Shown here: piece by piece, positions 1-32,000 of the stretch
How positions within the stretch are numbered: the first letter of the stretch is position 1
Layout: every line of letters starts with the position of its first letter
DNA from: Trichodesmium erythraeum IMS101
GTDB taxonomy: Bacteria > Cyanobacteriota > Cyanobacteriia > Cyanobacteriales > Microcoleaceae
Direction of reading: 5' to 3'
Assembly (NCBI RefSeq): GCF_000014265.1
Contig: NC_008312.1
Coordinates: 1,290,001-1,322,000, forward strand
DNA: 32,000 nucleotides
The notes under the pieces: model-generated
Told to the model about the DNA's origin: nothing
The model's database searches: none
The model's input: the letters and a program-made list of their open reading frames with translations, nothing else
Made by a program: the position numbers and the translations under genes

Positions 1-7258: not shown

Positions 7259-8650
7259 TTATTGAAACTCTCGTTTAATTGATTTTGCCCATAATAAAAA
7301 CGGTATTACACCACCTCCTAATAATGCTGCTAATGTGAATAAAAAAATGATGATTCTAGTCAGAGGAGGTAGGGAGCGCGACACCCAAGGAAATACATAA
7401 GGCTCTAATTCAGAATCTACTAAATTATTAGGCAACTTAAAACTAACTTGTACATTATGTAATGAGCCACGGTCAGCATTTATTGGTTGAATATAATTAA
7501 TTTGATACTCATCAAATAAAGCCTCTAAAAATTCGGTCAAACTGGTAGAAATATTTTCAGCATTTCCCGAAAATTCAGCAATACCATTAGTTACTCCTGC
7601 GATTTGTTGTAGTCGCCTTTGATCAACAAATTCTTCAGCAGCAACTTCTCTTAATTTCTCTGATCCATTACTTTTTTTTCTGCCTCTTTTACTAATATCT
7701 CTAATAGTTGGAGATTGCTTTAAATCATATTTTTGTTGCAACTGTTGGGGAGTCAAACCATAACCTAAAGTATGCACAGTAATATTAGGATAACTTTTTA
7801 ACATAAACATCATTTTTTCAAAATCTTGTGCTTCTAATTCTGGTTCATTTTCTCTATTTCCATAAATACTATGATAGCCATCAGAAAGTAAAATTATTGA
7901 ACGTCTTGGCTGAGGTAAATTAGAATTTATTGGTAAGTTAAAACGAGTATCTTCAGGATTACCAAAAAATTGTACTGCCTGACGCAAAGGTTCATAAATA
8001 TCTGTAGCTGCACAAAGATTATCTAGTTTACTCTCTAATTTATTGAGAGTCTGTTCGACCTTTTTTTTACCAGCTAAAACAAAATTATCTAGTTGTTTTT
8101 TCCTGACTTGATTTCCCGGACAATTTTTACCTCCTTTGCCAAAGGGCACGATGGAAATTCTGGTATTTTCTCCCTTTTTAGCTAAATCTTGATTGAACTT
8201 TCTAATAGCAGCGATCGCTCCTTCTAATTTAGTTTTTTCTCCACTACTATCCAATTGTTTCATACTGCCACTAAAATCTAATAAAACAATTACCCAAGCC
8301 GGAGGTAATTCTTTAGGTTGAGGAATTTTCAAATTAATATCTGCCTGGTTTAAAGTTTGACATTCTCCAGTTTTAGGGTCAGATTTTGGCGGACAAACTG
8401 TTAAGTTAAACTCATTTTTTTGCATACCTCTTATTGGTTTATTTTTTTGGTCGTAGACTTTAACCCGGAGGGTGACTTTTCCTTCATTTCTATCAGGAAT
8501 AGCCTCAATTATTTCCAGATTTTTGACTTTAGCAAAAACAGGATTAATGTAGCAAATTACTATTAATAAAGATAGACTAAGATCCCGGGCAAAAAAATAG
8601 ATTTTAGTAGACAAATATGAATAATTTTTTAGAATTAACATTTTCAGCAT
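7259..8650 (-). CDS. von Willebrand factor type A (vWA) domain protein with N-terminal signal-like segment and C-terminal TM anchor
   Basis: 463-aa ORF. MIDAS motif D-F-S-G-S (nt 8264-8278), with later CAATD and ILLSDG motifs. Signal-like LSLSLLIVICYINPVFA and a C-terminal hydrophobic LTRIIIFLFTLAALLGGGVIPFLLWA. The true start is uncertain because the first ~25 codons overlap a gene relic. Confidence 0.85.
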   Translation of the reverse strand: MLKMLILKNYSYLSTKIYFFARDLSLSLLIVICYINPVFAKVKNLEIIEAIPDRNEGKVTLRVKVYDQKNKPIRGMQKNEFNLTVCPPKSDPKTGECQTLNQADINLKIPQPKELPPAWVIVLLDFSGSMKQLDSSGEKTKLEGAIAAIRKFNQDLAKKGENTRISIVPFGKGGKNCPGNQVRKKQLDNFVLAGKKKVEQTLNKLESKLDNLCAATDIYEPLRQAVQFFGNPEDTRFNLPINSNLPQPRRSIILLSDGYHSIYGNRENEPELEAQDFEKMMFMLKSYPNITVHTLGYGLTPQQLQQKYDLKQSPTIRDISKRGRKKSNGSEKLREVAAEEFVDQRRLQQIAGVTNGIAEFSGNAENISTSLTEFLEALFDEYQINYIQPINADRGSLHNVQVSFKLPNNLVDSELEPYVFPWVSRSLPPLTRIIIFLFTLAALLGGGVIPFLLWAKSIKREFQ

Positions 8651-9045
8651 TAAATGTAATTAAGTCGTTATATTTGAGTTGAATTGGTGTACTTTCAGTC
8701 AGGCGATCGCCAAGATATTCTATTCTATTAAAAAAGTTGAGATTACGTACTAGAATTATTTGGCTAGATGGGAGGTATAAGTCAGCAATATGTAATAGTA
8801 AACCGGGAAAAAATATTCATCCAAAATTGTTAAATGCCTAAAATTTTAATTTGAGCTGAACCTATTTTAAGTTTGCTTTTAGGAGGTAATTGAATGGATA
8901 TTTTTTTTTCTTCAATTTTATCGGTTAAGTCATTACTAAAAAAATTATTCTGGAAAATAATTATTTATGAATATGGGGATAATTACTAGATATTTTATTT
9001 TGACTAATATTGAAATTTTTAAGGTCTTTAAAACCTTTTCCAGCA
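8562..9045 (-). pseudogene. Decayed duplicate of the 3' third (FHA-like domain) of the 9865-10983 gene
   Basis: Clear nucleotide similarity over the whole stretch to 9850-10345 (for example GGTGTACTTTCAGT(C/T)A(G/A)GCGATCGCC and TATCGGTTAAGTCATTACT), including the region around the stop codon. The reading frame is broken, and no corresponding ORF appears in the track. Confidence 0.7.
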
Positions 9046-9129
9046 GATAATTAAGTTATACAATATATGTTGAAATATGTTAATTATATCTATATTTCAA
9101 TCCTCCCATCTCTCTACTTCCCCTACTCG

Positions 9130-9747
9130 TTATTTAACCCCAGTGAGAATTGCTACTAAAATTTTCATTAAATCTTCTAAATCATTAGGTACTCGATATA
9201 AATTTAGGTCTTGTTTAACTTCCTTGTCAAGTCGTTTCAAAAGAGCAAATTGCCAAATTTTTCCTATAGAAACAGCTCCATATAATAAATTTTGTGCTGG
9301 TTCTGTTCTTTTATCAAGAGCAATTAACTCAACTGCTAGTTGCTTAAAACCTCTTTCTAAGTTTTCATCCTTAGCCTCAATAACTAATAAATTATTTCCC
9401 GCTTGTAAAAAATAATCTAGAGAACCTCTAAGCTGAGGTTCAACTTCTAAAGGATAGGAAACTTTGAGTTGAGCCTGACAATAATCAACTAATTCTATCA
9501 AGACTGGAGCAATTAAAAATTCTCGCTTTGCTATCTCACTATCTAAAGTAATATAAGGGAGACTTTTACGAAATCTTTGCTTGAGATTTTCTAACCCATT
9601 AATTTGTCGTTGAGACTTGGGTAAAACTAATTCTTCTTTAATTAATTGATAACCAAAGTAATTTAAGATATCCTCCGGGTAATAATTAAATTTGAAATAA
9701 TCTGAAAAGTTACAACTATCAGGTAGTTCAATTCGTATATTTATCAT
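9130..9747 (-). CDS. Hypothetical protein with PD-(D/E)xK-like motif (HsdR-N-like nuclease fold candidate)
   Basis: 205-aa ORF. GSLDYFLQAGNNLLVIEAKDENLERGFKQ fits the D...E-x-K pattern of restriction-endonuclease-fold proteins. The assignment rests on the motif only. Confidence 0.6.
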   Translation of the reverse strand: MINIRIELPDSCNFSDYFKFNYYPEDILNYFGYQLIKEELVLPKSQRQINGLENLKQRFRKSLPYITLDSEIAKREFLIAPVLIELVDYCQAQLKVSYPLEVEPQLRGSLDYFLQAGNNLLVIEAKDENLERGFKQLAVELIALDKRTEPAQNLLYGAVSIGKIWQFALLKRLDKEVKQDLNLYRVPNDLEDLMKILVAILTGVK

Positions 9748-9864
9748 AGTTTTTACCCATATTAATACTCTTCTTTAATTTCTTTGAGCTTTTGTAATGT
9801 ATTCCTAACTACCCGTTATAGAGATTTTACTTCCTTTACTTTTTTATAAATTAATAAATATAGA

Positions 9865-10983
9865 CTAACCTTGGGGATCCAAAAAGCGATTATAGTAAAC
9901 AAATCTGAATAATTTTTGATTGTTATAGATACCATTTTCAGCATGAAATGTAATTAAATCATTATGTTTAAGTTTAATTGGTGTACTTTCAGTTAAGCGA
10001 TCGCCTTGATATTCTATTCTATTAAAAAATTTCAGATTAGGCACTAGAATTGTTTGGCTAGGTTCTAGATCTAAATCAGCAATATGTAATGGTAAACCGG
10101 GAATACAAATATTTACCCCAAATTGTTGATTACCGAAAATTTTAAGTTGAGCTGAACCTATTTTAACTTTACCTCTAGGAGGTAATTGAATAGATAATCC
10201 TTCTTCAATTTTATCGGTTAAGTCATTACTCACAAATTTCAATCTAGGTAATAATTCTTTTTGAATATGAGGATAATTATTAGGTGTTTGATACTGACTA
10301 ATATCGAGATTTTCAATATATTCAAAACCTGCTCCAGCTCTGAGGGCAACTAGATGACTTGGAGAAGTAGAAAAGCTCAATACTAAACCTAACAAACCAC
10401 CCAACAAAGAAAACCCTATTGTGTCTTCCCAAGCTTTTAAAGCTATAGGCATTCCTCCCATTTTATGTCGTATCCATTCAAAGATAATAGCTGCTAATAA
10501 AGCAGTTAAAATACTGGTGCCCAAGCTAATAGTAAGTCGTTGCCAAAAACGCCTTTTATCTCCTGCTTCTATACTGCGCCATCGCCAAGTCAAACCTTCG
10601 GCTAAACCCACTGCTCCTCCAATTAATATCCAGCCAACTATTCTGACAAATTCATCGGGTATAGTTATGACTTTATCTCGTAATTGTGGATTAAGTAATA
10701 TTTGTACTAATGCTCCAGAAGTAATACCAATTAAAAATCCTAATCCTCCAGCAATACTTAGGGGTATTATACCTCTGCTGAAGTTCCGTTTAAACCGAGT
10801 GGGATTACTTAAAAATATATCCGTAGCTACTATGCCAACTGCTAGGGAAATTGCAATACAAGGAAATAATGCTAGTTCGGGAATTTTTTTGAACCAGCCT
10901 AGATCACTGAGGATAAATTGCCCTATGCTCCAACCTATTAATGCGGATGTAATGCCTGACAGAATATATAGGTATATTCTCAT
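9865..10983 (-). CDS. Polytopic membrane protein with C-terminal degenerate FHA-like beta domain
   Basis: 372-aa ORF. The N-terminal ~215 aa contain multiple hydrophobic helices. The C-terminal KIGSAQ...NICIPGLPLHIADLDLEP...ILVPN...RIEYQGDRL...IKLKHNDLITF resembles an FHA domain but lacks the canonical Arg/Ser residues. Confidence 0.7.
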   Translation of the reverse strand: MRIYLYILSGITSALIGWSIGQFILSDLGWFKKIPELALFPCIAISLAVGIVATDIFLSNPTRFKRNFSRGIIPLSIAGGLGFLIGITSGALVQILLNPQLRDKVITIPDEFVRIVGWILIGGAVGLAEGLTWRWRSIEAGDKRRFWQRLTISLGTSILTALLAAIIFEWIRHKMGGMPIALKAWEDTIGFSLLGGLLGLVLSFSTSPSHLVALRAGAGFEYIENLDISQYQTPNNYPHIQKELLPRLKFVSNDLTDKIEEGLSIQLPPRGKVKIGSAQLKIFGNQQFGVNICIPGLPLHIADLDLEPSQTILVPNLKFFNRIEYQGDRLTESTPIKLKHNDLITFHAENGIYNNQKLFRFVYYNRFLDPQG

Positions 10984-11137
10984 AATTTCAGATTAATTTT
11001 GATTTTTATAGAGTTGACTTAACTAGTATTTTTAACACTGATCCGTGGATGATTAAAGGAATAAACAATCAAGAAGAAATCATATTTTTTTTCATTCTCT
11101 TGTTATTCTCAAAAACTTTATAAGTATTCAGTCCTCG

Positions 11138-11179
11138 GCTATCAGCTATCAGCTATCAGTTATGAGTTATTAGCTCATT
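11138..11179. repeat. STRR-like heptamer tandem repeat (GCTATCA x3, then degenerate units)
   Basis: Reads GCTATCAGCTATCAGCTATCAGTTATGAGTTATTAGCTC. Related heptamer runs occur at 17743-17759 and 24120-24140. Such repeats are characteristic of heterocystous cyanobacteria. Confidence 0.7.
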
Positions 11180-11781
11180 ATAAAGGAATGTTATGTAATT
11201 GGTCATCAGGTAACCTTAGTATTTACTTCTATAAATTCTCAAACTGAGAGCTAACTGCTAATAGCTGAATTCTTAACCCCAAAAGGATACTCTATAAACC
11301 AGATTTAGTATTAGTTACTTTGGATAAGCTAATATAAATTATTTTCCATTTCTGTATAAATCAATTAATTTTATTTACTAGGATAATTTTTCACTTAGAT
11401 AATCAAAAAAAAAGCTCAAAAAACTCAAAATATAGCTTGACAAAATATATTTGACAAGATATTATAAACATAATGGAAAAGATGTGCTCATATATAGTAA
11501 TTAAGTTATGTACTCATAAGTTTAGAAATGCCTAGGATAGACTATAAATTTACTCCTTATGTTTACCTGAATGACTCAACTTATTTAGTTTGTTTCCTCA
11601 GCTTTTAATCATTTTTAGTATTTCTTTTCATCATCACCAAATCAATCAATAGAATTATAAACATATACTATATAACCAGCTTCTATATTATATGGAATTC
11701 ATTTTCTGACTCGGTTTATGTATCCAATATCGAATAGAGAAAATAGGCGATCGCTTATTTCAGACTAAAGTAGGAATATAA

Positions 11782-12578
11782 CTACCGAACTTGCTCCCTA
11801 AGCCATCCCCGTATTATAAGCTCCGGTTCCACACCCAAGGCTTTTAACTGCTCTGCCAAGGGTTCGGCCCGTTGACGTTCTTGTTCAGCTAGCCCACATC
11901 CTGTCAGCAAAAGATTTTCTTGGCTATCCCATCAACGCAACCAAGGCCAGACTTGGCTTTGATGTTTGCCTTCCCAGATACCAAGCTCTACCCCCAAAGA
12001 TTTTATAGGATAACGTTTGCCTTCATTTGGGAGTATTTTTTGATAGTAACCATGTACCAAATTATATACTTCCACACGCGCCTTTTGAACTTCATATATG
12101 TGATAAAAAGGTGCACAAATTCCTTGTTCATAAACCAAAAAATTACCTTTTTCCTTGGTGTTTTTTCTCTCTCTTCTGACCAGTCTCCAGAAAAAAATTC
12201 TAATACAATTAATGGGTTGATTAATTCCTTCTATAAAACAGAAGAACGACGTAATTTACCATCTAATTTTTGTAGCACATTCGGTACATAAAAACAGTCA
12301 GGATAAACAGAACTTTTTTCTGGTGTTTCTGTTGCTTTAGTGATGCGCCAATAAATGGCACTATCTCGACCGACGCAGTATTTATCATCGGGATAAATTT
12401 GTTGCAAAATTGGAGTAATAGAATGAGTTAATAAATCTCCTTGTGGAGGTTCTTGAAAATTTTTCACAAAGTCCTGATCCTTGTCGGAGAATTGAGTTTG
12501 GTCTGGTAAACTTTTTGATAAATTAGAAGTAGGTAATAAATTAAAGGATTTTTCTGTTGGTTTAGTTATTGAATTCAT
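11782..12578 (-). pseudogene. Uma2-family (DUF820) endonuclease pseudogene
   Basis: The N-terminal part (115-aa ORF 12231-12578) and the central part (68-aa ORF 11932-12138, EVYNLVHGYY...LGIWEG) lie in different frames. An in-frame TGA then precedes the typical family tail WDSQENLLLTGCGLAEQERQRAEPLAEQLKALGVEPE, which I translated by hand down to the stop at 11782. Confidence 0.7.
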
Positions 12579-12712
12579 ATTAATTTTAAAGTTACAAACT
12601 TAGGCAGGTTTTATAGAATAATTTTCCTGATATTACCTTTGAAATTATTATAGTAGTTTCTTTAAAAGATTACTTAAAAGGTTAGTAGTCTAGTAATCAG
12701 CAAAATACATAG

Positions 12713-12848
12713 AAAGCTATTGAAGTAACAGAAAAATTTTCAGCAAATTGTCTGAATATTATTCCTAATATTGGCTGTATATAAAGCTATTGAAGTAACA
12801 GAAAAATTTTCAGCAAATTGTCTGAATATTATTCCTAATATTGGCTGT
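12713..12848 (+). repeat. Perfect 66-bp direct repeat, two copies with 70-bp period
   Basis: AAAGCTATTGAAGTAACAGAAAAATTTTCAGCAAATTGTCTGAATATTATTCCTAATATTGGCTGT occurs at 12713-12778 and again at 12783-12848, separated by ATAT. Confidence 0.95.
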
Positions 12849-13102
12849 GAAGTTTATGCGTAAAAAAAATAATTTTGTTGACTATCAAAATGGCAAAGGC
12901 ATCAGTTTTTATCAACATAAAACACAGTCCTAAGAACAAAACTCTGAAGATTTTATGAAACGTCTTTACTTTGGTTTACCTAAGTAAAAATTCTTCTTAT
13001 AAGAAATTTATAGAAATTGAATAGCATCAAAAAAAGCTGACGACTGGTAACTTAAATGAAGACTGACTGCTAATAGCTAACTTCTATAACTATAGATAAT
13101 TT

Positions 13103-15283
13103 TTATCCACAACGTTGAGGTCGTGTTTGTAAATTAATTTCTAACAAGTCTGCAAGATCGCACTTTAATTTATCTGCCGTTTTCTTATTCGGTTCTATGT
13201 AGCCAAAACCATCACTAAAAAATTTTTTTTGATAGGAATAAATTGCTCCTATCCACTGCTTTTTCACCACTAAATATTTATCTTCTTCCCCGATAACATC
13301 ATCTTTATAGCCTGCGATATACTGAATTTTTACATCATTTTCTAGAATCTCATGAATAGCTTTAATAATTTCTAAACGCGCATCTTCTGTTGTCAATAAC
13401 GTCGAATTTTGATTTAATAATTCTACCTCTAACTCCCGAACAATTTTTTGAATTTCTCTCCTCGTAGTGGAAAACTTTTCTAGTGCTTTTTCCATTTTTT
13501 CCGTCGAAAGTTCACTCACAGTATTTTTTTCTACATCAGTTAATATTTCTTCTGAGGAAAGGGGATATTCTTGAGTTTTCCTTTCAACAATATTTCCACT
13601 ATTAAGCTTACCTACCTGATATCCTAAAATAAAAAACAAACCATGAGAAAACATAATCAGAAAAGTTGCTGCTACTGACCGTCTATATTTTCTAATTAAT
13701 ATAGTAATATGGTCAGAAAAATCTAATTCCCTTTCAACAGTTAACCCAAAAATAATTGTTTGATAAAAATATTTGAGTTTCGGAAACGCGGCGGTAAAAA
13801 TTTCTTTTGGTACTTTTCCATTGCTAATTTGGTGAAAATAAGCTGCTAACTCATAATCAGATAGTTGATAAAATAAATCGGCAAAAGGTTGATAATAATT
13901 GGAGGTTTTCTGAGAGGTTTTCTGATAGGAGGAGGAAGTTTTATCCCAACGATTTTTTAGAAAATCAATTAACTTTTTCCAAGTAGCATTTCCATACACT
14001 AATTCATCTTTTTGTTGACCAGGATTTTTGTGTAATAGACTATTTTCTAAAGATTTTAAATCCTGGCGAACTTGTTGTTTAATTATGCTCGAATGTGCTG
14101 ACCATAAACTGTCTTGATTTTTTAAAAGACAACAGTAGTCAGTAACAGATATTTTTTTTCCTAAGATTTGAGATAAGACATGATTTGCTCCTAAGATGAT
14201 TAATGGTTCTAATAATTTTTTATAATTTCTCAGTTGTAATTGTAATTGTCTGGAAATTTTTTGCTTTTCATTTTCTTTCTTTCTATGCCTACTAATATTT
14301 AACCAATTTAGATATTCTGGTAAACTCTCAGGAATAAAAATTGCCCTTAAAGTTAATAACCTAATCATCTGAGCATTAGCATTTCCTTGTTTTATCCCAT
14401 TAGTCGCTCCCAGGTTATCAAATAAATTGTTTAAATATTCTGATGTAATTTGACCATTCTGTAATTTTAAAACTAAATTTTCTATCCATTCTTGCTTGAT
14501 TTTAGAGCCACTAATTAATCCTTTAATTGCTGTTTCTATAGCAGCTTCATCTATATATCTTGAGGTATTACTAGAAGAATTTTTAATCATTTTTGTCTGT
14601 ATTTTTGTCAGGTTTGCTGCTACTTCTGCATTGGCTGGATGAATAATTATAAATTGTTCTGGTCGCTCAACAGCTTCAAGATTATAAATCCATGATATGG
14701 GGAGATCATTGGCTTTTAATTCAGCCATTTTATTCAGAATTTGTAAGTCAGATAATTTAGTAGAAATTATGACTGGGAAAGTTGTAGTGTTCAGCCAATT
14801 TTGCCAATTTTTAGGTAAATTTATTTCTGGTTTTTTTGTGACTTGATGTTTGTTTGGTTTTCCAATCTGTTTAGTTTCAGATGGATTAAATATTGGATTA
14901 ATTCCCTGTTGCTGCTGAATATTTATCCAATCTAATATTTGCCAAATATTATCTTTTCCAGTACATAAAAAATAACGATAAAAAGAAGTAGAACGACTAT
15001 ATTCATCTTGCCCAGATGTCACTACCGCAACTACTGAATAATCTGGTTCTTTATCGTTCATACTTAACACAACTCGCCCAACAAAAGTAGGTTCTTGACT
15101 ATGGCGATCTTTGCCGACTTCAAATCCTTTATTGGCAATTGCTCTTGCTAGAGAATAGGGAATTTTTGGCAAGGTTAAATTCATATATTCTCCTACTTTA
15201 AATCCCCGGGAAATCCATTGACCGTTGGGTAATATTTCGGGAATTATGCCTGTGCTAAACTCGTGAATTTCAATATTTTTCAT
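13103..15283 (-). CDS. 726-aa partner of the paired NTPases: N-terminal alpha/beta region, long helical middle, one TM segment, C-terminal coiled-coil region (possible GAP1-like GTPase-associated protein)
   Basis: Long uninterrupted ORF in the same orientation as the two NTPase genes and downstream of them. Hydrophobic VAATFLIMFSHGLFFILGY lies at about nt 13612-13677. Heptad-like charged stretches follow (EKALEKFSTTRREIQKIVRELEVELL). The GAP1 assignment is an inference and was not verified. Confidence 0.8.
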   Translation of the reverse strand: MKNIEIHEFSTGIIPEILPNGQWISRGFKVGEYMNLTLPKIPYSLARAIANKGFEVGKDRHSQEPTFVGRVVLSMNDKEPDYSVVAVVTSGQDEYSRSTSFYRYFLCTGKDNIWQILDWINIQQQQGINPIFNPSETKQIGKPNKHQVTKKPEINLPKNWQNWLNTTTFPVIISTKLSDLQILNKMAELKANDLPISWIYNLEAVERPEQFIIIHPANAEVAANLTKIQTKMIKNSSSNTSRYIDEAAIETAIKGLISGSKIKQEWIENLVLKLQNGQITSEYLNNLFDNLGATNGIKQGNANAQMIRLLTLRAIFIPESLPEYLNWLNISRHRKKENEKQKISRQLQLQLRNYKKLLEPLIILGANHVLSQILGKKISVTDYCCLLKNQDSLWSAHSSIIKQQVRQDLKSLENSLLHKNPGQQKDELVYGNATWKKLIDFLKNRWDKTSSSYQKTSQKTSNYYQPFADLFYQLSDYELAAYFHQISNGKVPKEIFTAAFPKLKYFYQTIIFGLTVERELDFSDHITILIRKYRRSVAATFLIMFSHGLFFILGYQVGKLNSGNIVERKTQEYPLSSEEILTDVEKNTVSELSTEKMEKALEKFSTTRREIQKIVRELEVELLNQNSTLLTTEDARLEIIKAIHEILENDVKIQYIAGYKDDVIGEEDKYLVVKKQWIGAIYSYQKKFFSDGFGYIEPNKKTADKLKCDLADLLEINLQTRPQRCG

Positions 15284-15630
15284 TTCCTAATACTAATTCA
15301 CTTCAATACTTCAATACTGATAAATAAAAATAATTTGTAGGGGTTTTGCAAAACTATTCCACTAAAATATTGAAGCAAAGATTTGCGGAATAAATTTTGA
15401 TTTAATACTAATTTTTATGGATTAGTTTTATATTGACATGATGCTTCAGTTCTTAATTAATTAAGACAAGGGCAAACAGGAAAAATAGTCAATTAATTTG
15501 ACTGAAATATTTGCAAAAATTGCTGTCAATACTGGGTGGATAGATGTATCTAAAATATCACCTAACTTTTAATTTTTTAGTTTTTGCTTTTAACTTTTAA
15601 ATTTTAAATTTTGCCTTTCACAAACTAGTA

Positions 15631-16536
15631 TTAATCTTGCTCTAAATGTAAATTACGCTTACCTGTACAAATCCAATATATAGGAGAAACTAAACCAAAA
15701 GGTCGCCATTTTTTTGAGTCTCCTAATACAGATGCTACCCCGCTACGATCGCGATAAATTTCTTCAGAATTTGGTTGAAAATATTTATTTTGATTTCTTG
15801 TTGCGCCAAAAGCAGAAGTTGTAAAATATTCCACATTTCCCATTCCTAAATCTTGCCAAGATTCTAATCTTTTAAAAATAGTAGGAAATCTGGCTTTTAA
15901 CAAAAATTTTGGTTTGTGTCTATTTCCCCATAAATCTGCTAATTCACACTTAGTTAATACTAGAGCAATTCGCCGTTTTTGACTGAAAATATTTCCCCCT
16001 GCTAATGCTACTAAAAGTTGATCAACTCCTCTGGCATATTCTAAGTCTTTACGATGAGTTGTACCATCAATCATTAACATAATTCCTGTGGCGGGAAAAC
16101 AATCATTTAAGTAGTCTCGGAGTAGCTGACTATTTGTTTCTTGAAGTACATCGCTGAAAAATTCTCCAGAATAATCTTTGCAACTAATATCTAAGTTTAA
16201 AACGGTGTTTGAAAATTTGGAATTATCTGTTTTTTTCAGAACAATTCTTAAACTATAATCCTTAATTTCTAGCACGTCACTAGCTAAACGAGTTGGTTCA
16301 ATTTGTAATCCTTTTTCTATCAAGTCTTGTGCCTGTCTAATTAAAGATTCTCCGTCTTTATTTGCTGGAGTAACTAACTCGACTGGACTCGATATATCGG
16401 CATTTGGCCACCTAGCTAAAGCAGCCATATAAGTCGTTTTTCCCGCGGCGCGATCGCCTATTACCCGTAAAACTCCAGAATGATTTTCGACTTTTAATTC
16501 TTGATTATTTCTGGGTTTAAATATAGATTTAAACAT
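15631..16536 (-). CDS. Divergent Ras-like (TRAFAC-type) P-loop NTPase, paralogue B
   Basis: 301-aa ORF. Walker A GDRAAGKT (nt 16435-16458), IEPT, D-Y-S-G-E, T-K-C-E where NKxD is expected, S-A-F-G, and a C-terminal W-R-P-F-G-x3-P-I-Y-W motif. Confidence 0.85.
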   Translation of the reverse strand: MFKSIFKPRNNQELKVENHSGVLRVIGDRAAGKTTYMAALARWPNADISSPVELVTPANKDGESLIRQAQDLIEKGLQIEPTRLASDVLEIKDYSLRIVLKKTDNSKFSNTVLNLDISCKDYSGEFFSDVLQETNSQLLRDYLNDCFPATGIMLMIDGTTHRKDLEYARGVDQLLVALAGGNIFSQKRRIALVLTKCELADLWGNRHKPKFLLKARFPTIFKRLESWQDLGMGNVEYFTTSAFGATRNQNKYFQPNSEEIYRDRSGVASVLGDSKKWRPFGLVSPIYWICTGKRNLHLEQD

Positions 16537-16594
16537 TCTAAATAATTAAAATTTTTTTGATTTTAACTGATTTGAACTTTTGAATGGATGACTT

Positions 16595-17410
16595 TTAACT
16601 TTTCATATACTGACCTTTACTTAACCAGTATAAAGGAGGAATAATTCCATAAGGTTTCCATTTCAAAGGTTCCCGTAAAATTGAGTGAGAACTGCCTAAT
16701 TCATCTGTACGATTTGGACGGGGGTCATTTCGATGTAAAACACCAAAGGTAGATATAGCATAAAACTGTAAATTTTGCTGAGGAATACGCTTTTTTAAAA
16801 TATTTGTTGTTCTGGGTAAATGAACTTTAAATATATCTAATTCTGGGTCAAGACGACCAGGCCATATTTCTCCTCTTTCACATTTACTCATTGCTATGGC
16901 TAGACGTAAATCTTGAGTACGATCTTTTTCATCTATTAAGTTAATAAATTTTTCTATTACGTTACTATAAAATATGTCGTTTCCTGGTTCCCATTTATGG
17001 AGTAAAATTAGACAGCCAAGGTTATCTTTTATCATACATTCATCGAAAAATTCTTGATGTAAAGTGTTAGACATTCCACTTTGTAATTCATTAAAAATTT
17101 CCCCTGGGTAATCTCGGACTACTAGGTTGATTTCTTCTGGTTTTCTTTGCCACCAATGTTTGATTTCTATATGAAAAGAATACAAGGGTAAATCGTAAAA
17201 ACTTTGAATTTTAATTCCGTCGATAATGGTTGGTTCTAAAGAGGCTCCATTTAAAATAATATTCTCCGCTTTAGTAGCTAAATTTTTAGCATCATTAGTA
17301 ATAGCTGTAATTTGAAAGTTAGGATTAGTTTTTTCCGGCCAATAAGCTAATCCTGCTAGATAAGTTGTTTTGCCTGCACCAGTAGGTCCAATAATACAAA
17401 TATTCCCCAT
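16595..17410 (-). CDS. Divergent Ras-like (TRAFAC-type) P-loop NTPase, paralogue A
   Basis: 271-aa ORF. Walker A GPTGAGKT (nt 17366-17389), LEPT, D-Y-P-G-E, S-K-C-E where NKxD is expected, S-T-F-G, and a C-terminal W-K-P-Y-G-x3-P-L-Y-W motif. Lies 58 bp upstream of paralogue B. Confidence 0.85.
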   Translation of the reverse strand: MGNICIIGPTGAGKTTYLAGLAYWPEKTNPNFQITAITNDAKNLATKAENIILNGASLEPTIIDGIKIQSFYDLPLYSFHIEIKHWWQRKPEEINLVVRDYPGEIFNELQSGMSNTLHQEFFDECMIKDNLGCLILLHKWEPGNDIFYSNVIEKFINLIDEKDRTQDLRLAIAMSKCERGEIWPGRLDPELDIFKVHLPRTTNILKKRIPQQNLQFYAISTFGVLHRNDPRPNRTDELGSSHSILREPLKWKPYGIIPPLYWLSKGQYMKS

Positions 17411-18365
17411 TTTTGTTTGGTTAAATCTCTAAGTTTTTAGGTATTTAAACTATACAGTGCTACAGCGCTATGGTCCTACTTTTCTAATGGTAGATAGGAA
17501 CACGCAATGCTTAGTGTGGGAGCAAAATGCTCTGAAATAATTAGAATGGACGGGACAACTATTGTTATCTACCACTATCTATAGTAATTCCCACGGTTAT
17601 AATTTGCCTCGAGATTTTGATAATTTTGATTGACCAGAGAACCAGGGATATGGTTTCTTTGGGGGCTGCTTAATTCTAGTGCTAAATGAGTTTTTCTGAG
17701 GGAGCGATCGCTTCTATAAACTTCTCCCATTTCAGTTATCAGTTATCAGAGATTATTTTTCAATTTTGGTGGTTTTGGCATCATAAATATGTATGAACTG
17801 GTTTACTCAAAAAATGATACTTTTGTCGGGAGGTTCTACCTAACATTTATCTTTTGTGAGTCTGAGTCTTTTCTGTTGTCTAATTTGTCTTAATTATTAT
17901 TAGCAGAATTAGCTATTTTTTCAAGGGCTGGCATCAGATTCTGTTATCTGAATATATCTATTTGATTTTTCAATTATTCGACTTTTTTTCTGGTAATTAC
18001 AAGGTTTTTATGGTCTTTATTAATTCCCTCAGATTCTGTTTTCTGACTATATCTATTAATAACAATTTAATTGACTTAGGTTACACTACTGTCTATTAGC
18101 TGCAAATTTAAAATAATTTCCTCAAACTACTGAGGGTGTCAAAGTTTTGATTTTTTTAAATCTGATTTTTGAATTTTCAATTTTTCGATTTTTTAACTTT
18201 TTTTCTGGTAATTTATAGGCAATAAATGTCAAATAATTTCCTCAAACTAATGAGGGTATCAAAGTTCTTGATTTTGATTTTTGATTTTTGGTTAGCTATG
18301 TATTTCATGTCTGACTAAGTGCAGTTAACCTAATAATATGTTATACATATTTTATTCCTTATTCC

Positions 18366-21300
18366 TTGATTAAGTCAATGCTGTTTAACCCCTTTCTCCG
18401 TAAATTGCGTTTTTTGCTGCTGTTGTTGTTGGTGCTGTTGGTGGTAAATTTGGGGCATGTTCGAGCTTCTGAGGAGTCACCGCCGGCAGACTGGCAACTC
18501 CAGGGAATATTGGCGGCGTTGGATGATCCTGATCCTGATGTTTGGGTTAAAGCTTTGAAGAAAATGTCTGAGTATGACCTTAAACCTGTTGAAATTTCAT
18601 CAGAGCGGGTTGAACAAATTGGAAAATTGCTGAGTCATGAAAATTGGCATGTCCGTTCTGCAGCAGCAAGGGCAGTGGGTGAGATGGGGGCGGAGGCTAA
18701 AGTTTTGATTCCCCAGTTGCTGCAGTTGTTCAGGGATGAAAATTCGGGTGTCCGTTCTGCAGCAGCAAGGGCAGTGGGTGAGATGGGGGCGGAGGCTAAA
18801 GTTTTGATTCCCCAGTTGCTGCAGTTGTTCAGGGATGAAAATTCGTATGTCCGTGAAGCAGCAGTAAGGGCAGTGGGTGAGATGGGGGCGGAGGCTAAAG
18901 TTTTGATTCCCCAGTTGCTGCAGTTGTTCAGGGATGAAAGTTCGGGTGTCCGTTCTGCAGCAGCAAGGGCAGTGGGTGAGATGGGGGCGGAGGCTAAAGT
19001 TTTGATTCCCCAGTTGCTGCAGTTGTTCAGGGATGAAGATTCGTATGTCCGTTCTGCAGCAGCAAGGGCAGTGGGTGAGATGGGGGCGGAGGCTAAAGTT
19101 TTGATTCCCCAGTTGCTGCAGTTGTTCAGGGATGAAAGTTCGGGTGTCCGTTCTGCAGCAGCAAGGGCAGTGGGTGAGATGGGGGCGGAGGCTAAAGTTT
19201 TGATTCCCCAGTTGCTGCAGTTGTTCAGGGATGAAAGTTCGTATGTCCGTTCTGCAGCAGCAAGGGCAGTGGGTGAGATGGGGGCGGAGGCTAAAGTTTT
19301 GATTCCCCAGTTGCTGCAGTTGTTCAGGGATGAAAATTCGTATGTCCGTGAAGCAGCAGTAAGGGCAGTGGGTGAGATGGGGGCGGAGGCTAAAGATTTG
19401 ATTCCCCAGTTGCTGCAGTTGTTCAGGGATGAAAATTGGTATGTCCGTTCTGCAGCAGTAAGGGCAGTGGGTGAGATGGGGGCGGAGGCTAAAGATTTGA
19501 TTCCCCAGTTGCAGCAGTTGTTCAGGGATGAAAATCCGTATGTCCGTGAAGCAGCAGCAAGGGCAGTGGGTGAGATGGGGGCGGAGGCTAAAGTTTTGAT
19601 TCCCCAGTTGCAGCAGTTGTTCAGGGATGAAAATTCGGGTGTCCGTTCTGCAGCAGCAAGGGCAGTGGGTGAGATGGGGGCGGAGGCTAAAGTTTTGATT
19701 CCCCAGTTGCAGCAGTTGTTCAGGGATGAAAATTCGGGTGTCCGTTCTGCAGCAGCAAGGGCAGTGGGTGAGATGGGGGCGGAGGCTAAAGTTTTGATTC
19801 CCCAGTTGCTGCAGTTGTTCAGGGATGAAAGTTCGTATGTCCGTGAAGCAGCAGCAACGGCAGTGGGTGAGATGGGGGCGGAGGCTAAAGATTTGATTCC
19901 CCAGTTGCAGCAGTTGTTGATGGATGAAAATTCGGATGTTCGTGAAAAAGCAGCACGGGCAGTGGGTAAGATAGGAAAATTAAATACTCAGCAGATTTTA
20001 CCAATTTTAAACGCAGCTCATAGAAACCGAGATAAAGAAGCAACACTTCGTTTTCTCGCCTACTTTGTCAGTGGTGGAGAATATGATGCCCTTACCCTAA
20101 CTAAATGGTTAGGTTCACCAGAACAATATCCTTATCAAATAGATAAATTTAAGAATGAACGCCCCATTAGCCACGAAGAAGGCAAAAAAGTCTTAGAGCT
20201 TTTTGCAGAAATTTGGAAACCAAGTCAGTCCTTAGAATACTTACCTTTTGAATTGGAACGACAAATTAACATAGTAGTCGAAAAAGTAGATTGGCAACCA
20301 GAAGATCTGCCCCTACTCAAGAAACACTACAACAACCTCAAAGACGAAGACATCAACGCCAAAATAGTCGCCTTACAAGGAATACAATGGTTCTCCTACC
20401 TCTGGAAATTTCTACTCCTTCACGCCTTGACTTGGCTCATCCTCCTCTGCCTCTATGCCAAATCTCCCGAAATTCAAACCCTATTCTGGCATCCCCAGAT
20501 TCGCAAAATTGCCGGACTCGGTTACATCGGTTTATTACTCACCTGGATACCATCCCTCCGCCGCCTACTCTTTTCCCCCTTCCAACCCATTCTCATCGCA
20601 GACGCTGACCTCGACAGTTTCAACCCCCAAGATTACTTTTCCGACTCCAACGTTTGTCTCCAAAATACCCACAACCTACAACCCATCAAAACCACCATTG
20701 CCAAAATCCAATCTCCCATTGTCCTCCAAGGAGAATCAGGTCTCGGCAAATCAATGTTCCTGCGGCACTGGGCGAAAACCCGCAAAAATCTAGTAGTTTA
20801 CTTACCCGCCAGCAAATGTGCCCAAGGAGCGATCGCCGCCATCCAAAGCAAAATACCCATATCTCAAACAGACCCCAAATTCCTCAAAAGGCTGATTTAC
20901 AATAACGCCCTCGAAATTTGTATTGACGGTCTCAACGAAGTCACCCCCGACACCCGCACAAAAATTAGTTATTTTGTCGAGAGTCACTTCCGGGGTCATA
21001 TACTCCTAGCAACACAACCCCTATATTGGATCCCACCCTCAACAACCAAAACCTATGTTCTCCAACCATTGAAGCGTGAGCAAATTCGACAGTTTCTCCA
21101 GACTCGTCAATTTAACCCATCGGCAGAACCTTCAATTTCCCGGTCTGAATATGAAGAAGCTTGCGAAGAATACCTCGGAAAAACCTTCAATTCACAGAAG
21201 CAGTCAGAAGAAGAGCAGAAAACAGTACGTCGGTTACTATCAAACCCCATGGACTTAACTATTGTAGCCCAAATTCTTGCCCAGGGGAAAACCCCGGACT

Positions 21301-22364
21301 TGCTCAACCTGCAACAACAGCAGTATAAAGTCATGGCAGCAGAATACAAAGAGGTTAATTTTGATTCTTTTCCACTAACAGAGTTTGCCGAAACAACATA
21401 TCAGATGCGTCTCAACGATGAAATCAATATTCCGTCGGAGTGGAAAAAAGAACTCCAGACCATGGAAAAATACAAAATGGTTTTGCGCCGTCAAAAGTAT
21501 GTGGAAAATGACGTCGGTTCTCAATGGTATTTCCGCCATGATAAAATTCAAGAATATTTTATCGTCCAGACATTTATCGGTGAGGAAAATCAAAAATTAG
21601 AGGAACATATTGACGATCCCAGGTTTCGAGGAGTTTATCTATTATTAGCAACCCTCCTACCCTACCTAGAAGCCTGGTCACTGCGAGAGAAATTATTACA
21701 AAATGCAGCCGAAACCAAAGACCATGTTGTTAGCGACCAATTTATTCAACGCTTAAATTCTCGGTCGGAATTATCCAAAAATGGTGAGAATGTATACTTA
21801 AAGGAGTTAATAGAAGTTATGAAATTGCTTATTGCTGAGAAAAATAATAATATAAATAAGGAGTTGACAGAATTGACGAAATTGTTTATTACTGAGAAAA
21901 ATAATAATATAAATATTGAAGTTAACCCTAATATTGAAGCAAACCCTAATACGAGGAATAATTCAATGACAGATAATTCTGAATCAAAATATAACTTTAG
22001 CCAAGCCAGAGTTGGTAACGTAGTCGAAACAAATAATGGCAGTATGGGTAATGTAGTCGAGAAAGCCGAAAGTGGCAGTCAAGTTGTAGGAACTCAAAAT
22101 AACTATGGTTCCCAAGAAAAGCAAACCCTCGCCGAAGCCGCCGCCGAAATTCAAAAATTATTGAAACAATTAGAATTAAATAACCCCGCCGCGACAGACG
22201 CAGAAAAAGAAGCATTTGTCACCGCCTCCATTCCCCCAAACAACCGCCAACGTTTTGTCGGAGCATTGCAAGCATTAGGCAAAGAAGCCCTCAAAGAACT
22301 ATTAGATAACCCTTATATTAATGTGGGAGTAGCCACTGTTGAAGGGTGGCAAAACCCTAAATAA
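18366..22364 (+). CDS. NLR-like protein: signal/anchor segment, HEAT (PBS-lyase-type) repeat array, two hydrophobic segments, NACHT-type STAND NTPase, low-complexity region and conserved helical tail
   Basis: 1332-aa ORF with a TTG start at 18366 (alternative ATG at 18378). Has 13-14 33-aa HEAT-like repeats and hydrophobic segments at 20388-20459 and 20508-20558. Walker A GESGLGKS (20730-20753), Walker B LEICIDGLNEV, ILLATQP and the NACHT-typical NPMDLTIVAQIL are present. The tail reads QTLAEAAAEIQKLLKQLE...NPYINVGVATVEGWQNPK. Confidence 0.85.
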   Translation: MIKSMLFNPFLRKLRFLLLLLLVLLVVNLGHVRASEESPPADWQLQGILAALDDPDPDVWVKALKKMSEYDLKPVEISSERVEQIGKLLSHENWHVRSAAARAVGEMGAEAKVLIPQLLQLFRDENSGVRSAAARAVGEMGAEAKVLIPQLLQLFRDENSYVREAAVRAVGEMGAEAKVLIPQLLQLFRDESSGVRSAAARAVGEMGAEAKVLIPQLLQLFRDEDSYVRSAAARAVGEMGAEAKVLIPQLLQLFRDESSGVRSAAARAVGEMGAEAKVLIPQLLQLFRDESSYVRSAAARAVGEMGAEAKVLIPQLLQLFRDENSYVREAAVRAVGEMGAEAKDLIPQLLQLFRDENWYVRSAAVRAVGEMGAEAKDLIPQLQQLFRDENPYVREAAARAVGEMGAEAKVLIPQLQQLFRDENSGVRSAAARAVGEMGAEAKVLIPQLQQLFRDENSGVRSAAARAVGEMGAEAKVLIPQLLQLFRDESSYVREAAATAVGEMGAEAKDLIPQLQQLLMDENSDVREKAARAVGKIGKLNTQQILPILNAAHRNRDKEATLRFLAYFVSGGEYDALTLTKWLGSPEQYPYQIDKFKNERPISHEEGKKVLELFAEIWKPSQSLEYLPFELERQINIVVEKVDWQPEDLPLLKKHYNNLKDEDINAKIVALQGIQWFSYLWKFLLLHALTWLILLCLYAKSPEIQTLFWHPQIRKIAGLGYIGLLLTWIPSLRRLLFSPFQPILIADADLDSFNPQDYFSDSNVCLQNTHNLQPIKTTIAKIQSPIVLQGESGLGKSMFLRHWAKTRKNLVVYLPASKCAQGAIAAIQSKIPISQTDPKFLKRLIYNNALEICIDGLNEVTPDTRTKISYFVESHFRGHILLATQPLYWIPPSTTKTYVLQPLKREQIRQFLQTRQFNPSAEPSISRSEYEEACEEYLGKTFNSQKQSEEEQKTVRRLLSNPMDLTIVAQILAQGKTPDLLNLQQQQYKVMAAEYKEVNFDSFPLTEFAETTYQMRLNDEINIPSEWKKELQTMEKYKMVLRRQKYVENDVGSQWYFRHDKIQEYFIVQTFIGEENQKLEEHIDDPRFRGVYLLLATLLPYLEAWSLREKLLQNAAETKDHVVSDQFIQRLNSRSELSKNGENVYLKELIEVMKLLIAEKNNNINKELTELTKLFITEKNNNINIEVNPNIEANPNTRNNSMTDNSESKYNFSQARVGNVVETNNGSMGNVVEKAESGSQVVGTQNNYGSQEKQTLAEAAAEIQKLLKQLELNNPAATDAEKEAFVTASIPPNNRQRFVGALQALGKEALKELLDNPYINVGVATVEGWQNPK
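18639..20024 (+). repeat. In-frame tandem array: 13 near-identical 99-bp units (18639-19925) plus one degenerate unit
   Basis: The unit GAAAAT(TCG/TGG/CCG)...CGT(TCT/GAA)GCAGCAG(C/T)AAGGGCAGTGGGTGAGATGGGGGCGGAGGCTAAAG(T/A)TTTGATTCCCCAGTTGC(T/A)GCAGTTGTTCAGGGAT repeats with a 99-bp period. It encodes E(N/S/D)(S/W/P)(G/Y/H)VR(S/E)AA(A/V)RAVGEMGAEAK(V/D)LIPQL(L/Q)QLFRD. Confidence 0.95.
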
Positions 22365-22664
22365 TATCATCATGACTTACAGAAATTAACCAGAGTCAGC
22401 CTGTAGGTAGTTTCTAGCATTCGCCCTCCCCCTCATGTAGTGCCCGCGAGTAATTCCTGATGATATGCGGTTGAAGAGTTATGATTAAAATTCGTGATCA
22501 GGTAAGAGCCCCAAGTGTAGAGAAGGTTGAAGCCCTACTAGAAACCAAAACTTTTTGACCACTAATTATGTGGTGAAAATAACTAGAAAAATAACATAGG
22601 TTAGTTAACAATAACAGGAGTTACGCCAACCCAATAGGGGAGAGGTTTTGCGTAACCCCTGATT

Positions 22665-32000: not shown

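Follow-up and report, generated by a model that had tools for sequence, protein, structure and literature searches.

Two DO-family GTPases and a single-pass membrane protein of Trichodesmium form the core of a cyanobacterial gene cluster with a putative role in envelope-spanning signalling

What kind of system is encoded by two paralogous NTPase genes followed by the gene of a large membrane protein in Trichodesmium erythraeum IMS101? The original prediction placed this trio (positions 13103-17410) in or near the 'GTPase-centric' conflict systems with DO-GTPase and GAP1 predicted by Kaur, Burroughs, Iyer and Aravind in 2020 (PMC7159879). In the proposed working of these systems, a GTPase dimer and GAP1 gate effectors; the two DO-GTPase types mirror the type of the co-occurring GAP1, and GASH or FNIII components define two published subtypes (PMC7159879). 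We analyzed a window of 32,000 nucleotides, the whole stretch of DNA considered here. The three co-oriented open reading frames were recovered as predicted, all on the minus strand and separated by spacers of 58 and 347 bp. The proposed extent of the feature was, however, too narrow: on its downstream side the conserved unit includes the genes TM372 and VWA and extends to 7259, and on its upstream side it takes in a gene remnant at about 17575-17730. The trio, termed here G1, G2 and BIG, is the core of a larger, uncharacterised gene cluster restricted to cyanobacteria and often located on plasmids, of which the window holds a reduced and interrupted version. In gene order, its features are:

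17575..17730, minus strand: remnant of X249, a decayed third GTPase paralogue (tblastn with X249 orthologues and direct reading)
16595..17410, minus strand: G1, soluble DO-GTPase-family paralogue of 271 aa (ORF, Pfam, orthologue alignment)
15631..16536, minus strand: G2, soluble DO-GTPase-family paralogue of 301 aa (ORF, Pfam cutoffs passed)
13103..15283, minus strand: BIG, single-pass membrane protein of 726 aa (AF2, Foldseek)
11932..12578, minus strand: insertion specific to the window and its lineage, separating BIG from TM372 (holds two ORF fragments of 115 aa and 68 aa)
9865..10983, minus strand: TM372, six TM helices, then a cytoplasmic domain of FHA fold (AF2, Foldseek, synteny)
9130..9747, minus strand: o205, a 205-aa ORF inserted between TM372 and VWA (Pfam search, synteny)
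8586..9050, minus strand: decayed second copy of TM372 residues 214-370 (C-terminus), abutting the VWA start (repeat, tblastn)
7259..8650, minus strand: VWA, periplasmic vWA protein of 463 aa with a C-terminal TM anchor (Pfam VWA_2, MIDAS, synteny)

The paralogy of G1 and G2 was confirmed by BLASTP (24% identity over the full length, E = 8e-32), and every motif listed in the original prediction was found in the translations. These are, for G1 and G2 respectively, the P-loops GPTGAGKTTY and GDRAAGKTTY, the switch-I-like motifs LEPT and IEPT, the Walker-B motifs DYPGE and DYSGE, SKCE and TKCE, STFG and SAFG, and the C-terminal motifs WKPYGIIPPLYW and WRPFGLVSPIYW. In alignments of 26-28 orthologues the motif residues were mostly invariant, and the family-defining Walker-B glutamate (DxxGE) was invariant. 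G2 reached 34.7 bits with PF19993 and 33.0 bits with PF19975, above the Pfam cutoff of 27 bits set for the DO-GTPase1 and DO-GTPase2 models. PF19975 (DO-GTPase1) was matched by all 28 G1 orthologues (best E = 1.2e-10), and precomputed PF19993 and PF19975 domains are likewise present in G2 homologues. These data place the two NTPases in the DO-GTPase class, as proposed. Both paralogues match the two models about equally, with no clear type; the Pfam models probably correspond to the two published types and not to two paralogues of one operon. Neither G1 nor G2 contains a zinc ribbon or a TM segment. Because the G4 motif is [ST]KCE and not NKxD, guanine specificity is only putative.

BIG has one hydrophobic segment (residues 536-554, about nt 13622-13678). 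In its AlphaFold model (pLDDT 84.5) the N-terminal region is alpha/beta as far as about residue 218 and is followed by helices at residues 219-500, a TM helix at residues 534-560 (about nt 13604-13684) and a helical C-terminus at residues 594-713, predicted to be periplasmic. Hydrophobicity and model thus agree with the architecture first described: an alpha/beta N-terminus, a helical middle, one TM segment and a helical C-terminus. Residues 1-218 fold as an alpha+beta and then an alpha/beta domain, predicted to be cytoplasmic and TagF/longin-like; the same domain order is found in A. baylyi TagF, and the secondary structure order of the modelled N-domain is beta-beta-alpha-beta-beta-beta-alpha. 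The best Foldseek matches were TagF chains (probability 0.89 and 0.60), which made up six of the top 16, and a folliculin-complex chain was also among the matches at low probability. With a best E of 0.14 and a TM-score of 0.25 this likeness is weak, and it came without sequence support in the searches, BIG having no sequence match in Pfam, NCBIfam, PADLOC or the PDB. The N-domain is the best-conserved part of the protein, with 50% identity, equal to the GTPases, against 8-25% past the TM helix. The BIG family counts 556 representatives.

One explanation is that the locus encodes a canonical DO-GTPase/GAP1 conflict system; BIG would then be a strongly diverged member of the GAP1-N2 type that carries a C-terminal TM segment. 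Like GAP1, BIG is encoded directly downstream of a DO-GTPase pair; it has three successive regions with a TM segment behind them, and vWA, kinase and PP2C genes, one GAP1-N2 theme, also occur in the complete cyanobacterial clusters. We consider this explanation unlikely, however, because none of 54 BIG family members matched the GAP1-N1, N2, M or C models at E <= 1, a search that rules out BIG as a recognisable GAP1, and no precomputed GAP1 domain is present among the 120 BIG homologues listed. It is also opposed by the lack of any FNIII-repeat or GASH protein in the window and in the complete clusters, by the missing zinc ribbons and TM segments of G1 and G2, and by their nearly equal scores on the two DO-GTPase models. 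Moreover, cyanobacteria are not among the main lineages listed for either published subtype (Kaur et al., PMC7159879). Hence the proposed relationship to the DO-GTPase/GAP1 class holds for the GTPases and for synteny, but neither for a GAP1 partner nor for GASH/FNIII components. The fallback offered in the original prediction, an undescribed family, comes closest for the partner and the system as a whole, though not for the GTPases, which are of the DO-GTPase family.

The order G1-G2-BIG-TM372-VWA is conserved across cyanobacteria. It was followed over 79 loci, and all 76 with a named lineage are cyanobacterial. Synteny of the trio is strong, G1 being present in 64 and G2 in 60 of 66 informative loci; G2 was lost in one subclade. 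TM372 was found in 44, VWA in 43 and both together in 43 of 56 informative loci, so that the importance first given to the neighbouring membrane proteins is justified: TM372 and VWA are conserved partners of the trio. In compact versions the genes overlap or almost abut, which suggests co-translation. The cytoplasmic FHA-fold domain of TM372 (aa ~255-367, about nt 9883-10221; AF2 pLDDT 83) retrieved only FHA domains among its top 26 PDB matches in Foldseek (25 of them at probability 1.00), and some sources name its homologues 'FHA domain-containing protein'. Alignment by HMM to Ki-67 showed that the canonical phosphothreonine-binding residues are not kept, which makes phospho-dependent coupling through this domain doubtful. 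Each end of VWA bears a hydrophobic segment: a signal or anchor at the N-terminus and a TM anchor at the C-terminus. Its MIDAS is intact (D125-x-S127-x-S129, T216, D257) and invariant in 26 orthologues.

Full versions of the cluster add the third GTPase X249, further vWA proteins, ARC6-like periplasmic proteins (IMS-domain), a beta-lactamase-like serine hydrolase, a ZnR-FHA protein, a PP2C and a Ser/Thr kinase. The periplasmic partners, which are peptidoglycan-related, taken with the strong conservation of the core (50-60% identity across orders), would also fit a morphogenetic role, namely a GTPase-regulated machine for peptidoglycan remodelling or cell junctions at the envelope or septum of multicellular cyanobacteria and no conflict system. 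Weak PG_binding_1 matches in several BIG homologues, a constant composition with no toxin-like effector, and hosts that are mostly filamentous or colonial point in the same direction. Mobility and distribution make this somewhat less probable still than a divergent GAP1 system. The cluster is carried by eight cyanobacterial plasmids, six of them typed mobilizable or conjugative; it makes up most of the cargo of a 35.8-kb plasmid, it takes up around half of plasmid B of Anabaena variabilis, beside FHA, PP2C and kinase genes, and a Nostoc plasmid bears a divergent subtype with unchanged order. The distribution looks patchy, with 119 loci in 185,579 species-level genomes, a number that the pattern-based detection undercounts. 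No conserved flanks were found past the cluster, the genomic surroundings differing among genomes. Components have been lost or have decayed in several lineages, the window included, and about a dozen loci carry tandem copies of BIG.

The accessory genes of the full versions are absent from the window, and X249, intact in 56 of 62 informative loci, is reduced to 51 codons followed by a stop. Its P-loop GDRAAGKT has decayed to SDRSLRKT by direct reading, and tblastn matched only residues 1-47 of the orthologues (64-70% identity). BIG and TM372, which adjoin in other cyanobacteria, are separated by an insertion whose 115-aa ORF is kept only in Trichodesmium, Okeania and Dapis; its 68-aa fragment weakly matches a Uma2-type endonuclease C-terminus (E = 0.014) and is therefore likely a pseudogene outside the system. 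The ORF o205 is window-specific and also outside the system. It had no Pfam match and no positional counterpart in other loci; its sole match (26% identity) comes from one other locus, where it lies upstream of the cluster and in opposite orientation. It sits between both copies of a duplication of ~390 nt (direct repeat 8562-8946 versus 9850-10239, 78-92% identity). The duplicated TM372 C-terminus, with in-frame stops and a frameshift in the tblastn alignment, is a relic of an ancestral TM372/VWA gene overlap. Despite these insertions, purifying selection is evident in all five genes of the window, with dN/dS values against the Dapis and Okeania orthologues of 0.09-0.41 overall (G1, 0.09-0.14; G2, 0.16-0.20; TM372, 0.13-0.17; VWA, 0.24-0.25; BIG, 0.32-0.41). 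That the window cluster is a decaying, non-functional remnant, as the destroyed X249, the missing accessory genes and the spacers of 347, 2119 and 1214 bp with foreign or pseudogenic ORFs and the relic duplicate might suggest, is thus very improbable, given also five intact ORFs with invariant catalytic and MIDAS residues, a TM372/VWA junction duplication that left both reading frames intact, and related genera that keep the five genes in an equally loose arrangement.

We therefore favour, with reasonable though not high confidence, the reading that the trio forms the cytoplasmic core of a DO-GTPase signalling system that is larger, limited to cyanobacteria, horizontally mobile and putatively envelope-spanning. 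Most likely the cluster is an accessory, mobile GTPase switch spanning the envelope, with a putative conflict or envelope-stress function rather than a housekeeping one. G1 and G2 would form a nucleotide-dependent heterodimeric switch, and the TagF/longin-like N-domain of BIG may serve as its membrane-tethered platform or regulator; this heterodimerisation, like all protein contacts proposed here, is suggested by gene linkage only. The periplasmic C-terminal region of BIG and the MIDAS-bearing VWA could sense or bind at the envelope or peptidoglycan, while the FHA domain of TM372 would couple the complex to its six-helix membrane module, which would act as scaffold or output. Where the cluster is complete, the Ser/Thr kinase, PP2C and ZnR-FHA protein may add a threonine-phosphorylation gate, and the extra vWA, ARC6-like proteins and serine hydrolase may lengthen the periplasmic arm. 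Against this reading, PADLOC matched none of the core proteins, and, unusually for a defence system, neither a toxin nor a nuclease effector is recognisable. As anticipated, a literature search found no experimental work on this class of systems.

The complete clusters resemble the module that controls type VI secretion post-translationally (TagF, Fha, PpkA, PppA) in bringing together five component types: a TagF-like domain (the BIG N-terminus, by a weak fold match), FHA, a periplasm-facing vWA, a Ser/Thr kinase and a PP2C. PpkA itself has a periplasmic vWA domain. TagF works by binding an FHA protein (PMC5995506). The clusters differ, however, in lacking T6SS structural genes, the TagF likeness being structural only and weak; in that this domain is fused with a long helical stretch and with a TM anchor; and in its linkage to GTPases, which T6SS regulation is not known to use. 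Domains of the longin and roadblock type are well known as platforms for GTPases (PMC3521125, PMC3747258). The modelled N-domain of BIG has an order that appears typical of longin domains, as in the platforms MglB-MglA and FLCN-FNIP with RagA-RagC; its gene lies beside those of two paralogous GTPases, which probably form a pair like RagA-RagC, and the folliculin-complex match recalls FLCN-FNIP. However, BIG has no sequence similarity to these platforms, the fold match is not significant, and DO-GTPases are a TRAFAC family different from Ras/Arf/Rag. The complete clusters also combine vWA, PP2C, kinase and FHA proteins, like the TerY-P triad (vWA, PP2C and Ser/Thr kinase) of Ter-type stress-response loci, reportedly described by Anantharaman, Iyer and Aravind in 2012; that triad is not known to include GTPases, BIG or 6TM-FHA proteins, and the window lacks its kinase and phosphatase genes. 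With DO-GTPase/GAP1 systems, likewise known as predictions from genes, the cluster shares GTPases in PF19975/PF19993 with the diagnostic Walker-B glutamate and paralogous copies, a large multi-domain protein encoded just downstream, a membrane-proximal setting, mostly multicellular hosts and, in complete versions, the vWA, kinase and PP2C genes of one GAP1-N2 theme. Unlike in them, no GAP1-N1, N2, M or C domain was detected in its partner, there are no GASH/FNIII components, EAD or GAAD adaptors or recognisable effectors, and the GTPases, usually three paralogues, have no zinc ribbons; its constant partners are instead a 6TM-FHA protein and a periplasmic vWA protein, in cyanobacteria only. What is new here is thus a variant of the predicted conflict system in which DO-family GTPases occur together with proteins of the membrane, FHA and vWA kinds.

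The three co-oriented ORFs of the original prediction are confirmed at their coordinates, separated by spacers of 58 and 347 bp, and two further genes of the same strand lie downstream of them:

16595-17410, minus strand: G1, 271-aa ORF, DO-GTPase family
15631-16536, minus strand: G2, 301-aa ORF, paralogue of G1
13103-15283, minus strand: BIG, 726-aa ORF, single-pass partner
9865-10983, minus strand: TM372, 372-aa protein with six TM helices followed by a beta (FHA-fold) domain
7259-8650, minus strand: VWA, 463-aa protein with a vWA domain, a MIDAS and a C-terminal TM anchor

The closest matches are found in Trichodesmium MAGs (BIG 81-82% identical, G2 94%, the neighbouring gene 93%), which points to a Trichodesmium-like cyanobacterium as the source of the window. 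The paralogy of G1 and G2 is borne out by a whole-length alignment (24% identity, E = 8e-32). All of the NTPase motifs that had been claimed were found in the translations, and most of their residues are invariant across 26-28 orthologues.

The proposed assignment of both NTPases to the DO-GTPase family also stood. G2 scored 34.7 bits against PF19993 and 33.0 bits against PF19975, above the Pfam curated cutoff of 27. The window G1 reached 21.7 bits, under the cutoff of 27, and all 28 of its orthologues match PF19975 at E <= 0.01 (best 1.2e-10), 27 of them matching PF19993 as well. The precomputed domains of G2 homologues are the same Double-GTPase models, and some of these homologues are named 'TRAFAC clade GTPase domain-containing protein'. 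DO-GTPases are defined as one family of the TRAFAC type in which a glutamate of Walker B is conserved (Kaur et al., PMC7159879). The corresponding DxxGE motif reads DYPGE in G1, DYSGE in G2 and D[TS]PGE in X249, a shorter third paralogue with the P-loop GDRAAGKT that precedes G1 in 56 of 62 loci; its D, G and E are invariant in an alignment of all three paralogues. The canonical G4 motif NKAD is present in X249 only. In G1 and G2 it is SKCE or TKCE, so that their guanine specificity is only putative. A housekeeping GTPase identity was rejected, as the matches to Era, EF-Tu, SRP54 and FlhF-type models in Pfam and NCBIfam are P-loop-level noise far under cutoff. Profile searches found no relative with a solved structure.

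Conservation of the cluster was evaluated by tblastn of the window proteins combined with de novo ORF clustering, counts being restricted to loci with enough flanking sequence. With the alignment of BIG homologues, 119 loci were recovered from species-level genomes and 79 of them were retained; every one of the 76 with a named lineage is cyanobacterial (Nostocales, Oscillatoriales, Pleurocapsales, Chroococcales, Spirulina, Leptolyngbya and Prochloraceae). G1 is present in 64/66 informative loci, G2 in 60/66 and both together in 59/66; homologues of TM372 and VWA occur together in 43 of 56. The genes always lie on the same strand and in a constant order, and in compact versions they overlap or are only a few bases apart. 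Complete versions extend downstream with two to five periplasmic proteins carrying an ARC6-like IMS domain, one of them fused to a beta-lactamase-like domain, together with two further vWA proteins and a 127-aa protein. Some loci encode in addition a ZnR-FHA protein, a Ser/Thr kinase or a VirD4-like ATPase. Beyond the cluster, no conserved flanks were found among the related loci.

Several local variations were recorded in these loci (numbered L001 onwards). A VirD4/TraG-like coupling-protein ATPase lies directly upstream of X249 in seven loci (for instance L030 3877-5421, L040 3853-5448 and L056 3798-5381), on the same strand and with a gap of 3-4 bp in two of them, and is itself preceded by a conserved ORF of about 130 aa. 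BIG has a second, complete or partial copy in tandem in about a dozen loci (L023, L025, L026, L044, L046, L049, L057, L061, L063, L065, L068, L077, L080). One subclade (L019-L021, L027, L069) has G1 and lacks G2.

The cluster is also carried by plasmids, among them the following:

NC_007411.1, 10-17781 and 33628-35751: complete system on plasmid B of Anabaena variabilis ATCC 29413 (locus L082)

This system forms a single co-directional block that takes up about half of the 35.8-kb plasmid and ends with FHA, PP2C and ZnR-kinase-TPR genes. Near-identical blocks are present on plasmids of Tolypothrix PCC 7601 and 7712 and of Microchaete NIES-3275. A divergent subtype, whose GTPase is 37% identical to G2 and in which the gene order is kept, was found on a mobilizable Nostoc plasmid; there a divergently oriented dynamin-family gene adjoins it (7310-9955 of L083, Nostoc sp. 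ATCC 53789 pNsp_h). A permissive plasmid search with G2 returned cyanobacterial systems only, and no relative was detected on IMG/VR viral contigs.

BIG had been proposed as a GAP1-like partner, and this part of the original prediction was not upheld. None of 54 BIG homologues matched any GAP1 model at E <= 1 in a Pfam-level search, and no precomputed GAP1 domain was found on BIG homologues or neighbouring genes. The family comprises 556 representatives at 50% clustering; its named members come from cyanobacteria, and each carries the annotation hypothetical protein. Sequence searches of BIG in Pfam, NCBIfam, PADLOC and PDB gave no match. In the confident AlphaFold model (pLDDT 84.5, pTM 0.64), an alpha/beta region reaches to about residue 218 and residues 219-500 are helical; a TM helix (534-560) and a disordered linker then lead to a helical C-terminal region. 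The single TM segment that had been claimed is thus recovered in the model, and residues 536-554 form the only hydrophobic stretch of the sequence. Basic residues N-terminal to the TM helix imply a cytoplasmic N-terminus and a periplasmic C-terminus. PG_binding_1 signals in several BIG homologues agree with a periplasmic C-terminus, all of them weak and sub-threshold (E = 0.0063, best of 2/54 members, 0.00025 and 0.0035); the same profile did not match the window BIG itself.

The N-terminal domain is the most conserved part of BIG, with 50% identity among distant members, a value comparable to that of the GTPases; beyond the TM helix identity falls to 8-25%. Foldseek placed TagF first among the fold matches of BIG (9t0n, E = 0.14, probability 0.89, then 6iz8 chains and 2qnu), and TagF chains account for six of the top 16 matches, 9t0n and five more. 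A folliculin-complex chain also appeared, at low probability. None of the PDB folds matched at E <= 0.001, and TagF has no sequence-level support. By our own reading of the model, the N-terminal order beta-beta-alpha-beta-beta-beta-alpha would correspond to that of a longin domain, and the two-domain order reported for A. baylyi TagF, with an alpha/beta domain following the first domain, is the same as that of BIG. Both longin domains and roadblock domains are well-documented platforms of GTPases (PMC3521125, PMC3747258), and TagF works through binding an FHA protein (PMC5995506). We take the possible TagF/longin assignment of the BIG N-domain as a lead, not a result.

TM372 has no Pfam match, the Pfam FHA model included. 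Its structure model (pLDDT 83) comprises six TM helices and then a beta domain. For this domain, each of the top 26 Foldseek PDB matches is an FHA domain; 25 have probability 1.00, and most target TM-scores lie at 0.5-0.6. The best PDB profile match is the FHA domain of Ki-67 (E = 0.076), and two source annotations call TM372 homologues FHA proteins. An hhalign comparison of TM372 with the ZnR-FHA proteins of related clusters gave nothing, though the structure model later gave the FHA fold. The strongly basic loops after TM2 and TM4 suggest that the FHA domain is cytoplasmic. At the canonical phosphothreonine-binding positions (Arg of GR, Ser of SxxH, Asn of NG), the TM372 family has G-S, L-P-L-H and others in an HMM alignment to Ki-67 that is itself uncertain. 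Because these residues are not conserved in that alignment, the domain may be a phospho-independent variant, as is the FHA-like domain that the type III secretion protein YscD has on its cytoplasmic side. The VWA protein matches Pfam VWA_2 at 32.3 bits (cutoff 27) and has a complete MIDAS, with D125, S127, S129, T216 and D257 invariant in 26 orthologues. Its N-terminus is signal-like and its C-terminus carries a TM anchor with a basic tail, two features that predict a periplasmic location of its vWA domain.

In the window, the cluster has been loosened by insertions, duplications and decay. The BIG-TM372 spacer measures 2.1 kb and holds two ORF fragments and a tandem duplication, and the TM372-VWA spacer measures 1.2 kb. 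The elements concerned are as follows:

17575-17730, minus strand: X249 remnant of 51 codons, P-loop GDRAAGKT degraded to SDRSLRKT
12709-12848: 70-bp unit repeated twice with 98-99% identity, adjoining the ORF fragments
11932-12578, minus strand: ORF fragments of 115 and 68 aa in the BIG-TM372 spacer
9130-9747: foreign 205-aa ORF with no family match, between the duplication copies
8586-9050: copy of TM372 residues 214-370, decayed by stops and a frameshift, abutting the VWA start

The 68-aa fragment is weakly similar to the C-terminal end of a Uma2-type endonuclease (E = 0.014), and the two fragments therefore probably make up one frameshifted pseudogene; conservation of the 115-aa part is confined to Trichodesmium, Okeania and Dapis. 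The 3′ end of TM372 is present in a direct duplication of about 390 nt (8562-8946 versus 9850-10239) whose copies are 78-92% identical. Since the TM372 and VWA genes overlap in other genomes, this duplication apparently let an insertion enter the ancestral overlap while both genes stayed intact. None of the accessory genes for periplasmic proteins, kinase and phosphatase was found within the window, and a second, compact and complete version of the cluster exists in T. erythraeum-type genomes. All five window genes are under purifying selection: omega against Dapis/Okeania orthologues is 0.09-0.25 for G1, G2, TM372 and VWA and 0.32-0.41 for BIG, whose nonsynonymous evolution is two to three times faster than that of its partners. 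One value of 1.29 (dN 2.5), obtained for G1 against L001, was set aside as an alignment artefact of a shortened or divergent match. Promoter and terminator scans gave chance-level signals only, and we therefore make no claim on operon boundaries. No Rfam family reached threshold in the window.

The surrounding genes were inspected separately. Transcribed divergently from the cluster, a plus-strand gene at 18366-22364 encodes a 1332-aa protein that is hydrophobic in one N-terminal segment and in further central segments. Its HEAT repeats are very regular and form a long array, to which the 52% GC segment at 19001-20000 is due. The protein gave a weak NACHT/P-loop match (E = 0.01), and its HEAT region resembles the PADLOC model HEAT_CxxC_PD-DEXK; outside Trichodesmium, this gene was not found linked to the cluster. 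Two plus-strand genes converge on the other end, one for a MACPF/perforin-domain protein (4564-5925, E = 4e-15) and one for a 717-aa protein with a weak N-terminal lysophospholipase (PLA2_B) match (1960-4113), both potentially membrane-attacking. The MACPF, PLA2_B-like, HEAT-NACHT and DAGK proteins were rejected as cluster partners or effectors, being unlinked to the cluster in other genera. Two pairs of short direct repeats occur in the A+T-rich intergenic region between the divergent genes, 17934-17962/18029-18057 and 18104-18155/18224-18275, the latter including a small hairpin (CCTCAnTAGTTTGAGG) followed by a T-run.

Family membership and conserved linkage are shown, as are the folds, the predicted topologies, the mobility and the selection; the mechanism built on them is one that we infer. 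G1 and G2, with X249 where it is present, would constitute a nucleotide-dependent switch, for which the conserved cytoplasmic N-domain of BIG could serve as a membrane-tethered platform or regulator. The periplasmic tail of BIG and the MIDAS-bearing VWA would engage an envelope or peptidoglycan-associated cue, and the FHA domain of TM372 would tie the complex to its six-helix membrane module as a scaffold or output. In complete systems, the kinase, the PP2C and the ZnR-FHA protein could add a phosphorylation gate. The putative TagF/longin-type platform is the most striking element of this scheme and rests on a weak fold match.

We favour an accessory role in conflict or envelope stress because the distribution of the cluster is patchy and plasmid-borne. 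The cluster may instead act in morphogenesis, a role that would suit its peptidoglycan-related periplasmic partners and its content, which includes no toxin-like effector. A bolder reading appears unlikely to us: a membrane-anchored BIG would be a TagF/longin-type platform for heterodimeric or heterotrimeric DO-GTPases, coupling to this switch the envelope-sensing components by which type VI secretion is gated (periplasmic vWA, FHA, Ser/Thr kinase, PP2C). The system would then be the main cargo of cyanobacterial plasmids and would serve multicellular cyanobacteria in defence against phages or competitors, or in control at the kin level. If this reading were true, it would define a previously unrecognised class of bacterial trans-envelope G-protein signalling; and if the longin/TagF assignment of the BIG N-domain holds, the pairing of a longin platform with paired GTPases, known from eukaryotic Rag/Rab, would extend to a bacterial membrane system.

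Under the favoured accessory role, the Trichodesmium cluster is a retained and selected accessory module, and genes for a NACHT-type NTPase, a MACPF protein and a phospholipase-like protein lie in the same region. As a class, DO-GTPase systems are so far a large prediction made purely by computation; the literature searched, also by Ava_B locus tags, gave no experimental work on DO-GTPases or on the genes of plasmid B. The cyanobacterial variant is compact and strongly syntenic, and it is carried by a small plasmid of 35.8 kb in A. variabilis ATCC 29413, a genetically tractable model, so that the whole DO-GTPase class could become directly testable in this strain. Its partner set (TagF-like platform, FHA, periplasmic vWA, kinase, phosphatase) suggests a possible route from such GTPases to the envelope.

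The core proteins match none of the anti-phage system models of PADLOC-DB v2. In its component types (a possible TagF-like domain, FHA, periplasmic vWA, kinase and PP2C) the cluster parallels the module for post-translational control of type VI secretion, but it contains no secretion apparatus. With the published DO-GTPase/GAP1 systems the cluster shares the GTPases and would share the way of working, but the partners differ. No Pfam match to the GAP1-N1 parts, the helical GASH protein and the EAD1 or GAAD that link effectors, or to fn3 for the FNIII repeats of the GAP1-N2 subtype, was obtained with the window proteins or the complete clusters. The GTPase of the GAP1-N2 subtype carries N-terminal zinc ribbons or TM helices, whereas G1 and G2 open with the P-loop, directly or behind a short tail, and lack hydrophobic segments. 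The cluster is thus a variant of the GTPase-centric conflict systems (Kaur et al.) that falls outside both published subtypes, because it is devoid of GAP1, GASH and FNIII and has constant partners and a phylum of its own.

Follow-up and report, generated by a model that had tools for sequence, protein, structure and literature searches.

The locus and its domain order

The window analysed here, a stretch of 32,000 nucleotides from Trichodesmium erythraeum IMS101, carries at positions 18366-22364 of its forward strand (stop included) a single open reading frame that encodes a protein of 1332 aa. Its first codon is TTG, and an in-frame ATG at 18378 (codon 5), which corresponds to the start position of the closest homologues P0001 and P0003, is the probable true start. 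Comparison of sequence and structure yields the order signal peptide, HEAT solenoid, membrane module, NACHT and C-terminal helical domain, distributed as follows:

18366..22364, + strand: whole open reading frame, 1332 aa, TTG start
18366..18467, + strand: putative Sec-type signal peptide, residues 1-34, conserved in homologues
18468..18632, + strand: residues 35-89, capping the mature domain at its N-terminus and bearing the family motif DWQLQGILAALDD
18633..19919, + strand: 13 near-identical HEAT units of 33 aa, residues 90-518, predicted periplasmic sensor solenoid
19920..20345, + strand: last, degenerate HEAT unit and conserved pre-membrane region, residues 519-660
20346..20459, + strand: unbroken helix 661-697 with hydrophobic segment 1 at its end, predicted sole membrane span
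20460..20507, + strand: positive aromatic loop KSPEIQTLFWHPQIRK (family consensus KFPQVQAIFFWNPWVRR), predicted at the cytoplasmic face
20508..20558, + strand: hydrophobic segment 2, residues 715-731, predicted interfacial or re-entrant, non-spanning
20649..21908, + strand: NACHT-type STAND module, residues ~762-1181 (nucleotide-binding domain, helical domain 1, winged helix, helical domain 2)
20730-20753, + strand: Walker A GESGLGKS, residues 789-796
20916-20939, + strand: Walker B ICIDGLNE
21003-21020, + strand: sensor-1 region LLATQP
21531-21560, + strand: winged-helix motif FRHDKIQEYF
21891..22133, + strand: disordered low-complexity N/G/Q-rich linker, residues 1176-1256
22128..22361, + strand: C-terminal five-helix domain, residues 1255-1332, LAEAAAEIQKLLKQLE...EGWQNPK

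The first-pass annotation had placed the repeat domain ahead of the NTPase, and this order was borne out, the HEAT array lying N-terminal to Walker A.

Repeat array, NTPase and C-terminus

Pfam matches HEAT in 14 stretches of the protein (E=1.4e-100), and at the DNA level the array appears as a 99-bp tandem repeat with 13.5 copies and 94% matches (18637-19972). The units vary only at positions 4, 5, 6, 9, 12, 13, 24 and 30, with extra single changes at positions 1, 2 and 33 in the end units. Pairwise comparison of the 13 units yields 303 nonsynonymous and 0 synonymous codon differences, a pattern that is confounded by gene conversion among repeats but that, being restricted to nonsynonymous changes at few positions, suggests a sensor character for the array. 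High identity among internal repeats is a family-wide trait. The adjoining region 519-660, with the motifs RFLAYFVSGG, WLGSP and W.P.DL.LL..HY.NLK, is conserved within the cyanobacterial branch and missing from the variants with STN, N0 or PBP domains described below. The label 'PBS lyase', customary in databases, was rejected (NCBIfam scores of 94-123 bits versus cut-offs of 300-330 bits); judged by sequence, assignment as phycobilin lyase is a repeat-level artefact. Phycobilin lyases and NblB HEAT-like proteins have the HEAT_PBS repeat motif in common with the array, but the lyases are small, cytosolic and devoid of signal peptide, membrane module and NTPase.

The P-loop domain scores 16-18.7 bits with the Pfam NACHT model PF05729, below the gathering cut-off of 26.7. 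When the AlphaFold model of residues 640-1332 was compared with the PDB using Foldseek, the ten best matches were all NACHT NLRs (NLRC4, NOD2, NLRP3, NAIP), with E values of 1.3e-9 for NLRC4 (4kxf), 6e-9 for NOD2 and 8e-8 for NLRP3; CED-4 (1.6e-5), ORC and Avs4 (2.7e-4) ranked lower. A search of the PDB with the family profile likewise returned the NLRC4 NACHT as best match, in an alignment that runs from Walker A past DG-x-NE as far as sensor 1. All of 100 homologues retain GxSGxGKS, DGLNE and the His of FRHDKI unchanged. Fold and motif evidence offset the sub-threshold Pfam score: by its modelled structure and its motifs, the P-loop NTPase is a divergent NACHT. Thus, the NACHT call of the first-pass annotation stands, albeit weaker by sequence than implied, and membership of the STAND class is upheld by the Foldseek matches. 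Although the animal NLRs NLRC4, NAIP, NOD2 and NLRP3 are the closest structural matches of the module, and NLRC4 shares the DG-x-NE variant of Walker B with the family, their sequence identity to it is only 10-14%, and they are cytosolic proteins with the order effector-NACHT-LRR.

Tandem repeats of 57 bp and 18 bp (21801-21951) begin just before the linker and extend into its first part. The tail beyond the linker, residues 1255-1332, had no match in Pfam or the PDB and showed no relation to EAD11; its five-helix domain also occurs as stand-alone small proteins. A recognisable effector domain was found neither in the 1332-aa protein nor in its Nostocales orthologues.

Signal peptide, membrane module and relatives

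The N-terminus reads MIKSMLFNPFLRKLRF-LLLLLLVLLVV-NLGHVRA/SEE (slash, putative cleavage site) and had been described as classical and signal-like, which fits its n-h-AXA pattern: a positive n-region (K3, R12, K13, R15) precedes a Leu/Val h-region, and the c-region NLGHVRA has Val at -3 and Ala at -1. The segment is the hydrophobicity maximum of the protein (Kyte-Doolittle 19-mer 2.42). In a homologue survey, it proved conserved in 76 of 91 full-length proteins, mostly followed by an AXA-type site (VSA in 30, VNA in 24, SHA in 8; VRA is also present) with Pro at -5 in conserved cleavage motifs, and divergent cluster representatives show the same pattern. The n-region of homologues carries an average net charge of +3.3 as compared to ~+0.7 after the h-region. 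The first 15 mature residues contain ~2.8 K/R, which counts against Sec export, as such charges are unfavourable in E. coli. A W(Q/R)(I/L)xG..AAL.D motif follows the cleavage site family-wide. In a paralogous branch, an invariant Cys pair directly follows the site in 17 of 17 representatives, the N-domain there having otherwise few or no cysteines. N-domains contain 0.23 Cys per 100 aa, the NACHT 0.98.

Two hydrophobic segments had been reported between the HEAT array and the NACHT, and both were recovered at exactly the positions given: segment 1 at 20388-20459 (residues 675-698, WFSYLWKFLLLHALTWLILLCLYA) and segment 2 at 20508-20558 (residues 715-731, IAGLGYIGLLLTWIPSL). The core of segment 1 spans 679-698, with H686, W690 and Y697 invariant; position 698 is Pro in 98% of homologues and Ala in the Trichodesmium protein. 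The intervening loop, in which Q704, W708 and R713 are invariant, averages 3.0 K/R versus 0.16 D/E per 16 residues in homologues. In segment 2, G717, Y720, L725 and W727 are invariant, G719 and P729 are found in 98-99%, and RRK follows directly. It is weakly hydrophobic, and on an approximate Hessa scale the insertion energy of its best 19-mer is ~+6.6 kcal/mol. Several divergent members have a strongly hydrophobic segment 2 (Kyte-Doolittle 17-mer <=2.7), so that, judged by sequence alone, a two-span hairpin would also be conceivable. AlphaFold, which takes no account of membranes, models one helix at 661-697 (37 residues, pLDDT ~90) and then four short helices, breaking segment 2 at the conserved Gly/Pro. 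The module is conserved almost residue by residue across 100 close homologues and 133 divergent cluster representatives.

The family is very large (1087 clusters at 50% identity), and we found no published description of it. Its members occur mostly in filamentous cyanobacteria, in addition in Parabeggiatoa and one Haliangiales MAG, which amounts to a bias towards multicellular bacteria. Orthologues are ~50% identical across cyanobacterial orders (Nostocales, Oscillatoriales) with 1-2 copies per genome, and no conserved partner or neighbour gene was found. Relatives that share membrane module and NACHT carry other domains between signal peptide and segment 1: STN x2/GspD_N0/FecR_C in P0222, PDZ+GspD_N0 in P0200, GspD_N0 in P0234 and Peripla_BP_6 in P0170 (Ca. 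Parabeggiatoa), the types swapped overall being HEAT, STN, N0, PBP and beta-propeller. At the C-terminus, relatives bear the adaptors EAD11 (P0208, P0230), EAD2 (P0253) or EAD8 (P0154), and there is one TIR_2 match; EAD and TIR domains are hallmarks of conflict systems (PMC7159879).

Topology and proposed function

If the strongly positive loop between the segments is cytoplasmic, as the positive-inside rule predicts, the HEAT array lies outside. Signal peptide, loop charge, segment 2, cysteine distribution and domain swaps all agree with the receptor-like transmembrane NLR envisaged by the first-pass annotation for the case of a single central span, with HEAT outside and NACHT inside. From sequence and structural models, we infer with a probability of roughly 0.6 that the protein is an envelope sensor of this kind, with a periplasmic HEAT array, one span and a cytoplasmic NACHT. 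The signal peptide would be cleaved by the Sec route, placing the array in the periplasm or, this being a cyanobacterium, possibly in the thylakoid lumen. Segment 1 would be the single membrane crossing, and the invariant aromatic/positive loop and the Gly/Pro-rich segment 2 would lie on the cytoplasmic surface of the membrane or reach a little way into it, with the NACHT on that side. By analogy to NLRs, a ligand may bind the variable surface of the array, and its signal may pass via the continuous helix to the NACHT, which would then exchange nucleotide and oligomerise. Output may come from the C-terminal side, that is from the five-helix domain here and from the EAD adaptors in some relatives, or alternatively from the clustered membrane helices themselves.

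In a less likely reading, the same topology would belong not to an immune sensor but to an ATPase with a housekeeping role in the envelope or in cell-cell signalling of filamentous bacteria, the periplasmic array acting as scaffold or sensor of an endogenous envelope component. The level of orthologue conservation and the low copy number resemble a conserved cellular function more than an arms-race gene, and the extreme conservation of membrane module and NACHT, the missing effector domain and conserved neighbour, and the PADLOC models, which leave the NTPase undetected and give no defence match beyond the HEAT repeats, point the same way. However, the HEAT units are hypervariable with nonsynonymous differences only, the N-domain is swapped among several types, some relatives carry conflict-system domains C-terminally, and the family is biased towards multicellular bacteria.

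Other topologies fare less well. With an uncleaved N-terminal reverse anchor (N-terminus out) and all three segments spanning, HEAT and NACHT would both be cytoplasmic and the protein a cytosol-sensing NLR tethered at two points; an even number of central spans keeps the ATPase inside, many divergent members have a clearly hydrophobic segment 2, and CpcE and NblB are examples of cyanobacterial HEAT-repeat proteins located in the cytoplasm. This arrangement is nevertheless unlikely: the charge drop across the h-region is the reverse of what the positive-inside rule demands of an N-out anchor, the positive loop would point outwards, and the conserved AXA motifs with Pro at -5, the Cys pair past the cleavage site and the STN, FecR_C, GspD-N0 and PBP domains that take the place of HEAT in relatives all speak against it. 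Least probable is a signal peptide combined with two true spans, which would leave the NACHT in the periplasm or thylakoid lumen as a nucleotide-independent scaffold. A simple count of hydrophobic segments gives this result; the literature contains a topology prediction with a periplasmic location for one bacterial NACHT (PMC10907252) and the claim that a sea-cucumber NLR has its NACHT outside the cell (PMC13133943). Yet the invariant Walker A, Walker B and winged-helix His imply that nucleotide is bound and hydrolysed, and ATP is absent outside the cytoplasm; RRK after segment 2, a Cys content of the NACHT four times that of the N-domain and the cytoplasm-acting EAD/TIR domains of relatives are also at odds with it.

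The first-pass statement that bacterial NACHT/STAND proteins are typically cytosolic is right, although membrane-associated ones are mentioned in general terms. The NLR-related anti-phage bNACHT proteins of Kibby et al. (bioRxiv 10.1101/2022.07.19.500537) likewise belong to the NACHT clade of STAND proteins: their Walker B is of the D[GAS]hDE type, a winged helix is present, and the module is joined to repeats that form superstructures, HEAT being one of the sensor types listed. They, too, show enrichment in cyanobacteria and multicellular bacteria. However, as described there, their sensors are C-terminal and their effectors N-terminal, whereas here the sensor is N-terminal and, in relatives, the adaptors are C-terminal; they either reside in the cytosol or carry TM regions within the NACHT or C-terminal to it, without the signal peptide and dedicated conserved membrane module between sensor and NACHT seen here. 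A bacterial HEAT-before-NACHT architecture was not found in the available part of their Table S1. The 'transmembrane STAND ATPases' of Pepco modules (bioRxiv 10.1101/2025.11.14.688446) are membrane-associated STAND sensors from a defence context in actinobacteria and cyanobacteria, but that source does no more than name them, and they are protease-fused and Pepco-associated, neither protease nor Pepco being present here. A eukaryotic receptor with an Ig ectodomain, one transmembrane segment and a cytoplasmic NACHT follows the same logic; its membrane module has no shown homology to the present one, and it is probably an independent invention. In FecR-type anti-sigma factors, periplasmic FecR_C contacts STN domains, and relatives of the 1332-aa protein carry STN/FecR_C-like and secretin-N0 domains on the presumed outside. 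Such bitopic receptors, to which Toll-like receptors and plant receptor kinases are functionally analogous, resemble the proposed sensor in that one span links a binding domain outside the cytoplasm to a signalling module inside; the TLR ectodomain is also a repeat solenoid, but their cytoplasmic module is an anti-sigma, TIR or kinase domain rather than an oligomerising NACHT NTPase.

The envelope sensor would most likely serve multicellular bacteria to detect signals of non-self or danger that arise in their cell envelope. Its 'inside-out' build suggests that the NLR chassis may be used as a surface-type receptor in bacteria, too.

Repeat array and NTPase of the window protein

Positions 18366-22364 on the plus strand of the AT-rich window (~30-38% G+C) form a single ORF of 1332 codons that begins with TTG, and an ATG at 18378 (codon 5) corresponds to the start position of the closest homologues. 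A Pfam scan of the product detected HEAT repeats (E=1.4e-100, 14 stretches), from which 13 units covering residues 90-518 can be delineated. The units vary at 11 of 33 positions, with positions 4, 5, 6, 9, 12, 24 and 30 differing in more than one unit. Pairwise codon comparison revealed 303 nonsynonymous versus 0 synonymous differences, representing ~17 independent nucleotide changes, a selection test that is confounded by gene conversion. Internal repeat identity is high throughout the family, with a period of 33 or 35 and between-unit pN/pS values of 0.5-2.75. Fungal NLR repeats are likewise internally highly conserved and diversifying, and the HEAT units of the family resemble these repeats. 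The array (19001-20000) stands out by 52% G+C and a GC skew of +0.37 (G over C), which probably results from 13-fold amplification of a unit rich in Ala, Gly, Arg and Glu; alternatively, the unit could be of foreign origin.

The matches of the protein to NCBIfam equivalogs of phycobilin lyases and NblB are repeat-level only, as judged from the bit scores and cut-offs for CpcE (93.9 versus 330), CpcF (42.5 versus 220) and NblB (114.9 versus 300), and this identity was rejected. PADLOC matched the protein to HEAT-repeat models alone (HEAT_CxxC_PD-DEXK, HEAT-ARM_XIII) and to no NACHT or Avs model. Exact-protein look-ups for the window protein and two homologues (P0032, P0005) returned no match.

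Downstream of the repeats, three motifs of the NTPase are conserved in 100 homologues. The winged-helix motif FRHDKIQEYF (residues 1056-1065; F, R, H, K, I and F invariant) agrees with the winged-helix His type of NLRs, F-x-H-x-x-x-Q-E-F. The Walker A motif GESGLGKS (residues 789-796), of which G, S, G, G and K are invariant, has the form GxxxxGK[ST] required for the NACHT clade, and the Walker B motif ICIDGLNE (residues 851-858; D-G-L-N-E invariant) agrees with the signature hhhhD[GAS]hDE of this clade (Kibby et al., bioRxiv 10.1101/2022.07.19.500537). Its first acidic position is occupied by Asn, the same variant as in DGYNE of NLRC4 according to the profile alignment. When scored against Pfam PF05729, the whole protein reached 16.1 bits (residues 784-861) and the isolated NTPase region 18.7 bits (E=0.0017), both under the gathering threshold of 26.7 bits. 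Divergent relatives scored 16-21 bits, and the family thus appears too divergent for the curated Pfam NACHT threshold.

A PDB search with the window protein as single sequence yielded nothing significant, and a 14-sequence family profile gave the NLRC4 NACHT as best match, albeit weakly (E=0.077), in an alignment covering Walker A, the DG-x-NE Walker B and sensor 1. Because of these weak matches at the sequence level, residues 640-1332 were modelled with AlphaFold2 on the basis of 100 homologues (pLDDT 72, pTM 0.62), with most of the NTPase module at pLDDT 80-95. In a Foldseek comparison with the PDB, ranks 1-10 were all taken by NACHT NLRs (NLRC4, NOD2, NLRP3 and NAIP), with E-values from 1.3e-9 to 1.1e-6 (NLRC4 1.3e-9, NOD2 6e-9, NLRP3 8e-8) and alignments spanning 400-540 columns, followed by CED-4 (1.6e-5), ORC, clamp-loader AAA+ proteins and Avs4 (2.7e-4). 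The modelled fold, comprising nucleotide-binding domain, helical domain 1 and winged helix, is closest to solved NACHT structures. Judged by predicted fold and motifs, the NTPase can therefore be placed in the NACHT clade, of which it is a divergent representative that remains below the Pfam threshold. The first-pass annotation had considered that the P-loop region might not belong to the STAND class; this is refuted by the Foldseek ranking together with the invariant Walker and winged-helix motifs.

Sensing of phage is an established function of NACHT proteins in bacteria, where the usual order is effector, NACHT, sensor (bioRxiv 10.1101/2022.07.19.500537). The window protein differs from bNACHT and Avs proteins, in which an N-terminal effector precedes the NTPase and the sensor is C-terminal: its repeats occupy residues 90-518 and its NTPase starts at ~762, bearing out the reversed order that had been read from the sequence at first pass. 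It is not assigned to the characterised bNACHT or Avs defence families. In the portion of the Kibby et al. supplements that was accessible, the HEAT-before-NACHT architecture occurs in no protein except one of a eukaryote, which is weak evidence, and the same portion holds no mention of four named homologue accessions.

Probable export of the N-domain and proposed membrane topology

Hydropathy analysis of the window protein yielded peaks at residues 14-32 (2.42), 679-697 (1.84) and 718-736 (1.23), coinciding exactly with the three hydrophobic stretches noted in the first-pass annotation. The first of them has the tripartite build of a signal peptide: an n-region with a charge of +4, an h-region of 12 Leu/Val and a c-region V-R-A|S with small residues at -3 and -1 of the cleavage site. 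The segment is conserved. Homologues with a Met start and a long N-terminal region possess a hydrophobic segment near the N-terminus in 76 of 91 cases, mostly followed by an AXA-type site (VSA 30, VNA 24, SHA 8), and their n-region carries an average net charge of +3.3. The remaining 15 begin within the signal peptide or within a HEAT unit and thus look like mis-called starts. The pattern recurs in divergent representatives, where a conserved W-Q/R-I/L-x-G..AAL.D motif follows. Neither a consistent twin-arginine motif nor a consistent lipobox is present in the homologue N-termini, and Tat and lipoprotein signals were rejected.

The N-domain, that is the part between signal peptide and hydrophobic segment 1 (residues 675-698), contains 0.23 Cys per 100 aa family-wide versus 0.98 in the NACHT. 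A paralogous branch (17 representatives, e.g. the Moorena protein P0143) has two invariant cysteines, one located 1-3 residues past the cleavage site and the other ~25 residues later, and few or no further cysteines in the remainder of its N-domain. Such a pattern is typical of an exported, disulfide-bonded domain. The strongest argument for an extracytoplasmic N-domain comes from relatives that align with the window protein from just before segment 1 to the NACHT end and carry other domains in place of the HEAT array.

Domains located between signal peptide and segment 1 in homologues from the family searches
P0222: two STN domains, also matching GspD_N0 and FecR_C
P0200: PDZ and GspD_N0
P0234: GspD_N0
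P0170: Peripla_BP_6/ANF_receptor
P0202 and P0266: YncE-like beta-propeller, weak, below Pfam thresholds

The periplasm is the established location of STN, FecR_C and secretin N0 domains. The relative P0170 (Ca. Parabeggiatoa sp. HSG14, MDM8559013.1) also features a stretch at ~440-560 (…VIYTGVEIKEISGVNFNNLTYMLDFYLWFRFQD…), between the PBP domain and the membrane module, which is suggestive of the extracellular ligand-binding domain of pentameric ligand-gated channels and has no Pfam match at E<0.01.

Segment 1, segment 2 (residues 715-731) and the loop between them constitute the membrane module. The 16-residue loop contains on average 3.0 K/R versus 0.16 D/E in 100 homologues, while the 15 residues ahead of segment 1 are neutral (2.07 versus 2.06) and R-R/K follows segment 2. 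According to the positive-inside rule, the loop would therefore be cytoplasmic and the HEAT array outside, a prediction in line with the signal peptide. For the N-domain to be exported and the nucleotide-dependent NACHT to be cytoplasmic, the number of spans must be odd; hence, segment 1 would cross the membrane, and the loop and segment 2 would be interfacial or re-entrant at the cytoplasmic side. Segment 2 comprises 17 residues, including the invariant or near-invariant G717, G719, Y720, W727 and P729. On an approximate Hessa scale without position weighting, it is predicted to insert poorly, its best 19-mer scoring ~+6.6 kcal/mol versus +2.7 for segment 1. In the AlphaFold model, residues 661-697 form one continuous helix (pLDDT ~90), and residues 699-743 are split into four short helices (701-708, 710-716, 720-727 and 729-743). 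Some divergent members have a strongly hydrophobic segment 2. Charge bias, the weak hydrophobicity and Gly/Pro content of segment 2 and the modelled secondary structure favour one span. We estimate the probability that the N-domain is exported and the protein has a single span at roughly three in four. The first-pass proposal that the HEAT array is outside and the NACHT inside, put forward for the case of one span, thus gains support from signal peptide, charge distribution, segment 2, cysteines and domain swaps.

The membrane module is exceptionally well preserved. Residues H686, W690, Y697, Q704, W708, R713, G717, Y720, L725 and W727 are invariant in 100 close homologues, and P698 (Ala in the window protein), G719, P729 and R732 are kept in 98-99% of them. 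Regardless of the ectodomain, 133 divergent representatives retain the consensus H..fW..Li..YP.s..vQa.fFWNpwvR.i.GlgYvg.lLtwvPfLR.rLf.PF. H686, W690 and Y697, spaced i, i+4, i+11, are expected to share one helix face. This conservation points to a role of the module in signalling or assembly, beyond anchoring.

Distribution, C-terminal side and genomic neighbourhood

A search with residues 600-1332 retrieved 859 proteins, nearly all cyanobacterial, with identities to the window protein of 76-93% in Trichodesmium/Okeania, 53% in Moorena and ~50% in Nostocales; their database names are 'HEAT repeat domain-containing', 'PBS lyase' or 'NACHT domain-containing'. Among 1.84 billion cluster representatives, a profile of membrane module and NACHT matched 1087 clusters (50% identity level) with E<1e-3, of which 581 had E<1e-30. 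The family extends beyond cyanobacteria to, among others, Candidatus Parabeggiatoa and a Haliangiales MAG, likewise from multicellular or filamentous groups. Relatives are encoded at 316 loci of reference genomes, with a Trichodesmium MAG as the best match (96%), and several genomes harbour two paralogues. No paper on any family member was found.

N- and C-terminal domains were scanned in 73 representatives of the ~1087 clusters. Some relatives carry C-terminal EAD domains.

EAD domains at the C-terminal side in homologues from the family searches
P0208 and P0230: EAD11
P0253: EAD2
P0154: EAD8, C-terminal to the nucleotide-binding domain

EADs are adaptor domains of conflict systems in multicellular bacteria (PMC7159879). 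With the sensor at the N-terminus and an adaptor at the C-terminus, the architecture is thus inverted at both ends. No EAD8 partner gene adjoins the gene of the EAD8-bearing relative, and a TIR_2 match was obtained in 1 of 48 representatives. The window protein itself ends with a disordered N/G/Q-rich linker and a five-helix domain (pLDDT 83; 22071-22361, ~80 aa, LAEAAAEIQKLLKQLE...GW..P). The latter, modelled with confidence, constitutes a domain family of its own: no Pfam family was detected in 34 members, the fold has no PDB match at E<1, and the tail has no similarity to an EAD11-bearing relative and no second copy within the window. The tail is fused only in the Trichodesmium/Okeania/Dapis/Moorena/Symploca branch, Nostocales orthologues stopping right after the NACHT, and it recurs in 54 stand-alone cyanobacterial proteins (P0268-P0321) of ~55-160 aa, a few of them partial, most of which resemble the linker in having an N-terminal stretch rich in G/N/Q. 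A role of the domain as homotypic adaptor or as amyloid-like signalling module is conceivable, and the N/G/Q-rich linker may be related to amyloid-signalling motifs. Just before and at the start of the linker, at 21801-21951, lie in-frame tandem repeats, a 57-bp unit encoding KELTELTKLFITEKNNNIN (x2) and an 18-bp unit encoding NIEANP (x2.2), and this stretch may vary in length. In most members, candidate outputs are limited to putative partners or the membrane module itself.

Clustering of the neighbours of 79 loci disclosed no conserved partner gene, the top cluster being transposase-like (15 loci); the NACHT gene therefore looks like a single-gene unit. The following genes surround it in the window.

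Features flanking the NACHT gene
1960-4113: 717-aa ORF, no Pfam match
4564-5925, plus strand: MACPF/perforin-domain protein (E=4e-15)
7259-8650, minus strand: vWA-domain protein, left flank
13103-15283, minus strand: 726-aa ORF directly downstream of the DO-GTPase pair, no significant Pfam match
15631-16536 and 16595-17410, minus strand: two adjacent genes for P-loop proteins, DO-GTPase1/DO-GTPase2 (Pfam)
22665-23981, minus strand: MGS-like domain fused to a DAGK/YegS-type lipid kinase, convergent, downstream of the NACHT gene

DO-GTPases form double-GTPase conflict systems (Kaur et al. 2020). A 955-bp spacer separates the pair from the divergently oriented NACHT gene, and PADLOC gave weak mad3/mad8 matches for these two small P-loop proteins. 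By its position, the 726-aa ORF could be a GAP1-like third component. The left flank, with two DO-GTPases, the 726-aa ORF, the vWA and the MACPF protein, looks like a conflict/defence island; the right flank is housekeeping. Adjacency of DO-GTPase and NACHT genes was observed in Trichodesmium only, and in the Trichodesmium MAG_R02 the DO-GTPase resides on the other side of the lipid-kinase gene, which is syntenic in MAG_R02 and Dapis. The AT-rich spacer (17411-18365) contains several direct repeats, among them a 52-nt pair (18104-18155/18224-18275) that shares 85% identity and has an inverted core, CCTCA...TGAGGG, in its interior. An Rfam search of the whole window returned nothing.

Possible role and implications

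NLR/STAND sensors are treated as intracellular innate immunity in animals, plants and bacteria, sensing at the surface being ascribed to other chassis such as TLRs and receptor kinases. A preprint of 2025 briefly mentions 'transmembrane STAND ATPases' (bioRxiv 10.1101/2025.11.14.688446). Whether the family serves in immunity or conflict we regard as an even bet; the combined reading of an exported N-domain, a single span and such a role is judged moderately probable. It is conceivable that the proteins are widespread periplasm-facing NLR immune receptors with a resistosome-like pore as output, which we consider improbable. Phage, toxin or neighbour-derived molecules would then be detected at the envelope before they reach the cytoplasm, and oligomerisation of the NACHT would bundle the transmembrane helices bearing the invariant His, Trp and Tyr, along with the re-entrant loops, into a pore through which an infected cell would be killed or isolated from its filament. 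Pore formation by the membrane module would explain why most members have no separate effector domain.

The topology, with an exported N-domain and one span, is a surprising finding for the NLR field; it rests on inference so far and is directly testable. Orthologues, e.g. in Nostoc, would be tractable for studying how a ligand outside signals to a STAND ATPase inside. If the topology is true, annotation as 'PBS lyase' or 'HEAT repeat protein' would be corrected in thousands of cases, and a large bacterial family would emerge in which a NACHT switch is wired to interchangeable periplasmic sensors through a near-invariant membrane module. The NLR chassis would then be able to act as a transmembrane receptor.

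Follow-up and report, generated by a model that had tools for sequence, protein, structure and literature searches.

How a tandem array can keep its units almost identical base for base and still differ among them at a few codons, and what such an array might do for the cell, is the question raised by one gene of Trichodesmium erythraeum IMS101. The gene (18378–22364, stop codon included, taken from the ORF list) lies in a window of 32,000 nucleotides, by which we mean the whole stretch of DNA that was analysed (contig NC_008312.1, positions 1,290,001 to 1,322,000); all coordinates below are positions in this window, and all features are on the + strand. The gene encodes a HEAT/TM/NACHT-like protein of 1328 aa, matched exactly over its whole length by ABG50240.1/WP_011610632.1 in the protein collection. 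We think it fairly probable that the array is the sensor of a membrane-spanning NLR-like receptor, homogenised by recombination and diversified on one face of helix A.

Tandem Repeats Finder (TRF) reports one array (18637–19972; period 99, 13.5 copies, 94% matches, no indels, score 2301), and slicing at 18639+99n yields thirteen full 99-bp (33-aa) units (18639–19925) in frame with the ORF, exactly as a sequence-only reading of this DNA had proposed. A 14th unit (19926–20024) is homologous over its first 17 codons only, and no second copy of the 99-bp unit was found elsewhere in the window. Units differ pairwise by a mean of 5.2 of 99 nt, with mean pairwise identities of 0.947 for nucleotides and 0.89 for amino acids over 13 x 33 aa; 11 of the 13 are distinct, unit 2 being identical to unit 12 and unit 4 to unit 6. 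The variation occupies 15 nucleotide columns in 10 codons. Codons 2 (AAT/AGT/GAT), 3 (TCG/TGG/CCG), 4 (GGT/TAT/CAT) and 7 (TCT/GAA) are hypervariable in IMS101, and codons 10 (GCA/GTA), 22 (GTT/GAT) and 28 (CTG/CAG) vary as well, each polymorphism being precisely the one that the reading had listed; the additional changes that it saw in unit 13 prove to be those at codons 11 (AGG/ACG), 31 (TTC/TTG) and 32 (AGG/ATG).

Its observations on the nature of these differences are equally sound. None of the 15 variable columns is synonymous, the "18 synonymous differences" of a pairwise Nei-Gojobori sum arising only from pathway averaging through the three-base TCT/GAA change. The variants are mixed combinatorially among units: in a four-gamete test, all four allele combinations occur at 14/21 pairs of variable codons, and the three-base variant GAA at codon 7 is found in four different contexts. 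Counted as minimal substitution steps, 0/16 changes are synonymous, as compared with 24.6% synonymous sites in the unit (binomial p = 0.011), and the array also differs from the non-repeat part of the same gene, where two strains show 24 synonymous and 36 nonsynonymous differences (Fisher p = 0.001).

The array matches HEAT families in Pfam (HEAT, E = 1.4e-100; HEAT_2, 1.8e-86; HEAT_PBS, 1.5e-25), and the closest PDB sequences are alphaRep chains (E = 2e-54 to 1e-13), with MTH187 at 2e-7. An AlphaFold model of the array part (pLDDT 88.6, pTM 0.79; pLDDT about 90–96 in the HEAT units) gives two-helix units, with a helical stretch at unit positions 3–30 and 5-residue loops between units, and Foldseek aligns the model with HEAT solenoids (alphaRep TMt 0.76, rmsd 4.4 Å). 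As modelled, the array is an alphaRep/PBS-type HEAT solenoid. Model and alignment place before it a non-repeated N-terminal cap (aa 33–87; 18474–18638) with predicted helices H38-47, H53-63 and H75-84, and with W39, G43, A47, L48 and D50 conserved among homologues; its C-cap is the degenerate terminal half unit ENSDVREKAARAVGKIG (19926–19976), matched by HMM to unit positions 1–17 only and kept in all alleles compared.

Along helix A, variability has a moment of 0.58 (permutation p = 0.0014), and the variable positions share one helical face. Codons 3, 4, 7, 8, 11 and 15 are equivalent to positions 18, 19, 22, 23, 26 and 30 of alphaRep, the randomised positions, which lie on its concave binding face (PMC3754942); surface exposure of the variable residues is read here from helical periodicity together with alphaRep homology. 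Across the family, within-array entropy peaks at unit positions 2, 3, 4, 7, 11, 15, 22 and 28. The recognition surface first suggested, codons 2–4 with 7 and 10, stands in part: codons 2, 3, 4 and 7 lie on the helix-A face, codon 10 is weakly variable and sits at its edge (93 degrees off centre on a helical wheel), and codons 8, 11 and 15 join the set. Codons 22 and 28 do not share this face: their variation is on helix B, which counts against the proposed recognition surface. We infer that the family-wide recognition set is codons 2, 3, 4, 7, 8, 11 and 15, one stripe on helix A, and that ligands may be recognised by this face of the HEAT array.

Other Trichodesmium alleles carry the same nucleotide backbone with other residues at the variable codons, chiefly 2, 3, 4, 7, 8, 11 and 15. 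The number of full units is 2 in three independent metagenome contigs (L008, L009 and L012; assembled from short reads, so that collapse is possible), at least 4 in L011, and 13 both in IMS101 and in L010, an environmental contig from a JGI sample, all alleles besides IMS101 being metagenome or MAG contigs of unverified assembly. Up to 7–8 different residues occur at single codons of L010 on an unchanged backbone, and different alleles have unit types in common, at different array positions. The allele of a T. erythraeum MAG (GBRTRLIN201) shows no difference over 904 aa apart from those at codons 7 and 11 of unit 13. A search with the whole N-terminal half of the protein retrieved one further close allele (P0177), and a scan of GTDB genomes found a 97% relative, with a contig break at the array, as well as Okeania orthologues, which are more diverged (77–86% nucleotide identity, pS 0.17–0.31). 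Scanning the JGI metagenome contig collection, to which the L010 sample does not belong, for the invariant unit core gave no matches.

The backbone of the units is nearly free of silent change. Within arrays its pS is 0.000 in IMS101 and 0.025 in L010, and between IMS101 and L010 units it is 0.013, compared with 0.050 for the single-copy C-terminal part of these two alleles. At the hypervariable codons 2, 3, 4, 7, 8, 11 and 15, pN/pS is 4–19 (0.21/0.05 in IMS101 and 0.40/0.02 in L010), as estimated by a counting method from units that are not independent lineages and reflect few independent events. In a set of 35 Trichodesmium units, 30/47 nonsynonymous steps fall in these seven codons; over all codons the same units give 8 synonymous vs 47 nonsynonymous steps, which is not significant against a uniform expectation (p = 0.10), and significance is reached with the IMS101 array on its own, in the contrast with the remainder of the gene, and through the concentration in seven codons. 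The 105-bp arrays found in three other, related genera behave alike, with 89–93% identity and whole-unit pN/pS of 0.54–1.59. Hypervariable codons on a backbone almost identical at silent sites, with variants shuffled among units, bear out the earlier proposal that concerted evolution and diversification of the fungal NLR kind operate on this array.

A rival account of the IMS101 array does without selection for diversity. Under recent neutral amplification with relaxed constraint, the lineage of IMS101 would very recently have gained about 11 duplicates of one unit, the differences would be old founder variants from two or three units or tolerated changes at those exposed positions that are least constrained, and the array would serve as a structural spacer or scaffold and not as a recognition surface. 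Units 1–12 of IMS101 share the ending LFRD with unit 1 of the short alleles, and unit 13 shares the ending LLMD with their unit 2. Moreover, GAA at codon 7, GAT at 22, CAG at 28 and TGG at 3 are IMS101 variants already present in other alleles, and codons 8 and 15, which are hypervariable elsewhere, do not vary in IMS101. In the reading that we prefer, too, GAA, GAT and CAG are old alleles that were re-assorted, not new mutations, and the IMS101 allele, without a single silent difference, is an unusually young, homogenised form of the array whose units carry a limited stock of old variants in shuffled combinations. Neutrality can further draw on the non-significant all-codon test and on the generic variability of the same positions in natural PBS-type HEAT repeats (PMC3754942). 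However, relaxed constraint predicts pN/pS near 1, not the values seen at seven codons of a nearly silent backbone, and it would have to account for the residue diversity of L010 on its unchanged backbone, for the independent recurrence of the pattern in the 105-bp arrays of other genera, and for the restriction of variation to one helical face. On balance, we regard neutral amplification as an unlikely account of the array.

The homologues that share this architecture number more than 700 and belong to filamentous cyanobacteria, organisms in which the periplasm is shared along the filament. The order of parts from the N to the C terminus is signal peptide, HEAT array, helical juxtamembrane domain, one TM helix, divergent NACHT NTPase and adaptor-like tail. 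The predicted Sec-type signal peptide, MLFNPFLRKLRF-LLLLLLVLLVV-NLGHVRA with SEE opening the mature part (18378–18467; from hydropathy and homologues), has a hydropathy peak of 2.42 over aa 1–32 and an n-h-c layout with V-x-A before the mature part that is kept across genera; an N-terminal hydrophobic segment is present in 61/74 full-length homologues, and pLDDT in the AlphaFold model is low at aa 24–31. The peptide would be cleaved and the HEAT domain exported. Downstream of the array, model and homologues define a conserved, all-helical juxtamembrane domain (aa 534–671; 19977–20390; predicted helices H537-654), with many residues invariant across 54 homologues, which is followed by the single strong transmembrane helix FSYLWKFLLLHALTWLILLCLYA (20391–20459; hydropathy 1.84), placed by the model inside a 37-residue helix (aa 657–693). 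A second, weaker hydrophobic stretch comes after it (20508–20558; aa 711–727). GC3 is raised over the whole gene, and GC-biased conversion, considered as a cause of the GC-rich array, for this reason finds no support as an array-specific effect.

With this layout, the N-terminal HEAT array is probably extracytoplasmic: a signal peptide and one strong TM helix leave the ATP-dependent NACHT module in the cytoplasm, and a third crossing by the weak segment, which the models break into short helices, would put it outside. The same evolutionary regime might nevertheless act on a cytoplasmic array, the hydrophobic stretches merely anchoring a conventional intracellular NLR-like sensor to the membrane. 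The distribution of charge leaves room for this arrangement, since K+R in the 15-residue flanks of the TM helix is 2.06 before and 1.60 after in 109 homologues, a positive-inside count that does not favour the orientation with HEAT outside, and so does the weaker hydrophobic stretch itself; characterised bacterial NACHT and Avs proteins, moreover, sense cytoplasmic phage proteins (bioRxiv 10.1101/2022.07.19.500537; PMC13581612). The signal-peptide layout conserved across genera speaks against it, as does the count of crossings, and a subset of the bacterial NACHT proteins with TM regions has already been proposed to sense periplasmic signals (bioRxiv 10.1101/2022.07.19.500537). We give the cytoplasmic arrangement only a small chance.

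The NACHT-type STAND NTPase module (20649–21776) is recognised by Walker motifs, a weak Pfam match and fold search. Its Walker A motif GESGLGKS (20730–20753; aa 785–792) and Walker B motif LEICIDGLNE (20910–20939; aa 845–854) agree with the patterns GxxGxGK[ST] and hhhhDGxDE, respectively, and are invariant in 54 homologues. Pfam NACHT (PF05729) covers the region over profile positions 2–158 of 167, with E = 0.0044 and 17.3 bits, below the gathering cut-off of 26.7. Using a model of the C-terminal 779 aa, the best 24 PDB matches in Foldseek are all NACHT NLRs (NLRC4, NOD2, NLRP3), with E = 1e-8 to 1e-5 over 420–510 aligned columns where the model has pLDDT 80–90, and TMt to the isolated NLRP3 NACHT is 0.51–0.56. 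The modelled fold follows the NBD-HD1-WHD-HD2 arrangement of solved NLRs; on this model, the protein is NLR-like, with a divergent NACHT. It departs from the canonical NLR order of N-terminal effector, central NOD and C-terminal repeats, in that the repeats are N-terminal and set apart from the NOD by a TM helix, with no more than a short tail behind the NOD.

Two short in-frame tandem repeats (57 bp x2 and 18 bp x2.2, by TRF; 21801–21951) form part of the predicted cytoplasmic linker after the NACHT module, and their copy number differs between the alleles whose tails were compared. The putative C-terminal output region (21987–22361) consists of a low-complexity G/N/Q/V-rich segment (21987–22109; pLDDT <50) and a conserved 84-aa helical domain (22110–22361). 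The domain is absent from Nostocales homologues and recurs in standalone cyanobacterial proteins of 110–140 aa, in each of which a similar G/N/Q-rich segment precedes it. These standalone proteins have a conserved DUF6232 neighbour, and because no NLR or effector partner was found in their genomic context, an adaptor role of the tail stays speculative. The gene itself adjoins a DO-GTPase conflict system and MACPF/vWA genes in the window (PMC7159879). Scans of the C-terminal part matched no PADLOC defence model and assigned no NCBIfam family, and a literature search found no paper mentioning the protein.

It is very improbable that the unit number, order or sequence is an artefact of mis-assembled near-identical repeats. 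Short-read assemblies do struggle with such arrays: the MAG_R02 contig ends inside the terminal unit, and among the MAG proteins several are fragments whose first residues lie in the array. The present source, however, is the finished chromosome of T. erythraeum IMS101, which makes an artefact unlikely; the array measures exactly 13 x 99 bp and keeps the frame without indels; and its 11 distinct units leave a longest exact internal repeat of 172 bp, which is within reach of Sanger reads. In addition, an independent T. erythraeum MAG agrees with the last 2.8 units at all but two codons, and the independent environmental contig also has 13 units. Targeted mutagenesis by a DGR (diversity-generating retroelement) or phase-variable slippage is scarcely credible as the source of the differences, for all that DGRs are reported to act on NLR-like proteins of multicellular cyanobacteria, where they diversify putative antigen sensors (PMC10907252). 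No reverse transcriptase was found in the 19 ORFs of the window that were scanned, the substitutions are not specific to adenine, 13 tandem units vary instead of one variable region, and slippage cannot switch the gene on or off because the unit length is a multiple of three.

In the reading that we prefer, a membrane-spanning NLR-like receptor with a homogenised and diversified sensor, the HEAT solenoid of 13.5 repeats behind a signal peptide would be the sensor domain. The DNA comparisons show that its units are kept near-identical by recent amplification together with ongoing unequal recombination or gene conversion between them; this process also re-assorts variants among units, and it would account for the different unit counts of the lineages (2, at least 4, or 13). 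Variation is retained or selected at about seven codons of the concave, alphaRep-type binding face. This face may bind a ligand that changes rapidly and is met beyond the cytoplasm, either in the periplasm or possibly in the thylakoid lumen; candidate ligands are phage parts or non-self filament components. Binding could then be passed through the TM helix, probably by clustering, leading to NACHT oligomerisation and output via the C-terminal tail. Canonical NLRs have C-terminal repeats, which fold back on NACHT; repeats on the other side of a membrane cannot do this, and the signalling step is thus a conjecture. A more specific picture, which we advance tentatively and hold to be possible rather than probable, is that of a bacterial transmembrane NLR with a TLR/NLR hybrid logic, in which a strain-specific hypervariable HEAT solenoid in the periplasm, coupled via one TM helix to a cytoplasmic NACHT, senses extracellular or periplasmic non-self, for instance the entry machinery of phages or, in mixed colonies, filaments of foreign Trichodesmium. 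Repeat amplification and shuffling would renew its repertoire, and the G/N/Q-rich segment and 84-aa domain would recruit standalone partners with the same module.

Several known systems share parts of this design. The designed alphaRep binders and the natural PBS-lyase-type HEAT repeats that served as their model (PDB 3LTJ, 6FSQ, 4ZV6; PMC3754942) have the fold and the consensus DExxVRxxAAxALGxxG... in common with the array, with units of 31 residues in alphaRep and 33 in Trichodesmium, and the Trichodesmium protein adds the receptor context and the variable codons 22 and 28 on helix B. The binding face of this repeat type is already understood from alphaRep protein engineering, and alleles with a common backbone and different surfaces provide ready material for binding screens.

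Fungal NLRs include the Podospora HET-E/HET-D/HET-R NWD family and ANK, TPR and HEAT NLRs such as Pa_6_7270, a sesB-like/NACHT/HEAT protein (Dyrka et al. 2014, PMC4986451). Shared with them are a NACHT NTPase joined to tandem superstructure-forming repeats with units >85% identical, a few positively selected positions on the binding face, and unit shuffling leading to concerted evolution. The Trichodesmium array falls among the highly internally conserved (HIC) repeats, which Dyrka et al. (2014) define by at least 100 aa of units that are >85% identical. Fungal NLRs also show repeat-number polymorphism between strains, a trait that the Trichodesmium gene may have in common with them, to judge from unit counts in metagenome contigs of unverified assembly, and in the fungal nwd genes repeats are exchanged between paralogues. 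The likeness to fungal NLRs drawn in the sequence-only reading needs correcting in the architecture: the Trichodesmium protein is bacterial, its repeats are N-terminal to NACHT with a TM helix between and are probably exported, and it has no N-terminal effector domain, the output being presumably C-terminal.

Diversification of NLR repeats by concerted evolution and positive selection is established in fungi, and in bacteria it has only been suggested, for WD/TPR repeats. Bacterial NLR-like proteins of filamentous bacteria have highly conserved WD40/TPR repeats that are 80–90% identical, for which fungal-like diversification was proposed (Dyrka et al. 2020, bioRxiv 10.1101/2020.01.06.895854). 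That proposal concerned C-terminal WD/TPR repeats and had no codon-by-codon test, whereas the Trichodesmium locus, from an ecologically important marine nitrogen fixer, is a concrete bacterial case in HEAT repeats, with per-codon and between-strain evidence and another topology. The bNACHT antiphage proteins (Kibby et al., bioRxiv 10.1101/2022.07.19.500537) share the NACHT and the enrichment in multicellular cyanobacteria, and HEAT repeats and TM regions are found among their sensor types; they are ordered N-effector, NACHT, C-sensor, in contrast to the Trichodesmium family, which has the sensor first, a NACHT below the Pfam cut-off and no PADLOC match.

If the predicted topology is true, NLR-type switches can be wired to extracytoplasmic sensors, blurring the line between surface and intracellular innate receptors, and the protein would be a candidate, open to experiment, for how colony-forming cyanobacteria sense phages or recognise kin. 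Toll-like receptors likewise combine an extracytoplasmic tandem-repeat solenoid, a single TM helix and a cytoplasmic signalling module. The analogy is one of topology only, without homology: their solenoid is built of LRR and not HEAT repeats, and their signalling module is a TIR domain and not a NACHT NTPase.

In Tandem Repeats Finder, the repeats form one array at 18637-19972 (period 99, 13.5 copies, 94% matches, no indels), and slicing the sequence at 18639+99n gives the 13 complete units that the sequence-only reading had described, all in frame with the ORF at 18378-22364 (+); the likeness of a 14th unit to the others is confined to its first 17 codons. The codon table of the 13 units reproduces every polymorphism listed by that reading (N/S/D at codon 2, S/W/P at codon 3, G/Y/H at codon 4, S/E at codon 7 as TCT/GAA, A/V at codon 10, V/D at codon 22, and L/Q at codon 28), and the extra changes noticed in unit 13 prove to be three private codons (11, R/T; 31, F/L; 32, R/M). 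The reported absence of synonymous differences also holds: the array has 15 variable nucleotide columns and 0 synonymous changes. Treating the units as samples, which are not independent in this or any other unit-level statistic, we find that 0 of 16 minimal steps being synonymous has p = 0.011 under a binomial expectation based on 24.3 synonymous sites per unit, and p = 0.001 against the 24:36 synonymous:nonsynonymous ratio of the gene's nonrepeat part between strains. All four allele combinations are present in 14 of the 21 pairs of variable codons, and the three-base variant GAA at codon 7 is found in four different contexts, so the combinatorial mixing of variants proposed from the sequence is real and is not explained by recurrent point mutation. 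With an amino acid identity of 0.89, this is the most homogenized array we have seen.

The exact 1328-aa product is ABG50240.1/WP_011610632.1, annotated as "HEAT domain containing protein" from T. erythraeum IMS101, and lies on the 7,750,108-bp contig of a finished genome, with neighboring proteins that are also from IMS101. An independent T. erythraeum MAG (GBRTRLIN201; allele P0286) recovers the last 2.8 units and the next 780 residues, matching IMS101 over 904 residues save for E490S and T494R. Short-read MAGs do break at the array (the contig of a 97% relative stops within the terminal unit), but an assembly artifact is an unlikely origin for the IMS101 array because the genome is finished, the longest exact repeat within the array is 172 bp, and GBRTRLIN201 agrees. 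In unit 13, the two GBRTRLIN201 replacements affect codons 7 and 11 (19845-19847 and 19857-19859), both toward the array consensus; they look like a single short gene-conversion tract, or possibly a chimeric MAG contig end.

Repeat number appears to vary between Trichodesmium strains, as had been suggested, with two full units plus a terminal half unit in each of three alleles (L008, L009, and L012), at least 4 in L011, and 13 in L010, although every allele except IMS101 comes from a metagenome or MAG assembly and the 2-unit forms are possibly collapsed. L008 and L009 are syntenic with IMS101, with a DO-GTPase gene upstream in both. The L012 orthologue (709-2592 of its contig) is called as a 356-aa product ending shortly after the TM helix, with a separate ORF next, and may be a frameshifted or pseudogenized allele in that population. 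The IMS101 nucleotide backbone is common to all recovered Trichodesmium alleles. Comparison of 35 units requires 47 nonsynonymous and 8 synonymous minimal steps, 30 of the 47 at codons 2, 3, 4, 7, 8, 11, and 15, where one position can take as many as seven residues, encoded by eight codons; tested over all codons of these units, the synonymous/nonsynonymous balance is not significant (p = 0.10). At the hypervariable codons, pN and pS are 0.21 and 0.05 within IMS101 and 0.40 and 0.02 within L010. The corresponding backbone values are 0.026 and 0.000 within IMS101, 0.038 and 0.025 within L010, and 0.037 and 0.013 between units of the two, compared with 0.020 and 0.050 for the single-copy C-terminal part (IMS101 versus L010). 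Silent sites are thus more uniform in the backbone than in the rest of the gene, and a small number of codons evolve rapidly.

Pfam identifies the array as HEAT repeats (E = 1.4e-100), and its nearest solved relatives are the designed alphaRep binders (E = 2e-54) and the natural template MTH187. For residues 1-711, AlphaFold gives a confident model (pLDDT 88.6, pTM 0.79): a hydrophobic N-terminal helix and a disordered linker lead into a regular solenoid (unit positions 3 to 30 helical, units joined by five-residue loops), after which come an all-helical domain (aa 534-654) and a 37-residue helix holding the one strong hydrophobic segment (aa 672-694). Foldseek matches the model to HEAT solenoids, with a TMt of 0.76 for alphaRep. 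By alignment, codons 3, 4, 7, 8, 11, and 15 correspond to the positions randomized in the alphaRep library (18, 19, 22, 23, 26, and 30), which lie on the concave face where binders contact their targets (PMC3754942). Variability in helix A is directional on a helical wheel (resultant 0.58, permutation p = 0.0014); helix B gives no directional signal on the wheel. The wheel and the alphaRep match together place the main variable set on one, probably exposed, face of helix A. The prediction that the variable positions share a face is therefore borne out for the main set. Outside it, the weakly variable codon 10 sits at that face's edge, helix B carries codons 22 and 28, and codon 2 is in the interunit loop.

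Okeania orthologues have 11-13 units with 77-86% nucleotide identity that differ at many synonymous sites (pS 0.17-0.31). In three other genera the arrays have a 105-bp period, with 13.6, 9.6, and 6.6 copies and 89-93% matches; whole-unit pN/pS is 0.54, 1.11, and 1.59, and replacements cluster at positions equivalent to the hypervariable ones. Across 24 family members, mean within-array entropy peaks at unit positions 2, 3, 4, 7, 11, 15, 22, and 28. One distant member, with the 13.6-copy array, carries 4.4 tandem copies of a 36-bp sequence (96% matches) at 545-703 of its contig L017, some 270 bp before its start codon at 972.

Downstream of the TM helix, Walker A (GESGLGKS) and Walker B (LEICIDGLNE) motifs are present, and the C-terminal 779 residues are modeled with pLDDT 80-90 across the NTPase. 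The Pfam NACHT match is weak (17.3 bits, under the profile cut-off), but the top 24 PDB matches of the model are all NLRC4, NOD2, and NLRP3 (TMt up to 0.56), and on this modeled fold we assign the module, predicted to be cytoplasmic, to a divergent NACHT. More than 700 homologues, all named ones from filamentous cyanobacteria (Okeania, Moorena, Nostoc, Calothrix, Tolypothrix, Rivularia, and others), share the order signal-peptide-like N terminus, HEAT array, juxtamembrane domain, TM helix, and NACHT. Nostocales members end directly after NACHT; in the Trichodesmium/Okeania/Moorena branch a tail follows it, made up of short repeats of variable copy number, a segment rich in G/N/Q/V, and a conserved helical domain of 84 aa. 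In IMS101, this second set of in-frame repeats (21801-21951) consists of 57 bp x2 (KEL..EKNNNIN) and 18 bp x2.2 (IEVNPN/IEANPN), followed at 21987-22361 by pseudorepeats (GNVVE..GNVVE..SQVVGTQNNYG) and the 84-aa domain. The 57-bp repeat is present once in allele P0001 and twice in IMS101 and P0288, and NPN units are more numerous in Okeania. The same two-part module, the G/N/Q-rich stretch always preceding the 84-aa domain, makes up entire 110-140-aa standalone proteins of many filamentous cyanobacteria, and may be an adaptor or prion-like signaling module. In four contigs, the standalone gene is immediately downstream of a DUF6232 gene.

The gene combines a near-identical tandem backbone, reassorted variants, and a replacement excess on one helical face with a downstream NACHT fold, and close lineages differ in unit number in MAG and metagenome assemblies. 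We infer that the array is homogenized and resized by unequal recombination and gene conversion, with diversity on the binding face kept or favored by selection. The solenoid would be exported by the predicted signal peptide, which is conserved across genera and has a classic n-h-c layout with V-x-A, and joined through one TM helix to the cytoplasmic NACHT. Because the positive-inside count flanking the helix gave no support to an exported-HEAT orientation, this topology rests on the signal peptide and the ATPase's need for cytoplasm. Ligand binding outside would then drive NACHT assembly inside, with output via the C-terminal tail.

Divergent from the gene lie two paralogous Double-GTPase genes (16595-17410 and 15631-16536, both -) and, after them, the gene for a 726-aa protein that matches no Pfam family (13103-15283, -). 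Together they resemble the DO-GTPase/GAP1 conflict system described by Kaur et al. 2020, with GAP1 as the candidate identity of the 726-aa protein; in L008 and L009, both the DO-GTPase gene and the large upstream ORF keep this position. In the stretch that separates the 726-aa gene from the upstream ORFs, a 70-bp direct repeat (2.0 copies, 98% identical) occupies 12709-12848. Together with MACPF/perforin-domain (4564-5925, +; E = 4e-15) and vWA-domain (7259-8650, -) genes a few kilobases upstream, the DO-GTPases suggest that the window is a defense or conflict island, the kind of setting in which conflict systems of multicellular bacteria have been described (PMC7159879). This is consistent with an immunity or nonself role, short of proof. 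GC3 is 0.46, 0.55, and 0.41 in the N-terminal part, array, and C-terminal part, against 0.18-0.32 in twelve neighboring ORFs, and so is raised beyond the repeats; GC skew is +0.38 over the array but changes sign, to between -0.3 and -0.5, over the NACHT part. Such foreign composition may stem from horizontal acquisition from a higher-GC cyanobacterium or from gene-specific codon bias.

A literature search found no paper on the HEAT-NACHT protein or its family. HEAT repeats and TM regions are among the sensor types catalogued for bacterial NACHT proteins, some of which are proposed periplasmic sensors (bioRxiv 10.1101/2022.07.19.500537); relative to this literature, the predicted inverted (repeats before NACHT), membrane-spanning architecture appears to be new. 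In fungal NLRs with highly internally conserved WD, ANK, TPR, and HEAT repeats, repeat number is polymorphic, the units evolve in concert, and a few surface positions are under positive selection (PMC4986451), and a similar regime has been suggested for bacterial NLR WD/TPR repeats that are 80-90% identical (Dyrka et al., bioRxiv 10.1101/2020.01.06.895854). Unlike those bacterial cases, the Trichodesmium array is built of HEAT units, a new repeat type of this kind in a bacterium, and it adds codon-level and between-strain evidence for a diversifying bacterial array.
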